From positions 2,080-66,079 of the forward strand of contig CAYMOJ010000006.1 in the NCBI GenBank assembly GCA_964392175.1: a stretch of 64,000 nucleotides of DNA, given 5' to 3'. The notes beneath the pieces were generated by a model. It made no database searches. It saw nothing but the letters and a program-made list of their open reading frames with translations, and was not told the DNA's origin. The stretch comes from an uncultured Ruminococcus sp. (lineage in GTDB: Bacteria > Bacillota > Clostridia > Oscillospirales > Ruminococcaceae). Positions within the stretch are counted from its first letter, which is position 1; each line of letters opens with the position of its first letter. This document shows positions 1 through 64,000 of this stretch, one piece after another. The position numbers and the translations under genes are program-made.

Positions 1-299
1 ATCATTCTATCCAGATGGTATGCTGCTTTCTCATCGTTGTGATACGGCATACATTCCCTTCCTACGCCCACATTATACCATATATTTTATGCTATTGCAA
101 GCATCGCGGACAAAAAATGATCATTTTCATCCATGCCGAAAGCCGACATCCGTTCCTTGCATTTCTCATTGTATCGATTTGCCGTTTCCATTTTTGACAT
201 GTTTTTATATTTGATTATATTTTCAATAACAGATTGGAATCGACACGCCTCCGCGATATCGTTCAAGGGGAATCGGCACTTATATTATAAATCTATCAT

Positions 300-336
300 A
301 AAAAAGCCCTCCCCAACGCATCAAGTCGGGGAGGGT
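300..336 (-). terminator. Intrinsic terminator downstream of ppdK
   Basis: Stem CCCTCCCC (307-314) / GGGGAGGG (328-335). On the minus strand the hairpin is followed by a U6 run (A-run 300-305 on plus). Confidence 0.7.
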
Positions 337-370
337 TTTCGTTCGATTACAAGTATTACCTGTCAGTCTC

Positions 371-3001
371 TTAGTTCTGATCAGCGATAGCAGCCTGTGC
401 AGCAGCCAAACGAGCGATCGGAACGCGGAAAGGAGAGCAAGAAACATAAGTCAAGCCCAGCTTGTGGCAGAACTCAACGGAAGTCGGATCGCCACCATGC
501 TCACCGCAGATACCGATATGCATATCGGGACGGACAGCCTTACCCATCTTAATCGCCATATCCATCAGCTTACCAACGCCATTCTGATCCAGACGTGCAA
601 AAGGATCGTTCTCGAAAATCTTAGCATCATAGTAAGCGTTCAGGAACTTGCCGGCATCGTCACGGGAGAAGCCGTAGGTCATCTGTGTCAGATCGTTGGT
701 ACCGAAGCAGAAGAACTCAGCCTCACCTGCAATCTCATCAGCAGTCAGGCAAGCTCTGGGGATCTCCACCATGGTGCCAACTTCGTACTTCAGGTCAGCA
801 CCAGCAGCTGCGATGACAGCATCAGCGGTCTCAACAACGACCTTCTTAACGAACTTCAACTCCTTGATCTCGCCAACCAGCGGAATCATGATCTCAGGTA
901 CGATATTCCAATCGGGATGTGCCTTCTTAACATTGATTGCAGCCTTGATCACAGCCTTGGTCTGCATTGCAGCAATCTCGGGATAGGTAACAGCCAGACG
1001 GCAGCCACGGTGACCCATCATGGGGTTGAACTCGTGCAGAGAAGCGATAATCGCCTTGATGGTTTCCACCGACTTACCCTGAGCCGCAGCCAGAGCCGCA
1101 ATATCAGCCTCTTCAGTGGGAACAAACTCGTGCAGAGGAGGATCCAGGAAACGGATGGTAACAGGGCAACCCTCCAGAGCCTCATAAAGAGCCTCAAAGT
1201 CAGCCTGCTGCATCGGCTCGATCTTTGCCAGAGCAGCCTCACGCTCTTCAACGGTATCAGAGCAGATCATCTCACGGAAAGCAGCAATTCTCTCCGGATC
1301 AAAGAACATATGCTCAGTACGGCACAGACCAATACCCTCAGCGCCCAGTTCTCTTGCCTTCTTTGCATCAGCGGGCGTATCTGCATTGGTACGAACCTTC
1401 AGAACACGATACTTATCAGCCCATGCCATAATTCTGCCAAACTCACCTGCGATCTGCGCATCCTTGGTATCGATAACGCCATCGTAGATGTTACCGGTAG
1501 AACCGTCAATGGAGATCCAATCGCCCTCAGTAAAGGTCTTACCGCCCAATGTGAACTTCTTGTTCTCCTCATCCATCACGATTGCAGAGCAACCAGAAAC
1601 GCAGCAGGTACCCATACCACGTGCAACAACAGCTGCGTGAGAGGTCATACCGCCACGAACGGTCAGGATGCCCTGAGAGGACTTCATACCGGTAATATCT
1701 TCAGGAGAGGTTTCCAAACGAACCAGGATGACCTTCTCGCCTTTATTTGCCCACTCCTCAGCTGCCTCGGCAGTGAACACGATACGACCACAAGCGGCAC
1801 CGGGAGAAGCACCCAGACCCTTACCCATAGGAGTAGCGGCCTTCAGAGCCTTCTGATCGAACTGCGGATGCAGCAGCGTATCGAGGTTTCTGGGATCAAT
1901 CATAGCGACGGCTTCCTGCTCAGTTCTCATGCCCTCATCAACCAGATCGCAAGCGATCTTCAGAGCTGCCTGTGCAGTTCTCTTGCCGTTACGGGTTTGC
2001 AGCATATACAGCTTGCCGTGCTCAACGGTGAACTCCATATCCTGCATATCACGATAATGGTTCTCCAGTGTCTGGCAAACCTCTTTGAACTGTGCAAATG
2101 CCTCCGGGAACTTATCAGCCATCTCAGCGATCGGCATAGGTGTACGAACGCCCGCAACAACGTCCTCGCCCTGTGCATTGGTCAGGAACTCACCCATCAG
2201 CTTCTTCTCGCCGGTAGCGGGATCACGAGTGAAAGCAACACCGGTACCACAGTCATCACCCATGTTACCGAAAGCCATCATCTGCACATTGACAGCGGTA
2301 CCCCAGCTATAGGGAATATCGTTATCACGACGATAAACGTTTGCACGAGGGTTGTCCCAGCTGCGGAACACAGCCTTCACAGCACCCATCAACTGCTCCT
2401 TGGGATCGGTGGGGAAGTCAACGCCGATTTTCGCCTTATACTCAGCCTTAAACTGGCTTGCAAGCTCCTTGAGATCGTTAGCGTCCAGCTCAACGTCCTG
2501 AGTAACGCCCTTCTCAGCCTTCATTTTGTCGATAAGTTCCTCGAAGTACTTCTTACCGACTTCCATAACAACATCGGAATACATTTGGATGAAACGGCGG
2601 TAGCAGTCCCAAGCCCAACGAGGGTTATTAGAAGCCTCTGCCATATAGTTCACAACGTCCTCATTCAGACCGAGGTTCAGGATGGTATCCATCATACCGG
2701 GCATGGAAGCACGGGCACCGGAACGGACAGAAACCAGCAGGGGGTTAGTCTTATCGCCGAACTTCTTGCCGGTGACCTCTTCCATCTTTACGATGTACTC
2801 GTTGATCTGACCCTGAATCTCCTCGTTGATCTGTCTGCCATCCTCGTAGTACTGCGTGCAGGCCTCAGTAGTAATGGTAAAACCCTGGGGAACTGGCAGT
2901 CCCATGTTGGTCATTTCGGCAAGGTTTGCGCCCTTACCGCCGAGCAGCTCACGCATGGAAGCGTCGCCCTCAGAGAACAGGTAAACGAATTTTTTGCTCA
3001 T
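371..3001 (-). CDS. ppdK: Pyruvate, phosphate dikinase
   Basis: 876-aa ORF. N-terminal LLGGKGANLAEM, phospho-His swivel region GGMTSHAAVVARG, C-terminal PEP-utilising barrel (GICGEHGGDP). GGAGG about 10 nt upstream of the ATG. Confidence 0.95.
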   Translation of the reverse strand: MSKKFVYLFSEGDASMRELLGGKGANLAEMTNMGLPVPQGFTITTEACTQYYEDGRQINEEIQGQINEYIVKMEEVTGKKFGDKTNPLLVSVRSGARASMPGMMDTILNLGLNEDVVNYMAEASNNPRWAWDCYRRFIQMYSDVVMEVGKKYFEELIDKMKAEKGVTQDVELDANDLKELASQFKAEYKAKIGVDFPTDPKEQLMGAVKAVFRSWDNPRANVYRRDNDIPYSWGTAVNVQMMAFGNMGDDCGTGVAFTRDPATGEKKLMGEFLTNAQGEDVVAGVRTPMPIAEMADKFPEAFAQFKEVCQTLENHYRDMQDMEFTVEHGKLYMLQTRNGKRTAQAALKIACDLVDEGMRTEQEAVAMIDPRNLDTLLHPQFDQKALKAATPMGKGLGASPGAACGRIVFTAEAAEEWANKGEKVILVRLETSPEDITGMKSSQGILTVRGGMTSHAAVVARGMGTCCVSGCSAIVMDEENKKFTLGGKTFTEGDWISIDGSTGNIYDGVIDTKDAQIAGEFGRIMAWADKYRVLKVRTNADTPADAKKARELGAEGIGLCRTEHMFFDPERIAAFREMICSDTVEEREAALAKIEPMQQADFEALYEALEGCPVTIRFLDPPLHEFVPTEEADIAALAAAQGKSVETIKAIIASLHEFNPMMGHRGCRLAVTYPEIAAMQTKAVIKAAINVKKAHPDWNIVPEIMIPLVGEIKELKFVKKVVVETADAVIAAAGADLKYEVGTMVEIPRACLTADEIAGEAEFFCFGTNDLTQMTYGFSRDDAGKFLNAYYDAKIFENDPFARLDQNGVGKLMDMAIKMGKAVRPDMHIGICGEHGGDPTSVEFCHKLGLTYVSCSPFRVPIARLAAAQAAIADQN

Positions 3002-3181
3002 TGGAAATAAACCTCCACTTCATTAATTCCGTGCAAAATGGGCGCAAAAGCCCAATTTCACCGGATATGTATCCATTATACCACAGATTCTTCCAAAATG
3101 CTAGAGGTTTTCCAGAATAATTTTTCATTTTTCACCGCTTCCCCTGATTTTTGTCATTTTTCACAATTTTTCAAATATCCC

Positions 3182-3210
3182 TTGCAATCGGACAGTAAAT
3201 CTGCGATAAT
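3182..3210 (+). promoter_or_regulatory. Candidate sigma-A promoter for rnhA
   Basis: TTGCAA (3182-3187), 17-nt spacer, GATAAT (3205-3210), about 40 nt upstream of the rnhA start. Confidence 0.5.
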
Positions 3211-3248
3211 AGGAAGTATCATAGCATCATATTTTGAGAGGTTTTTGC

Positions 3249-3719
3249 ATGGAGTATTCAACAAATATGCCGCGGGTCGCCATGTTTTCCGATGGCGCGT
3301 GCAGCGGAAATCCCGGTCCGGGCGGTTGGGGCACGATCCTGCGCTTTCAGGCGGGAGATACCATACACGAAAAGGAACTCAGCGGTGGCGAAGCACATAC
3401 CACCAACAACCGCATGGAACTGACAGCGATCATTGAGGGGCTTTCAGCATTGAAAAGACCCTGTACTGTAACAATTACCACCGACAGCAAGTATGTGGTG
3501 GACAGCATCACCAAGGGGTGGGTATACGGCTGGAAAAAGCGCGGTTGGATCAAAAGTAACAAAAAGCCTGCGCTGAATGTTGATCTCTGGGAACTATTGC
3601 TGCCCTTACTAAAGCGGCACGATGTCACATTTTGCTGGGTCAAGGGGCACGCGGGGCATCCCGAAAACGAACGCTGCGACCGTCTTGCCGTAGCACAAAG
3701 CAAAGCGCACCAAGGATAA
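3249..3719 (+). CDS. rnhA: Ribonuclease HI
   Basis: [41 protein letters not shown] motifs. I chose the ATG at 3249, 7 nt after GAGAGG. The track ORF starts at a TTG at 3234. Confidence 0.9.
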
Positions 3720-3727
3720 GAAAGAAT

Positions 3728-3777
3728 ACCGTAACTTTTGTGCAGTAAGATCGAAAATGCGAAAAGTTACGGTTTTT
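3728..3777 (+). terminator. Intrinsic terminator of rnhA
   Basis: 12-bp stem ACCGTAACTTTT (3728-3739) / AAAAGTTACGGT (3762-3773), followed by a T-run. Confidence 0.65.
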
Positions 3778-3791
3778 CTGCATATCTGCAT

Positions 3792-3829
3792 AAAAAAATC
3801 AGCATAGCCGCATAACACGACTATGCTGA
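3792..3829 (-). terminator. Intrinsic terminator of rpsU
   Basis: Stem TCAGCATAG (3799-3807) / CTATGCTGA (3821-3829). On the minus strand it is followed by U7 (A7 at 3792-3798 on plus). Confidence 0.7.
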
Positions 3830-3892
3830 CATTTTCCCAAAGAATCAGTTCTTTGGCGCACTCGTTCCAGCATCAACTGAAAACCGCACAAA

Positions 3893-4066
3893 TCAATACT
3901 TGCGCTTACGGGCTGCCTCAGACTTCTTCTTGCGCTTTACGGAAGGCTTCTCATAGTGTTCTCTTTTACGAACTTCTGCGATCACGCCGTCTTTTGCGCA
4001 GGAACGCTTGAAACGCTTCAGAGCAGTATCCAAGGATTCGTTCTTGCCTACGCGAACTTCTGCCAC
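3893..4066 (-). CDS. rpsU: 30S ribosomal protein S21
   Basis: Absent from the ORF track (57 aa, GTG start). Manual translation: [57 protein letters not shown], a classic S21 sequence. GGGAGGG lies 7 nt upstream of the GTG. Confidence 0.88.
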
Positions 4067-4180
4067 GAATTTTCCCTCCCTTTGTCCAACGACAGAGGTT
4101 TATATATGAATGCTGCGTGATACACGCTGAATGCACAGCGTCAACGCGGCTCATATACCACCATAACATGATACGAGTAT

Positions 4181-4209
4181 ATTGTATCATAGATTCTCCC
4201 ATTTGTCAA
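4181..4209 (-). promoter_or_regulatory. Near-consensus promoter of rpsU
   Basis: On the minus strand: TTGACA (4209-4204), 17 nt, TACAAT (4186-4181) with a TG extended -10. This leaves a ~110-nt 5' UTR. Confidence 0.65.
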
Positions 4210-4234
4210 GTTCTTTTTGCAATTGCCGCAAAAA

Positions 4235-6640
4235 TTAGTTTGCGACGATATTCACCAGCTTGTTTGGGATATAAATCTGCTTACGAATGGTCTTGCCATC
4301 AACGGCTTCCTTGACTTTTTCCTCTGCAAGTGCCGCGGGCAAAACAACATCCTGCGGAGCATTGTTCGCGATCATCATACGGCACTTCAGCTTGCCGTTG
4401 ACCTGTACCGCGATCTCCACCTGTTCGTCCACACAAAGTGCCGGATCGTACTCCGGCCATGTTTGCTGATGAAGAATGCCAAAGCCCATCAGCGCAAACA
4501 GTTCTTCCGTCATATGAGGGGCAAAGGGATTCAGCAGCATTAACAATGTGCGATATTCCGCGCGGTTCACAGCACCTGTTGCTGTCAGATCATTGACCAG
4601 AGCCATCATTGCGGCGATCGCAGTATTAAACTTCAGATGTTCAATATCATCGCTGACCTTGCGGATGGTCTTATGCATTGCAGTCTTGACTGTATCGCGA
4701 TACGCATCACCATCCACGATCAGATCCTGCATTGCCCAGATACGATCCACAAAGCGTTTGCAGCCCTTTACACTGTTTTCGCTCCATGGAGCTGCCTTTT
4801 CGTAATCACCCATAAACAGCACATACAGGCGCAGCACATCGGCACCGTACTGATCAACGACATCGTTGGGATCAATGACATTTCCCTTGGATTTAGACAT
4901 CTTATCTCCATCAGGCCCGAGGATCAGACCCTGTGCAGTACGCTTTGCATAAGGCTCGTCGGTAGGCACTACACCGATATCGTACAGGAACTTATGCCAG
5001 AAACGCGAATAGATCATATGGCGTGTGACGTGCTCCATACCGCCGTTATACCAATCTACGGGCATCCAATATTTCAGTGCGTCCATATCTGCCAGATGTG
5101 CATCGTTGTGAGGATCACAATAGCGCAGGAAATACCATGAGGAACCAGCCCACTGTGGCATGGTATCTGTCTCGCGCTTGGCAGGTGCGCCACAATGAGG
5201 ACAAGTGCAGTTGACGAAGGAATCCAATTTGGCAAGGGGGCTTTGACCATCGGTACCCGGCTCAAAATTCTCGACAGGAGGCAGACGCAGAGGCAGCTCT
5301 TCATAAGGAACAGCTACAATGCCACAATGTGGGCAATGCACCAACGGAATCGGTTCGCCCCAGTATCTCTGGCGGTTGAATGCCCAATCCTTCATCTTAT
5401 ACTGCACACCTGCTTCACCGCAGCCCATACGTTCCAGCACGGTCATTACCTTTGCGATGGCATCCTTTTTGTTGGTGATACCGTTCAGCTCACCGGAGTG
5501 GATCAGTTCGCCCTCGCCGGTATATGCCTCTTTGGTAATATCGCCACCTTTGATGACCTCAATGATCTCAATGCCAAACTTCTTTGCGAAGTCATAGTCT
5601 CGTGCATCGTGGGCAGGCACCGCCATGATTGCTCCGGTGCCGTAGCCCATCATGACATAGTCGGAGATGTAAATGGGAATCTCCTTCCCTGTCAATGGGT
5701 TCACTGCGGTCAAGCCTTCAATCTTTACTCCGGTTTTATCCTTCACCAGCTGGGTACGCTCAAATTCGGTTTTCTTGGCACATTCCTCCCTATAAGCATC
5801 CAACGCGGCAATATTGGCAATGCTGTCGCGGTATTTCTGGATCACAGGATGCTCCGGTGCCATCACCATAAAGGTCACGCCGTAGAGCGTATCGGGACGA
5901 GTGGTATAGATGCGTAGTTGCTCGTCATGCTCCTTCATTTTGAAATTGACAAATGCGCCGGTAGATCTACCAATCCAGTTTTGCTGTTGCAATTTGATAT
6001 TTGGCAGATAATCAACCGTTTCCAGGCCCTCAAGCAATCTATCGGCATACTGGGTAATGCGCAGATACCAAACATCCTTCGTTTTCTGCACGATCTCGCT
6101 ATGGCAGATATCGCACTTGCCACCCTGAGAATCCTCATTGGACAACACCACCTTGCAGCTTGGGCAGTAGTTGACGGATGTCTTATCGCGGAACACTAAG
6201 CCCTTCTCAAACATTTTCAAGAAGATCCACTGTGTCCACTTATAGTAATCCTCCTCGGTGGTATCCACCACGCGAGACCAATCAAATGAGAAACCGACGC
6301 GCTTCAACTGCTGCGTGAACTTCTTGATATTTTTATCGGTCACTGCTCTGGGGTGTACGCCGGTCTTAATTGCAGTATTTTCGGTGGGCAGACCATATGC
6401 ATCAAAGCCGATCGGAAACAGCACATTATAGCCCTGCATACGACGCTTTCTGCTGACAACCTCCAACCCCGAATACGCCTTAATATGCCCCACGTGCATA
6501 CCGGCACCCGAAGGATATGGAAACTCTACCAGTGCGTAGAATTTCGGCTTGGTGTAGTCATTTTCGGCGGCAAATACCTGATGCTCTTCCCAGTATGCCT
6601 GCCATTTTTCTTCTACTTCATGAAAACGGTATTCCTGCAT
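4235..6640 (-). CDS. leuS: Leucine--tRNA ligase
   Basis: 801 aa. HIGH-type motif (MHVGHIKAY), KMSKS motif (DKMSKSKGN), CP1 editing-domain length. Confidence 0.95.
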   Translation of the reverse strand: MQEYRFHEVEEKWQAYWEEHQVFAAENDYTKPKFYALVEFPYPSGAGMHVGHIKAYSGLEVVSRKRRMQGYNVLFPIGFDAYGLPTENTAIKTGVHPRAVTDKNIKKFTQQLKRVGFSFDWSRVVDTTEEDYYKWTQWIFLKMFEKGLVFRDKTSVNYCPSCKVVLSNEDSQGGKCDICHSEIVQKTKDVWYLRITQYADRLLEGLETVDYLPNIKLQQQNWIGRSTGAFVNFKMKEHDEQLRIYTTRPDTLYGVTFMVMAPEHPVIQKYRDSIANIAALDAYREECAKKTEFERTQLVKDKTGVKIEGLTAVNPLTGKEIPIYISDYVMMGYGTGAIMAVPAHDARDYDFAKKFGIEIIEVIKGGDITKEAYTGEGELIHSGELNGITNKKDAIAKVMTVLERMGCGEAGVQYKMKDWAFNRQRYWGEPIPLVHCPHCGIVAVPYEELPLRLPPVENFEPGTDGQSPLAKLDSFVNCTCPHCGAPAKRETDTMPQWAGSSWYFLRYCDPHNDAHLADMDALKYWMPVDWYNGGMEHVTRHMIYSRFWHKFLYDIGVVPTDEPYAKRTAQGLILGPDGDKMSKSKGNVIDPNDVVDQYGADVLRLYVLFMGDYEKAAPWSENSVKGCKRFVDRIWAMQDLIVDGDAYRDTVKTAMHKTIRKVSDDIEHLKFNTAIAAMMALVNDLTATGAVNRAEYRTLLMLLNPFAPHMTEELFALMGFGILHQQTWPEYDPALCVDEQVEIAVQVNGKLKCRMMIANNAPQDVVLPAALAEEKVKEAVDGKTIRKQIYIPNKLVNIVAN

Positions 6641-6670
6641 GATCTTTTTGCTTCCTTTCTGTAAAATAGA

Positions 6671-7006
6671 CTAAATGTTGTTCGATTTGCAATGTCTGCG
6701 TATATCGGGCAAAAATGCCAGCATCGCGCCACCGCCCACATCCAGCAGACCTTCGATCAGGTAGATCAGGTTCTGCGGCAGATGGGTAACATTCTCCACA
6801 AAATGCGTGCAAAACAGTGCCACCAGCATAATGCCAACGACAATATTGCTCCACTTTACGCCAAAAAACAGGCAAACTGTTGCTACAACAGCAATCAACA
6901 GGGTAATGAAATTGATTCCCCCACCGATAAGCCCATTGATGATCGCTTTCAGTATCATATATACGCCCACTGCCGTTGCCAGCAGCTGCCCGCGTTCCAT
7001 TTTCAC
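6671..7006 (-). CDS. Small hypothetical integral membrane protein
   Basis: 111 aa with 3-4 hydrophobic helices. The ATG overlaps the rsfS stop (ATGA coupling). No family recognised. Confidence 0.5.
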   Translation of the reverse strand: MKMERGQLLATAVGVYMILKAIINGLIGGGINFITLLIAVVATVCLFFGVKWSNIVVGIMLVALFCTHFVENVTHLPQNLIYLIEGLLDVGGGAMLAFLPDIRRHCKSNNI

Positions 7007-7371
7007 TGTACATCCTCCTCAATCAGCAGATGAGAGATATCGACCTGCTCACCGTCTGCCCAAAGGCGCTCCAGCTGATACTCTGCACGGGTATCCTCAT
7101 AAAATACATGAACCACGATATCAGCATAGTCCAGCACGATCCAATTGGCACTACGATAGCCCTCGGTGCTTTTTGGCTCAACGCCACACTGCGAAAGCTC
7201 GTACTCTACCTCCCCAGCCAGTGCTTTCACCTGTGTAGTACTCGTACCGGTCGCAATGACAAAATAGTCTGCGATGATCGTCAGGTTGGTAATACCGATC
7301 ACACGGATGTCCTTTGCCTTTTTCTTGTCCAACGTCTGTACAATCTTTTTCAATTTTTCCTGTGTTGTCAT
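7003..7371 (-). CDS. rsfS: Ribosome silencing factor RsfS (iojap-like)
   Basis: DYFVIATGTSTTQVKALA...WIVLDYADIVVHVF motif. Start at the ATG at 7371, preceded by AAAGGAGGAA. Confidence 0.85.
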   Translation of the reverse strand: MTTQEKLKKIVQTLDKKKAKDIRVIGITNLTIIADYFVIATGTSTTQVKALAGEVEYELSQCGVEPKSTEGYRSANWIVLDYADIVVHVFYEDTRAEYQLERLWADGEQVDISHLLIEEDVQ

Positions 7372-7466
7372 AGGTTCCTCCTTTGGTGAACAAACGCTAC
7401 ATTCAGATATCTGCAACGCAGATTTTAAAACATCCTATTGATTTGTTGCAGCAAACGGCAACAATG

Positions 7467-8072
7467 TTATTTACTTTCCGATTGTGTTCTTGCGGCAATG
7501 CGCCGCAGATAGTAATTATAAGCTTCTGCAGTACAGACCGGCAACGGCGTGCCTTTTTTCAGCACACTTTCTATCGAAAAGGATACGCCTGCAAGCATCG
7601 CCTTATGCAGATCGGAAAAAGCCAATTTACGAATACGTTCTACGTCACGATAGCTACGGTCTGCTGAAATGAGATCTGCCATATAAACGATCTCTTCCAA
7701 TGTTGTCATATTGGCACGTCCCACGGTATGCCATCTTGCGGCACCAAGCACCTCGCGGTTCTCAATGCCCAGCTCATACTGCATATATGAAGCGGCGGCG
7801 ATACCGTGCCACACAGGTCTGCAAAACCATTCCACATCTTCCACCGGAAAGCTTCCACTACGCATGAGTGCTTCCTGTTCCTCCGGTGATAGCTCCTTGC
7901 AGCAATCATGCAGCAGCCCGGCAAGATACGCCCAATCAGGATCTGCGTGCCAACGTACTGCCAGCTCTCGTGCGGAATTTGCCACATTTACCGAATGGGT
8001 AAACCGTTTCTTGGAGAGTCTTGCACGCAACAATACGATATAGCTTTGAAATTGTGTCGATAACTGCTCCAT
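7467..8072 (-). CDS. yqeK: HD-domain bis(5'-nucleosyl)-tetraphosphatase YqeK
   Basis: RFTHSVNVA...LLHDCCKE HD motif. Conserved position after nadD. Start at 8072 after GAAGGAGG. Confidence 0.8.
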   Translation of the reverse strand: MEQLSTQFQSYIVLLRARLSKKRFTHSVNVANSARELAVRWHADPDWAYLAGLLHDCCKELSPEEQEALMRSGSFPVEDVEWFCRPVWHGIAAASYMQYELGIENREVLGAARWHTVGRANMTTLEEIVYMADLISADRSYRDVERIRKLAFSDLHKAMLAGVSFSIESVLKKGTPLPVCTAEAYNYYLRRIAARTQSESK

Positions 8073-8095
8073 ACGATCGCCTCCTTCTAAAGATA

Positions 8096-8713
8096 TCATT
8101 GACGGTACAACCCGTGTATACCCATATATTGTACTACATTTTCGGGCAAAAGGCAAGAGCAACTTTCATTCTTTTTCATTTTCTCACGAATTTGCGTAGA
8201 AGAAATGGGCAATGCCACAACAGGCAGCACAAAAATATCCGCAGAACTGCCACTGCTTTGCATCTGCTGTTGCAACTGTGCGGCCTTTTGACGCAATTGC
8301 GCCACATCACCATGCTGCCGAGACACCGCACAGATTGCCGCCATCTCCAGAATATCCATCCAGCGATGCCAACGGTCAAAGGTCAGCAACATATCACTGC
8401 CAATCATGAGTGTCCATTCCACATTGGGGTACTGCGCTTTTAGGTATGTAAGTGTTTCTACGGTGTAGGATTTCCCGTGCTTCCGAATCTCATAATCCGA
8501 TACCGCAAGCCAATCATATTTGCTTGCCGCAAGCTTACACATAGCATATCGATGTTCAGCATCCACATAGGCGGCAGAGGATTTATGCGGCGCAGTGCCT
8601 GTGGGCATCAGCAGTACATGGTCTAGCGCACAGGCTACTTTTACGGACTCTACCAGATGCAGATGCCCGTTATGGATCGGATTGAAACTGCCGCCGAACA
8701 ACCCCACGCGCAT
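8096..8713 (-). CDS. nadD: Nicotinate-nucleotide adenylyltransferase
   Basis: N-terminal GLFGGSFNPIHNGHL nucleotidyltransferase motif; 205 aa. Confidence 0.9.
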   Translation of the reverse strand: MRVGLFGGSFNPIHNGHLHLVESVKVACALDHVLLMPTGTAPHKSSAAYVDAEHRYAMCKLAASKYDWLAVSDYEIRKHGKSYTVETLTYLKAQYPNVEWTLMIGSDMLLTFDRWHRWMDILEMAAICAVSRQHGDVAQLRQKAAQLQQQMQSSGSSADIFVLPVVALPISSTQIREKMKKNESCSCLLPENVVQYMGIHGLYRQ

Positions 8714-9028
8714 TTATTTTTTTCCCTTGCCACTTGCGGGAAGCAGCTCGATAACGGGCTGTTTGGGATTGGGTTTATACAGCACAAAGCGGCTACCGAT
8801 AACGCACACCACATCGGCTTCCACAGCAGCTGCAATTTCCTCAGCGGCTTCTCTGGCAGAATACTCCGCATTTTCCAGCACGCGCAACTTGATCAGCTCC
8901 CTAGCGCGCAGTGCATCTTTGATCTGTTGCAGCATCGCTTCTCCGATACCGCCCTTGCCAACCTGAAAAATCGTTTCCATTGCATTTGCCAGACCGCGCA
9001 ATTGTGCACGTTGCTTACTTGTTAACAT
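8714..9028 (-). CDS. yhbY: RNA-binding protein YhbY (CRS1/YhbY domain)
   Basis: LTSKQRAQLRGLAN...FQVGKGGI...ELIKLRVL pattern; 104 aa; abuts nadD. Confidence 0.8.
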   Translation of the reverse strand: MLTSKQRAQLRGLANAMETIFQVGKGGIGEAMLQQIKDALRARELIKLRVLENAEYSAREAAEEIAAAVEADVVCVIGSRFVLYKPNPKQPVIELLPASGKGKK

Positions 9029-9041
9029 GATTTTGCCCTCC

Positions 9042-9644
9042 TCAAAGATTTTGCTGCATCAGCAATGCCATGACCTGCTCCAAGGCACGCTTGCGGTGGC
9101 TAACAGCATTTTTCTCATCGGCTGTAAACTCTGCAAAGCTGCGCCCGTCGATTTCAAACACAGGATCATAGCCAAAACCGTTTTCGCCATGGGGCGCATA
9201 ACCGATCTCGCCCTCTACTTTGCCTTCCACGACATATTTTGTCCCATCCGGTGTGATCAGACACATGGCACACGCAAAATGCGCACCCCGATGATTCTTT
9301 GGCACATTCTTCATCAGAGAAAGCAGTTTTTCGCAGCGTTGTACATCCGTGGCGTCCTCCCCTGCAAATCGGTGCGAATACACACCGGGTGCACCATCAA
9401 GAGCATCCACACAAAGTCCACTGTCATCGGCTAACACATAGCATTTTGCATTGTTTGCTGATTGACGATCAAAAATTGCCTGCGCCTTTATCACGGCATT
9501 TTCGATAAAAGTCATGCCGTTTTCTTCCACTGCAAGATCCGTGCCTGTCTCATGCTGTCCGCAGACTGTCAGCGCAGTATCGCCTAACATCTCGCGAATT
9601 TCACGGAGTTTGTTCTGATTATTCGTTGCCAGAATCAACTGCAT
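9042..9644 (-). CDS. rdgB: Non-canonical purine NTP pyrophosphatase (RdgB/HAM1)
   Basis: LATNNQNKLREI and GENGFGYDPVF motifs. ATG at 9644, 9 nt after AGGAGG. Overlaps the ftsY 3' end. Confidence 0.85.
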   Translation of the reverse strand: MQLILATNNQNKLREIREMLGDTALTVCGQHETGTDLAVEENGMTFIENAVIKAQAIFDRQSANNAKCYVLADDSGLCVDALDGAPGVYSHRFAGEDATDVQRCEKLLSLMKNVPKNHRGAHFACAMCLITPDGTKYVVEGKVEGEIGYAPHGENGFGYDPVFEIDGRSFAEFTADEKNAVSHRKRALEQVMALLMQQNL

Positions 9645-10587
9645 TTTCTCCATCCTCCTGTTCGATATCGCCAGTTGCCTCGCGGTCAAACAACGCCTCT
9701 ACAAAATCCTGAGAAGAAAACGCCTGCAAATCATCAATTGATTCGCCCACGCCTATGAGTTTCACAGGAATCTTCAGTTCATTGCAGATAGAAATCACAA
9801 TGCCGCCCTTTGCAGTACCATCAAGCTTTGTCAGCACAATGCCTGTGATGGGCGCAACCTCTTGAAATAATCTTGCCTGATTGACAGCATTCTGCCCTGT
9901 GGTAGCATCCAGCACAAGCAGACATTCCCGCGCACAGCCTTCTGCCTCACGATCAATCACACGATTGATCTTTGCAAGCTCCTGCATCAAGTTTTTCTTG
10001 TTGTGCAATCTGCCGGCAGTATCACAAATTACCACATCACAACCTCTCGCTTTTGCCGCAACCACTGCATCATAGACCACGGCGGCGGGATCGCTGCCCT
10101 CGGCATGACGCACCAAAGATACCCCTGCACGATCTGTCCATACTGCAAGCTGGTCGATGGCGGCGGCACGGAAGGTATCGGCGGCGGCAACCAAAACCTG
10201 CTTGCCCTCGTTTTTCAGTTGATTACACAACTTTCCGATGGTAGTTGTCTTGCCTGCACCGTTCACACCGATCACCAAAATGACCGACGGCTTGGTGGAA
10301 AGGTCAAGGGGCGTATCCTCACCCATCATCTCAGCAACGATCTCCTGAATCAGCCCCATGATATCATTGGGATCGGTAATGCCGCGCTCCTTCACACGGT
10401 CACGGAGCGCATCACAAATCTGCATGGCTGTCTCGGCACCCATATCGCCCATGATCATGGTTTCTTCCAGCTGTTCGAACAGTTCTTCATCGATTTTCGT
10501 AAACGAATGCAACAGACGGCGCATACCCTTGATGACGCTATCTCGGGTTTTTCGCAATCCATCACGAATCTTTGCAAATAAGCCCAT
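9619..10587 (-). CDS. ftsY: Signal recognition particle receptor FtsY
   Basis: GVNGAGKTTTIGKL, DTAGRLHNK and LTKLDGTAKGG SRP-GTPase motifs. Start at 10587 after AAAGGAG. Confidence 0.9.
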   Translation of the reverse strand: MGLFAKIRDGLRKTRDSVIKGMRRLLHSFTKIDEELFEQLEETMIMGDMGAETAMQICDALRDRVKERGITDPNDIMGLIQEIVAEMMGEDTPLDLSTKPSVILVIGVNGAGKTTTIGKLCNQLKNEGKQVLVAAADTFRAAAIDQLAVWTDRAGVSLVRHAEGSDPAAVVYDAVVAAKARGCDVVICDTAGRLHNKKNLMQELAKINRVIDREAEGCARECLLVLDATTGQNAVNQARLFQEVAPITGIVLTKLDGTAKGGIVISICNELKIPVKLIGVGESIDDLQAFSSQDFVEALFDREATGDIEQEDGENAVDSGNE

Positions 10588-10620
10588 AAATGGCTCCTTT
10601 CTTTGCAGCACATCAACACA

Positions 10621-13600
10621 TCAGGATTCTGTCATCGCCATACCATTCTGGTCAAGCCGTAATAATCGGGATACGCCGTCCTCCTGCATGGTCACGCCAT
10701 ACAGCACATTGGCTTCTTCCATGGCACTGCGCCTGTGAGTGATGACCACAAACTGCGTATGGTCAATAAATTTTTGAAGATACTGCGCATATTTTCGCAC
10801 ATTCACTTCATCTAATGCGGCATCGATTTCATCCAGAATGCAAAATGGTGCCGGTCGAAGCTTCAAAATTGCAAAATAGATACAGATCGCCACAAAGGAC
10901 TGCTCTCCACCGGAAAGTGCGATCAGGTTACGGATCACCTTGCCGGGTGGTGCAACGCTAATCTCAATACCCGATTCCAAAATATGATCAGGGTCAGTCA
11001 AAGCCAGTGACGCTGAGCCGCCACCAAACAACTCATGGAAGATCTCACTGAAATAGCGGTTGATGAGGTCAAAGCTTTCGCGGAAGATCCGGCACATATC
11101 CTCGGTAAGCTGCTCAATGAGATGTTCCAGTTCACCTTTTGCCTGCTCGATATCCTTCATTTGCCCTGACAGGAAAGTATATCGCTCGGACACCTCACGA
11201 TATTCATCAATGGCTGCCACATTCACAGACCCAAGTGCACGAATGCGATTTTTGACAGCCGTCAGTGCTGTTTCCGTTTCCCGAAGATCGGTAATCGGCC
11301 GGGCGTAGGTTTCTGCCTCGGAACGAGTCATTTCGTAGGTTTCTTGCAAGCGAAACACCAAATCGTCGATTTCCTTTTGTGCGTTAGCAAGCCGCTCTTC
11401 GGCACGCGAACGTTCTCCCGATTGCTTCTCTCTGGCATCACGCAACTCGTCTATCCCGTCGCGCAAAACACGCGTATAGCGTTCTTTTTCCTCGTGCAAC
11501 GCACGCAAACGGCGGGTTTCCTCTTGAGAAGTGTCGATCTTTTTACGATTTTCCTGCTGCGTCAACAGCAATGTTTGCTTTTCGCGTTCCTTCTGCACGA
11601 CAAATGTCTTTGCCTGCTTCAGTCGCTCCTCCAGATGCTGTCTCTGCTCCTCGGAAGCCTCCATAGACTGCGCCATCACAAGACGATTATGCTGCTCGGT
11701 TTCGATATCTTTCAGCAACTCTGCACGGCGCACTTTACCTACAGAAATCCGATCTGTGCAGGCAACGCGATCCTGCTCAATATCGCTGCGCTGCAAACGG
11801 CTTTCGCTACGCTGCGCTTCTCCTGTGGCAATCTCGGCATCCAATGCTGCAATACGAATTTTTGCCTCTTCACATATCGCCAGTAACTGATCTGCGCGCT
11901 GCTGCAAGCGCTCCACGCGCTGGGCATCCGTTTCCTGCATACGGGAGTCTGCTTCTGCGGTAGCTTGCAATTGCGCTAAAAGACGACGCTTTTCATTGAG
12001 CTGTTCATCGTTTTCAGAGATCAATGCACGCACGCCTTCTGTATCTACCCTGAGCTTATCCCATTCCGCCTTGGCTTTTTCCGCCTCAATGCGCGCCGTT
12101 TGCTGCTCAGCTTCCAATTTTTTCAGATGAGCAGTAGCTTCCTCCATTTCATGCTTACGAGTGATCACACCAGCAGATCTTGCCGCTGAACCACCCGTAA
12201 ACGAGCCGCCTGAATGGATCACCTGACCATCCAAAGTAACGATGCGAAAGCGATATCCGAATTTTTTTGCGATGAGCGTAGCGGAGTCGATATCCTCTGC
12301 AACCGCAATACGCCCCAGCAGACTTTCCATCACATTACGGTAACGCTCCTCAAATCCTACCAAGTCACAGGCAATGGCGACAAATCCGCTGATGCCGTTC
12401 AAATTCTCACGCAGCACACCTCCGCGAATGGTTGTCAGTGGCAAAAAGGTTGCTCTGCCGCCATGGATCTCTTTCAAATAGCGGATGCAGCGTTTGGCGG
12501 CATCTTCATTTTCCACTACCAGATTCTGCAAAGCACCGCCCAGAGCTGTTTCAATGGCGTTACCGTACCGCGGCTCCACGGTGATCAGCTGTGCCACCGT
12601 ACCGTACACGCCGCCCAATCTGCCACCGCCTGCGATCTTTAACACCTGACGCACGCTGCCTGCATAGCCCTCCATATTCTGCTCCAGATCATGCAAAATG
12701 CGCTGCTTCTGCTGCACTTGCCGATACTCTGCGTTCAATTCGGTCAATGCATCTACCGTCTGCTGATATTTCTGCTCCTTGCCTGTAGCCAAGCGATGAA
12801 AGCCCTCGGCGCGGTTCAACAATTCAGTACGCTTTTCCTCCAACGCGCCGCACTCCTGCTGTAAAGTCCGCTCTTTGGAAGCATACTGCTGCAAACGCTC
12901 GGCAAGGCTTATAGATTCTTCCTTTGCCTTACGCACTTGTTCTGAGGCATCACGATAGTCATTTTCTGCGGTTTGCAGGCGTACACGTTGTTCACTTTGC
13001 TGCAAAACAAGCCGACTCAGTGCATCATCCTGCACTCGTGCTTTCGTATCTGCTGACGCTGCCTGCTGCTCTGCCTTAGCAAGTGCTTCGGCTGCGGATT
13101 CCAATTCTGCTTCCAGCTGCTCCTGCCTTGCCAACAAATCAGTCAGATACGCGTCCTGCTCGGCAATTTTTTGCTCCCATGTAGACGCGGAAAGCGACAA
13201 AGCGCGAAGCTGTTCTCGGCAATCATCCATCGTTTCGGTGCTATGACGGATCTCATTATCGCAGACGGCTATACCCGCAATCAGATTCGCATTTTCCTGC
13301 TCTGCATTGACCACCAATGTTTGCAGCGTTTCAATATCCACAGTTGCTTGCTGCATATCACGATAGGCAAGCTGCAATTTTTCTTCCTCACGGGCAATAT
13401 CGCTTTGTAGATTCTCATACTCTGCCGTAAGCTGCAAGCAACGGTCAGCAAGGCTCTGCATCTGCGCGGAGAGCACTGTCAGGCGGTAATTCCACACGGA
13501 AATTTCCAACTGCTTACGCTCCTCAGCCAGCACCAAAAAGCGCTCCGCCTTTTCCGACTGCACTTTCAGTGGTTCAATTCTGCCTTCCAGCTCCGCTGCA

Positions 13601-14181
13601 ATATCGTTGATGCGCAACAGATTCTCTTGTGCAGCGGCGAGCTTCCGCTCTGCCTCCTGCTTTTTATATCGAAACTTGGATACGCCGGCGGCTTCTTCAA
13701 AAATATCGCGACGTTCATTGGATTTTGCACCCACGATTTCCGCAATGCGTCCCTGCCCAATAATGGCATAACCATCTCTGCCAAGCCCCGTATCCATAAA
13801 CAACTCATTGACATCCTTTAAGCGGACATTTTTACCATTGATAAGATACTCGCTGTCTCCGTTACGATACAGCTTACGGGTCACGGCAACTTCATCCTCC
13901 GGGGCAGAAAGTGCATGGTCGCTGTTGTCTATAGTCAGCGTAACGGCTGCAAATCCAACTGGTTTGCGGGTAGATGTACCGGAAAAAATAACATCTTCCA
14001 TGCTTTTTCCGCGCAATTCCTTCGTGGATTGCTCACCCAACACCCAACGCACCGCATCACCGATATTACTCTTGCCACTACCATTTGGGCCTACCACGGC
14101 AGTCATGCCCTCATCAAAGGTTAGCCGAATCTTATCGGGAAAAGACTTAAAGCCATGCAATTCCAACGATTTGAGGTACAT
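10621..14181 (-). CDS. smc: Chromosome segregation protein SMC
   Basis: About 1186 aa. Walker A GPNGSGKSN, long coiled coils, hinge, LSGGEQ signature, Walker B ILDEIDAALD. Confidence 0.95.
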   Translation of the reverse strand: MYLKSLELHGFKSFPDKIRLTFDEGMTAVVGPNGSGKSNIGDAVRWVLGEQSTKELRGKSMEDVIFSGTSTRKPVGFAAVTLTIDNSDHALSAPEDEVAVTRKLYRNGDSEYLINGKNVRLKDVNELFMDTGLGRDGYAIIGQGRIAEIVGAKSNERRDIFEEAAGVSKFRYKKQEAERKLAAAQENLLRINDIAAELEGRIEPLKVQSEKAERFLVLAEERKQLEISVWNYRLTVLSAQMQSLADRCLQLTAEYENLQSDIAREEEKLQLAYRDMQQATVDIETLQTLVVNAEQENANLIAGIAVCDNEIRHSTETMDDCREQLRALSLSASTWEQKIAEQDAYLTDLLARQEQLEAELESAAEALAKAEQQAASADTKARVQDDALSRLVLQQSEQRVRLQTAENDYRDASEQVRKAKEESISLAERLQQYASKERTLQQECGALEEKRTELLNRAEGFHRLATGKEQKYQQTVDALTELNAEYRQVQQKQRILHDLEQNMEGYAGSVRQVLKIAGGGRLGGVYGTVAQLITVEPRYGNAIETALGGALQNLVVENEDAAKRCIRYLKEIHGGRATFLPLTTIRGGVLRENLNGISGFVAIACDLVGFEERYRNVMESLLGRIAVAEDIDSATLIAKKFGYRFRIVTLDGQVIHSGGSFTGGSAARSAGVITRKHEMEEATAHLKKLEAEQQTARIEAEKAKAEWDKLRVDTEGVRALISENDEQLNEKRRLLAQLQATAEADSRMQETDAQRVERLQQRADQLLAICEEAKIRIAALDAEIATGEAQRSESRLQRSDIEQDRVACTDRISVGKVRRAELLKDIETEQHNRLVMAQSMEASEEQRQHLEERLKQAKTFVVQKEREKQTLLLTQQENRKKIDTSQEETRRLRALHEEKERYTRVLRDGIDELRDAREKQSGERSRAEERLANAQKEIDDLVFRLQETYEMTRSEAETYARPITDLRETETALTAVKNRIRALGSVNVAAIDEYREVSERYTFLSGQMKDIEQAKGELEHLIEQLTEDMCRIFRESFDLINRYFSEIFHELFGGGSASLALTDPDHILESGIEISVAPPGKVIRNLIALSGGEQSFVAICIYFAILKLRPAPFCILDEIDAALDEVNVRKYAQYLQKFIDHTQFVVITHRRSAMEEANVLYGVTMQEDGVSRLLRLDQNGMAMTES

Positions 14182-14214
14182 TTCTGCGTTCACGCTCCTT
14201 GTGTCCGCGGTGCA

Positions 14215-14913
14215 TCAAACCTCAGGAGTGACCCCCATCAGTGCCAATGCTTCCTTGGCAGCCATCTGCTCCGCAATTTTTTTACTCTTACCGGTACCCC
14301 TGCCAATCACATTAGAATTCAGGCGCACCTCCATATGGAAGGACTTTGCATGATCAGGGCCTTCCTCCCCCACCAGAACATATTGCACGTGTTCCTCCGG
14401 ATTCCGTTGGATCACCTCTTGCAGCGCGGTTTTATAATCATAGAATGCCTCGGTGGTGCGATCAAAATGTTCAGGCAAAAAGCGCAGGATATGCGCCTTT
14501 GCAGGTTCCATGCCGCCATCCAAAAAGATCGCTGCGATGACCGCCTCAAAGGCATCGGCAAGAATCGAAGGACGATTTCTGCCACCCGATTGCTCCTCGC
14601 CATGCCCAAGCAGTAAAAACTCGCCCAATCCAATCCTCTGCGCCCAGCCATACAGTGAGCGCTCACACACCAAGGAGGCACGCAATTTGGTCAACTCCCC
14701 TTCCGGCAGATGGGTACAGTGGACAAAAATATGCTCGGAAACCACAATGGACAGCACGCTATCGCCCAAAAACTCTAATCGCTCATTACAACGAATCCGC
14801 TTGTGCTGTTCATGATGATACGATGAATGACAGAGTGCTTCCGTTAACAAGACGGGATCTTGAAAATGATATCCGATGCGCTCTTCCAGCACAGTTTGCT
14901 CCAGATTTGCCAT
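14215..14913 (-). CDS. rnc: Ribonuclease III
   Basis: NERLEFLGDSVL signature and a C-terminal dsRBD (GTGKSKKIAEQMAAKEAL). Confidence 0.9.
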   Translation of the reverse strand: MANLEQTVLEERIGYHFQDPVLLTEALCHSSYHHEQHKRIRCNERLEFLGDSVLSIVVSEHIFVHCTHLPEGELTKLRASLVCERSLYGWAQRIGLGEFLLLGHGEEQSGGRNRPSILADAFEAVIAAIFLDGGMEPAKAHILRFLPEHFDRTTEAFYDYKTALQEVIQRNPEEHVQYVLVGEEGPDHAKSFHMEVRLNSNVIGRGTGKSKKIAEQMAAKEALALMGVTPEV

Positions 14914-14925
14914 AGTCTGCTCCTT

Positions 14926-15936
14926 TTAGCTTTCTGTCTGCTTGCTACGCAGCTTTTGTGCAGCAAGTGCTTCGGTAATGGTTTCTACAATCTGACCTTC
15001 CACACAAGTTTTCGCCTGGCGAATCGCATGGAACATCGCGCCTCCATCGGAGCTGCCATGCCCCTTAATCACGGGATATGCAATGCCCAACAGCACTGCA
15101 CCGCCCACCTTTTTATAATCCATGGAATCACGGAAAGCACGCAGCTTATTCATGATAAACAATGCGCCGATTTTTCCAAGCCCCGTAAACATCGCTTTCA
15201 TTTTCTTCGCAAAAAACGATCCCAGTCCTTCGTACAACTTCAGCACAATATTGCCTGTAAAGCCATCGGTAACCAGCACCTGGCAATTGCCGGAGGGCAC
15301 CTCTCTTGCCTCGATATTGCCATAAAAATGCAGGTCAGAGTCCTTCAGCAGAGCATATGTCTGCTGTTCCAACGTTCTGCCCTTGCACTCCTCAGTGCCA
15401 TTGTTAATCAGCCCAACTTTCGGCTCTTTGACTCCCATGACCTTTTCCATATACACGCTACCCATCATTGCAAACTGCAACAACATTTCCGGACGGCATT
15501 CTACATTTGCGCCTGCGTCCATCAAAATGGCATGCCCGTTGGCTGTAGGCAATACCGGTGCCATAGCAGGTCGTTGAATCCCTTTGATTCTGCGAGTAAG
15601 CATGGTAGCACCAACCAACAGCGCACCTGAATTACCCGCAGACACAAAGGCATCGCCCTTTCCCTCACGCAAAGCCTTCAGCCCGATTGCCATAGAGGAA
15701 TTTTCTTTCGTTTTCACAATATCCGTAGGGGTATCATGCATGGTGATGACCTCCTCGGTATGCAAAATTTCGATGTTGTCCATCGCGTAGCCCTGCTCTT
15801 TGGCAATCGCGTTGATCTGTTTCTCATCTCCGCAAAGCACAACCTGCACGCCCAGTTCCTTGACGGCACGCACGGCACCTTCCAAAGGTGCAGCAGGAGC
15901 GTTATCGCCGCCCATTGCATCCACAATAATCCGCAT
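14926..15936 (-). CDS. plsX: Phosphate acyltransferase PlsX
   Basis: MRIIVDAMGGDNAP N-terminus. Start at 15936 after AAAGGAGAA. Confidence 0.9.
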   Translation of the reverse strand: MRIIVDAMGGDNAPAAPLEGAVRAVKELGVQVVLCGDEKQINAIAKEQGYAMDNIEILHTEEVITMHDTPTDIVKTKENSSMAIGLKALREGKGDAFVSAGNSGALLVGATMLTRRIKGIQRPAMAPVLPTANGHAILMDAGANVECRPEMLLQFAMMGSVYMEKVMGVKEPKVGLINNGTEECKGRTLEQQTYALLKDSDLHFYGNIEAREVPSGNCQVLVTDGFTGNIVLKLYEGLGSFFAKKMKAMFTGLGKIGALFIMNKLRAFRDSMDYKKVGGAVLLGIAYPVIKGHGSSDGGAMFHAIRQAKTCVEGQIVETITEALAAQKLRSKQTES

Positions 15937-15956
15937 TGACTGATTCTCCTTTCCCA

Positions 15957-17312
15957 TCAAAACACGGCACTGATCTGTGCAAGTTTTGTGGTTTCTACGG
16001 TCATATCCGCAGCTGCCAGTGCTGCATCCAAGGCAGCAAGGGCACGATCGGCATATGCCTGATATTTTTTCTGTTTATCACGATACCGCAAAGTCAGCAT
16101 GGGCAAAAGCCCCATATTTGCGCCCATCGGCTGTAAATTCTCCTGCAACGGGTCGGTAATATATGCAATCAGTGCGCCCAGCATGGTTTCGTTGGGCAGC
16201 ACAAGCGGCGATTGTCCTCTCACACTACGAATCAGATTCCACGCTGCCAGCAAACCACTGCCTGCGGATTCCATATAACCTTCCACGCCGGTCATTTGCC
16301 CTGCAAAGCGAATGCGCGTCTGTTCACGCAAAGCAAGCCCTGCGTTCAACAGCTTGGGACTATTCAAAAAGCTATTGCGGTGCATCACACCATAGCGAAC
16401 AAACTCAGCATTATGCAACGCAGGAATCATCGAAAACACGCGCTTCTGCTCACCAAATTTGAGATTTGTCTGAAATCCTACGAGATTCCATAGCGTACCC
16501 TCACGATTCTCACTGCGCAGTTGCAGCACAGCATATGGTCGTTTTCCGCTACGCGGATCAGCAAGACCCACGGGCTTGAGCATTCCATAGCGAATGGAAT
16601 CCTCACCGCGCTTTGCCAACACCTCAACGGGCATACAGCCCTCGTAAACGCGCATCCGTTCTTGCTCAAAATCATGCAAGGGTGCTGTTTCAGCATGGAT
16701 CAAGGCATCGTGAAACGCCAAATATTCATCACGATCCATAGGGCAATTGAGATAATCGTCGCCACCCTTGCCGTAGCGCGATGCAAAGAACGCATAGTCC
16801 ATATCCACGCTTTCGCGAGTCACGATGGGGGCTGCAGCATCATAAAAATACAGTGATTCCCCTGTCAACGCGGCAATTGGTTCATGCAAAGCTTCAGAGG
16901 TCAACGGCCCTGTTGCAATGATCACCTCACCTTTGGGAATACAATGCAACTCCTCACGCACGACTGTAATATTCGGGTGGGACTGTATGCGTCTCGTCAC
17001 CAACGCTGAAAATGCATCTCTGTCTACAGCCAGCGCACCACCTGCTTCTACGGCGCATTGCTTGGCGCAAGGCACCAGTAACGAACCCAGGCGTGTCATT
17101 TCCTCTTTCAATAGCCCCGCTGCTGAGTCCACACGAGAGGCCTTCAGCGAATTCGAGCAGACCAACTCCGCAAAATCAGGGGAATGGTGGGCAGGAGAAA
17201 ACCGATGGGGCTTCATCTCATACAGCGTGACGGCAAAACCATTGTTGGCAAGCACCCATGCGGCTTCGCAGCCTGCCATACCTGCGCCGACAACCGTTAC
17301 TTTTCCACTCAT
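15957..17312 (-). CDS. trmFO: Methylenetetrahydrofolate--tRNA-(uracil-5-)-methyltransferase TrmFO
   Basis: VVGAGMAGCEAA FAD motif, Gid/TrmFO-type length (451 aa). Follows topA with a 4-nt overlap. Confidence 0.9.
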   Translation of the reverse strand: MSGKVTVVGAGMAGCEAAWVLANNGFAVTLYEMKPHRFSPAHHSPDFAELVCSNSLKASRVDSAAGLLKEEMTRLGSLLVPCAKQCAVEAGGALAVDRDAFSALVTRRIQSHPNITVVREELHCIPKGEVIIATGPLTSEALHEPIAALTGESLYFYDAAAPIVTRESVDMDYAFFASRYGKGGDDYLNCPMDRDEYLAFHDALIHAETAPLHDFEQERMRVYEGCMPVEVLAKRGEDSIRYGMLKPVGLADPRSGKRPYAVLQLRSENREGTLWNLVGFQTNLKFGEQKRVFSMIPALHNAEFVRYGVMHRNSFLNSPKLLNAGLALREQTRIRFAGQMTGVEGYMESAGSGLLAAWNLIRSVRGQSPLVLPNETMLGALIAYITDPLQENLQPMGANMGLLPMLTLRYRDKQKKYQAYADRALAALDAALAAADMTVETTKLAQISAVF

Positions 17313-19387
17313 AACGGACGCTCATAGCCACAATCGGGCTTTTCACAAAGGAATTTTCCTGCCTTGCCACCTTTGCGGAACAATGTGCTGCCACACTTCG
17401 GGCAACGTTCCTCAACGGGCACATTCCATGTCATAAATTCACACTGCGGATAGCTGCTGCATCCGTAGAAATTCCTGCCGGTTTTGGTTTTCTTTTGTAT
17501 GATACGGCTGCCGCACTTGGGGCAAAATCCCTGCGTTGGAGTTACAATTTTTTTCGTATTGCGACACTCCGGGAAGCCACTGCACGCCAAAAATTTACCA
17601 AATCTACCGATCTTTACAACCATGGGCTTACCGCAAAGTTCGCACACCTCGGAGGTTTCCTCATCCGGCACACGCATACGCTTGCCTTCCATAGCGATCT
17701 CGGCCTTCGAAAGTGTGGCTGAAAAATCCTGATAGAACACGCGCAATGAATCCACCCAGTCCTTATCGCCGCGCTCTACATCGTCCAGATCCTGCTCCAT
17801 AGCGGCGGTAAACTTAGAATCCACGATACGCTTAAAATGCTCCTTCATCAACTGTGTTGTCACCTCACCCAATGATGTGGGACGCAACTGTTTGCCCTCG
17901 CGCTCCACATACATTCTGGAAAGTATGGTAGAGATGGTAGGTGCATAGGTACTAGGTCGCCCGATGCCGTTCTCCTCAAGTGCCTTGATCAACGTGGCTT
18001 CTGTATAGCGGGAGGGTGGCTGCGTAAAGTGCTGATTTCCATCCAATGCCTTAATTTTCAGGGTATCGCCCTTTTCCAACGGTGGCAATTCCTTGTTCTC
18101 TTCCTCAGAAGCGGTATCCTTCGCTTCTTCATATAACTTTGTAAAGCCGTCAAACTTGACACGGAAGCCGGACGCACGGAACAAGCAATCATCCGCCATA
18201 ATATCTACTGAAACAGTATCATGCTGTGCATTTGCCATCTGGCTTGCGATAAAGCGTTCCCAAATCAACTTATACAGCTTGTACTGGTCAGAAGTCAGAC
18301 TTTCCTTGACCTGATTGGGCGTCAGTGACGGCATAGAGGGACGAATGGCTTCGTGGGCATCTTGCGCATTGCGCTTGGATTTGAATATTCTGGGTGTGGG
18401 GGGCAGATACTGCTTCCCGTAGGTATTGAGAATATACTCAGCAGCCGCTGCCTTGGCCTCATCGGAAACACGCAGACTATCGGTACGCATATAGGTGATT
18501 AGACCGACCGCGCCCAGCTGTGGCAATTCCACGCCCTCATAAAGCTCCTGTGCGGCTTTCATGGTACGGCGTGCATTGAAACCCATGCGACGGGAAGCCT
18601 CCTGCTGCAAAGTGGAGGTAATAAAGGGTGGTGCAGGCTGACGAGATGTCACACGCTTTTTGACCGCTTGCACAACAAAGGAGGCAGCCTCCAGCTTATG
18701 CAAAACCGCATCAGACTCCGCTTGCGTGGCAAGTTCCGCCTTTTTGCCACCGATTTCCAGCAAACGGGCAGAAAAAATCTTACGGGAAGACGGTGCTGCA
18801 AGCTTTGCATCAATCGTCCAATATTCCTTGGCGGTAAATGCGCGGATCTCCTCCTCACGATCTACCACCAAACGCACTGCCACCGACTGCACTCTACCGG
18901 CAGACAGTCCACGACGGATTTTTTTCCACAAAAATGGAGAGAGTTGATACCCCACAATGCGGTCGAGAATACGGCGCGCCTGCTGTGCATTCACCAGATC
19001 CTGATCAATTTTATGGGGATTTGCCATGCCATTTTGCACACCGGTTTTTGTGATTTCGTTGAACTCTACGCGATTGTTTTCATTCAGATCCATGTTAAGG
19101 ATCTGCGCCAAATGCCAAGAAATGGCTTCTCCTTCGCGATCAGGGTCCGTTGCAAGCCATACGCGTTCACTCTTTTGGGCACGCTTCTTCAGGTCACGGA
19201 TGGTATCCTCCTTGCCTTTCATCTCCTGATAGAGTGGTGCAAAATCGTTTTCGATATCAACACCCAGCTTCGATTTCGGTAGGTCGCGGATATGGCCCAT
19301 AGAAGCCACGACTTCAAAACCGCTGCCCAGATATTTCTGTATGGTTTTCGCCTTTGCGGGTGACTCTACAATTACAAGCTGTGACAT
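17309..19387 (-). CDS. topA: DNA topoisomerase I
   Basis: LVIVESPAKAKTI Toprim start and C-terminal Cys4 zinc ribbons (CELCGKPM, CPKCGS). Confidence 0.95.
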   Translation of the reverse strand: MSQLVIVESPAKAKTIQKYLGSGFEVVASMGHIRDLPKSKLGVDIENDFAPLYQEMKGKEDTIRDLKKRAQKSERVWLATDPDREGEAISWHLAQILNMDLNENNRVEFNEITKTGVQNGMANPHKIDQDLVNAQQARRILDRIVGYQLSPFLWKKIRRGLSAGRVQSVAVRLVVDREEEIRAFTAKEYWTIDAKLAAPSSRKIFSARLLEIGGKKAELATQAESDAVLHKLEAASFVVQAVKKRVTSRQPAPPFITSTLQQEASRRMGFNARRTMKAAQELYEGVELPQLGAVGLITYMRTDSLRVSDEAKAAAAEYILNTYGKQYLPPTPRIFKSKRNAQDAHEAIRPSMPSLTPNQVKESLTSDQYKLYKLIWERFIASQMANAQHDTVSVDIMADDCLFRASGFRVKFDGFTKLYEEAKDTASEEENKELPPLEKGDTLKIKALDGNQHFTQPPSRYTEATLIKALEENGIGRPSTYAPTISTILSRMYVEREGKQLRPTSLGEVTTQLMKEHFKRIVDSKFTAAMEQDLDDVERGDKDWVDSLRVFYQDFSATLSKAEIAMEGKRMRVPDEETSEVCELCGKPMVVKIGRFGKFLACSGFPECRNTKKIVTPTQGFCPKCGSRIIQKKTKTGRNFYGCSSYPQCEFMTWNVPVEERCPKCGSTLFRKGGKAGKFLCEKPDCGYERPL

Positions 19388-19453
19388 ATACTTTGTTCGT
19401 TCCTTTCTCAACCACAAATAAATCCTAGCAATTTGGCAGATGGATACCACGCA

Positions 19454-20728
19454 TCACAGGGCACGATATTGCTTGCCAAAAAGTGATTCCACATAACCGT
19501 CCAACTCCAGCGACATGAGATCCTCAAGCACATCGCCAAGATTCAAATCCAGCGCATCAGCAATATCATTCACATGGGCATCGCCATGGGTGTGCAGCCA
19601 TTGATAAATACTACGCTCACGCTCTGATTCAGGCAGCGGACGGCAGTTTGCCGCTTCAATCGTTGATGGCGTAGGAGCTTCGGGTACAGGGGGCTCCTCG
19701 CTGAGCGTTTCCCGCGACTTTGCGGAAAATGGCTTTGTTTTTTGCATGACTGATCCTTCGCTGCCGTATATCATCGACTGCGCCGCTGGTACTTCCAGAT
19801 CCGTCAACCGAATTTTGTGCGGCATGGAAAGGTAATATGCATACAGCACATCGTGATGATCAAACAGCGGCATTGCGCCCTCGCGCAGCATCGGAATGAC
19901 ACCTGCATAGCGTGGATCAAACACATCATGGGGTGGCACACAGAACACCGTTTTGCCTTGTTCCAAAGCGCAATTGGCAGTAACCAACGAACCACTTCTT
20001 GCAGACGCTTCCACGACCACGGTACCATAACTCAAGCCACTTAAAATGCGGTTACGCTTTGGAAAATTGGGTGGTATCGGCTGCGTGCCGGGCAAAAACT
20101 CCGAGAGCATCAAGCCTTTTTCATCGGAGAGCATACGATTACGCAGCTCAGTATTATCTTTGGGATAATTCACATTAATGCCGCAACCCAACACGGCAAT
20201 GGTCGGCATATGATATTGCAAAGCAGTACTATGTGCGGTGGCATCAATGCCCGTTGCAAAACCACTAACGATCGTAAATCCGCAGGGAGCGAGCCGTTCA
20301 ACCAGTGTTTGCACGACCTTTTCACTGTAAGGTGACGGTCGCCGTGCACCCACAATCGTCAGTGTCAGTGTTTCCATCAGTTTCAGATTTCCCTGTGCAG
20401 TCAGCAGCACGGGCGGCAAGGGAATATCCCGCAGCAAAGACGGATAACGTGCATCATCCATCGCAATCAACTCAATGTGATTCTTGCTGCAAAAGTACAC
20501 AATGCTTTCTGCCATATTCAGCGAATGCTTCTTCGCCTGCTCCCGATCCTGCGCAGTCAATTCACGGATCTGTGCATTTTGAATTGCATCGTAAAGCAAG
20601 GCTGGGTCACGGTATCTGCGAAGCAGGCGCAGTAAGGTCTGACTGGCAGCACCAAACACCAGCATCAGCCAGACCCAGTAACGCAATTTTTCATTCTGTA
20701 ATGGGTGCGAAGCGGTGGATTCAGGCAT
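19454..20728 (-). CDS. dprA: DNA-processing protein DprA (Smf)
   Basis: SGFATGIDATAH and VLGCGINVNYP Rossmann-like DprA motifs. Conserved dprA-topA order. Start position tentative. Confidence 0.85.
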   Translation of the reverse strand: MPESTASHPLQNEKLRYWVWLMLVFGAASQTLLRLLRRYRDPALLYDAIQNAQIRELTAQDREQAKKHSLNMAESIVYFCSKNHIELIAMDDARYPSLLRDIPLPPVLLTAQGNLKLMETLTLTIVGARRPSPYSEKVVQTLVERLAPCGFTIVSGFATGIDATAHSTALQYHMPTIAVLGCGINVNYPKDNTELRNRMLSDEKGLMLSEFLPGTQPIPPNFPKRNRILSGLSYGTVVVEASARSGSLVTANCALEQGKTVFCVPPHDVFDPRYAGVIPMLREGAMPLFDHHDVLYAYYLSMPHKIRLTDLEVPAAQSMIYGSEGSVMQKTKPFSAKSRETLSEEPPVPEAPTPSTIEAANCRPLPESERERSIYQWLHTHGDAHVNDIADALDLNLGDVLEDLMSLELDGYVESLFGKQYRAL

Positions 20729-20744
20729 AGGCACACCTTCTTTC

Positions 20745-21548
20745 TCACAGATAACGGGACATCTCCCACAGAAACAGACCGGCTGCCATAGCAGCATTCA
20801 ACGAATTGGATGCAGGTGACATCGGGATCGTCAATTTCACATCGCAGGCATCGGAAAAATCACGGGGCAGACCGTTGCCCTCATTCCCGATACAGACCAC
20901 CGCGCCCTCGGTGCAATCAAAGTTTTTCAATGATTGCGCATCGCGGTCGACCACAGCTGCACAAAGGGAGAGCTGCTGTGCGTGACATTCTGCAACAAAG
21001 TGATCTAAGTCGTCGACCTTTACATAAGGGATCCGAAACAGCGCACCCATACTGCTGCGTATCGCTTTTGGATTATACACGTCACAGCAGTGATAAAGGT
21101 ACAATCCATCCGTTCCAAGTGCTTCAGCAGTACGCATGATCGCGCCTAGATTGGAGGGATCCTGCACATGATGAAGGAGCATACACCGATGCCCTGTCCG
21201 AGGCACAAGCGTCTGTGCCTGAGACATGATACCAATCGCAAACACACCCTGAGCGGTTTCCGTATCAGAGATCTCTTTCGCGACTGCATCTGCGATCAGC
21301 AGACAATTACAGCTTTTCAGAAAGGGTGCAAGGGCATCTCCATATTGTGCGACAGCACGTTCGGTGAGCATCAGTGCCGAAAGCTTCACACCGCTTTCCA
21401 ATGCATCCAGCACCAAACGAAAGCCTTCCATGGCGAACTGCCCGGACTTCTCACGGCGTGTACGACTGCTGTTGAGCAGCATGAATCGTTGCACGGTGCG
21501 ATGCTTTTCGCCGAGTTGCACGACCGTCATATTCGCAAAATCTGCCAC
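20745..21548 (-). CDS. TrmH/SpoU-family RNA 2'-O-methyltransferase
   Basis: VQDPSNLGAIMRTAEALG and IGNEGNGL SPOUT motifs. Start uncertain: GTG at 21548 lies 6 nt after GGGGGAG; the alternative is the ATG at 21530. Confidence 0.7.
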   Translation of the reverse strand: MADFANMTVVQLGEKHRTVQRFMLLNSSRTRREKSGQFAMEGFRLVLDALESGVKLSALMLTERAVAQYGDALAPFLKSCNCLLIADAVAKEISDTETAQGVFAIGIMSQAQTLVPRTGHRCMLLHHVQDPSNLGAIMRTAEALGTDGLYLYHCCDVYNPKAIRSSMGALFRIPYVKVDDLDHFVAECHAQQLSLCAAVVDRDAQSLKNFDCTEGAVVCIGNEGNGLPRDFSDACDVKLTIPMSPASNSLNAAMAAGLFLWEMSRYL

Positions 21549-21638
21549 GCGCTTCTCCCCCTTTCGCGATGATGTCAAACATTCTTGAGAAAACACAAAC
21601 ACGCTCCGATTTTTGCACAGAGCGTGTATAGCAGACAA

Positions 21639-21664
21639 CGCAGCGGCAAAGTATCACCGCTGCG
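21639..21664 (-). terminator. Possible terminator hairpin after rplT
   Basis: 8-bp GC-rich stem CGCAGCGG (21639-21646) / CCGCTGCG (21657-21664). Only a weak U-rich tail follows. Confidence 0.35.
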
Positions 21665-21676
21665 CTGCAAGATTCA

Positions 21677-22030
21677 TTACAGTGCTGCCTTAGCCTGTGC
21701 GACGATCGCAGTAAAGCCTGCGGGATCGTGAATTGCGATCTCGGAAAGCATCTTGCGATTGAGGGTAATGCCAGCCTTGTTGCAGCCATTCATAAATGTG
21801 GAATAGTTCATGCCGTTGAGCTTGCAAGCAGCAGAGATACGAGTAATCCACAGTCTGCGGAAGAAACGCTTATTCTGCTTTCTGCCGATGTAGGCATAGT
21901 TGCCGGACTTCATGACGGCCTGTTTTGCCATCTTAAAGTGCTTGGACTTGCTGCCCCAGTAGCCCTTTGCGAGCTTCAGAACCTTATTTCTTCTCTTGCG
22001 CGTCATCATTGCGCCTTTAATACGAGCCAT
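21677..22030 (-). CDS. rplT: 50S ribosomal protein L20
   Basis: MARIKGAMMTRKRRNKVLKLAKGYWG start. GGAGGAGAAAG RBS. Confidence 0.95.
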   Translation of the reverse strand: MARIKGAMMTRKRRNKVLKLAKGYWGSKSKHFKMAKQAVMKSGNYAYIGRKQNKRFFRRLWITRISAACKLNGMNYSTFMNGCNKAGITLNRKMLSEIAIHDPAGFTAIVAQAKAAL

Positions 22031-22119
22031 GTTCTTTCTCCTCCGTAATTCAATCAGTATCCGCCGCACCATTCAACAGGATCTGCGGCAAAAATCGCTT
22101 GGAATGGGTGTGCGGCTTC

Positions 22120-22338
22120 TTACTTGTAAGGAACCAGCTCACGAACGGTTGCTGCGTTTGCAGAAGCTGCAACGCCAGCGTTACGAGCAATGCGCTTTAC
22201 CTTGGTATCCTTAGAAACCAGACGATGACGCTTGTAAGCGTGCTGGAACTTCACCTTTCCGGTACCGGTTACCTGAAAACGCTTCTTTGCGCCGGAATGG
22301 GTCTTTACTTTCACTTTCTTAACCTTTGCGGCTGCCAT
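22120..22338 (-). CDS. rpmI: 50S ribosomal protein L35
   Basis: 72 aa, [10 protein letters not shown] motif, lies between infC and rplT. Confidence 0.9.
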
Positions 22339-22423
22339 GGGATTCTTCCTCCTTGATTTTCGTTGTATATGGTAACGCCTGCATTCACCGTTTTCACGGC
22401 ATAGGGGCGTTGCATATCGGGTA

Positions 22424-22993
22424 TTATTCGGCAGATCCTGCCTTGGGGGCGCGCTGTTTTTTTTCCGACTTTTCAGCCTTCTGGGACTTCGGCGACATAA
22501 ACATCACGATGGCTCTGCCCTCCATCTTCGGGGGCTTATCGACCACAGCAAGATCGCCGCAGGCATCACGGTAACGTTCCAGCAGCTCCTCACCCAAATG
22601 GGGATGCGCAATCGCACGTTTACGGAAGCGGACAGAGACCTTCAGCTTATCGCCGCCCTGCAAAAACTTTTTGCCCTGAGAAACCTTCGTTTCAAAATCG
22701 TGGGTATCAATTGCGGAGAACATACGGATCTCCTTGATCTCAACCACCTTCTGATTCTTTCGCGCTTCTTTTTCACGCTTCTGCTGCTCAAAGCAGTACT
22801 TTCCGTAATCGAGGATACGGCACACGGGGGGTGTAGCCTGTGGAGCAATTTTGACGAGATCCAGACTTTGGTCAAACGCCAACTTCTGGGCATCTCTTGC
22901 GGACATAACGCCACGCTTTTCACCGTTGGCATCGATCACAAGGACTTCCTTGTCACGAATTTCCTCATTGATTTGCAGTTCCTGCTTGCTAAT
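22424..22993 (-). CDS. infC: Translation initiation factor IF-3 (ATT start codon)
   Basis: [24 protein letters not shown]...[12 protein letters not shown] matches the IF-3 N-terminus. There is no in-frame ATG/GTG nearby. ATT at 22993-22991 lies 6 nt after GGAGGTG. The longer track ORF would run through the leader terminator. Confidence 0.88.
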
Positions 22994-23044
22994 AGCGAGC
23001 ACCTCCAGTCGATGGTTCCATGTTTGTGTCGTTCTACGCTGCTC

Positions 23045-23081
23045 AAAAAAAAGAGAGCAAAGACCAAGCGTCCATGCTCTC
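23045..23081 (-). terminator. Leader attenuator upstream of infC (L20-leader-like)
   Basis: On the minus strand: stem GAGAGCA/TGCTCTC (23081-23075 / 23059-23053), then U8 (23052-23045). It lies between the promoter and the infC start. Confidence 0.5.
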
Positions 23082-23202
23082 ATGCTTCTTTCAACATTAT
23101 GCAGCAACGTAATCGGCTGCACAGCTTGTTTCAGAAAACAGATTACCGTTTCGCGCTTTCGCTTACGGTGTGAACACGATGTTCCGCTTGCAATCTTTTC
23201 GT

Positions 23203-23231
23203 ATTATACCGAATTTCCCGTGATTTGTCAA
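23203..23231 (-). promoter_or_regulatory. Consensus sigma-A promoter of infC-rpmI-rplT
   Basis: On the minus strand: TTGACA (23231-23226), 17 nt, TATAAT (23208-23203). Gives a ~200-nt leader. Confidence 0.7.
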
Positions 23232-23274
23232 GCGCTCACCGAAATTTTGGCGTTTTGCACAAAACGTGAAAGTG

Positions 23275-23943
23275 CTATTTTTCCAAACTTGCTAATATTT
23301 TCAAAATCGCAACAGCATCATTGCTATCAACGCCCTGTACATCATCGCAATCCGCATTCAACATACCCTGTGCACTGATTTCGGCTGTATGATCCTCCGA
23401 CAACATACGATTCAGCAAAATCACATCGCCTACCTTAACATAGCCGTCGCAGTTCACATCACCACGCAATGTAGCAACAGGCGCAGTAGTAGCTGTGGTA
23501 ATGCTCGGCTGTGATTTTGCAAGCACTGTATAGCCAATCACGCCGGTTCCCTGCGTATTGTCGCCAAGCTCAATTTGCTCTCCTGCCGCCGCCGATTTTG
23601 CAACCACCGCCATGGTCACATCATTACTAATGGAGAGGGTCACGCCTGTATCCTCCCAATCGCTGAGCCATGCAGGTACACTGCCCAAGCGAGTATCATA
23701 TGCAATATAGAGGGTGATGTCTTCTCCGGCAGTCAAAGTGCCGAGCGTACCTGTTACATTTTTGGAATCGCAGGCGGTCTGAACATACTCTGCACCAAGG
23801 AGCATTTCAGGAACGGCGGTGTAAGTAAAATCGCGGTCGCCGAATACAACACTGCCCACAGCAAGATCCTGTGCGATATTCCAATCAGAGCCATTATCAC
23901 CGTCCGTTACATGAATTTGCGAAATCAACAAGCCATTGATATC
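23275..23943 (-). repeat. Inverted-repeat arm: shared binding-module-like domain plus dockerin coding region (partner 32568-33242)
   Basis: It encodes the same module as the pectinesterase C-terminus. The core 23761-23877 against 32634-32750 shows 6 mismatches in 117 nt by my manual count, in inverted orientation. Confidence 0.8.
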
Positions 23944-25020
23944 CACATCGGTAGAAACTTCCGGCAACAATCCCGCTGCGATAAGATTCTTCGCCCAGGT
24001 GCCATACCATGCATAACCGGCACGCCGTTCCTGACTAAGTTCTGACAGCTGCGAATGAACGGAACTGTCACGGTCTACGAACATCGGCTGGTTGGTATCC
24101 AGATCATAAAATCTTGCCCAGATCGGCCCTGCGCCTTCAACCGCAACTACAATGCGATCATCACCGGTGTTCTGCACCTCAATGCCGTAGATTGCAGAAT
24201 CGGTAAACCATGTCACGGCAGCGTTGATTGCCCGAATGATACGGTTATCGTTGCCTGCTACTTTTTTCAAAAAATCAACGATGCCGACACTCTCGCTGGC
24301 ACTAATAGATGGCAGTTCATAGGCACGAGCCGCAGCCGGTGCAAGGGTAAACTCATCATGCTGCTGACACCATGCGGTTTTGACACCGTTTTGTTCAATC
24401 TGCATATCCAGAATGCACTCCACAGCTTTATCAATTGCGATTGCAGCTTTTGCGGAGCGCACATCATCTATAAAGGAAAAATCACCGGATTTGTTCTCCA
24501 TCTCCCACATGATCTCCATGACATGTACCATTGCACCATCATTAAAGGTGATGTGCGCATGATAGGTACCTGCATCATCGAACACCTGTGGCCAGCCGCC
24601 ATTCTCGTATTGTCCATTCAGCAGCAGATCAATTCCCTTTATACAAGCGTCATAATACTTGCTCTCATTGGTTGCGATATAGGTTCTGGCGAGAATACGG
24701 ATCTGCGAAGTGGTTGCATCGTTATCTATGGTAGATTTTGCCCACGAGCCACTCTGTGTGGTATCATCCATTGCTTTGCGCCATCCGCCATCGGCAAGCT
24801 GATATTGCACAATTGTATCGCAGAGAGAAACCGCTTCACTGCTGCCAAACCAGTCAGCAGATTGTTTCAGGTAGCCCGACCAATCATAGTCAGCGGCATA
24901 TACTACCATGGAATGCTCAGTAGAAAGCATTGAAATGTCTCCCATCCGGCACACAGATGCTGTCAGCATCGTGGCACTGATGAATACAGCCGTGACTGCA
25001 CGCTTTGTGTGATGTTTCAT
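23275..25020 (-). CDS. Secreted pectate lyase (PelA/Pel-15E, PL10-like) with a shared ~130-aa module and C-terminal dockerin
   Basis: Signal peptide MKHHTKRAVTAVFISATMLTASV. LADGGWRK, IDNDATTSQIRILARTY and NGQYENGGWPQVF motifs as I recall them for PL10. C-terminal GDVNCDGYVKVGDVILLNRML...DSNDAVAILKIL dockerin. Confidence 0.72.
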   Translation of the reverse strand: MKHHTKRAVTAVFISATMLTASVCRMGDISMLSTEHSMVVYAADYDWSGYLKQSADWFGSSEAVSLCDTIVQYQLADGGWRKAMDDTTQSGSWAKSTIDNDATTSQIRILARTYIATNESKYYDACIKGIDLLLNGQYENGGWPQVFDDAGTYHAHITFNDGAMVHVMEIMWEMENKSGDFSFIDDVRSAKAAIAIDKAVECILDMQIEQNGVKTAWCQQHDEFTLAPAAARAYELPSISASESVGIVDFLKKVAGNDNRIIRAINAAVTWFTDSAIYGIEVQNTGDDRIVVAVEGAGPIWARFYDLDTNQPMFVDRDSSVHSQLSELSQERRAGYAWYGTWAKNLIAAGLLPEVSTDVDINGLLISQIHVTDGDNGSDWNIAQDLAVGSVVFGDRDFTYTAVPEMLLGAEYVQTACDSKNVTGTLGTLTAGEDITLYIAYDTRLGSVPAWLSDWEDTGVTLSISNDVTMAVVAKSAAAGEQIELGDNTQGTGVIGYTVLAKSQPSITTATTAPVATLRGDVNCDGYVKVGDVILLNRMLSEDHTAEISAQGMLNADCDDVQGVDSNDAVAILKILASLEK

Positions 25021-25226
25021 AAATCCCATCCTTTCAAATCTCTGTCCAGCAATTGCCATTATTAGTATATCAGAGGGATACAGCCCTGTCAATGCAATTT
25101 TGCTCTTTTTTGATGTGCGATTGTATCCAAATATCGTTCAAAAGCAAAAGTCACTGTTGTAAATTGTGATATGCACATTGATGTATCTATACAATTCGCA
25201 CACCTTTTCATTTGCCAAAGCCATAT

Positions 25227-25526
25227 TGCACAAATGTGATTTCTGTTTCTTGTGCATTTCAACGAAATTTAAAAGAATTGTCGTAAAGTCAAAAAAAGCA
25301 TTGACATTAAAGCGAAAATATGATATAAAGTGTATATAGTCATAAAGAGAGTGAGGTGAGTCCAATGGGCTGAATTTCTTATCCCACAGGTGTGGAAAGA
25401 ATGCAGGAATGACATACAATGAACAATATTGGAGGTTTATCATGTTTAAAATCAAGAAGGTTATGGCAGGTATTGTTACAGCGGCTACTGTGGCTCTGGC
25501 ATGGGAAGCTTCAGTGTAAGCGCAGA
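25227..25526 (+). repeat. Direct repeat copy A: promoter + leader + signal-peptide module (partner 28625-28926)
   Basis: Manual alignment: about 9 substitutions and 2 single-base indels over ~300 nt. Starts at TGCACAA and ends at ...AGCGCAGA. Confidence 0.9.
25301..25329 (+). promoter_or_regulatory. Promoter of cassette A
   Basis: TTGACA (25301-25306), 17 nt, TATAAA (25324-25329) with a TG extended -10. An A7 tract lies just upstream of the -35. Confidence 0.6.
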
Positions 25527-25872
25527 CTACAATCGAAGCGAGGCATGGGAAAGCAGGCATGTAAATATCGCAGGTTCTCCAAGCAGTGCAGATTACGACG
25601 CAGTTCGTTCGATTGTGTACTCTACATATGGAGCAATTTGCTACTGCAACGCGGTATCCAACTCTGTCAACGGTGGCACTGGCAAAACAACGATCACCTC
25701 GGTCAATGGTACTATGGCAAGCCAGACTATTATTAATACTGGATCAGTCGTGTGCGAACCAAAAATGGAAGGTGAAATTGAGTGTGCTACATACAAGATG
25801 TCTGCTTCGACAACAACATCTGGTAACATTTTTGTAGCAAGTGGCAATATCGTTACCAAAACTTACAAATAA
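25442..25872 (+). pseudogene. Small secreted 4-Cys protein, cassette A (frameshifted after the signal peptide)
   Basis: ATG 25442 gives MFKIKKVMAGIVTAATVA, then a stop at 25517-25519. Relative to copy B, one G is missing in GCTGCTGG near 25495. The homologous mature part continues in the frame of ORF 25501-25872. Confidence 0.55.
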
Positions 25873-25887
25873 CCTGAGCAATTATAT

Positions 25888-25920
25888 GGCAAAGCTACCG
25901 CTGAACGCGGTGGCTTTGCC
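25888..25920 (+). other. Intercistronic hairpin, cassette A
   Basis: 14-bp stem GGCAAAGCTACCGC / GCGGTGGCTTTGCC (one G-U pair), 5-nt loop, no U-tract. Lies between the small gene and the lipoprotein gene. Confidence 0.6.
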
Positions 25921-25947
25921 AAAATAGAATCATATGGAGGTATGAAA

Positions 25948-27311
25948 ATGAAACGAAAATATCTATTGCTTGTATGTATGCTGTTGCTTTGTGGATGTGC
26001 AGATGGTACCAGTAGTCATGGGGATTCTCAATTAACAAATGTTTCACAGGTCGAAGAAGCATCCAGTACAGCTGACGACAGCTCTGTGCCTTCACAAACA
26101 TACCCTCAACGCGAAGCGATGTCCAATGAGATTGTGTACTACACAAACGATGAAGCCAAAGAAATCATTCAAAACAACACACATTTTGCGGTTGCTGAGA
26201 ATCTTCAAGGTGCCATTCCGAAAAACATTTCTCATTTTAGCAGTTTTACATTGGGATATTATCCAAGGCAGGATAATGCCGGCTTCTACGAAGATTTTCT
26301 CACTATGTTTGATTATTTATTTCCCGATGAGACATTGTATGAAGATTGTCTTTTTTTGCCGGGAAAAATTCCCGTGTCAGCTATGATGAAAATGGCGAAA
26401 TAACCAACACCATTCGGACAGTCGCGGAGGAGTACGACCGCGTCATGCGTGGCGAAGAACACGTACAATATTATTTCTACAGCCCCCATTTTACCGCCGA
26501 ACAATCTTCAGCGGCTGAAAATAATATTTTTATGGAATTCACAAGTCCTGTTTGTAGTGATCTGTCCAATTTCAACAAAGGCGTTCTAGCTGATTATTAT
26601 TACGAATCCCACGGTCAAAAAAATGAAGAATTTCTCGAAACATGGAGTGGCACGTACTTTTATCCCACAGTTTGCACACTGCCACCGGATTCTGAAGAAG
26701 CTTATACACTGCTTGATGGCATCACCATTTCTGTTGCGGATGCAGTCGATTTTTTTGAAAATTATATCAACAATGCACCGATACCGGAAAATCCCACATT
26801 AAGTATCAAGGTGGTTTGGGTTGAGGTGCTGCAATGTGACACTGACAGATACTGCTATTACTTTAAAACCACCAAAGCCCTGGATGGTATCCCCTTTGAC
26901 TGGGATCCAGATACCCCATACCACGGTGGGCTTGATTATAGCTATACACTCAGCTTTGCTTCCATGGCGGTATCGGACGATGTCGACCAAATATATGGTA
27001 TGACAAGAACACAGGTCATCTATGACGAAGTGATGCATACAGAAGGAATCTCCTTTGCAACTGCCATGCAGAAGATGGAAGAGAATCTTTCTTCACTGAT
27101 CGACTTTGAAGTCATAGGCGCAGATTTTGTTTACTCACCCAAAAGATATAAGGGCGAGAGTACTGCTGTTGAAGATGCTTTACACCCTACAACTGCAAGC
27201 TGGAAAGTATCTCTTTATAATCCCAATGACAGTTGGGTTTATGTCTGCTATGTGGATGCGTTGGATGGTGGAAATTTCCACTATTATACATACAGTGTTT
27301 CATCTGATTGA
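25948..27311 (+). pseudogene. Lipoprotein, cassette A (frameshift at a T7 tract)
   Basis: Lipobox LLCGC after MKRKYLLLVCM. The frame breaks at T7 (26351-26357). ORFs 25942-26403 and 26346-27311 both align to the intact paralog 29384-30754 across the break. Confidence 0.6.
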
Positions 27312-27338
27312 AACCTTATTTTACATCTGAACAAAAAA

Positions 27339-27371
27339 ACGGACGCCGTTTTCACGGCGTTCGTTCTTTTT
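27339..27371 (+). terminator. Intrinsic terminator of cassette A
   Basis: 10-bp stem ACGGACGCCG / CGGCGTTCGT followed by TCTTTTT. Confidence 0.75.
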
Positions 27372-27571
27372 GTTGCCTTTTCAGACTTTACGCAGCATCT
27401 TCATCTACTGTTTGATATGCAGTTGCAGCTTGTTCATACAGTGCAAGTGCTTTTACAAGATTTTGTAAGCTATTGTTACAAAAGATGTCAATAGAATTCA
27501 AATTTTTGCACGTTTTCTTCTACGATTCTAACCGTGAAAGAGGCTTCTGCCTAAGACACCTTCAAGACATC

Positions 27572-27600
27572 TTGAAACTTTTTGCAGACTATGGTATGAT
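27572..27600 (+). promoter_or_regulatory. Candidate promoter of the DUF5131 gene
   Basis: TTGAAA (27572-27577), 17 nt, TATGAT (27595-27600). The palindrome TTCAAG-ACAT-CTTGAA (27561-27576) overlaps the -35. Confidence 0.5.
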
Positions 27601-27688
27601 AAGTATAGTATGCTGGTGGATACTACTATAAAGGTATCGATGCAGTAGAATGGAAGCAATCCGTTTGTCTGAATCAAGAGGTGAGATC

Positions 27689-28558
27689 ATGCACGATATA
27701 TGGAATCCGTGGCACGGCTGTAAAAAAATCAGCGAAGGCTGTGATCACTGCTATATGTACTTTCTTGACCGTATGCGCGATAAGGATGGCGCAGAAATTT
27801 ATCGCACGCAAAGCTTTCCATATCCCCTGAAAAAAGACAGAAAAGGCAATTACAAAATCAAAAGCGGTGAAAAGATCCGCGTTTGTATGACTTCTGATTT
27901 CTTTCTGGAAGAGGCAGATCCGTGGCGCGATGAAGCATGGGAGATTATGAAAATCAGAAGTGATGTGATTTTTTACCTGCTTACCAAACGTCCGCAAAGG
28001 GTTTTGAAATGCCTGCCAAAAGATTGGGGCGATGGCTGGGAGAATATCTTTTTCAATGTGACTGCCGAAAATCAGCAGCGTGCCGATGAGCGCATCCCCA
28101 TACTGCTGAATTTGCCTTTTCAGCACAAGGGTATCATGTGTGCACCGTTTATCGGAAAAGTCAGCCTGGATCCATATCTGCAAAGCGGACAGATTGAGCA
28201 AGTGGTCTGTGGTGGCGAAAATTATGACGGCGCAAGGCCCTGTAATTATGACTGGGTAAAGCTCCTTCGTCAAGAATGCGAGCGTTACAATATTTCTTTC
28301 ACATTCATCGAAACAGGAACAAAATTCATCAAGGACAGAAAGCTCTACATTCTTCCGGATAAACGGTTGCAGGCAGAAATGGCATACAAATCCGGTATCA
28401 GTTTTCAAGGAAAACCTGTGAAATATCTGCTGACCGACAATTTGGGAATGGAAATTCCGAAGGAATATCTGCATCAGCCTTATTTTTGTGAACGCTGTAT
28501 GCTGTGTGGCAGCAAACCAATTTGCAATGGCTGCTCACAGTGCGGAAAGTGCAGATAA
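27689..28558 (+). CDS. Phage Gp37/Gp68 family (DUF5131) three-Cys protein with a Cys-rich C-terminal tail
   Basis: WNPWHGCKKISEGCDHCY N-terminus, MTSDFF and LLTKRPQR motifs as I recall them for PF07505. Extra C-terminal FCERCMLCGSKPICNGCSQCGKC. AGAGGTGA RBS. Confidence 0.72.
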   Translation: MHDIWNPWHGCKKISEGCDHCYMYFLDRMRDKDGAEIYRTQSFPYPLKKDRKGNYKIKSGEKIRVCMTSDFFLEEADPWRDEAWEIMKIRSDVIFYLLTKRPQRVLKCLPKDWGDGWENIFFNVTAENQQRADERIPILLNLPFQHKGIMCAPFIGKVSLDPYLQSGQIEQVVCGGENYDGARPCNYDWVKLLRQECERYNISFTFIETGTKFIKDRKLYILPDKRLQAEMAYKSGISFQGKPVKYLLTDNLGMEIPKEYLHQPYFCERCMLCGSKPICNGCSQCGKCR

Positions 28559-28624
28559 AACGTATTGATAATTATAATGTATCTCATTAGAATTGCTGTA
28601 TTTCCATGACTAGATAAGTGAAAC

Positions 28625-28926
28625 TGCACAAATGTGATTTCTGTTTCTTGTGCATTTCAACGAAATTTAAAAAGAATTGTCGTAAAGTCAAAAAAATCAT
28701 TGACATTAAAGCAAAAATGTGATATAAAATGTATATAGTCATAAAGGGAATGAGGTGAGTCCAATGGGCTGAATTTCTTATCCCACAGGTGTAGAAAGAA
28801 TGCAGGAATGACATACAATGAACAATATTGGAGGTTTATCATGTTTAAAATCAAGAAGGTTATGGCAGGTATTGTTGCAGCGGCTACTGTGGCTGCTGGC
28901 ATGGGAAGTTTCAGTGTAAGCGCAGA
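28625..28926 (+). repeat. Direct repeat copy B: promoter + leader + signal-peptide module (partner 25227-25526)
   Basis: See copy A. Offset about 3.4 kb. Confidence 0.9.
28700..28728 (+). promoter_or_regulatory. Promoter of cassette B
   Basis: TTGACA (28700-28705), 17 nt, TATAAA (28723-28728) with a TG extended -10. Confidence 0.6.
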
Positions 28927-29272
28927 ACCAATTGAGTCGCAGGACTGGTACGCAAAGGACGTTAATATATCTGGAGTACCATCCTCCGTGGATACTGTCG
29001 ATACAGTAATCTTAACTGCAAGTGCTTATACTTATGTTGCGGTTTGCACTAATATGACGGTTACAGCGAATCGTAAAACAACCATTTGGTGCTCTACACA
29101 TCAGATGCAAGAAGACGGACAAGATATCTGGAGTTTTGAGATCAACACACCGAATTGCCCTATTGATTGGAGAATCGTGAACAAAGGAACTAAAGTAACA
29201 TATCGTGTAAGCTGCGCAACCACTTCAACGAGCATTTTGGAATCATGGGGAACCATTTCTGTATATTCTTGA
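28841..29272 (+). CDS. Small secreted 4-Cys protein, cassette B (intact)
   Basis: GGAGG is 5 nt upstream of the ATG at 28841. Signal peptide MFKIKKVMAGIVAAATVAAGMGSFSVSA|EP. Mature part about 115 aa with 4 Cys. No family recognised. Confidence 0.65.
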   Translation: MFKIKKVMAGIVAAATVAAGMGSFSVSAEPIESQDWYAKDVNISGVPSSVDTVDTVILTASAYTYVAVCTNMTVTANRKTTIWCSTHQMQEDGQDIWSFEINTPNCPIDWRIVNKGTKVTYRVSCATTSTSILESWGTISVYS

Positions 29273-29279
29273 GTTCGCC

Positions 29280-29310
29280 AAAGGGTCTGTAATCGAGTCG
29301 CAGACCCTTT
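29280..29310 (+). other. Intercistronic hairpin, cassette B
   Basis: 10-bp perfect stem AAAGGGTCTG / CAGACCCTTT, no U-tract. Same position as the cassette A hairpin, but a different sequence. Confidence 0.6.
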
Positions 29311-29383
29311 GACATACTAAAACGCGATAGATTATCGCAACGTTTTATCTTTCCATCAGCACAAAATGAAAAAGGAGCATTTT

Positions 29384-30754
29384 ATGAAGCAAAAACGAAT
29401 TGCATTCATCATCTTGATGACCATGCTGCTCTCCGGATGCCAGTCCAATTCCTCCACGGGCGATTCTCAAATAGGTTCTCAAACAGATACAATGCAATCT
29501 ACGCCCGAATCATCGTTAGATTCTCAATCATCACAGCCGGAAGAGCCTGTGCCCGCCGAGGGACTGGTGCCACTGGATGAATTGACCACGGCTTTGGGCG
29601 ATGCCATACCAGCCAATCTGGATTGCTCGAAATGCGTGGTGCGCATTCCTGAATCTATGGAAGCTTTATATCAGCTGGAATATATTGTACCGGTGTATCA
29701 CGCCGAAAATCAGAATGAATCACTTTCAAAACCGGATTTTCTCACGTTCTACGATCAATTTCAGGAACAAATTGCCTTTTATTTTCCCGATGAAACCTTT
29801 GATGAAAGCCTTGTCCATGTTTCCAGCTATGATGAAGGCTTTATTGGTGTTGATGTAAAAGGAAAACCTGACGCGACATACCCCACATTGCAAAGTACAT
29901 ATGACAAAATGGCAGATGGTACATGGGATTATAATATGCTGGACTACCGTGCCGAAAACCGTGCGTACTTGTGGTGCAATAAGGCAGTTTCTTCTGTTCC
30001 CGTGCGTATGAACCGTGGTGTTACCATACAAACACTGGATGAAGAAGCCATATATGGTGTATTTGAAGTGGCTTACTTACAGGAATACCAAATAGAACAG
30101 ATCGTTGTTCATGATGACATGGAAGATACTGCATATCAATTGAAGAATGGTATGTGCAGCATCAAAGATGCAGTTGCCTTTTTTGAGGGCGCATATTATG
30201 ATTCTATGCCATATCGTTACGAAGATCCCAATGTTCGCTGGAGTGTTGATGAAGTAGGCATCTATCAACTCACAGATGATGTATACGGTTATGGTTTCTT
30301 CAGTCGTGTAACCTATTGCGGCGTACCATTTGATCGCTGTGATCCGGGCAGCTATGGCTCATTCTCCAACGGAAAGGAATATGACGCCACCACTTTTGCG
30401 GCATTTATGGTAGAAACAGATTGCATCGACTTCTGGGCAGGCTGTGAAGGTGATGCACAGTTCACACGTGTTGGCGATGCCATTACCGAGATCCTTCCGC
30501 TTTCACGTGCTGTGGAAATAACAGGGGAAAAACTAACTTCCGCAATCACTTTTGAAGTACAGAAAGCAGAACTGATTTATCAAGGAGAATACACACAATA
30601 TCAAATAGATGCCCCTCAGCGCTATGATACTGCGTATCGTTTTTGCAAACCTGTCTGGAAGCTGACCGCTTATAATCCCAATGATAGCACCGTATATAAT
30701 GTATATGTAGATGCTGTTAGCGGTGAAGTCTGCTATCGAAAGTATTTGGGGTAA
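29384..30754 (+). CDS. Lipoprotein, cassette B (intact), PepSY-like C-terminal motif
   Basis: AAGGAG is 6 nt upstream of the ATG at 29384. Lipobox MLLSGC, S/T/Q/E-rich linker, C-terminal WKLTAYNPNDSTVYNVYVDAVSGEV. Paralog of 25948-27311. Confidence 0.68.
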   Translation: MKQKRIAFIILMTMLLSGCQSNSSTGDSQIGSQTDTMQSTPESSLDSQSSQPEEPVPAEGLVPLDELTTALGDAIPANLDCSKCVVRIPESMEALYQLEYIVPVYHAENQNESLSKPDFLTFYDQFQEQIAFYFPDETFDESLVHVSSYDEGFIGVDVKGKPDATYPTLQSTYDKMADGTWDYNMLDYRAENRAYLWCNKAVSSVPVRMNRGVTIQTLDEEAIYGVFEVAYLQEYQIEQIVVHDDMEDTAYQLKNGMCSIKDAVAFFEGAYYDSMPYRYEDPNVRWSVDEVGIYQLTDDVYGYGFFSRVTYCGVPFDRCDPGSYGSFSNGKEYDATTFAAFMVETDCIDFWAGCEGDAQFTRVGDAITEILPLSRAVEITGEKLTSAITFEVQKAELIYQGEYTQYQIDAPQRYDTAYRFCKPVWKLTAYNPNDSTVYNVYVDAVSGEVCYRKYLG

Positions 30755-30839
30755 GGAAGCCGGGCGTGTTTTGATTGCATCTGAACCCGTGGACGTAAAA
30801 AAATGCCTTGAACAATCGCCCACACCACGATAATAAAGA

Positions 30840-30884
30840 AGAGGGTACAGCTTTCAAAAAGAAATCTGTACCCTCTATCGTTTT
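30840..30884 (+). terminator. Probable terminator of cassette B
   Basis: 11-bp stem AGAGGGTACAG / CTGTACCCTCT. TTTT follows 4 nt downstream. Confidence 0.5.
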
Positions 30885-30937
30885 ACATTCAGTTTGCATC
30901 GGAACTTTATCAACATCAACACCTGAGCGCACTAAAC

Positions 30938-30967
30938 AAAAAAAGCCACGCAATTGCGTGGCTTTTT
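30938..30967. terminator. Bidirectional terminator (tRNA-Arg on minus; read-through from cassette B on plus)
   Basis: Palindromic stem GCCACGC-AATT-GCGTGGC flanked by A7 (30938-30944) and T5 (30963-30967). Confidence 0.7.
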
Positions 30968-30992
30968 CCATGCGATGAATTTCATCACATGA

Positions 30993-31066
30993 TGCGCCGG
31001 AAGGGATTCGAACCCCCGACCTACTGGTTCGTAGCCAGTCACTCTATCCAACTGAGCTACCGGCGC
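30993..31066 (-). tRNA. tRNA-Arg (anticodon ACG)
   Basis: Manual cloverleaf: GCGCCGG/TA/GCTC-AGTTGGATA-GAGT/G/ACTGG-CTACGAA-CCAGT/AGGTC/GGGGG-TTCGAAT-CCCTT/CCGGCGC/A. 74 nt, CCA not encoded. Confidence 0.9.
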
Positions 31067-31107
31067 ATATCGTCTCGGCTTGAGGATTTCTCCCTCAAGC
31101 CTCAATT

Positions 31108-31136
31108 ATTATAGCACAACCCGTCTGGTTTGTCAA
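31108..31136 (-). promoter_or_regulatory. Consensus promoter of tRNA-Arg
   Basis: On the minus strand: TTGACA (31136-31131), 17 nt, TATAAT (31113-31108). A 9-bp leader hairpin GGCTTGAGG/CCTCAAGCC (31077-31101) precedes the tRNA. Confidence 0.7.
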
Positions 31137-31204
31137 GCCTTTTTTTGAAAAAATTCCAAAAAGTTAGAAGTTCCTGAAGGTTTCTCGCTTTTCAAGAGAA
31201 AAAT

Positions 31205-31268
31205 GTGACAATCCGACAAGAAAAGTGTACAATAAGCACTATACATTTTTTCCGTTTTATGATACAAT
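31205..31268 (+). promoter_or_regulatory. Two candidate tandem promoters for the pectinesterase gene
   Basis: GTGACA-17 nt-TACAAT (31205-31233), and TG-extended TACAAT at 31263-31268. A G8 tract (31299-31306) lies in the resulting 5' UTR. Confidence 0.4.
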
Positions 31269-31382
31269 AGCGTTAGAATGGTAATTGTTCCATTTTTCGG
31301 GGGGGGTAACGACAGCACTGATCTATAAAAACAAAGAAACCGTCTGCCGTTCCATTTTTGATACGAGGAGGATCTATCCACA

Positions 31383-33242
31383 ATGTCGAAATCCAATATT
31401 TTGCAGCGCGGTGTCGCTGCTGCCATCAGTGCGATGCTTTTTTGCATCTCGCTACCGAATTTATCCGCACCTCTTTCAGTGACTGCCGCAAGCACGACCC
31501 TGACCGTTGGCGGTGACGGAACCTACAAAACCGTTACAGAAGCCGTCAATGCTGCGGCTGCTATGAATCCGCAGAGCGAAAGTGATCGCATCACCATCGC
31601 CATTGCGCCCGGCACATACCGCGAACAGGTCATCATCAACACGCCGTATCTTTCCTTCATCAACAGCAATCCCGGCGGCGGTGATGTACTGCTGACATGG
31701 TATTACGGCATCGGCTACCGGTACTACTCCGCAGATGACAACGGCTACTACAATGCCACAAATGCTGCATTCAAATCTACCAAGAACATTGCTGCCCGTT
31801 GGGGTACTGCTGTGCGGATCAACAGCAAGGCAAAATATTTTCGCGCTGAAAATATTATATTTGAAAACAGCTTCAACCGTTATATGACAAGTGAAGAAAT
31901 CGCTGACGGTGTAGAGCCTACAGGCGAAACGCTTACTGTAAACCGCACTTCAGACTTGGATGTGACAGCAAAGTCAAGCACCGAACGTGCGGCTGCTTGC
32001 TGCGTAGAAGCGGATTACGCCGAATTCTATCAATGCGAATTTTTAAGCAGTCAGGATACATTATATACTGCAACACCTGCTTACTTCAAGGAATGCAAGA
32101 TTCAAGGCAACACAGACTACATTTTCGGTTCTGGCGATATTGTATTTGATGAATGCGAGCTTTGTTTTGGTGGATACTCCGATAAAGCGGTTGGCGGCTA
32201 CATCACAGCATCCAGAGAGCAGACCCTCGGCTATCTGTTCTGGAACTGCACCGTTACAGCAAATCCCGATTTAACTGTTGGATCAGGATATTTTGGTCGT
32301 CCATGGCGGGATACCGCGCACGTGCTGTTTTACAACACAAAACTGCAATACGAAAGCATCATTGCCGATGCAGGCTGGCACAGTATGAGTGGCGTTGACC
32401 CATCTCAAGCAACTTTCCGCGAATATCACACGCAAACCATCAGCGGCGATAGCGTGAATACCGGCAGTCGTACCAGTGGCACGGTGCTTTCCTCCTGCGA
32501 CGCCACCAGAGAGCAGTATTTGCAAAGCTGGATACCATACTATTATAACTACACAGCCCCGCCAATCCTGATCAATGGTGCCATGATATCCGAAATCGCC
32601 ATCAATGACAGAGAAAATGGCTACGACTGGCACATCGCACAGGATCTTGCTGTGGGCAGTGCTGTATTTGGAGACCGCGATTTCACTTACACCGCCGTTC
32701 CTGAAATGCTCCTTGGTGCAGAATATGTACAGACCGCCTGCGATTCCAAAACGTTTTCAGGGGAACTGGCTACCTTAACTGTCACGGAAAACACTACCCT
32801 CTATGTTGCATATGATACTCGTCTGGGCAGTGCGCCTGCATGGCTGAACAGCTGGGAAGATACAGGCATGACGCTTTCCACCAGCAATAGCGTGACATTT
32901 GCACTGATGGCAAAATCAGTAACAGCCGGTGAAACCATTTTCCTCGGTGATAACACCACCGGATCCGGCGTCATTGGTTACACGATATTTGCGCAATCCG
33001 AAGTCATTGAAACAACCACTACCACTACCACTACATCGCCCATCGTTGCCACCCTGCTTGGCGATGTCAACTGCGATGGTTTTGTAAAGGTTGGAGATGT
33101 GATTTTACTGAATCGGATGCTCTCTGAAGATCCCACAGTCATGATCTCTGAAATCGGTATGTGCAATGCTGATTTTGATCAGGTCGATGGTGTTACCTCC
33201 AATGACGCAACAGCCATTCTCAAACAGCTTGCCGGCAAGTAA
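31383..33242 (+). CDS. Secreted pectinesterase (CE8) with a shared ~130-aa module, poly-Thr linker and dockerin
   Basis: Signal peptide. GTYREQV, QDTLY, DYIFG and GRPW CE8 motifs. C-terminal module almost identical to that of the pectate lyase. ETTTTTTTTS linker. GDVNCDGFVKVGDVILLNRML...TSNDATAILKQL dockerin. Confidence 0.85.
   Translation: MSKSNILQRGVAAAISAMLFCISLPNLSAPLSVTAASTTLTVGGDGTYKTVTEAVNAAAAMNPQSESDRITIAIAPGTYREQVIINTPYLSFINSNPGGGDVLLTWYYGIGYRYYSADDNGYYNATNAAFKSTKNIAARWGTAVRINSKAKYFRAENIIFENSFNRYMTSEEIADGVEPTGETLTVNRTSDLDVTAKSSTERAAACCVEADYAEFYQCEFLSSQDTLYTATPAYFKECKIQGNTDYIFGSGDIVFDECELCFGGYSDKAVGGYITASREQTLGYLFWNCTVTANPDLTVGSGYFGRPWRDTAHVLFYNTKLQYESIIADAGWHSMSGVDPSQATFREYHTQTISGDSVNTGSRTSGTVLSSCDATREQYLQSWIPYYYNYTAPPILINGAMISEIAINDRENGYDWHIAQDLAVGSAVFGDRDFTYTAVPEMLLGAEYVQTACDSKTFSGELATLTVTENTTLYVAYDTRLGSAPAWLNSWEDTGMTLSTSNSVTFALMAKSVTAGETIFLGDNTTGSGVIGYTIFAQSEVIETTTTTTTTSPIVATLLGDVNCDGFVKVGDVILLNRMLSEDPTVMISEIGMCNADFDQVDGVTSNDATAILKQLAGK
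32568..33242 (+). repeat. Inverted-repeat arm: shared module + dockerin coding region (partner 23275-23943)
   Basis: See the partner arm. The core 32634-32750 is near-identical to the reverse complement of 23761-23877. Confidence 0.8.
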
Positions 33243-33251
33243 ATGGCACCT

Positions 33252-33290
33252 GTATCACGCTTCGCACTGCGCGAGGCGTGATACTTTTAT
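33252..33290 (+). terminator. Intrinsic terminator of the pectinesterase gene
   Basis: 9-bp stem GTATCACGC / GCGTGATAC followed by TTTTAT. Confidence 0.65.
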
Positions 33291-33406
33291 ATTCGCTTGG
33301 CAATCGTTTCCGCCGGGAAGCCATGGGCATTTCCAACAAAGAACAGAACAATTTGCATCAACTTTCTGTAAAAGCATCCACATTGCAAAAAAAGGCTTTT
33401 ACCCCC

Positions 33407-33434
33407 TTGACAAAATCCGGAAAAGTAGTAAAAT
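33407..33434 (+). promoter_or_regulatory. Candidate promoter of pfkA
   Basis: TTGACA (33407-33412), 16 nt, TAAAAT (33429-33434). Confidence 0.5.
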
Positions 33435-33508
33435 AGTATGTAGCAAGCTTTGCGGCGTGAAAAATACACGCTGCTGCATATTTCCATGATCAGGAGGAAC
33501 GAAACAAA

Positions 33509-34468
33509 ATGAAAAGAATTGGTGTGTTGACCAGCGGCGGCGATGCGCCCGGCATGAACGCTGCGATCCGAGCGGTAACTCGTACTGCACTGAATAAAGG
33601 CATGGAGGTCGTCGGTATCCGCAGAGGCTATAATGGTCTGATCAACGGCGATGTATTTGATATGAATGTCCGTTCCGTATCGTCTATCATCCAACGCGGA
33701 GGCACCCTGCTGTTTACGGCGCGCTGCCCTGAATTCAAGACCGAAGAAGGTCTGCAAAAGGCTGTAGCTACCTGTAAGGAGATGGGCATCGAAGGTCTGG
33801 TAGCCATCGGTGGTGATGGATCTTACCGCGGTGCAGGCGATCTGTCCGCAAGAGGCATCCCCTGTATCGGTATTCCGGGCACGATCGATAACGATATCTC
33901 CAGCACCGATTATACCATCGGCTACGATACCGCTATGAATACCGTTATGCAGTTGGTAGACAAACTCCGCGATACCGCACACAGCCATGACCGCTGCTCT
34001 GTGGTAGAGGTCATGGGTCGTCACGCAGGATATATTGCCTTGAATACAGCCGTTGCCTGCGGTGCTACCGAGGTGCTGTGCCCTGAGCGTCCCTACGATA
34101 TGAATGAGGTGGTCGCAAAGTTGGAGCGTACCCGCAAGACCGGTAAGCAAAACTTCATCATCGTTGTGGCTGAAGGCATCGGTAACTCCAACGAGATCGC
34201 AAAATTCATTGAGGAAAAAACCGGCATTGAATCCCGCGCAACCATTTTGGGCCATGTGCAACGTGGCGGTTCGCCTACCGTACGCGACCGTGTTCTGGCA
34301 AGCCAGATGGGTTATTATGCCGTCAACCTGTTGGAGCAGGGCATCGGCAATCGTGTCATTGGTATCCGTGGTAACAAGTTCGTTGACTACGATATCCATG
34401 AGGCACTGCAAATGGTCAAGCCTTTCGAGGATGATCTGTACGATATCTCCGGTATCATCAGCATCTGA
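33509..34468 (+). CDS. pfkA: ATP-dependent 6-phosphofructokinase
   Basis: MKRIGVLTSGGDAPGMNAAIRAV, GGDGS, PGTIDND and MGR motifs; 319 aa. Confidence 0.95.
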   Translation: MKRIGVLTSGGDAPGMNAAIRAVTRTALNKGMEVVGIRRGYNGLINGDVFDMNVRSVSSIIQRGGTLLFTARCPEFKTEEGLQKAVATCKEMGIEGLVAIGGDGSYRGAGDLSARGIPCIGIPGTIDNDISSTDYTIGYDTAMNTVMQLVDKLRDTAHSHDRCSVVEVMGRHAGYIALNTAVACGATEVLCPERPYDMNEVVAKLERTRKTGKQNFIIVVAEGIGNSNEIAKFIEEKTGIESRATILGHVQRGGSPTVRDRVLASQMGYYAVNLLEQGIGNRVIGIRGNKFVDYDIHEALQMVKPFEDDLYDISGIISI

Positions 34469-34509
34469 TTTTACCCCATTTCCACAATCCGTTTACTCTG
34501 TTTTCAAAG

Positions 34510-34620
34510 CTTCAGAGTAGATAGCCATGCGTAAAGTGCCCTCCGGACGGGGAGTTGCCGGAAGGACGAAAAGTGTGAGGCGTCACGCTTGCGGTTTGGC
34601 TGTCGCATCCCGCTGACGCA
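34510..34620 (+). promoter_or_regulatory. THF (tetrahydrofolate) riboswitch aptamer
   Basis: AGAGUAG...GCGUAAAGUG...CCGGACGGGGAGUUGCCGGAAGGACGAAA...GCAUCCCGCUGA matches my recollection of the THF-I consensus. It lies directly upstream of a folT-like ECF S-component gene. Confidence 0.72.
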
Positions 34621-34634
34621 TAAAGTGAGCACTC

Positions 34635-34672
34635 ACACTCCTTTGTGCATTAGCCAATGTTCAAAGGAGTGT
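34635..34672 (+). promoter_or_regulatory. Riboswitch expression platform: SD-sequestering hairpin
   Basis: Perfect 11-bp stem ACACTCCTTTG (34635-34645) / CAAAGGAGTGT (34662-34672). The right arm contains the AAGGAG SD, 8 nt before the ATG at 34680. Confidence 0.65.
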
Positions 34673-34679
34673 ATTTGTT

Positions 34680-35300
34680 ATGAAAAAACTTTCTGATGCG
34701 TTTCGCTGCTCCCTCAAGGAGCTGACCGATTTGCGCTGCATTCTCGTGACAGGTCTACTGGTGGCACTTTCTATGATCATAGAATCTCAAACGATCAACC
34801 TCGGGTTCACCAAGATCAACTTTGCTTTTCTTGCCATTGCCGCCATTGGTATGCTGTATGGCCCGATAGTGGGCTTTGCCGCAGGCGCGATTTGCGATAT
34901 TGTGGGCTATATCGCCTACCCCGACGGTGGCTTTTTGCCGTTGTATGTCCTTATCGGTGCTGCACAAGGTCTACTGTATGGCATGATCGCCTACCACAGA
35001 TTTGCCACACGACCGTTGCATATCACCGTGCGCCAAAAACAGTATGACCTTGCAATCATCGGCAGATTGTTCATCGCGCGCATCCTGGATGTGCTTCTCA
35101 TCAATTTGATCTGCAATACGGCAGCCAACTATCACTACGGATTCCTTGCTTCGGAATCCTCATTGATCGTCGCCATTTACGGACGCATCGCCAAAAATAT
35201 CATTGAATTACCTGTGGATCTGCTGCTGATGGCTTTGATTTTACCGGCTGTGCTGAAGGCATACAGCATTGTGTTTCTCAAAAGAAGAGGCACCGCCTGA
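34680..35300 (+). CDS. folT: Folate-family ECF transporter S component
   Basis: 206 aa, about 6 TM. FAFLAIAAIGMLYGPIVGFAAGAICDIVGY region typical of ECF S components. THF riboswitch upstream. Confidence 0.75.
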   Translation: MKKLSDAFRCSLKELTDLRCILVTGLLVALSMIIESQTINLGFTKINFAFLAIAAIGMLYGPIVGFAAGAICDIVGYIAYPDGGFLPLYVLIGAAQGLLYGMIAYHRFATRPLHITVRQKQYDLAIIGRLFIARILDVLLINLICNTAANYHYGFLASESSLIVAIYGRIAKNIIELPVDLLLMALILPAVLKAYSIVFLKRRGTA

Positions 35301-35328
35301 AGTAGATCCACCGAAAGGATATGTGATC

Positions 35329-36150
35329 ATGAAAATCGGTTTTCTCGGCGCAGGCAATATGGGTTTTGCCATGCTACAGGGCATTGTAAGCTCTGCACTG
35401 TGTAAAAATGGCACCGTCACGGAACTGCTGGCCTATGATTCCAATCCCGAAAAGCACGTCGCACTGCAAGCCATCGGCGTAACCGTCTGCGCGGATGCAC
35501 AAGCTCTGGCAGATGCGGCCGATATGTTGGTATTAGCAGTCAAGCCGCAGGTGCTGGGCACGGCTCTGGATTCCATTACCATTCGCGCGGAACAAATCGT
35601 GGTTTCCATCTGCGCAGGAATTACAGCAGATTTTATCCGCAACCACACCATCCCCGATGCAAGAGTCATTCTGGTCATGCCCAATACGCCCCTGATGCTC
35701 GGTGAAGGCGCATCTGCGCTGGCACGGTGTAAGGGTATTACCGATGACGAATTTGCACTGGTCATGGAAATGTTCTCTGTTTGCGGTATCGCTGAGGAAA
35801 TTCCCGAAAACAAGATGAAGGAGATCATCGCCATCAACGGCAGTAGCCCCGCTTTTCTGTACTATTATGCAAAAGGCTTTCTGGATTACGCTGCCTCTGA
35901 GGGCATTGCTTCCGATGTGGCACTGCGCTTGTTTGCACAATCCATGATCGGATCCGCAAAGATGCTGACAGATTCAGGTTACTCTGTCGAAAAGCTCATT
36001 CAAATGGTTTCTTCTCCCGGCGGCACCACACTAGCCGGCCTTGACCGCCTATGCGAAGGCGAATTGCTCGACACCGTCCACCGTTGCTGCGACAGCTGCA
36101 CCAACCGCGCTTATGCCCTTGCCGGTGAGGAGCGTCCCCAACCGAAATAA
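35329..36150 (+). CDS. proC: Pyrroline-5-carboxylate reductase
   Basis: IGFLGAGNMG Rossmann start and SSPGGTTLAG motif. Start at 35329. Confidence 0.9.
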   Translation: MKIGFLGAGNMGFAMLQGIVSSALCKNGTVTELLAYDSNPEKHVALQAIGVTVCADAQALADAADMLVLAVKPQVLGTALDSITIRAEQIVVSICAGITADFIRNHTIPDARVILVMPNTPLMLGEGASALARCKGITDDEFALVMEMFSVCGIAEEIPENKMKEIIAINGSSPAFLYYYAKGFLDYAASEGIASDVALRLFAQSMIGSAKMLTDSGYSVEKLIQMVSSPGGTTLAGLDRLCEGELLDTVHRCCDSCTNRAYALAGEERPQPK

Positions 36151-36172
36151 TGACATCTTCGATTAGACATCA

Positions 36173-36203
36173 CGGCAGGTTACCCATACCTGCCGGATTT
36201 GTT
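36173..36203 (+). terminator. Possible terminator after proC
   Basis: 8-bp stem CGGCAGGT / ACCTGCCG followed by GATTTGTTG (weak U-tract). Confidence 0.45.
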
Positions 36204-36250
36204 GCATAACTTGTCTTCCCCCTGCATATGATGTTGTGGAGGGATATGAT

Positions 36251-36898
36251 ATGGCATCTTTACAGCGTGTTTTTTTCCGCACGATGCACTGCCGTACAGG
36301 CAGTTTGCACATGGATATTGTTACGGTTTCTCAGCGCACCAAGCGGCTTATGATGATGCTTGTACTGCTTGGAGTAGGCATTGGCACAATGGTTTTTTAC
36401 CACTACCCTGCCGCCGCCGATTTGCTTGTACTAGATCACGGATTTGCGCCCGACCCACAAGCACAAACATTGTGGGATATCTTTGCAGCAAGCTTATTTC
36501 CATCAGTGGTAGTCATGGCGTTGATGTTACTAAGTGCATTTTCCGCTATCGGACAACCTGCCACATTGGCATTGTTGCTTAGCCATGGCTGTGCCATCGG
36601 CATCGCTGTCGCATCACAATTTTTGACAACAGGCTTCCTACAGGGCTGCCTTTACGCGGCATTATGCATTCTGCCTCACGGATTCTTCACTGCGTTGCTG
36701 CTGGCGATATCTGCCCGTGATGCATTGCAGCTTTCAGCGCAGCAACTCGCCTATTTGCTACACGGCAACACAGAATCCGATATCCACATTGCCACGCGCA
36801 GATGCATCCTGCATTTTCTCGGCAGAATCGCTTTGCTGCCACTGGGAGCAATGACAGAAACACTGGTCTTCTGGTTGCTCACTCAGAATCGTTCATAA
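36251..36898 (+). CDS. Integral membrane protein, SpoIIM/DUF95-like
   Basis: About 5 TM helices. The LCILPHGFF motif resembles the DUF95/SpoIIM LPHG signature. The ATG at 36251 is 7 nt after GGAGGG. Confidence 0.4.
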   Translation: MASLQRVFFRTMHCRTGSLHMDIVTVSQRTKRLMMMLVLLGVGIGTMVFYHYPAAADLLVLDHGFAPDPQAQTLWDIFAASLFPSVVVMALMLLSAFSAIGQPATLALLLSHGCAIGIAVASQFLTTGFLQGCLYAALCILPHGFFTALLLAISARDALQLSAQQLAYLLHGNTESDIHIATRRCILHFLGRIALLPLGAMTETLVFWLLTQNRS

Positions 36899-36913
36899 GG
36901 AGTCGTTCATTTC

Positions 36914-37822
36914 ATGGCTTTATTCGGAAGTTATCAGAACGCAGGCCCGGGCATCAATCCAAATGCCCCCAAAAAGAAACCTTTTTTCCGTTTTTGGGAG
37001 CTGCTTTGGCGTTCTCTCGGCAAACTGCTCAGCCTGAATATTTTGTACACGATGCTGCACATTCCGGTATTCGCAGCACTCATCGTCTACTTAGAAACAG
37101 ATAACAAGCTTACGGTGCCGTTTTCTGTTTTTTTGCTAATCTTGCAATTCATACTGGAAGGCCCCATTATGGCAGGCTGCACTCGTGTGCTGCGCCTGAT
37201 CGTGCTGGATAAGGCGTTCTTCCTCGGTGAGGAATTTAAGATCGGCTTTTTCAAGAATTTTGTGCCATCAATGCTCGTCTGGATTCTGGACGCCATTGTC
37301 ATTGCGTCGATTTCCTGCGGCTCTTACCTGTATCCAAATCTAGCAGAGCAATCCAATGCCAAATGGCCCTATGTGTTCTTCGTTATCACCATTGCCGTGG
37401 GACTCATCTTGCTGTTTATGAATTTCTACCTGTTCCCAATGATCGTGACCACTAAGCTCACAACCAAGGATGTCTTCAAAAACGCATTTATGCTTGCTTG
37501 CCTTTCGCCCAAGGCCTGCGTGATCACACTCGTTGGCACGGTGCTAATGCTTGCTATCACGATTCTGCTGATCATGGTGAACAGTCTGTTTATGGCTTTG
37601 CTGCCGTTTTTCCCTGCGGCATTCATCGGATATCTGGTGCTGTTTATGAACTACCCCGTCATTCAAAAGTATGTCATCAACCCCTACTACGAACAAACCG
37701 GTGAACAGAATCCCGAAGAGGACAAACCCGTTGACGAGGACGAACGCGTCTTCACCGACCGCGGCGGTACTGAAACACCCATCAAAAAAGAGAAAACCAA
37801 GCGTGGCAAAACAATTTCTTGA
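36914..37822 (+). CDS. YesL-like (DUF624) membrane protein
   Basis: N-terminal ...PKKKPFFRFWELLWRSLGKLLSLNILY followed by several TM helices resembles DUF624. Acidic/basic C-terminal tail. Confidence 0.45.
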   Translation: MALFGSYQNAGPGINPNAPKKKPFFRFWELLWRSLGKLLSLNILYTMLHIPVFAALIVYLETDNKLTVPFSVFLLILQFILEGPIMAGCTRVLRLIVLDKAFFLGEEFKIGFFKNFVPSMLVWILDAIVIASISCGSYLYPNLAEQSNAKWPYVFFVITIAVGLILLFMNFYLFPMIVTTKLTTKDVFKNAFMLACLSPKACVITLVGTVLMLAITILLIMVNSLFMALLPFFPAAFIGYLVLFMNYPVIQKYVINPYYEQTGEQNPEEDKPVDEDERVFTDRGGTETPIKKEKTKRGKTIS

Positions 37823-37839
37823 TACTGGCTATCAAAAGC

Positions 37840-37876
37840 AAACCTCTGTGTATCAGCCATACGCAGAGGTTTTTTA
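37840..37876 (+). terminator. Terminator between convergent genes
   Basis: 9-bp stem AAACCTCTG / CAGAGGTTT followed by TTTTT. Confidence 0.65.
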
Positions 37877-37883
37877 TATTATT

Positions 37884-39086
37884 TTACGATTCTGTCTGCT
37901 TATAAAGTGGGTACAAATCCAAAGAAGTACCATACGGATGTTCAATCTCTAATGCGTAGATCATACTGTTATAACCATCCAGTCCAAGTTCATTGTTGCA
38001 AACTTCTGCAGCATTTTCATCGCCTACTGCCAACCCAAACCGATGCTTTTCGACCGGCAACAATGCCTGCTGCTGTGCCTGTGTAAAAAACAAATAGATC
38101 GTACAATTGGTCGTTGCGGTAACATAAAACACATCTCCGGTAGAATACCATCCATCTGGGATATCCCAACTGCGATTATGTATGTTACCCTGCGTGATCA
38201 TGACTGCGGTATCGTCTACATCTGCACCATCAGGATATACCACACAGTACTGAAACGCACCGTCACAATCATGAAGATCAAATCGCCCTTTCCACGCTGC
38301 TTCGCCATTTTGAAAGCAACAATAGCTGAACACATAGGGTGCAGCCGTAGGATGCGTATACTTACTCAGATCTCCATTCACCGGGTAGTCCTCACTGCGG
38401 AACGATAAAAACCTCAGCCTGATGGGCTTGCCTTCAGTAGTCAGCAGCGTTTCGGGAATCTGCCAATCAGCATAAGTAGAAAAATCTATTCCGCCTATAT
38501 AGCAGCCCGCCAGATCTGCCCCCGAAAACGCCAACACTTCGCCAAGGTTGGTGCCATCATAATATACGTGCAGCAGATCTTCACACGCATCGCGCATTTC
38601 ATCGTTAAACACCGGCAAATGCAAAGTGCCAATTCCATAGCTGGAGTTCTCCCGCATTTCAACAAATCCTGTACCATTTGCACGAAAAATATCTTCCACT
38701 GCGGCATAAACAAGCTCATACTGATAATCATCGTAGCCAATATTCGTATCCAGATCATAATACACAAAGAGCGGGGTATCATTGTAGGTCATGTACACAC
38801 CGCCACGATTGGCTGGTACAGAACCAAAAAGCGATCCTTCTCGATCCTGCACGGTTTTGGTGACTTCTGCGACGAATCCATATTTTTCCTCAATATAGGC
38901 AACCGCCTTACTGTTGATGTTAGTAATAAAATTCTCGTATGCCTGCTCATTCGCCTCTTGCTTTTCCGCAATGGGAGCGACAATAAAATGAAAAACTGCC
39001 CAGACGATCAATCCACAAAGCAGCATCACAATACCAAACAATACCGTCAAAACGATCAGCGCATTTTTTACGCCTTTGGATAGCAT
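37884..39086 (-). CDS. Hypothetical membrane-anchored protein
   Basis: AAGGAGG RBS before the ATG at 39086. N-terminal TM anchor (ALIVLTVLFGIVMLLCGLIVWAV) and a ~360-aa extracytoplasmic part. No family recognised. Confidence 0.5.
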   Translation of the reverse strand: MLSKGVKNALIVLTVLFGIVMLLCGLIVWAVFHFIVAPIAEKQEANEQAYENFITNINSKAVAYIEEKYGFVAEVTKTVQDREGSLFGSVPANRGGVYMTYNDTPLFVYYDLDTNIGYDDYQYELVYAAVEDIFRANGTGFVEMRENSSYGIGTLHLPVFNDEMRDACEDLLHVYYDGTNLGEVLAFSGADLAGCYIGGIDFSTYADWQIPETLLTTEGKPIRLRFLSFRSEDYPVNGDLSKYTHPTAAPYVFSYCCFQNGEAAWKGRFDLHDCDGAFQYCVVYPDGADVDDTAVMITQGNIHNRSWDIPDGWYSTGDVFYVTATTNCTIYLFFTQAQQQALLPVEKHRFGLAVGDENAAEVCNNELGLDGYNSMIYALEIEHPYGTSLDLYPLYKQTES

Positions 39087-39225
39087 ATGCGTAACCTCCT
39101 TTTTTTCTATGATAACACATCTTCGAAAGGAAAGCAAGCGAAGTAACCGGATTGTAATCACTTGGTGTGGATTGTCATTTTTTGACACCGATCTGTAATC
39201 GCGGCTATCAGGCATAAAAAAGTAC

Positions 39226-39254
39226 TCGACATTTGCCGAAAACTATGCTATAAT
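39226..39254 (+). promoter_or_regulatory. Candidate promoter of the PAP2 gene
   Basis: TCGACA (39226-39231), 17 nt, TATAAT (39249-39254). Confidence 0.5.
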
Positions 39255-39287
39255 GGTATCTGCAATCGAAATATGGAGGTACACTAC

Positions 39288-39821
39288 ATGGCATGGGAAT
39301 TTGACATACTCAATTGGATACAAGAAAACTTGCGATGCGTTTTTTTGGACGCCGTACTACCAATCATTACCTTTTTGGGGAATGGAGGCTGGTTTTGGAT
39401 TGTTTTAACCCTAGTGGGCTTTTTCTCCCCAAAAACACGGAAATGCGCGTTGATTTCGGCATTTGCACTGATCTGCTGTTTGATATTTGGCAACCTGATC
39501 CTGAAACCCTGCGTTGCACGCATTCGCCCCTTTGATGTACAAACAAGCATCCGGCTGCTGATTGAAAAACCACACGACTATTCGTTCCCATCAGGGCACA
39601 CGCAAGCATCCTTCGCCACAGCCACTGCGATTTTCTTTCAAGATAAGCGTTGGGGCATCGCGGCATTGATACTGGCTGCACTGATTGCATTTTCGCGGAT
39701 GTATCTGTATGTACATTATCCCACGGATATTCTTGCAGGATTGCTATTCGGTGTCGGCTATGCGATTATCGGCAGATTGTTGATGGACTACATCTATAAA
39801 AAACGCGGTATTGCCGCCTAG
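39288..39821 (+). CDS. PAP2-family phosphatase (undecaprenyl-diphosphatase-like)
   Basis: KPCVARIRP, PSGHT and SRMYLYVHYPTD acid-phosphatase motifs. Multi-TM. Confidence 0.8.
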   Translation: MAWEFDILNWIQENLRCVFLDAVLPIITFLGNGGWFWIVLTLVGFFSPKTRKCALISAFALICCLIFGNLILKPCVARIRPFDVQTSIRLLIEKPHDYSFPSGHTQASFATATAIFFQDKRWGIAALILAALIAFSRMYLYVHYPTDILAGLLFGVGYAIIGRLLMDYIYKKRGIAA

Positions 39822-39834
39822 CATACCCAAACGC

Positions 39835-39871
39835 AAAGCGTGATGTACTTTTCCCGTACATCACGCTTTTT
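39835..39871 (+). terminator. Intrinsic terminator of the PAP2 gene
   Basis: 14-bp stem AAAGCGTGATGTAC / GTACATCACGCTTT followed by Ts. Confidence 0.8.
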
Positions 39872-39987
39872 GCTGCGCAATGCGTCTCCCATATAGCAAA
39901 ACATGAAATTACTGTGAAAGCCCACAAATTCACTGTAAACATGGTATAATAAGTATAAACCGATGCATTACAAAGGAGGCATAGCAA

Positions 39988-41376
39988 ATGTCATCAGGAT
40001 GTACGCAAATAGAACAGATTCTTTCCGCTCAAAGAGCTTATTATCACAGCGGATCGACTTTGCCGATAAGCTTTCGCATTGCACAACTTCAGTGCTTGTA
40101 TCGAGAAATCACTGCCAGAGAGTCGGAGATCGCTGCTGCATTGCAAGAGGACCTGGGGAAACACAGCCTTGAAAGCTATATGTGCGAAATCGGTCTCACA
40201 CTCTCGGAGATCAACTATATGATAAAGCACTGTCGCCGCTTTGCAAAGCCGAAAAGAGTGCCCTCTCCCCTTTCGCAATTTGCTGCAAGCAGTTTTATCC
40301 GGCCAACACCCTACGGCAATACTTTGATCATTAGCCCATGGAACTATCCTTTTTTGCTGACCATGGAACCTCTGGTAGATGCCATTGCAGCCGGAAACAC
40401 GGCAATCATCAAACCAAGTGCATATGCGCCTGCTACCGCCGCTGTTGTGCGCTCTGTCATAGAAGCCTGCTTTGCCCCTGAATATGTCGCGGTCGTCATC
40501 GGTGGAAGAGCAGAAAACACCGCTTTGCTGCAACAAAAATTTGATTTTGTATTCTTTACGGGTAGCCAAGCTGTGGGTAAAGAAGTGCTACGTCATACAG
40601 CAGAGCATCTTACACCTGCCGTTTTGGAATTAGGAGGCAAAAGCCCTTGCATCGTTGATGAAACCGCAAAGATCCAGCTGGCAGCCAAACGCATTGTATT
40701 CGGAAAATACCTCAACTGTGGACAAACCTGTGTAGCACCCGATTACATCCTCTGCCATGAACACGTCAAAACAGAACTGCTACAAGCCATCTGTGCAGAG
40801 ATTGAGAAACAGCTTGGTGCAGATCCACTGCACAATCCTGAGTATGGAAAGATCATCAACGAAAAGCATTTTGAGCGCCTGCTGTCACTAATGGATCAAA
40901 AAAAGATCATACTCGGTGGACAGTATTGCAAAACCACGCTCCAAATTGCACCTACTGTAATGGATCACATTTCTTTTGACGATGCCGTGATGCAAGAGGA
41001 GATTTTCGGCCCCATTCTGCCAATTCTCACTTACCAACAAACCGAACAAATCTACGAAATGCTTGCAAACAGACCCAAGCCCCTTGCACTGTATCTGTTT
41101 ACCGAAAACAAACAGCAAATGAAAACGCTCACTGAAAAGCTACAATTCGGTGGTGGCTGCATCAACGATACTGTCATTCATCTTGCAACAAACAAATTGC
41201 CCTTTGGTGGTGTGGGCGAAAGCGGTATGGGAACATATCACGGCAAGTTTGGTTTTGATACGTTTTCGCACCGAAAAGCCATCGTCAACAAGAAAACATG
41301 GCTGGATCTTCCCTTGCGATACCATCCATACAGTAAACCGTATAAAGATAAATTGGTACGCCGTTTTTTACGGTAG
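39988..41376 (+). CDS. Aldehyde dehydrogenase (ALDH3-like, NAD(P)+)
   Basis: 462 aa. ELGGKSP and catalytic-Cys region NCGQTCVAPDY, EEIFGP. AAAGGAGG RBS. Confidence 0.85.
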   Translation: MSSGCTQIEQILSAQRAYYHSGSTLPISFRIAQLQCLYREITARESEIAAALQEDLGKHSLESYMCEIGLTLSEINYMIKHCRRFAKPKRVPSPLSQFAASSFIRPTPYGNTLIISPWNYPFLLTMEPLVDAIAAGNTAIIKPSAYAPATAAVVRSVIEACFAPEYVAVVIGGRAENTALLQQKFDFVFFTGSQAVGKEVLRHTAEHLTPAVLELGGKSPCIVDETAKIQLAAKRIVFGKYLNCGQTCVAPDYILCHEHVKTELLQAICAEIEKQLGADPLHNPEYGKIINEKHFERLLSLMDQKKIILGGQYCKTTLQIAPTVMDHISFDDAVMQEEIFGPILPILTYQQTEQIYEMLANRPKPLALYLFTENKQQMKTLTEKLQFGGGCINDTVIHLATNKLPFGGVGESGMGTYHGKFGFDTFSHRKAIVNKKTWLDLPLRYHPYSKPYKDKLVRRFLR

Positions 41377-41430
41377 CGCACGTCGAATATTGTCGAATAT
41401 TAAATCTTTGTAAATTGTTATCATATTCCA

Positions 41431-41459
41431 TTGACTGGCATCGGAAATTGTAGTATACT
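41431..41459 (+). promoter_or_regulatory. Candidate promoter of the secreted hypothetical gene
   Basis: TTGACT (41431-41436), 17 nt, TATACT (41454-41459). Confidence 0.5.
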
Positions 41460-41536
41460 TTCAGCAAGAGGTATTCGTCTGCAACACTGCAACGAGTATT
41501 TCGGAAAAATCTATTATAATGAAAGGAAAATGTATC

Positions 41537-42004
41537 ATGAAGAAATCCAAACTGTTTGCAATGCTGACCGCCACTATGCTCTTTGCAATGATGCCGTTGC
41601 AAGTAACCGCCGCAGAGATGTCCACCGAGGAAACCGCTGTCGTAGAAGAAGCTGAGACCCTTTCCAGTAATCTGATTGGCACCTATACGCTGAATGCCTA
41701 TTATGGCTATAATACGTTGATGTTAGATACTACCATTTGCGCCTTTGAAGAGATGGCAAAACTCGGCTTGATTGACATTGTTGTACAGCACAGTTCGGAC
41801 AAAATGAATTGGGTGGATGAAGTTGAAGTAGACGACATGATCAACGAGGATGCCTATTACTTCTCCGTCAAGGGGTACGGCATACCGGTAATCAGCGGTT
41901 ATTATTACCGCATTAAGGTCACCCTCTATGCCAAAGAGCATGGATGGTTCTTCCCGGACACACACAAGATCAACGTCACCTCTAGCTATGTCTGGATTGG
42001 TTGA
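41537..42004 (+). CDS. Hypothetical secreted protein
   Basis: Signal peptide MKKSKLFAMLTATMLFAMMPLQVTAAE. About 130-aa Tyr-rich mature part. No family recognised. Confidence 0.5.
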   Translation: MKKSKLFAMLTATMLFAMMPLQVTAAEMSTEETAVVEEAETLSSNLIGTYTLNAYYGYNTLMLDTTICAFEEMAKLGLIDIVVQHSSDKMNWVDEVEVDDMINEDAYYFSVKGYGIPVISGYYYRIKVTLYAKEHGWFFPDTHKINVTSSYVWIG

Positions 42005-42019
42005 TAGAACAATCACCGC

Positions 42020-42053
42020 GCAGCCACCGAAAATTTCGGTGGCTGCTTTTGTT
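42020..42053. terminator. Terminator between convergent genes
   Basis: 10-bp stem GCAGCCACCG / CGGTGGCTGC, 7-nt loop, followed by TTTTGTT. Confidence 0.75.
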
Positions 42054-42086
42054 GCCGGGAACAATCATTCTGCAAGATCATACTTG

Positions 42087-42368
42087 TTACAGAAAAAGCA
42101 TTTGGATGGCTAACAGCAATAGCACCCCCGGCACGCCCAATACAACAGCTGTGCCGATATATAATACATTCAACGGCAAAAAACAGCCGATCGTTTCGCC
42201 AAAAAAGTTGCAGACCAACAGTGCACCCAGCCCCATCACACTGCTGAGCAAAAGCGTGCGCAAGGCATGACGATATCGAAAAATCGCCCATAGCATCATG
42301 ATCAGAGAAAAGGCAGCAAAAACACGCAATAGCAATTCCGGAGGAAATCGTTCCATAAGCTTGTCCAA
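42087..42368 (-). CDS. BofA-like pro-sigma-K processing inhibitor family membrane protein
   Basis: GLGALLVCNFFGETIGCFLPLNVLYIGTAVVLGVPGVLLL resembles the B. subtilis BofA core (..VNMFGG..G..VPIN......G.LG.PG). Confidence 0.55.
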   Translation of the reverse strand: MDKLMERFPPELLLRVFAAFSLIMMLWAIFRYRHALRTLLLSSVMGLGALLVCNFFGETIGCFLPLNVLYIGTAVVLGVPGVLLLLAIQMLFL

Positions 42369-42380
42369 AATATCGCCCCT

Positions 42381-42686
42381 TTATAGTATAATATACGCCA
42401 GTGCCAACAGCAACCGACGATCTTTTTGTTCTTTAGAAAGCAACAGTAGCACAGCCAAAATCAATAAGGTATCGCTATCAATATTTTGCAGCAATGACCG
42501 CAACGGATTGAGATCTTGTGTGGTGATGGCTGGTTTGGGAACAGGTGGTGGCGCAGCAGCCTTCGATTGATTTGGCTCCTCGATGGGTTGCAGCGCCTGC
42601 CCTGTCGGTCGCAGCGGTTGTTGATTTTGCCGCATCGGTCTTGGCCCTTGAAAGGGAAACTGCTGCCGTGGTGGCATTGCCATCAC
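42381..42686 (-). CDS. Hypothetical Pro/Gln-rich protein with a C-terminal hydrophobic segment
   Basis: 101 aa. P/Q-rich N-terminal half, then DSDTLLILAVLLLLSKE...LLLALAYIIL. Only 12 nt from the downstream gene. Confidence 0.4.
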   Translation of the reverse strand: MMAMPPRQQFPFQGPRPMRQNQQPLRPTGQALQPIEEPNQSKAAAPPPVPKPAITTQDLNPLRSLLQNIDSDTLLILAVLLLLSKEQKDRRLLLALAYIIL

Positions 42687-42710
42687 CTCCTCCTTGAGAA
42701 TCTGTCGATG

Positions 42711-43082
42711 CTACAAAATATCCGTCAGATCATTGAGCAAGCCTTTTTCTTTCAGTGACAAAAACACACTGTACAATCGAAGCAGCTTTACAGCACGGTC
42801 AACACGCTTGCTACGCTGTTCACTCAGATAGGGCTTCAATGCAAGTAAAAGCTGCGTTTCGGAATCCTGTTCCTGCATCTGCGAAAAGATCTCGCCTAGT
42901 AACAACAGCTTGGAAAAATCAAAGCCATTGTCGCTGACAGTATCGGTGTTGTCCGCCTGTGACGAATCAGCATGAGCGGTTTCTTCTCCGTTGCCTTGCA
43001 ACATAGCTGCCAATTCTGCCAGATTTTGCATACTCTCAGGATCCGAAAGCAGCGATTGCAGCTTTTCGGAAAGGTCATCCAC
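42711..43082 (-). CDS. Hypothetical acidic protein
   Basis: 123 aa. Acidic, helical-looking. LLLALKPYLSEQRSKRVDRAVKLLRL motif. No family recognised. Confidence 0.45.
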   Translation of the reverse strand: MDDLSEKLQSLLSDPESMQNLAELAAMLQGNGEETAHADSSQADNTDTVSDNGFDFSKLLLLGEIFSQMQEQDSETQLLLALKPYLSEQRSKRVDRAVKLLRLYSVFLSLKEKGLLNDLTDIL

Positions 43083-43112
43083 AATCGCCGCCTCCCTTCC
43101 TGATCGCTTGGG

Positions 43113-43358
43113 TCAATGTTTCAGTTTTTCATACAATGCTTTTGCCTGCTGACTGTTCATCATCTGTTGCACTCGCTGCGGATTTGCAAGCAACTGCTGA
43201 AATGCAGCTGCATCCTTGGGTTTCATGCTTGCCAGTGCAGCATCGAACTTGCCTGCTTTCAACTCCGCTTTGAGCGTTTCAGCCGGCACACCCAGTTTTT
43301 TGCTGACTGCTTGCAGCAATGCGTCCAATTGGGGCGAATCTTTGGGTCTTTGTACCAT
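43113..43358 (-). CDS. Hypothetical small helical protein
   Basis: 81 aa. First gene of a tightly spaced four-gene minus-strand cluster. GGAGAC-type RBS. Confidence 0.45.
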   Translation of the reverse strand: MVQRPKDSPQLDALLQAVSKKLGVPAETLKAELKAGKFDAALASMKPKDAAAFQQLLANPQRVQQMMNSQQAKALYEKLKH

Positions 43359-43387
43359 AAAAAGGTCTCCTTTCGCGCAAAAAAGAA

Positions 43388-43416
43388 TTGACGGTGTTCT
43401 ATTTTTATGCTATAAT
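43388..43416 (+). promoter_or_regulatory. Candidate promoter of yfcE-like gene
   Basis: TTGACG (43388-43393), 17 nt, TATAAT (43411-43416). Confidence 0.55.
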
Positions 43417-43448
43417 ACAGAAAAACAGAACGGGAGGTTCAAACAACC

Positions 43449-43937
43449 ATGCGAATTTTGGCGATCTCCGATACCCATGGTAACATCAATGCAGTGGAAA
43501 AGGTGTTCTTGCTGCATCCGGAGGCAGATCTGTACATTCACTGCGGCGATGGTGAACGGGAACTCAACAGCTTCCTTATGGCATATCCCGAATATACAGG
43601 GCGCACTTATCATGTAAAAGGCAATTGTGATTTTTCAAGTACCTCCCCCACAGAATTGGTACTGGAATTGGAAAATGGTCACCGTCTGTTTGCAGTGCAT
43701 GGACATATACATCTCATGGCAAACGATGGTTTCCTGTACCGTTATGCAGAAAAAGCAGGTGCAGATCTTGCCATATTTGGGCATTTGCACTGCCGATATG
43801 ATCGTATAGAGCAGGGAGTACACATCGTATCCCCCGGCAGTGCTGCGCAACCCCGTGATGGTCAACCGGCTGCTTATGCACTGATCGATCTGGTGGGGAA
43901 TCAGTATGTTGTCAGCCATGGTGATGTGCCACTGTAA
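43449..43937 (+). CDS. YfcE/MJ0936-family metallophosphoesterase
   Basis: ISDTHGN, CGDGE, GNCD, VHGH and GHLH metallophosphatase motifs. Confidence 0.8.
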   Translation: MRILAISDTHGNINAVEKVFLLHPEADLYIHCGDGERELNSFLMAYPEYTGRTYHVKGNCDFSSTSPTELVLELENGHRLFAVHGHIHLMANDGFLYRYAEKAGADLAIFGHLHCRYDRIEQGVHIVSPGSAAQPRDGQPAAYALIDLVGNQYVVSHGDVPL

Positions 43938-44094
43938 TGTATCATATGCAGCAGATGGAGCAAATGTGTCCGCCTCTGCGATGAAAAAACAGGAAAAGTC
44001 CTTTCTTTTTGGCTGGGACTATGCTATAATACTATGGTAAAGATAAGGCGGTATGTGACAACCGCTTGAAATAATCATATAAGGAGTGTTTCTC

Positions 44095-45603
44095 ATGCGA
44101 GTAGCCGCAGTTTTCAGCAATGATATGGTATTGCAGCGCGAAAAGCGCATCGCAGTATGGGGCGAGGCAACAAACGATGAACCAATTTCTGTGCAATTTG
44201 GCGGGCATACCGTATCCACCGTTGCAGTCGATGGCAAATGGCAGGTATTCTTACCACCCATGGCAGCCACAACGAATCTGCAAATGGTGGTGACAGGTGC
44301 ACAGGATACCGTTACTTTCTCCAATGTTGCAGTAGGCGAGGTCTGGCTATGTGGCGGTCAGAGCAACATGGAGTTTGAAATTCATAGTGAGAAAAACGGT
44401 GAGGCACTGCTGCAATCGCTGACCCCTGATTGCGGTGTACGATTCTACTATACCCCCAAGCAGAGCATCAAGGACGAGCATTTTGATGCAACCGAACGCA
44501 ACACCTGCTGGTCGGAAGCAACTCCGGAAAGCGCAAGGGCATGGTCGGCAGTGGGCTTATATTTTGCGCTACGCATTGCCAAAGAGCTGGGCATTACGGT
44601 GGGTCTCATCGGCTGCAACTGGGGCGGTACGTCTGCCACAGCATGGATCCCTCGCAGCACCATTGAACAACACACAGCATTGCTCCCCTACCTGGTGGAA
44701 TACGACAAAGCAATGGAAGGCAAAACGCTTGAGGAACATATCAAAGAATATGATGAATATATTGTCTACCAAGATGCATGGAATGTGCGCTGCGGACAGT
44801 GCTATGCCGATGAACCGGGCTGCTCATGGGAAAGAGTGCTGGAAGTCTGCGGTGAATCAAAATTTCCCGGCCCCATGGGGCCAAAAAACGAATACCGTCC
44901 CGGCGGTATATACGAGACCATGCTGCAACGCGTCTGCCCCTACACGCTGCGTGGATTTTTGTATTATCAGGGTGAATCGGATGATCACCGCCCTGACACC
45001 TACGAGGAGCTGCTTACAGCACTGGTGCATCAATGGCGCGATGACTGGAACGATGAAAATCTCTACTTTCTCAATGTACAGCTGCCCATGTTCAAATATG
45101 CATATGATCCGGATTATCAGCATTGGTGCAAAATCCGCGAGGCACAAGCAAATGTGTATCACGATTTGCGTAACACGGGACTTGCTGTGCTGACAGACTG
45201 CGGCGAGTTGGATAACATCCACCCTACTGATAAGGAACCCGTTGGTGAACGTCTTGCATTGCAAGCATTGTATATGGTCTATCATCGCGTACGGGAAACC
45301 GAAGCCTGCGCACCCATGTACCACGACAGCTACACAATGGGTAATACCATGGTACTGCACATCAACCATGCGGCAGAGGGCTTTTTGCTGAAAGGCGAGC
45401 CCATCGGCTTTGAAATTGCAGGCGCAGACGGTGTTTATCACAGGGCAAGGGCTGTGCTTACCGCCAACTGTATTATCCTAACGGCGGATGCAGTTCCATC
45501 CCCCCTGTATGCAAGATACGCATGGTCGAACTACATGATACCCACGGTATTCGGCGCAAACGGATTACCGCTTGCCCCCTTCCGCACTGACAAAGCACAC
45601 TGA
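44095..45603 (+). CDS. Sialate O-acetylesterase-like (SASA/DUF303) carbohydrate esterase
   Basis: FSNDMVLQREKRIAVWG and VWLCGGQSNMEF motifs. No signal peptide. The ATG at 44095 is 8 nt after AAGGAG. Confidence 0.72.
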   Translation: MRVAAVFSNDMVLQREKRIAVWGEATNDEPISVQFGGHTVSTVAVDGKWQVFLPPMAATTNLQMVVTGAQDTVTFSNVAVGEVWLCGGQSNMEFEIHSEKNGEALLQSLTPDCGVRFYYTPKQSIKDEHFDATERNTCWSEATPESARAWSAVGLYFALRIAKELGITVGLIGCNWGGTSATAWIPRSTIEQHTALLPYLVEYDKAMEGKTLEEHIKEYDEYIVYQDAWNVRCGQCYADEPGCSWERVLEVCGESKFPGPMGPKNEYRPGGIYETMLQRVCPYTLRGFLYYQGESDDHRPDTYEELLTALVHQWRDDWNDENLYFLNVQLPMFKYAYDPDYQHWCKIREAQANVYHDLRNTGLAVLTDCGELDNIHPTDKEPVGERLALQALYMVYHRVRETEACAPMYHDSYTMGNTMVLHINHAAEGFLLKGEPIGFEIAGADGVYHRARAVLTANCIILTADAVPSPLYARYAWSNYMIPTVFGANGLPLAPFRTDKAH

Positions 45604-45607
45604 ACTC

Positions 45608-45640
45608 AAGCGGTATCCTCATAAATAGGATACCGCTTTT
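45608..45640 (+). terminator. Intrinsic terminator of the esterase gene
   Basis: 12-bp stem AAGCGGTATCCT / AGGATACCGCTT followed by TTGCTG. Confidence 0.7.
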
Positions 45641-45663
45641 GCTGCCATCTGTTTGACCCAATC

Positions 45664-45692
45664 TTGACAAACATGGGCTGTTGTGATATACT
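45664..45692 (+). promoter_or_regulatory. Candidate promoter of DUF4317-ahcY
   Basis: TTGACA (45664-45669), 17 nt, TATACT (45687-45692) with a TG extended -10. Confidence 0.6.
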
Positions 45693-45735
45693 TGATATAT
45701 TGAAATAACACACAGTTCAGAACAGGAGATTATAA

Positions 45736-46878
45736 ATGAATCGCAAAGAAATGACCGAGATCCGCAACCACTTTGGTGCGGAAGCCAAGTATTTTTCCAT
45801 GGAGCAAGTGCTCACTGCGCTCATCGATGTCAAAGGGGATGTGCGCGGTATGCGTCTACGCCCCTATCATAAGATTACGGAGCAGGAAACCGATATTCTC
45901 TTTGCCACCATGAAAAAAGTGTTGTGCCCTGCAATTGGAAAATCCACCGCAGAACTGGCGTTTCGCAATGCTGCGTTTGCCGAAGGCTCGCCACAGGATA
46001 TACTGAATACATTGCTTCGTTCTGAGCTGAAGGATGAGGAAACCGCGTTGTCTTTCCTCACCAAGCTTTCGGAAACCGTTTTTGCCGATGAACCATTCGC
46101 AGTACTTGCCGCCTACTGTCAATACTCTGCGCCAAAGAAAACAAAAATGGACGAGTTAGACGAAGAAAACAATGACCACATTTACCGCTATATTGTGGTT
46201 GCACTTTGCCCTGTTGGCTCTGCGGAAAGTACTCTGGCATACAGCAGCTTTGATGACGAGATCTTTCGACAAGAAAGCAAGGATGCCATTATCGGCAAAG
46301 CACCGCAAGATGGCTTTCTGTTTCCAGCATTCAGTGATCGTACTGCCGATGTCAATCATGTGATGTACTACACCAAAACACCCAATACGCCCAACGACAA
46401 GTTGGTAGAAGAATTTCTCGGTTGTGAAACCGAAGCAACCATTGACGAGGAACAGGGCAGCATGAAGCAAGTGATGCAGCAGCTTCTGGGGGATGACCTC
46501 ACCTATGAGGCAGTGGCAACTGTTAACGAAAAACTAGAGCAGATCGTTGCAAAAAATAAAAGCGATGAAGCTCCCACAGAAATCACGGGGCATATTTTGC
46601 ACCGTATGCTGCAAGATGCAGGCGTGCCGGAAGATAAACTGGAACGCACCGAGGAAGTGTTCAAGGAATGCGTGGAATCAACCTTGAAGCCTGAACGATT
46701 GGTACAGCCAAAAACGATTATTCGTACTCCTGAAATCGTGGTGAATGTAAAAAATGATGCCAAGGATAAGGTGCGATTGGAAACAGTAAACGGCAGGCAC
46801 TGCATGGTCATTGCACTGGATGAAGCAGTCATCGAAGTCAACGGCTATGAACTGAAAGTGCCCGGCATGACCGAATAA
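45736..46878 (+). CDS. DUF4317-like protein
   Basis: 380 aa. MNRKEMTEIRNHF start and the GFLFPAFSDRTADVNHVMYYTK motif match my recollection of DUF4317. Confidence 0.55.
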   Translation: MNRKEMTEIRNHFGAEAKYFSMEQVLTALIDVKGDVRGMRLRPYHKITEQETDILFATMKKVLCPAIGKSTAELAFRNAAFAEGSPQDILNTLLRSELKDEETALSFLTKLSETVFADEPFAVLAAYCQYSAPKKTKMDELDEENNDHIYRYIVVALCPVGSAESTLAYSSFDDEIFRQESKDAIIGKAPQDGFLFPAFSDRTADVNHVMYYTKTPNTPNDKLVEEFLGCETEATIDEEQGSMKQVMQQLLGDDLTYEAVATVNEKLEQIVAKNKSDEAPTEITGHILHRMLQDAGVPEDKLERTEEVFKECVESTLKPERLVQPKTIIRTPEIVVNVKNDAKDKVRLETVNGRHCMVIALDEAVIEVNGYELKVPGMTE

Positions 46879-46904
46879 TATCAATACGAAAGGATGCAGA
46901 TATC

Positions 46905-48149
46905 ATGAGCGAAATCAGAGATGCATTGCTTTGGGAAAGCGGCGAACGGAAAATCAACTGGGTAAAGAACAATATGCCCCTGCTACGTGGCATTGAAGCC
47001 GAATTTGCACAAACCAAGCCCTTTGCAGGGTTGCGTATTGCACTTTCCATACATCTGGAGGCAAAGACTGCATATCTTTGTCGTGTCATGGCGGCAGGCG
47101 GTGCAGAGATGTACATCACAGGCTCTAATCCCCTATCCACACAGGATGATATCGCTGCGGCTTTGGTACATGGCGGATTGAATGTATTTGCATGGCATGG
47201 TGCAACTGAAGAAGAATATCTAGCACACACCCGCCGTGTCATTGAGATTGCTCCGCATTTTATTATTGATGACGGCGGGGATCTCGTTTCGTTAATTCAC
47301 AGTGCTTACCCCCATTTGCTTTCCAATGTCATTGGTGGATGTGAAGAAACCACAACGGGTATTTTGCGCTTGAAAGCCATGGCAAAAGAGGGCAAACTTC
47401 AATTCCCGATGATGCTGGTCAACGATGCCGACTGCAAGCATCTGTTTGATAACCGCTATGGCACGGGGCAATCTGTTTGGGATGGCATTAACCGCACGAC
47501 CAATCTCATTGTGGCAGGCAAAAATGTGGTTGTAGCAGGATATGGCTGGTGTGGCAAGGGTACGGCAATGCGCGCGAAAGGTCTGGGAGCAAATGTCATC
47601 GTGACGGAAATTGACCCTGTTAAGGCGATCGAAGCAATCATGGACGGCTTCGATGTGATGCCTATGGAGGAAGCTGCAAAAATCGGCGATTTCTTTGTCA
47701 CCGTAACAGGCTGTGACAAGGTGATTACCGAAAACAGCTTTGTAAACATGAAGGACGGAGCAATTCTCTGCAATGCAGGTCATTTCGATGTGGAAGTAGA
47801 TATGGCTTGCCTGCGAAGGATCGCGGTTCATTCGTTTATGGCACGAAACAACATTGTAGGGTACACCCTTGCAAATGGCAATACATTGTATGTGATCGCA
47901 GAAGGCAGACTGGTAAATTTGGCTGCCGGTGATGGGCATCCTGCCGAAATTATGGACATGAGCTTTGCGATTCAGGCATTGAGCGCAGAGTATCTCATTA
48001 AAAATCATGAAACGATCGCGGATACTTTAATCACAGTGCCTCGTTCAGTAGATCAGACAGTCGCACGTCGCAAGCTCGCCTCTATGGGGGTTGCCATTGA
48101 TACGCTCACCGAAGAGCAGGCTGCATATCTTGCAGGCTGGGAGGGCTAA
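46905..48149 (+). CDS. ahcY: Adenosylhomocysteinase
   Basis: 414 aa. LSIHLEAKTA, TGSNPLSTQDD, ETTTG and GYGWCGKG (NAD) motifs. Confidence 0.9.
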   Translation: MSEIRDALLWESGERKINWVKNNMPLLRGIEAEFAQTKPFAGLRIALSIHLEAKTAYLCRVMAAGGAEMYITGSNPLSTQDDIAAALVHGGLNVFAWHGATEEEYLAHTRRVIEIAPHFIIDDGGDLVSLIHSAYPHLLSNVIGGCEETTTGILRLKAMAKEGKLQFPMMLVNDADCKHLFDNRYGTGQSVWDGINRTTNLIVAGKNVVVAGYGWCGKGTAMRAKGLGANVIVTEIDPVKAIEAIMDGFDVMPMEEAAKIGDFFVTVTGCDKVITENSFVNMKDGAILCNAGHFDVEVDMACLRRIAVHSFMARNNIVGYTLANGNTLYVIAEGRLVNLAAGDGHPAEIMDMSFAIQALSAEYLIKNHETIADTLITVPRSVDQTVARRKLASMGVAIDTLTEEQAAYLAGWEG

Positions 48150-48230
48150 ATCCTGCGCATCAGGATAAGACCAACTACACCGAAAAACCACCATGCAGAC
48201 CTTCTATAATGTTGCTCAAGAAAGGACGAC

Positions 48231-48743
48231 ATGATGTTTGCCATCTTTGAAACCAGACGCAAGAATCAGCCTTTGCGCGCATTGCGGGCTTGGATACAGC
48301 AGAACATCGGCACAAAAGGAAAGCGATTTATTTTCTTGCAAACAGAGCAACGGTTCTGTTTTCGCGTCAAAGATCTGCTGCGCACACTCAATGAAATGTG
48401 TGAGCAGTTTGAACAGCTACAGCAACAGCGCAAAAAATTGGAAAAATCTCAACGTAGCGATCCGCTTTTTGATCGCATGGAATCGGTATTTCTCATCTGC
48501 TGCACACAGCTTGTACAAACCCTTGATATGTGCATATGGGAGCGTGTCAAAGAGGCAGAGTATCCCCCTCGAAATATGCTGCAAGCTCTGATCGCGCGGA
48601 ACAAGGCGGTGCTGCACAATTATGGAGATTACCTTTTTGCACTGACACAGGCAACTTTTCGCGATACATTACAAGACCGTGAAACCATCGCCCGTACCGT
48701 ACAGGCCATGTCCGAGGTGATGCAACAACACGGCAATCTATAA
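48231..48743 (+). CDS. Hypothetical protein
   Basis: 170 aa, helical-looking, no motif recognised. Sits between ahcY and mtaD. Confidence 0.4.
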   Translation: MMFAIFETRRKNQPLRALRAWIQQNIGTKGKRFIFLQTEQRFCFRVKDLLRTLNEMCEQFEQLQQQRKKLEKSQRSDPLFDRMESVFLICCTQLVQTLDMCIWERVKEAEYPPRNMLQALIARNKAVLHNYGDYLFALTQATFRDTLQDRETIARTVQAMSEVMQQHGNL

Positions 48744-48761
48744 ACCGAAAGGAACTTCGAA

Positions 48762-50036
48762 ATGATGCTACGATTCTACAATGCCGAACTGCTCACTATG
48801 GAACATGACCTCATTCTTCGCAAGGGCGAATTGTGGACAGATGGTGACCACATTTCCTATGTGGGCGATACTCCCGCAGTGCTGCCGACTTTTGATCGTG
48901 AGATCGACCTGCATGGGAAACTTTTGATGCCCTCATTCAAGAACGCACACGCACACTCTGCCATGACTTTTTTGCGTTCCTTCGCCGAGGATGTACCCTT
49001 GCAGCAATGGCTCTTTGAAAAAGTGTTTCCTTATGAAGATCGCTTGACATCCGACGATGTCTATATCTTTACAAAGCTCGCCATCGCAGAATATCTTTCT
49101 TCCGGCTTTACTGCCGCCTTTGATATGTATTTTGAGCCACAAGCCATCGCACAGGCAAGCATTGCATGTGGCTTTCGTACCGTTCTTTGCAGCGGTATCA
49201 GCGGAGATGCAAAAGAGATTCATCGCCTACAACAGTTGTACGAACAATTTCACAACTATCATCCGCTGGTGCAGTATCGTCTGGGATTCCATTCGGAATA
49301 CACCACGACCCCTGCATTACGCAAGGAGATCGCAAAACTTGCACAGGCAGAAAAACAACCGGTGTACACACATATCAGCGAAACAAAAAAAGAACATGAC
49401 GAATGCATCGCGCGCAACGGCTGTACCCCTGCACAGCATTTTGCAGAGCTCGGTCTGTGGGAATACGGCGGCGGTGGATTCCATGGAGTATGGCTGGACG
49501 CGAAAGACCGTCAGATTTTTTCTGAAAAAAATCTATATCTCGTCAGTTGCCCTGCGTCGAATGCCAAGCTTGCGAGTGGCATTGCGCCGCTGAAGGATTG
49601 TCTTTCTCAAGGGGTGCGTCTGGCACTCGGTACCGATGGTGCTGCCAGCAACAATGCAGTTGACCCCTTCCGTGAGATGTATCTCGCAACGACATTGCAG
49701 CGGCTACGCTATCATGATGCTGCTGCTGTGCCTGCCACCGAAATTCTCAGGGCGGCAACAGTCGGCTCTGCCGAAGCAATGGGGCTCCACAACTGCGATG
49801 TTTTGGCAATCGGCAAGCAGGCAGATTTCATTGTGGTGGACACAGCAATGCCCAATTTGCGTCCCATTCATGATGTCGTACGCAATCTGGTATACAGCGG
49901 CGGCAAGCAGAATATCGCGATGACCGTTTGCGCAGGACAAATTCTGTACGAAAACGGCAATTACTGCATGGGTATGGATCTGGAAAAGCTGTATGCTGAG
50001 GCACAACAATGCGCTGAGCGTTTGACCAAGGATTAA
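48762..50036 (+). CDS. mtaD: 5-methylthioadenosine/S-adenosylhomocysteine deaminase-like amidohydrolase
   Basis: FKNAHAHSAM (HxH metal site), HISE, GTDGAASNN amidohydrolase motifs; 424 aa. Confidence 0.78.
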   Translation: MMLRFYNAELLTMEHDLILRKGELWTDGDHISYVGDTPAVLPTFDREIDLHGKLLMPSFKNAHAHSAMTFLRSFAEDVPLQQWLFEKVFPYEDRLTSDDVYIFTKLAIAEYLSSGFTAAFDMYFEPQAIAQASIACGFRTVLCSGISGDAKEIHRLQQLYEQFHNYHPLVQYRLGFHSEYTTTPALRKEIAKLAQAEKQPVYTHISETKKEHDECIARNGCTPAQHFAELGLWEYGGGGFHGVWLDAKDRQIFSEKNLYLVSCPASNAKLASGIAPLKDCLSQGVRLALGTDGAASNNAVDPFREMYLATTLQRLRYHDAAAVPATEILRAATVGSAEAMGLHNCDVLAIGKQADFIVVDTAMPNLRPIHDVVRNLVYSGGKQNIAMTVCAGQILYENGNYCMGMDLEKLYAEAQQCAERLTKD

Positions 50037-50042
50037 GGCAGC

Positions 50043-50522
50043 ATGGAGAATCAGGTCATTCTATTGTGCGGAAAAATCGCAAGTGGTAAAAGTTACTATG
50101 CTGCCACATTGCAGGCATCGCAACAAGCTGTGCTGCTTTCTTCTGATGCACTAATGCTGACAATGTTTGAGAATCAAGAAGGCGAATATCATGATTTACT
50201 GGTTGCCCGCGCAAAGCGGTATCTGTTGGGGCTTGCAGAAGAAATTCTGCGTGGTGGTTGCGACGTGATCTTGGACTGGGGCTTTTGGACAAAGCAAAGC
50301 CGTGCCGAAATACGACAATATTTCGCAAAAAAGCAGGTTCCCACAACATTGCATTATTTGGATATACCAAACGAGATTTGGCAGCAACGCATTGCAAAGC
50401 GCAATGCTGCGGTGCAGCGCGGTGAAGTGCAGGCATATTATGTGGATGAAGGTTTACTGCAAAAGCTTTTAGAACGCTTTGAACCGCCCGATGACGATGA
50501 AGTAGATATGTATGTTCGATAA
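50043..50522 (+). CDS. P-loop ATPase/kinase (AAA_33-like)
   Basis: Walker A LCGKIASGKS; about 160 aa small-kinase architecture. Confidence 0.6.
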   Translation: MENQVILLCGKIASGKSYYAATLQASQQAVLLSSDALMLTMFENQEGEYHDLLVARAKRYLLGLAEEILRGGCDVILDWGFWTKQSRAEIRQYFAKKQVPTTLHYLDIPNEIWQQRIAKRNAAVQRGEVQAYYVDEGLLQKLLERFEPPDDDEVDMYVR

Positions 50523-50558
50523 AGCATACTCCCCCCTCTTGGCTATATATAACAAAAT

Positions 50559-50592
50559 GCCCGATCCTTTGAAAGAGTCGGGCTTATTTTTT
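50559..50592. terminator. Bidirectional terminator (ATPase gene / hisF)
   Basis: Stem GCCCGA / TCGGGC with a 13-nt loop, followed by TTATTTTTT on plus and preceded by AAAAT on plus. Confidence 0.55.
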
Positions 50593-50633
50593 AAATTTTG
50601 TGATGTGATGCACAAGCAATGCCACAATACGGC

Positions 50634-51389
50634 TTATCGCACAACAATACCCTTGCGACGACAATCTGCCTTTACCTGTGCAACAGTCAACTCACCAAAG
50701 TGGAACAGCGATGCAGCAAGGGCTGCGGTTGCACCCGTCTGCTGAAAGGCTGTGGCAAAATCAGAACATTTTCCCGCACCACCGCTGGCAATCACAGGAA
50801 TGGTAACATTGGCACAGACAGCCTGTAGCATCTCAAGATCAAATCCACCGCGCACGCCATCCGTATCAATGGAATTGAGACAAATTTCACCTGCACCCCG
50901 CGCTTGAATCTCCTTGACCCATTCGATCAGGTCGATGTGCATATCCATTCTGCCGCCATTAATAAATACAGTATAGCCGCCTTCTCCATTGCGTTTGGCA
51001 TCAATGCCAACCACAATACACTGAGACCCAAATTGCTCTGCCCCCTGGGAGATCAATGCAGGATTTTTAACCGCCGAAGAATTAATACTAACCTTATCTG
51101 CACCTGCACGGAGTGTATCACGCATATCAGCAACTGATGCGATACCACCGCCAACGGTCAGGGGAATAAACACCTGCTTCGCGGTTTCACGTACCACATC
51201 GAGAAAAACACCTCTACCCTCGTAGGAGGCGACAATATCGTAAAACACCAACTCATCCGCGCCTTGACGGTTATAGTCCGCTGCACAGGCAACGGGATCA
51301 CCCACATCTTTGATGCCCTCAAAATTGACACCCTTTACCACTTTGCCATGGCGCACATCCAAGCAAGGAATGATTCTCTTTGCTAGCAT
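50634..51389 (-). CDS. hisF: Imidazole glycerol phosphate synthase, cyclase subunit
   Basis: [20 protein letters not shown] start; 251 aa. Confidence 0.95.
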
Positions 51390-52132
51390 CAGAATGCACC
51401 TCCCATATCCCCATGCGCCGTTCGCAGCGCATCATGCAGGGAAAGCGTACCCTGATAGATGGATTTCCCGCAGATGGTACCATACAGCTTCAATTGCTTA
51501 CAGGCAATGATATCCTCCATGGTATGCACACCTCCGCTGGCAATGAGGTGACATTGCCCTGCGGTTTCCCTGGCGAGCATGGCAAGCTGCTGTGTATTCA
51601 CACCGGTGAGGGTACCATCCTTCGCAATATCAGTAACGATGAAATAACGCACCCCTACGGCAATCATTTCCTTGGCAAGATCGATATCACGCACATTGGA
51701 GGTTTCCAACCACCCCTCAGTAGCGACCATACCATTTTTGGCATCAATACCCACAGCGATTGCTTCGCTGCCGAATTCTGCTACAGCATCTTTCACAAGT
51801 TGCGGATCTTTCAGCGCGGCTGAACCTAAGATCACACGCGAAATTCCCATATCCAGATAAGCTGCAATGGTTTCCATATTGCGGATGCCACCACCTAGTT
51901 CCACTTTCAACGAGGTATTCTTCGCCACTGCGGTATAAATCGCACTGTTAACGGGCTTGCCCTCTTTGGCGCCATCCAAATCGACCATATGAATCCACTT
52001 CGCACCGGCTGCCTCAAAGGATTTTGCAGTGGTCAACGGATCCTCCGCAACCTGCTGTGCGGTAGCATAATCGCCCTGTGTCAGACGCACACACTGTCCC
52101 TTATGAATATCAATGGCAGGTAAAATCAACAT
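51389..52132 (-). CDS. hisA: ProFAR isomerase
   Basis: [20 protein letters not shown] start. 1-nt overlap with hisF. Confidence 0.9.
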
Positions 52133-52737
52133 GACAGCATTCCTCCGAAATTCCGCAACATCTGCAAGCCCTGCTCCCCCGATTTTTCAGGATGGAACTG
52201 TGCACCAAACACATAACCGCCATCGGTAATGAGCGCAGGGATCTTACCATCGTACTCAGCATATGCCACGATGTTTGCATCATCGCAAAACGCCTGATAA
52301 GAGTGTACAAAATAGGTGTAAAGAGGCTGCTCCAACCCTTTCAGCAATGGGCAATCCGCCTGCAAAACAGCCAGTTCGTTCCATCCCATATGGGGAACAA
52401 TCACCCTCTTAGAAGGAATCCGATGCACACTGCCCTTGATCAAACCCAGACCTTTACAGGGTGCGACCTCATCGCTTTCTTCCAGCAACATCTGCATACC
52501 AAGGCAGATGCCAAGCAACGGTTTTTTCTTAGCCTCTTCACGGATGACTGCTACCAGACCACTTTCATTCAGCATTTGCATACCGGCAGGAAATGCACCC
52601 ACCCCAGGCAGAATCAAGCCATCGGCAGCACGCAGATCTGTAGGACTTTTTGTCAGCTGATGAGGCAAACCTAAATACTCCAGCGCATTACAAACCGAAA
52701 ACAGATTGCCTGCACCGTAATCGATCACAGCAATCAT
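52126..52737 (-). CDS. hisH: Imidazole glycerol phosphate synthase, glutaminase subunit
   Basis: MIAVIDYGAGNLFSV, LPGVGAF, GICLGMQ and FHPEKS motifs. Confidence 0.92.
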   Translation of the reverse strand: MIAVIDYGAGNLFSVCNALEYLGLPHQLTKSPTDLRAADGLILPGVGAFPAGMQMLNESGLVAVIREEAKKKPLLGICLGMQMLLEESDEVAPCKGLGLIKGSVHRIPSKRVIVPHMGWNELAVLQADCPLLKGLEQPLYTYFVHSYQAFCDDANIVAYAEYDGKIPALITDGGYVFGAQFHPEKSGEQGLQMLRNFGGMLSC

Positions 52738-53318
52738 GCTAACACTCCTTTGGTAGAAAGTACTGTGCCGTCCTCATTGGGGCGAATTGCCTTTTTGAGT
52801 GCATGGGCAAACGCCTTATACAGTGCCTCACACTTGTGATGATCGTTGTTGCCGTACATCATATTCAAGTGCAGAGTGATCCCTGCATTGAACGCCAACG
52901 CACGAAAAAATTCTTCAGTCAAGCAGGCATCATAGCTGCCAATCATAGGATTGGTAAAACTGCCCTGGAACACCAGAAACGGTCGGTTGGAAAGATCAAG
53001 GCTACAAAAGGACAAAGCCTCATCCATGGGAATAAACGCACTGCCATAGCGCGCAATGCCCGCCTTATTCCCCAGAGCCTGTGCCAAAGCCTGCCCCAGC
53101 ACGATGCCTGTATCTTCAACAGTATGATGCGCGTCCACTTCCAGATCACCCATCGCACGGATCTGCATACTAATACCACTATGCTTAGAAAGTGCGGTCA
53201 GCATATGATCAAAAAAACCGATTCCCGTGGTAATATCACTGTTTCCTTTTCCATCCATGGCAACAGATACGGTAATCTGTGTTTCTTTGGTATTACGTGT
53301 TACTGTGGCTTTTTGCAT
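52734..53318 (-). CDS. hisB: Imidazoleglycerol-phosphate dehydratase
   Basis: RNTKETQI, GIGFFDHML and HHTVED motifs; 194 aa. Confidence 0.92.
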   Translation of the reverse strand: MQKATVTRNTKETQITVSVAMDGKGNSDITTGIGFFDHMLTALSKHSGISMQIRAMGDLEVDAHHTVEDTGIVLGQALAQALGNKAGIARYGSAFIPMDEALSFCSLDLSNRPFLVFQGSFTNPMIGSYDACLTEEFFRALAFNAGITLHLNMMYGNNDHHKCEALYKAFAHALKKAIRPNEDGTVLSTKGVLA

Positions 53319-53337
53319 CGCAATGCGCCTCCTTTAT

Positions 53338-54393
53338 TCAGCCGATTGGCTGTAGAATTTGCTCCAAAGCACTCAGCAGCAGTGTCTGCTCGCGACGATT
53401 ACCTGCACAAATGCGCAGACCATCGGCAAAGCAACGTACCGCAATGCCCTCCTTCGCAAGAGATTCAAAAATCTCACGAGCGTAAGCTGTTTTGATATAG
53501 ATAAAATTGGTGCGAGTGGGATAGACACACTCCAGAATATTCGGGTAACGCTTCACAAGCTCTGCTGCAGCTGCATAGAGGCGTTGTGTTTGCATAATCA
53601 TCTCATTGCGGCACTGCTCCAAAAGAACCTTTTCACGCAACACGGTTGCTGCAATGACCTGACTGACCGCATCACAATTATAAGGGGATTTTGCGGCACG
53701 CAGCAATCCGGTCAGGTAGGGATTTGCCACGGCAAAGCCCATACGCACAGCCGCCAAACCAATTGCCTTGGAACAGGTACGCAGTACGATCAGGTTTTCA
53801 TATTCTGTTACCAGATCCATCACCGACTCATCCCAAAAATCCATATAAGCTTCGTCGACGATTACCAAACAGGAAACCGATTGCAGCAGACGAATAACTT
53901 CATTGCGAGGCAGACCCAGTGATGTAGGATTGCATGGATTAGAGAAAATCACAGCGTCGGCGTCCCTGCAGGCTGCAATCAGCGCATCCACATTGATTTG
54001 CAATTGCGTCGTTTTCGGAACGACCACTGTTTCTACCTCAGACAATGCTGCATAGAAGCGGTACATGGAAAAATCATGAGAAACCGTAACCAGTTTGCTA
54101 CCCTTTGCCAAAAAGCAATTGATCAGTATGCTGATCAATTCATCTGAACCGTTCGCCGCCGTGACATCATTGACATCTGTGCCGTAATAGGTTGAAAAAG
54201 CCTGAATGGTTTCCATGGCAAGAGGATCCGGATAACGGTTAAAATCCAATTCCTCAATGCGCTCAGCGATCTTCGCTTTCAGCACCAAAGGCAAATCAAA
54301 ATAGGATTCGTTAGCATCCAAGCGCACAGCATAGTTGCCTGTAATGGGATCATAAGCTTGCAGTGCGGTTATTTTTTTGGGTAAGTTGGACAT
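53338..54393 (-). CDS. hisC: Histidinol-phosphate aminotransferase
   Basis: 351 aa class-II aminotransferase. RLDANES..., NPCNPT, TCSKA (PLP Lys). Sits inside the his operon. Confidence 0.85.
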   Translation of the reverse strand: MSNLPKKITALQAYDPITGNYAVRLDANESYFDLPLVLKAKIAERIEELDFNRYPDPLAMETIQAFSTYYGTDVNDVTAANGSDELISILINCFLAKGSKLVTVSHDFSMYRFYAALSEVETVVVPKTTQLQINVDALIAACRDADAVIFSNPCNPTSLGLPRNEVIRLLQSVSCLVIVDEAYMDFWDESVMDLVTEYENLIVLRTCSKAIGLAAVRMGFAVANPYLTGLLRAAKSPYNCDAVSQVIAATVLREKVLLEQCRNEMIMQTQRLYAAAAELVKRYPNILECVYPTRTNFIYIKTAYAREIFESLAKEGIAVRCFADGLRICAGNRREQTLLLSALEQILQPIG

Positions 54394-54408
54394 AGCATCT
54401 CCCTCAGA

Positions 54409-55692
54409 TTATTCAAAACGGACTGCCACTGCATTGGCATGAGCAGTCAGACCCTCTCGATTGGCAATGCAGAGGATGTCGTCTTTCGCATTGCGTAGTG
54501 CGTCCTCAGTATAATAAATATAGCTCGAACGTTTAACAAAACTATAAACCGAAAGTGGCGAAAAGAATCTTGCTGTACCGGAAGTGGGCAAAACATGGTT
54601 GGGCCCTGCGTAATAGTCGCCCAACGGCTCTGAGGCATACTGCCCCAAGAACACGGAACCTGCGTTATCCAACTTGCCGACGTACTCCAAAGGGTTCTCC
54701 ATCAGCACCTCCAAATGCTCAGGAGCAATTTCATTGGCAAGCATCACTGCCTGCGCGTTGCTCTCACAAATAAGAATTGCGCCATAATCAGCAAGCGATT
54801 TCCGGATTATTTCTGCGCGGGAAAGCTTTTGCAGCTGTCGTTCGATTTCTGCACAGGTTTCGTTCGCAATACGCTCACTGGTGGTCACCAAAATTGCCGA
54901 AGCCAACACATCATGCTCTGCCTGCGACATCAGATCCGCTGCAACATATTTCGGCACGGCAGTATCATCTGCCATGACCAGTATCTCGCTAGGGCCTGCT
55001 ACCATATCAATATCCACCACGCCATACAGCAAACGCTTTGCGGTTGCCACAAAGATATTGCCCGGGCCTACGATCTTATCCACACGAGGAATGGTATCCG
55101 TGCCATAAGCAAGTGCTGCAACTGCCTGCGCACCGCCCATGAGGAATACTCTATCCACGCCACAAAGCGATGCAGCCACCAAGATATCAGGGTTGGGCTT
55201 GCCATCCTTTCCGGGCGGCGTCACCATGATCAACTCCCCCACCCCTGCAATCTTCGCAGGAATCGCGTTCATCAGCACGCTGGAAGGATACGCTGCCGTA
55301 CCACCGGGTACATACAACCCCACACGAGCAAGCCCACGCAGACGCTGCCCCAAAATCACGCCATCATCGCGTGTATTGACAAACCCTTGCTCCTTCTGGC
55401 GATTGTGGAAATCTGCGATATTTTCAATCGCATTGAGCAATGCCTCCACAAACTGCGGGTCAGCATTTTCCAATGCCTCTGCAATGGTGTCGGCATCCAC
55501 CTCAAACTGTTCAGGGCACTTGCCATCAAACTGCTCGGTATAGGCACGCACAGCTACATCACCGTTGACGCGCACATTCTCCAAAATTTCCTCAACAGTA
55601 CGAACCACCTTGGGGTCAGGCGCAGTACTGCGACTGCGCAGAGTATTTAAAAAGCGAATTTCCTCTTCACCATTACAACGAATGATTTGCAT
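54409..55692 (-). CDS. hisD: Histidinol dehydrogenase
   Basis: 427 aa. YVPGGTAAYPSSVLM, SQAEHD and GDYYAGPNHVLPT motifs. Confidence 0.95.
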   Translation of the reverse strand: MQIIRCNGEEEIRFLNTLRSRSTAPDPKVVRTVEEILENVRVNGDVAVRAYTEQFDGKCPEQFEVDADTIAEALENADPQFVEALLNAIENIADFHNRQKEQGFVNTRDDGVILGQRLRGLARVGLYVPGGTAAYPSSVLMNAIPAKIAGVGELIMVTPPGKDGKPNPDILVAASLCGVDRVFLMGGAQAVAALAYGTDTIPRVDKIVGPGNIFVATAKRLLYGVVDIDMVAGPSEILVMADDTAVPKYVAADLMSQAEHDVLASAILVTTSERIANETCAEIERQLQKLSRAEIIRKSLADYGAILICESNAQAVMLANEIAPEHLEVLMENPLEYVGKLDNAGSVFLGQYASEPLGDYYAGPNHVLPTSGTARFFSPLSVYSFVKRSSYIYYTEDALRNAKDDILCIANREGLTAHANAVAVRFE

Positions 55693-55698
55693 GATCCA

Positions 55699-56343
55699 TT
55701 ACTCCTTATTCTCCGAAAAAAATCGTACAATCTGATCGGTCAGAGCTTCAATTTCTTGCTGACGAAGCTTCATACTGACGGTATTCGCAATCAATCTTGC
55801 GGAGATGGGTGCCACATCTTCATACACCTCAAGTCCGTTTTCTCTCAGTGTCGTGCCGGTCTCCACAATATCCACAATGCCATCGGACAGCTCTAACAGC
55901 GGTGCCAATTCCACCGAGCCTTCAATTTTCACGATATCCACATCCATGCCTTTGGCTTCAAAAAAACTCCGTGACACATTCGGATACTTGGTAGCGATGG
56001 TTTTCACAGAATAGCCACTGTAAAAGTCGCTACCTTTTTTGACCGCAAGCGCAAATTTGCATCTGCCAAAACCGAGATCAAGCAGCTCATAGAATTTGCC
56101 CTGCATTTCCATAATGGTATCCTTGCCCACAACACCCAGATCGCACACGCCATGTTCCACGTAGGTAATCACATCGTTTGCCTTTGCAAGCACTACTTCC
56201 ATATTGCCGTTGGGAATCGGCAATATCAAGCGACGTCCCTTATTGCGTACGATGCTGCAATCGTAGTCCAAGGCTTCCAGCAAGCCGATGGTATCTTTTT
56301 CCAATCTGCCCTTGGTCAGGGCAATGCGTAAAGGACGACTCAT
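55699..56343 (-). CDS. hisG: ATP phosphoribosyltransferase (short form)
   Basis: 214 aa. LRIALTKGRL start and DIVETGTTLREN motif. Confidence 0.9.
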   Translation of the reverse strand: MSRPLRIALTKGRLEKDTIGLLEALDYDCSIVRNKGRRLILPIPNGNMEVVLAKANDVITYVEHGVCDLGVVGKDTIMEMQGKFYELLDLGFGRCKFALAVKKGSDFYSGYSVKTIATKYPNVSRSFFEAKGMDVDIVKIEGSVELAPLLELSDGIVDIVETGTTLRENGLEVYEDVAPISARLIANTVSMKLRQQEIEALTDQIVRFFSENKE

Positions 56344-57539
56344 GCGGTGACCTCCGTTTCTGCTTCGGTAATCGGAAATACATTGCGAATGCCCTGCCGT
56401 TTTGCATATCCCTGTGCTTCGGCAAGGGTTTCAAACAAAGCGTGTTCTGTGACAAGCCCCTTGGCGCGCAGCGTTTCGGCAGCTTTGATAGCATCCGCCT
56501 CCAGACCCTTTGCCGCCCAGATCAGCACATCAGCGGCAGGTCTTGCAGCCGGATCAGTTGCAAGGTGCTTAGAAAGCACTTTAACAACCGCATCTACATT
56601 GACTGCAAAGCCCGTTGCGGGAACATCATAGCCAAACTCTGCAATCAGCTTATCATATCTACCGCCGGAAAGAATCTCATCCCCATAGCCGGAAAGATAG
56701 CCGCGCAGCATCATTCCGGTATAATAATCAGTGCGATGCACCATGCTAAGATCAACAGTCACGCGTTCTTTGCCTGCAATACAGGTAACAGTTTCCCACA
56801 GACTTTTCAGCGTATCCAGCACATGAATAAAGGCAGGATCCGGGCAGAGAGCGGCGGCCTTTGCAAAAACCTCCTCCCCGCCAAACAAACGGGGCAGCTG
56901 ACGCAAAGCCTCGGTCACATACGATGCGGGCAGGGTATCCAGCACATCGTTGAGGGCAGGAAAATTGTTGTCCTCCACATAATCACGAATGGCTTCCTTA
57001 ATCTGCGGTGATGCCTCCAGACGATTGGTCAGCTCCCCGAAAAATGCGGCATTGCCCAGCTCAAGACGGTACTCCGTATCGCAGAACGCCAGCACATCCA
57101 CGGCAGCGGCAATAACTTCTAGGTCAGCCATACGGGAATCAGAGCCGATCAATTCAATACCCGATTGCGTTACCTCATCATCTCTGCCTTTTAACGTAGG
57201 CGAAGATACATGGATACTCTGGTTATAGTAAAGACGCAGCGGCAGTGCTGCATCGCGCAGACGGGTGGCACACACACGGGCAATGGGAACGGTATTATCG
57301 GGGCGCAGTACCAATAGACGCCCCTTGCAATCGGTCAGCTTATACATTTTTTCCTGAGGAAACGGTCTTGCATCGCGATTGAACACATCATAAAACTCCA
57401 GCGTAGGGGTAATAATTTCACTGTATCCTCTGGCAGCAAACAAATTGCGCAGCTTTTCTTCCACTTGACGACGCAGGGTACATTCCGCAAAAAGCGCGTC
57501 TCTGGTGCCCTCTGGGGTAATACAATCAAAACGATTCAT
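56340..57539 (-). CDS. hisZ: ATP phosphoribosyltransferase regulatory subunit
   Basis: 399 aa HisRS paralog (PEGTRD start). 4-nt overlap with hisG. Confidence 0.85.
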   Translation of the reverse strand: MNRFDCITPEGTRDALFAECTLRRQVEEKLRNLFAARGYSEIITPTLEFYDVFNRDARPFPQEKMYKLTDCKGRLLVLRPDNTVPIARVCATRLRDAALPLRLYYNQSIHVSSPTLKGRDDEVTQSGIELIGSDSRMADLEVIAAAVDVLAFCDTEYRLELGNAAFFGELTNRLEASPQIKEAIRDYVEDNNFPALNDVLDTLPASYVTEALRQLPRLFGGEEVFAKAAALCPDPAFIHVLDTLKSLWETVTCIAGKERVTVDLSMVHRTDYYTGMMLRGYLSGYGDEILSGGRYDKLIAEFGYDVPATGFAVNVDAVVKVLSKHLATDPAARPAADVLIWAAKGLEADAIKAAETLRAKGLVTEHALFETLAEAQGYAKRQGIRNVFPITEAETEVTA

Positions 57540-57595
57540 AATTACATCCTTTCGGAAAATTTCACTTTAGCGTGCTACTACATTATCATGCTACT

Positions 57596-57624
57596 ATGTT
57601 ACCATGTTATCACGAAAAAGTCAA
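57596..57624 (-). promoter_or_regulatory. Possible his operon promoter
   Basis: On the minus strand: TTGACT (57624-57619), 17 nt, TAACAT (57601-57596). The intergenic space is only ~85 nt. Confidence 0.3.
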
Positions 57625-57625
57625 G

Positions 57626-60600
57626 TCAAAAGAGGGATAGCTGATTGGATTTTGGCAAATTACCCAAAGCGCCCAAGGCATCCAAAGTTTCGATTGTTGC
57701 TTTTGATGCGCCACTTTGCGTCTGAAACTCTTCCACGGAGATAAAATCACCCTTCTGCGCGGTTTCATAAAGCTTTTCAGCGGCTTTGGTACCAATACCG
57801 GCGATTGCACCAAAGGGGATGCGCACTTTACCATCCTCGATCTTATATCGGGTTGCTTCCGAACGGTACAGATCCACCGGCAAGAAGCAATAGCCACGGC
57901 TGAGCATTTCATTCACAATCAGCAGTATATCCATCAGATCGTTTTCCTTCTTGGAGCGTTCTTTCTTCCCCTTGCGCTCCAATTCGTCGATCTTATTGCG
58001 CACCGCCTGTATACCGGCAACTGCAAGCTCCACATCAAAATCGCCGCCCCGCACGGTAAAATAGGTTGCATAAAATTCCAGTGGGCGATACAGCTTGAAC
58101 CATCCCAGCTTAATCGCAGCGATGACATATGCCGTTGCGTGCGCCTTCGGGAACATATACTTGATCTTCAGACAGCTTTCGATATACCACTCGGGCACAT
58201 TGTGATCCCGCAGCATCTGTATGCGTTCAGGAGTAAAAGTCTTGGGTGCTTTGCCCTTACGAGTATCCTCCATGATTTGAAACGCTTCTTTTGGTGGCAC
58301 ATCATGATACAGCAAATAGGTCATGATACTATCACGCGTACCAATCACATCGGAAATGGTACAAGTGCCGTTAGCAATCAGCTCCTGCGCATTTCCAAGC
58401 CACACATCGGTGCCGTGGGATAACCCCGATATCTGCAAAAAGTCGGAAAACAATTTTGGCTTTGCATCCAGCAGCATACCAATGGTGAAACCTGTGCCCA
58501 TTTCAGGAATCCCCAGACTACCTGTTTTACAATAGATCTCCTCAGGCGTCACTCCCAACACAGAACAATCGGTACACATTTGCAGCACTTGGGGATCTGT
58601 TGCAGGAATATCATCAATTTTCAGACCCGTGGCATCCTCCAGATGCTTATAAAAGGTCGGCACAACATGGCCAAGCTCGTCCAGCTTTAGAATCGTATCA
58701 TGCAGGCTATGGAAATCGAAGTGCGTAGTGATAATCTGTTCCGCATCATCATCTTCGGCAGGTTCACCGGGCTGCTGCACGGGGGTAAAATCAAAAATAT
58801 CAAAATCTTCAGGAATTACAACCATGCCACCGGGATGCTGTCCCGTGGTTTTCTTAACACCCACACAACCTGCCACCAAACGGTTTACTTCGCTGTTGTT
58901 CACGGAGATGCCACAATCCTCCAGATAATGCTTCACATAGCCATAGGCGATCTTATCCTTCACGCCCGAAATCGTTCCTGCCTTAAACACATTCGCGCGG
59001 CCGAACAATTCTTCGGTGTAACGATGGGATTCGGATTGAAACTCGCTAGAAAAATTCTGGTCGATATCCGGTGCCTTGTCCCCATCAAAGCCAAGAAACG
59101 TTTCAAATGGAATATCATGACCATCCCGCTTTAGTTCCTCGCCACAGTTGGGGCAATTCTTTGGGGGCAGATCAAATCCTGACCCATACTTACCGGTTGT
59201 ATCAAACTCGGAGTACTTACACTTTTTACAGACATAGTGTGGCACCAACGGATTGACCTCAGAAATGCCTGCCATACTCGCCACAAAAGAAGATCCCACC
59301 GATCCTCTCGATCCAACCATATAGCCATGCGCCTCGGAATTGGCTACCAACTTTTGTGCAATCATATACAACACCGAAAAACCATGCTTAATAATAGAGC
59401 CAAGTTCTCTATCCAAACGCGTTTGCACGATTTCAGGCAAGGGAGACCCGTAAATGCTCTCGGCAGTCTCAGTGGTGATGCGCGTCAGATCTTCCTCAGC
59501 ACCGGGAATTGAAGGCGTAAAGGTGCCTTTGGGAATGGCATGGCACGCATCGATCTTATCGGCAATGCGGTTGGGATTCTCCACTACAACCTCATAGGCA
59601 CGTTCACCAAGATAGTCAAATTCTTCCAGCATTTCATCTGTTGTGCGAAAATACAGCGGTGCTTGTTCTCCGGCGTCATCAAAGCCATTGCCTGATTGCA
59701 AAATCTCACGGTAAATGGCATCTTTTTCGTCCATGAAATGCACATCACAGGTCGCCACTACGGGCAGCCCTGCCTTATCACCGATTTCAAGAATACGACG
59801 ATTATAGTTACGCAGATCCTCCTCCGTACGGGCAGTATATTTATCACTGCGTAGCATAAAACGATTATTGGCAATGGGCTGGATCTCCAGATAATCATAG
59901 AAGGCAGCAAGCTTTACCAGTTCCTCATCGGATTTTCCCTCTAGCATTGCCTGAAACAGCTCCCCCGCTTCGCAAGCACTGCCAAAAATCAAGCCTTCTC
60001 TGTGCTGTTGCAGCACCGATTTGGGAATCAGCGGCTTTTTATAGAAATAATCCAATTGACTATACGAAACCAATCGGTAAAGATTCTTCATACCCGTCTG
60101 ATTCTTCGCCAGAATGATTTGGTGGAACGATTTCAGCTTTTTGGGATCAATATTCGGTAGCTTGGTATTCAACTCCGCAAGGGTATGCACATCCTGCTTT
60201 TTCTCCATCCGTTCCATCAGCGTAATGTAGATCTTAGCAAGCATACAAGCATCATCGCTAGCGCGATGATGCTCAAATTTGCCAAGCTTCAGGTGCTTTG
60301 CCACCACATTTAGCTTATGCTTTGCAAGCTCGGGCAACATGGCACGGCAAAGGACAAGGGTATCCAATGTCACAAAGCCGTATTGCATATTGCAGCGCTT
60401 GAAAACACTGCGCAAAAAAGCCGTATCAAAGCTTGCATTATGGGCGATTAGCACGGGATGCTCGCCGCAAAACGCCATGAAATCAGCAACCGCTTTTGCC
60501 TCATCGGGAGCATCGCTGACCATTTCATCGGTGATGCCGGTCAGTTCAGTGATCTTATCGGGAATATGTCGCTTTGGATTCACAAAGGTGCAGAAGCTGT

Positions 60601-61987
60601 CAATCACTTTAAGATCGCGCACTTTTACCGCGCCGATTTCCGTCAAACGGTCATCCGCAGGCGAAAGCCCCGTGGTTTCTACATCAAAAACGATTACTTC
60701 ATCATGAATATTTCGTGGATCGGGGGCATCAATGACCTTTGCCATTTCCAGATCATTGACTACATACGCTTCACAGCCATAAATCACACGAAAATCCTTC
60801 ATCTTGGCAGTGGCATTCATCGCCTCGGGGAACGCCTGCACCACACCGTGATCTGTGATGGCAACCGCGCGATGTCCCCACTCATTGGCGCGTTCTATCA
60901 GCGCAGTTGCTGAACTGACGCCATCCATGGCAGACATATTGGTGTGCATATGCAACTCCACGCGCTTAACAGGGGCATCATCCGTGCGCTTTGGCGGTAT
61001 ATAGGTGCTGATACCCGTGGGCTTGATGGTAATATCATGATCGTAATCGTCATAAGCAACTGCGCCGTAAATCAGCAGGTTTGTGCCTTTTTTGCACGAT
61101 TTCTGCGGAAAATCTGCAAGCTTGTCATCATCCAGGAACATCTTGACCAACACGCTGCCCGTATAATCAGTTACGGGAAAGGTCAGCAGCGTTTTGCCAT
61201 TTTTGAGGGTGCGCGTGTCGATATCACCGAACACTTCACAAGCGATGCAAACTCTTCCTACAGTGTTCAGATTCTTCACCACTTCACCAATACTAATGGG
61301 TTTTTCCTTAATTTTTCTGCCATAAATGACCGAAAGGTCTTCCTTGGAAGGCATCACCGGCTGAATGGGCGCGGCATCATCAGGGGCAGAGGAAAGAGAT
61401 GAGAACACCGGGGCAGGTTCGGGCTGCTTTGCCTCGTCGGGAAGTTCAGGAGGTGGCGGTAGCGTCGCCAAAACCTCGTCTTGCATCGTATCATGCGCCT
61501 CGGGTGTGATATGCTGCACGCCACCGTCAAACCGAATTTGCAACCCCACAGAATAAATCGTACGCACAGCTCTTGCAAGTTCCTCACGAAAATGGGTTGA
61601 TTCCAGAATATCCACACCACCGTGGCGCAGGGTAATCGTTAAAAGATGATTTTCCATATCTAATTGCAGCCCTGCATCATCGAGAAAGCCGTTCATCATG
61701 GGCAGATCACGGTGCAGGGATGTAAACAGATCAGCAAGCACATCGGTACTGAAGCACTCGGCAGGATAACGACAAAGCAAACGGATGGAAGAAATATCCA
61801 GACGATCTGCTACCTCTGATTCAAATTGTGAAAGCACCGCAAAAGGGATCGGTGCATCAAACTCCGTTTCCAGATACAGCTTGGTGCGGTCGGTATTCGC
61901 CATTACGCGGCGCACTCTGCCTGCAAGCACAGTTTCAGGCAGCTTGGCACCATATTCGCGCAGAAAATCCCGTAGGGTTTGCAGCAT
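57626..61987 (-). CDS. polC: DNA polymerase III alpha subunit, PolC type
   Basis: 1453 aa. PHP motif (ELHMHTNMS), inserted 3'-5' exonuclease (VFDVETTGL) and polymerase core. Confidence 0.95.
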   Translation of the reverse strand: MLQTLRDFLREYGAKLPETVLAGRVRRVMANTDRTKLYLETEFDAPIPFAVLSQFESEVADRLDISSIRLLCRYPAECFSTDVLADLFTSLHRDLPMMNGFLDDAGLQLDMENHLLTITLRHGGVDILESTHFREELARAVRTIYSVGLQIRFDGGVQHITPEAHDTMQDEVLATLPPPPELPDEAKQPEPAPVFSSLSSAPDDAAPIQPVMPSKEDLSVIYGRKIKEKPISIGEVVKNLNTVGRVCIACEVFGDIDTRTLKNGKTLLTFPVTDYTGSVLVKMFLDDDKLADFPQKSCKKGTNLLIYGAVAYDDYDHDITIKPTGISTYIPPKRTDDAPVKRVELHMHTNMSAMDGVSSATALIERANEWGHRAVAITDHGVVQAFPEAMNATAKMKDFRVIYGCEAYVVNDLEMAKVIDAPDPRNIHDEVIVFDVETTGLSPADDRLTEIGAVKVRDLKVIDSFCTFVNPKRHIPDKITELTGITDEMVSDAPDEAKAVADFMAFCGEHPVLIAHNASFDTAFLRSVFKRCNMQYGFVTLDTLVLCRAMLPELAKHKLNVVAKHLKLGKFEHHRASDDACMLAKIYITLMERMEKKQDVHTLAELNTKLPNIDPKKLKSFHQIILAKNQTGMKNLYRLVSYSQLDYFYKKPLIPKSVLQQHREGLIFGSACEAGELFQAMLEGKSDEELVKLAAFYDYLEIQPIANNRFMLRSDKYTARTEEDLRNYNRRILEIGDKAGLPVVATCDVHFMDEKDAIYREILQSGNGFDDAGEQAPLYFRTTDEMLEEFDYLGERAYEVVVENPNRIADKIDACHAIPKGTFTPSIPGAEEDLTRITTETAESIYGSPLPEIVQTRLDRELGSIIKHGFSVLYMIAQKLVANSEAHGYMVGSRGSVGSSFVASMAGISEVNPLVPHYVCKKCKYSEFDTTGKYGSGFDLPPKNCPNCGEELKRDGHDIPFETFLGFDGDKAPDIDQNFSSEFQSESHRYTEELFGRANVFKAGTISGVKDKIAYGYVKHYLEDCGISVNNSEVNRLVAGCVGVKKTTGQHPGGMVVIPEDFDIFDFTPVQQPGEPAEDDDAEQIITTHFDFHSLHDTILKLDELGHVVPTFYKHLEDATGLKIDDIPATDPQVLQMCTDCSVLGVTPEEIYCKTGSLGIPEMGTGFTIGMLLDAKPKLFSDFLQISGLSHGTDVWLGNAQELIANGTCTISDVIGTRDSIMTYLLYHDVPPKEAFQIMEDTRKGKAPKTFTPERIQMLRDHNVPEWYIESCLKIKYMFPKAHATAYVIAAIKLGWFKLYRPLEFYATYFTVRGGDFDVELAVAGIQAVRNKIDELERKGKKERSKKENDLMDILLIVNEMLSRGYCFLPVDLYRSEATRYKIEDGKVRIPFGAIAGIGTKAAEKLYETAQKGDFISVEEFQTQSGASKATIETLDALGALGNLPKSNQLSLF

Positions 61988-62005
61988 GAAAACAAATCCT
62001 TTCTA

Positions 62006-63049
62006 TCAATCGGGCAGTTTTTCGATCTCGGCAAGCAGTGCAGATACAATCTCCGATTCGGGCACCTTTCCCAAAATCTCATCCTTACGAAACAGCACTG
62101 CACAGCCATCGCCACCTGCAATGCCGATATCCGCTTCTCTTGCCTCACCGGGGCCATTCACGATACAGCCCATGACAGCAACTTTGATATTCTTTTGACA
62201 GCCACGCAGTGCCTGCTCCACAGCATTTGCCGTACCAATCAAATCAATACGCGTTCTGCCACAGGTAGGGCAGGAAACCAAAGTCACGCCTTTTCGCAAT
62301 CCCAGTGCTTTCAGTAAATCCATGGCAGCTTCTACCTCTTGCACGGGATCAGCGGTCAAAGAAATACGAATGGTTTCGCCAATCCCATCGCACAACAATG
62401 AACCGATACCAGCTGCCGATTTGATCATGCCCATGCGTGCTGTACCTGCTTCAGTCACGCCAAGGTGCAGCGGATAATCCGTTTTTTCAGCTGCAAGACG
62501 ATAACAGGCAATCATATTCTTCACATCAGAGGACTTGATTGAAAGCACGATATCATGGAAATCGAAACGCTCTAACAAAGCGGCATGCGCCATTGCGCTT
62601 TCCACCATTGCTTCGGGCGTAGGGCTACCATATTTTGCCAACAGCGATTTTTCCAGTGAGCCGCTATTGACACCAATACGAATGGGAATCTGCTTTTGGC
62701 GACACTTATCTGCCACGGCTTTCACTCTGTCCATATCACCGATATTGCCGGGATTGATACGGATCTTGTCCACGCCTGCATCGGCGGCAGCCAATGCCAG
62801 ACGATAATCGAAATGGATATCTGCCACCAGCGGAATATCAACCGCTGCCTTAATCGCAGGAATCAATGCCACGGCTTTCTCATCGGGAATGGCAGCGCGG
62901 ATGATCTCGCAGCCTGCTTTTTCCAAAGCAATGGCTTGGGCAACCGTTCCCTCAATGTCATCGGAACGAGTATTGAGCATGGATTGTATGTAGATATGCC
63001 TGCCATCCAGCAGACAGTTTCCTACTTTCACAGGGTGCAATTTACGCAT
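62006..63049 (-). CDS. ispG: 4-hydroxy-3-methylbut-2-en-1-yl diphosphate synthase
   Basis: IYIQSML, IRINPGNIG and SCPTCGRT motifs. The ATG at 63049 follows AAAGGAG. Confidence 0.9.
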   Translation of the reverse strand: MRKLHPVKVGNCLLDGRHIYIQSMLNTRSDDIEGTVAQAIALEKAGCEIIRAAIPDEKAVALIPAIKAAVDIPLVADIHFDYRLALAAADAGVDKIRINPGNIGDMDRVKAVADKCRQKQIPIRIGVNSGSLEKSLLAKYGSPTPEAMVESAMAHAALLERFDFHDIVLSIKSSDVKNMIACYRLAAEKTDYPLHLGVTEAGTARMGMIKSAAGIGSLLCDGIGETIRISLTADPVQEVEAAMDLLKALGLRKGVTLVSCPTCGRTRIDLIGTANAVEQALRGCQKNIKVAVMGCIVNGPGEAREADIGIAGGDGCAVLFRKDEILGKVPESEIVSALLAEIEKLPD

Positions 63050-63069
63050 AAAAGGCACGCTCCTTTTGA

Positions 63070-63771
63070 TTATTGCAACAGCCAACAGATATGGTCTTGA
63101 AATTTCAGAATCACAACGCTGTGCGCATAGCCTCCTCCGGGGGGCACACGCAAAGTATATCTGCCATTGTGCAGATAAAACACCAGATAACTGACATACC
63201 AAACATCGCAATCATCGTTGTAATGAAAGAAGAGGCGACGTCTTTTTGAGGTATAACGCACATCATACATATGATGGATCGGCACTTCGATATACACGGC
63301 AGTATCATCCACCTGACTCCATATATCTAACCGATGCGTACATACAAGGAAACGTATCAACACGATCAGTGTGACCATACCGGCAAGGGCAACGGAGATC
63401 CCATTGCAGCCGAAAAACACGAAAAAGGACGCCACGAAGCTGCCACAGCAACATAAAATCATGATCATGGGCGAATTCTCCAACGGTCGTTCTTTTGCAC
63501 GAATCCGTTCTTGCAGATCTTGCGTAATCGGTTGCCACAGTGGCGGTTCAGTCGCGTCAACGATCTCCTTTTCATCGGGAGTCATGTAGTACTGCTCGAT
63601 CCAAAAACAGACAACCAGAACCACAACGGGCAGCAGTAATATCGCAGACATCATCAGCTGCGCATTGCCGTGAAACGCAAGAGCGAAACCAACAACCAAT
63701 GGCAAGACCGTTGCCAAGACAAATGGATACCGTCTGCCTCCGAATGGGCAGGAATACTTCAGCCGTTTCAT
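63070..63771 (-). CDS. Hypothetical membrane protein
   Basis: 233 aa. About 4 TM helices and a ~85-aa C-terminal soluble part. No family recognised. Lies between rseP and ispG. Confidence 0.45.
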   Translation of the reverse strand: MKRLKYSCPFGGRRYPFVLATVLPLVVGFALAFHGNAQLMMSAILLLPVVVLVVCFWIEQYYMTPDEKEIVDATEPPLWQPITQDLQERIRAKERPLENSPMIMILCCCGSFVASFFVFFGCNGISVALAGMVTLIVLIRFLVCTHRLDIWSQVDDTAVYIEVPIHHMYDVRYTSKRRRLFFHYNDDCDVWYVSYLVFYLHNGRYTLRVPPGGGYAHSVVILKFQDHICWLLQ

Positions 63772-63797
63772 GATATGCCCTCCTGTTTGTCATTCAG

Positions 63798-64000
63798 CTA
63801 CCGGAACAGTTTTGTTACATCCTGGAAGGTAATGGCGATCATCAATAGCATCAGCAACGCCAGACCGATGAAGTGGATTTTCCCCTCAATTTCCGCCTTA
63901 ATCGGCTTGCGACGGATCGCCTCGATGATGAGGAACACCAACCTGCCACCATCCAGCGCAGGGAACGGAATGAGATTGAAAATGCCCACATTGATGGTAA
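63798..64000 (-). CDS. rseP: RIP (site-2) zinc metalloprotease RseP/RasP, C-terminal fragment (truncated by window edge)
   Basis: FNLIPFPALDGGRLVF (M50 NxxPxxxLDG motif) plus a terminal TM helix. The ORF runs off the window. Confidence 0.75.
   Translation of the reverse strand, partial: TINVGIFNLIPFPALDGGRLVFLIIEAIRRKPIKAEIEGKIHFIGLALLMLLMIAITFQDVTKLFR

Follow-up and report, generated by a model that had tools for sequence, protein, structure and literature searches.

Described systems closest to the locus

Lactococcin 972 is a Sec-dependent bacteriocin whose gene is followed, in the same operon, by a dedicated ABC immunity transporter. Lactococcin 972 systems are not known to include a lipoprotein partner, a point of difference from the gene pair described here. 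The fsrABDC locus of Enterococcus faecalis, with gelE-sprE, is an agr/fsr-type locus adjoining secreted-protein target genes. Lactococcin 972 itself binds lipid II and has neither modifications nor Cys (PMC8538875). In lantibiotic self-immunity, a LanI lipoprotein together with the LanFEG transporter is the established design, and some producers have just one of the two (PMC4828448).

The window, a 64,000-nt stretch of DNA from an uncultured Ruminococcus sp., holds two modules on the + strand, each with a small secreted-protein gene (S) followed by a lipoprotein gene (L), as originally predicted. They are two old, diverged copies of an unnamed gene pair of gut and rumen Clostridia. The pair resembles LanI/LanFEG systems (NisI/NisFEG, SpaI/SpaFEG) in that a surface lipoprotein gene lies beside that of a secreted antimicrobial, a role that is putative for S. 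Relatives of the locus have an ABC exporter in the same operon, with two different permeases (about 6 TM segments each) and one ATPase, some loci have the lipoprotein or the pump alone, and regulation appears to be cell-density-dependent; all of these have lantibiotic counterparts. The best family for the ATPase was TIGR03740 (lantibiotic protection ATPase, 4e-53), though its score of 180 bits falls short of the 310-bit cut-off. Unlike those of LanFEG, the permeases had no match to the MutE/MutG-type family, and the gene order here is permease-permease-ATPase. Where lantibiotics are small modified peptides with a leader, S is unmodified, 115 aa long and exported by Sec, and genes for modification or LanT-type export did not come up in an unsystematic reading of the loci. 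For L (about 450 aa), no resemblance to NisI or SpaI is seen in sequence or detected in fold.

Like Lactococcin 972 operons, those of relatives open with the gene of a beta-rich secreted protein that has a signal peptide and no modification, and continue with ABC transporter genes, and the ATPase also matched the ABC family of that group (TIGR03608) at 1e-29, far below the cut-off. However, no S member matched Pfam Lactococcin_972, and S is about twice as large; a profile search of PDB sequences with S returned no bacteriocin chain. As in agr/fsr loci, S-L comes straight after agrB and behind a LytTR-box promoter in L005-L010, in L020 and in several loci from the human gut, whereas the window cassettes use their own sigma-A-type promoter and a different upstream inverted repeat; S-L is also unrelated to gelE/sprE. 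The modelled C-terminal helix-plus-antiparallel-sheet pair of L2 resembles PepSY-domain proteins and tandem PepSY-like lipoproteins (YpeB C-terminal domain, PDB 5boi; C. difficile CD1622, PDB 4exr), but all of this likeness is sub-threshold. These two structures were the best Foldseek matches (E 0.02-0.03, TM 0.15-0.36), and the last 28 residues of L2 scored 17 bits in Pfam against a threshold of 24, which leaves the predicted PepSY-like C-terminus of L weak. Four other L-family members gave no PepSY match in Pfam at E <= 0.1.

Layout of the two modules

Feature coordinates are collected in Table 1. Although predicted to be adjacent, the modules are separated by a terminator and a DUF5131 gene. 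S1 and S2 are homologous, as are L1 and L2, with amino acid identities of 26% (mature S) and 27% (L), and each of the four is nearer to cassettes of other genomes than to its own paralogue. The duplication is therefore not recent; the modules are, by this comparison, ancient paralogues, and the term "tandemly duplicated" was misleading. Near-identity between the modules (95.7%) is confined to a ~300-nt 5' block comprising the promoter, 5'UTR and signal peptide, which is evidently kept alike between cassettes through within-genome gene conversion. A rabbit MAG contains a tandem S-L-S-L of independent origin, in which the 5' ends are homogenised and the cores have diverged.

Table 1. Features of the two modules and their surroundings (window positions)
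Feature	Position	Strand	Remarks
Inverted repeat upstream of module 1	25228..25255	+	GCACAA-N16-TTGTGC
Module 1 promoter	25301..25329	+	TTGACA-17-TATAAA, TG upstream of -10; read from sequence
Module 1 5'UTR	25336..25441	+	~105 nt, with RBS GGAGG
S1	25442..25872	+	Small secreted-protein gene, frameshifted
Module 1 intercistronic hairpin	25887..25921	+	15-bp stem, no U-tract; -29.4 kcal/mol, z -5.2
L1	25942..27311	+	Lipoprotein gene, lipobox LLCGC, frameshifted
Intrinsic terminator closing module 1	27338..27365	+	z -5.8
DUF5131 gene	27650-28558		Between module 1 and module 2
Inverted repeat upstream of module 2	28626..28653	+	Copy of 25228-25255
Module 2 promoter	28700..28728	+	TTGACA-17-TATAAA; inside 95.7%-identical block
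S2	28841..29272	+	Intact 143-aa secreted protein; Sec-type signal peptide ...SFSVSA|EP
Module 2 intercistronic hairpin	29279..29311	+	12-bp stem, no U-tract; spacer z -4.5
Small second hairpin of module 2 S-L spacer	29324-29338
L2	29384..30754	+	Intact 456-aa lipoprotein, lipobox LLSGC
Hairpin downstream of module 2	30945..30967	.	GCCACGC-AATT-GCGTGGC, A and T runs on its sides

The inverted repeat upstream of module 1 forms the first edge of the 96%-identical block, is retained in the orthologous locus L011 and is a candidate operator. A sigma-A-type promoter and a ~105-nt leader were read directly in the sequence of each module, as predicted. Our promoter scan missed that of module 1 because its rule accepts only a T as the sixth base of the -10 hexamer. 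A block at about 25350-25400 in the module 1 5'UTR is conserved across species, and the module 2 copy of the 5'UTR, which was the one examined, gave no Rfam match and no folding signal.

A Sec protein of ~140 aa and a lipoprotein of ~455 aa had been predicted for each module, which holds for module 2 but not for module 1. In S1, a base is missing between 25495 and 25496 (GTGGCT-CTGG vs GTGGCTGCTGG), inside the signal peptide; the reading frame ends after 25 codons, and the mature part is in frame from 25501. L1 is split in a T7 run (26351-26357) into 25942-26403 and 26346-27311, and reaches 456 aa only if repaired with one added T. Intact orthologues occur in a related species: that of S1 (P0010, 143 aa, 91% identical) in the syntenic contigs L011-L015, and that of L1 (458 aa, 88% identical, dN/dS 0.15) in L011. 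Set against these orthologues, module 1 is inactivated through two frameshifts, both 1-nt deletions.

Module 2 is intact, with promoter, RBS and terminator. The mature part of S2 (115 aa, pI about 4.5) is predicted to be all-beta, and structure prediction for S reached a pLDDT of 39, giving no confident model. In L2, an S/T/Q/E/P-rich linker is followed by about 170 residues with no model and no match, and the C-terminal half was modelled as two helix-plus-sheet modules. Both modules have the predicted strong hairpin in the S-L spacer, lacking a U-tract, and a hairpin occupies the matching position in 13 of 14 related loci; this position is conserved, while its sequence is not. The hairpin downstream of L2 is probably a bidirectional terminator common to module 2 and an opposite-strand tRNA-Arg gene. 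The cassette region, which adjoins this tRNA gene, is richer in AT than its flanks.

The S-L pair in other genomes

For each of the 13 distinct S types checked by hand, the next gene after S is of the L family, and the same was seen in 33/33 metagenomic loci with intact S (loci counted without de-replication). Across 11 pairs, distances among S proteins rise with those among L proteins (r=0.96, Mantel p about 2e-4). This universal adjacency and joint divergence show that the pair is not fortuitous and lend much more support to the predicted fixed pairing, functionally coupled, of a secreted protein and a lipoprotein tethered to the surface. Several cassettes can share one genome (window; L034), and S-L pairs also stand alone without a pump (window; L011). 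S and L genes are under purifying selection (dN/dS 0.15-0.24); overall, nothing pointed to positive selection (dN/dS 0.15-0.37). It is thus extremely unlikely that the genes adjoin by chance or are dead DNA without present function in this genome: the two frameshifts of module 1, the missing pump and regulators, and an AT-richer setting beside a tRNA gene would fit, but module 2 is intact, its orthologues are under purifying selection, and the S-L pairing is universal in the family.

The S2 family comprises 66 representative clusters. S, L and both permeases had no match in Pfam, NCBIfam, PADLOC, PHROG or PDB families, and the expectation that neither partner could be placed in a characterised family was borne out, as was the presence of the pair in other genomes. 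No toxin, enzyme or bacteriocin domain was detectable in S, whose mature net charge ranges from -10 to +8 across members and is not consistently cationic. "Exactly four Cys" describes S1 and S2 but is not a family signature; mature Cys counts range from 0 to 5 across the family, and one Cys column alone is invariant in a five-sequence alignment. The suggested cellulosome link was not supported, as the dockerin enzymes on the flanks are retained as neighbours only in the closely related contigs L011-L015.

The usual order in relatives is S-hairpin-L(1-3)-permease-permease-ATPase, and an L gene was found in 50/51 ABC loci having enough upstream DNA (again without de-replication). In relatives, agrA-agrC-agrD-agrB often lies directly upstream of S-L, with a perfect LytTR-type repeat before agrD, and a PadR gene lies upstream in L022/L023. 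With agrB and a LytTR-box promoter ahead of it, S would belong to a positive-feedback operon whose output depends on cell density. No ABC pump, agr genes, PadR gene or LytTR box was found in the window, whose cassettes appear to be reduced forms of the system. S is repeatedly lost or decayed with L kept: it has an internal deletion and an ATT start in L001-4, an ATG to ATA start codon change in L016-19, and only a 48-aa remnant in L026. L occurs without S in 15 of 51 metagenomic loci, counted without de-replication, and in 5 of 10 genome loci, some of these loci having two or three L genes in a row (L-L, L-L-L). Module 1 differs from these cases, with both S and L broken rather than S alone.

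Possible roles of the pair

Three roles had been proposed for the pair, and its context favors effector/immunity over effector/receptor and surface variation, because of the lantibiotic-protection-like ABC exporter in the operon, agr control, L-only arrays and the decay of S with L kept. Our leading but tentative reading, held at somewhat less than even confidence, is that S is a bacteriocin-like secreted protein and that L, with the ABC exporter where present, confers immunity. S would be expressed from a strong promoter, exported via Sec and released as an antagonist, while the stable hairpin after S may lower or buffer L expression. L, a predicted lipoprotein held on the outside of the membrane by a long flexible linker, would bind S at the producer surface as its cognate immunity protein, in a LanI-like role. 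In most relatives the operon continues with the two 6-TM permeases and the lantibiotic-protection/ABC-2-type ATPase, a pump that may add LanFEG-like protection; it often adjoins a PadR regulator gene or would be driven by an agr-type quorum-sensing locus. The reading is weakened by the lack of a toxin domain or a confident structure for S, its inconsistent charge (with an acidic pI in S2) and the lack of positive selection. It is further weakened by L, which is large for an immunity protein and unlike NisI/SpaI, and by the window itself, which has no pump, agr or PadR and in which the L of module 1 is broken too.

By the counts above, L and the ABC exporter are the most constant part of the system. 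They might guard the envelope against an exogenous membrane- or wall-active antimicrobial from competitors or the host. In that case S would be no toxin but an accessory factor, such as a decoy, scavenger or co-sensor. Among ATPases, those of the lantibiotic-protection, DrrA and PmtC types come nearest to that of the operon, PadR-type regulators adjoin some loci, and non-producers have resistance operons mirroring LanI/LanFEG (PMC4828448). We consider this doubtful, as it does not account for the position of S as the first and presumably most expressed gene, for the parallel divergence of S and L from one cassette to the next, for the persistence of pump-free S-L pairs, or for the link between the operon and cell-density signalling.

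It is unlikely that S is instead an abundant extracellular subunit (fibre, coat or adhesin) with L as its membrane anchor or assembly factor, S/L diversity then being surface variation. In favour are the all-beta prediction for S, its S/T/N/G-rich composition, a hairpin behind it that implies an excess of S over L like that of major subunits, and a homogenised 5' end with a variable core, reminiscent of antigenic-variation loci. Agr-type systems control surface and biofilm proteins too. However, neither a sortase signal nor a cell-wall anchor or pilin motif is present in the S sequences read, an antibiotic-protection-type ABC-2 exporter is an odd partner, and, if L were a mere anchor, it is hard to see why S is so often lost from loci that keep one to three L genes.

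The joint divergence of S and L, the possibility of multiple cassettes per genome and the linkage to quorum-sensing loci would also suit a secreted protein signal (S) with a surface receptor (L) for kin or strain recognition, in which diversity would give specificity. This is very unlikely, since no transducer, such as a kinase or anti-sigma factor, is associated with L, and the conserved ABC exporter would have no role. Histidine kinases do occur close by, but as part of agr sets that come with an AgrD peptide of their own.

The two cassettes in the window

The two-module arrangement of the original prediction was found to be real, with an identical order of parts in both copies: each codes for a small secreted protein (S, ~140 aa) and a surface lipoprotein (L, ~456 aa), in which a lipobox, LLCGC or LLSGC, is followed by a low-complexity linker. 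Several corrections were needed, however. The modules had been described as adjacent, whereas a terminator and an unrelated DUF5131 gene intervene between module 1 (S1, L1) and module 2 (S2, L2). The DUF5131 gene matches PF07505 at 5e-40, has a Cys-rich C-terminal tail, and also matches the PADLOC candidate components PDC-M30B/M41B (5e-31) and phrog_2045, with no obvious partner 'A' gene beside it. It was absent from the 24 related loci screened (within L001-L034, our handles for loci in other genomes and contigs), and therefore looks like an unrelated insertion.

Features of the S-L region and its surroundings
Feature	Position	Strand	Remarks
Flanking dockerin-bearing pectate-lyase-like gene	23275-25092	-	Left boundary of S-L region
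Inverted repeat GCACAA-N16-TTGTGC		+	First element of each module
Promoter TTGACA-17-TATAAA	25301-25329 (module 1), 28700-28728 (module 2)	+	
Leader, ~105 nt		+	Between promoter and S gene, both modules
Conserved 5'UTR block, ~50 nt	25350-25400, 28749-28799	+	
Hairpin without U-tract, very stable	25887-25921	+	S1-L1 spacer, z -5.2
Terminator	27338-27365	+	Separates modules together with DUF5131 gene
DUF5131 gene	27650-28558	+	Between modules 1 and 2
S2	28841-29272	+	Intact, 143 aa, Sec-type signal peptide, 115-aa mature domain
Hairpin without U-tract, very stable	29279-29311	+	S2-L2 spacer; z -4.5 refers to the spacer
L2	29384-30754	+	Intact, 456 aa
Probable bidirectional terminator hairpin plus tRNA-Arg	30945-31067		Edge of lower-GC stretch on right
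tRNA-Arg(ACG) gene	30991-31067	-	Right boundary of S-L region
Flanking dockerin-bearing pectin-degrading enzyme gene	31383-33242	+	
THF riboswitch	34511-34617	+	Upstream of ORF 34680-35300

Only module 2 is intact, contrary to what had been predicted, because both S1 and L1 are frameshifted. Compared with module 2, S1 is one base short at 25495/25496 and stops after 25 codons, while L1 is split within a T7 run (26351-26357), where one added T gives a 456-aa protein. Intact orthologues of S1 (143 aa, 91% identical) and L1 (458 aa, 88% identical) were observed in the syntenic contigs L011-L015, from a related species 89% identical at the DNA level. Compared with these orthologues, the broken genes still have dN/dS values of 0.24 (S1) and 0.15 (L1), so the lesions are recent or, less likely, errors. 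Sequencing error is an unlikely explanation, given that the window elsewhere has unbroken ORFs of 1453, 1190, 876, and 801 aa, yet two lesions lie inside ~900 nt of one cassette.

The 24-31 kb stretch is AT-richer than its surroundings (41-44% GC vs ~49%) and ends at the tRNA gene, as would fit an acquired islet. Plasmid or phage carriage was rejected: there was no plasmid match, and both 'phage' matches were unverified faecal contigs bearing housekeeping genes. Anywhere in the 64 kb, we found no homologue of the permeases, ATPase, agr genes, or PadR gene that accompany S and L in relatives, and no LytTR box, so agr control of these cassettes was rejected. Similarity to a pump-bearing relative (L016) ends 30 nt past the L2 stop codon; the copies in the window are reduced forms of the system.

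Families, divergence, and pairing of S and L

When 1.84 billion representative proteins were searched exhaustively with a profile, 66 clusters of the S family were recovered, all of 120-160 aa except a few fragments. All members have a signal peptide, the motif W-x3-(H/R)-V-N-x-P-G-A-P-S-S at the mature start, and a conserved G-x-I near the C-terminus. The mature part contains 0 to 5 Cys and carries a net charge of -10 to +8; the four Cys previously put forward as a signature are therefore incidental. As had been anticipated, profile searches placed neither S nor L in a characterised family: S had no match in Pfam, NCBIfam, PADLOC, PHROGs, or PDB sequences, while L had no Pfam or NCBIfam placement and its profile no PDB sequence match. 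Cluster look-ups returned only the name 'hypothetical protein', from Oscillospiraceae MAGs, and literature searches found no description of the S-L family.

For S, AlphaFold2 with a 5-sequence alignment gave an unusable model (pLDDT 39). The L2 model (mean pLDDT 52) was usable at residues of about 230-456 only, where two helix-plus-sheet modules were predicted with partial confidence. Foldseek gave no L2 match at E <= 0.001, the best non-significant matches being 4exr, a lipoprotein of C. difficile, and 5boi, the tandem PepSY domain at the C-terminus of YpeB. PepSY (PF03413) scored 17 bits on L2 at residues 422-449 (E 0.007) vs a gathering threshold of 24, and did not match L1 or four other L proteins. 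The PepSY likeness predicted for the C-terminal motif is thus weak, the Pfam score being sub-threshold and the fold evidence poor. Of 12 L proteins, 10 contain a lipobox fitting L-[ST]-[GA]-C by regular-expression search, the match at residue 7 in L005b, one of the related proteins, being questionable.

The cassette had been described as tandemly duplicated; a recent duplication is contradicted by the divergence of the cores. Mature S1 and S2 are 26% identical and L1 and L2 are 27% identical, while cassettes of other genomes are closer than the neighbour in the window (36-39% for S, 32-34% for L). Nevertheless, the modules are 95.7% identical over ~300 nt that run from the upstream repeat through the promoter and 5'UTR to the signal peptide. 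This block has sharp borders, the downstream one at the signal-peptidase site, and in module 1 it is only 84% identical to its own orthologue in the related species, which argues for gene conversion rather than recent duplication. Judged by these comparisons, the modules are old paralogues, and the identity of the 5' block is the signature of within-genome conversion. A Clostridia MAG from rabbit gut contains an independent S-L-S-L tandem (L034, 4977-8990) directly 5' of the permease genes, with a dS of 0 over codons 1-23 of S and 1-40 of L and diverged cores. To judge from its sequence, this tandem mirrors the arrangement in the window: homogenised 5' ends and diverged cores.

Both cassette types retain a ~50-nt block of the 5'UTR (GAGGTGAGTCCAATGGG...CCCACAGGTGTGGAAAGAATG), as do other species, even with the promoter 150 nt further upstream (L001 and L016). 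A riboswitch or structured leader was rejected: at E <= 10 Rfam still gave no match, and the fold z-score was -0.02.

The predicted fixed pairing of S with L held in other genomes. An L-family gene was directly 3' of S in 13/13 individually checked distinct S types, which reach down to members with profile E values of about 1e-5, and 3' of all 33 intact S genes in metagenomic loci; these counts cover S genes with enough downstream sequence. The S and L distance matrices correlate (r=0.96, Mantel p about 2e-4, 11 pairs), which shows that the cassettes are inherited as units. Such co-divergence would be expected of interacting partners, but could also come from linkage alone. A strong hairpin occurs in the S-L spacer of 13 of 14 loci, and because the stem sequences are unrelated, its retention points to selection for structure. 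Most simply, it would act as an attenuator or mRNA-stabilising element, setting S above L in abundance.

Operon context in relatives

The ABC loci of relatives were located with a permease alignment; L2 peptides gave no matches against species-representative genomes. The common form runs S - L - permease 1 (~300 aa) - permease 2 (~289 aa) - ATPase (210 aa), with L in one to three copies, and a metagenome scan returned 185 relatives of one permease, many from human-gut assemblies. Both permeases have about six TM segments and no family match. The ATPase is closest to the lantibiotic-protection ATPase TIGR03740 (4e-53, 180 bits vs a cut-off of 309.75), followed by DrrA and the PSM exporter PmtC. 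Upstream sequence of 3.3 kb or more was available for 51 ABC loci from metagenomes, a set that was not de-replicated, and 50 of these carried L: 33 had S plus L, 2 had S fragments, and 15 had L only. Across 10 species-representative genome loci, L was clear in seven and marginal in an eighth (L033, E about 8e-4); S was intact in one, the L034 tandem pair, and reduced to a 48-aa remnant in another, and several loci held L-L or L-L-L arrays.

Overall, S was observed to decay more often than L, through an internal deletion combined with a lost ATG (L001-4), a start ATG changed to ATA (L016-19), or a fused N+C remnant (L026). Remnants of L and of the ABC genes were also seen (L001, L027, L037), so turnover is general. 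Near the ABC/L genes of some loci lie further small proteins with a signal peptide but no match to the S profile (L027 4704-5147, L038 1049-1453, and L042 3667-4146); these are possible alternative secreted partners.

In several lineages, the operon lies directly behind agrA-agrC-agrD-agrB. L005-L010 and several metagenomic loci have adjacent genes for AgrB, AgrD, a LytTR regulator, and an AgrC-like kinase, with a LytTR direct repeat upstream. The agrD gene is preceded by a perfect direct repeat, ACGTTCACA-N12-ACGTTCACA; the known AgrA/LytTR site layout is two 9-bp direct repeats 12 bp apart. An AgrD-like 47-aa ORF (...TANSACIFYTHQEQLPE...) lies 3' of the LytTR-type repeat at L005 5752-5998, and also in L006-L010, and a decayed AgrD-like peptide gene survives beside the deleted S gene in L001-L004. 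Other loci have a divergently placed PadR gene, and relaxase, integrase, or recombinase genes adjoin some. Two contigs labelled 'UNVERIFIED Bacteriophage sp.' (L041 and L042; GenBank MT835572 and MT835787) hold L-perm1-perm2-ATPase among pgk, tpiA, and NAPRTase-like ORFs, and are probably bacterial DNA rather than phage.

Interpretation and neighbouring genes

We compared the system with the bacteriocin self-protection design of LanI plus LanFEG (PMC4828448). Like LanI, L is a membrane-tethered lipoprotein (from its predicted lipobox) coded beside S, but it has no sequence homology to NisI or SpaI in Pfam, NCBIfam, or PDB sequences, and no immunity lipoprotein was among the best 50 Foldseek PDB matches of the partly confident L2 model. 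The window lacks a LanF-type ATPase and LanE/LanG-type permeases, and in relatives only the architecture is alike (two 6-TM permeases plus one ATPase), with TIGR03740 below its cut-off. A lantibiotic structural gene codes for a small leader-bearing Lan-modified peptide, whereas S combines a Sec-type signal peptide with a mature domain of 115 aa; the gene tables of related loci list no Pfam family of modification enzymes. The likeness is thus an analogy of design, not homology. With respect to Lactococcin 972, 0/47 S-family members match Pfam Lactococcin_972 at E <= 0.1, and there was no relevant match among PDB sequences. Polymorphic toxin systems carry a recognisable toxin and trafficking domain, unlike S, which has no known domain and of which S1 and S2 share the signal peptide only, and their immunity proteins are small and cytoplasmic, whereas L is a predicted 450-aa extracellular lipoprotein. 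PADLOC and PHROGs gave no match for S2, L2, or either permease. Our verdict from these searches is that the system would follow a known design, with four unnamed protein families (S, L, and both permeases) as its components.

The effector/immunity idea of the original prediction is the best-supported reading, though unproven: by analogy, S could be a bacteriocin-like toxin with L as its immunity protein, which we favour tentatively. A presumably highly expressed secreted product, an adjacent lipoprotein tracking S in sequence, an ABC exporter of the antibiotic-protection type, quorum sensing, L-only arrays, and loss of S with L kept all fit. The chief points against it are that no toxin domain is detectable, the charge of S is inconsistent, L is large, and positive selection is not seen (dN/dS overall 0.15-0.37, no stretch clearly above 1). 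S might instead be an accessory factor of an envelope-defence module, which seems unlikely; a surface-structure or adhesion pair is rather unlikely. A signal/receptor pair is highly improbable.

Extended to its full form, the toxin/immunity reading would have S found a new class of Sec-exported, unmodified ~12-kDa all-beta bacteriocins of uncultured gut and rumen Oscillospiraceae, including human-gut species. New L immunity lipoproteins and a new ABC permease pair would give protection, agr quorum sensing would control production, S-L specificity cassettes would be swapped or homogenised via the promoter/5'UTR/signal-peptide block, and L-only arrays elsewhere would be acquired resistance. Taken jointly, these proposals are possible but doubtful. 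The operon is common and tied to quorum sensing, yet its four non-ATPase components (S, L, and the permeases) have no Pfam, NCBIfam, PADLOC, PHROG, or PDB-sequence relative. If S is antagonistic, the fibre-degrading Clostridia of rumen and gut would have an interference-competition system not seen before, in communities that are hard to culture and whose bacteriocin repertoire is poorly known, with cognate and non-cognate pairs ready-made for specificity testing. Should S prove not to be a toxin, S-L-ABC as a conserved unit would still define a new cell-envelope system deserving a name.

The original prediction also invoked a cellulosome connection, which is unsupported, as the dockerin-bearing pectinolytic neighbours are conserved only in the closely related contigs L011-L015. 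Both of these flanking enzymes end in dockerin and have in common a C-terminal module of ~200 aa (...DWxIAQDLAVGSxVFGDRDFTYTAVPEMLLGAEYVQTACDSK...); the S-L region thus lies between paralogous modules. Further downstream, the THF riboswitch matched Rfam RF01831 at 82 bits.
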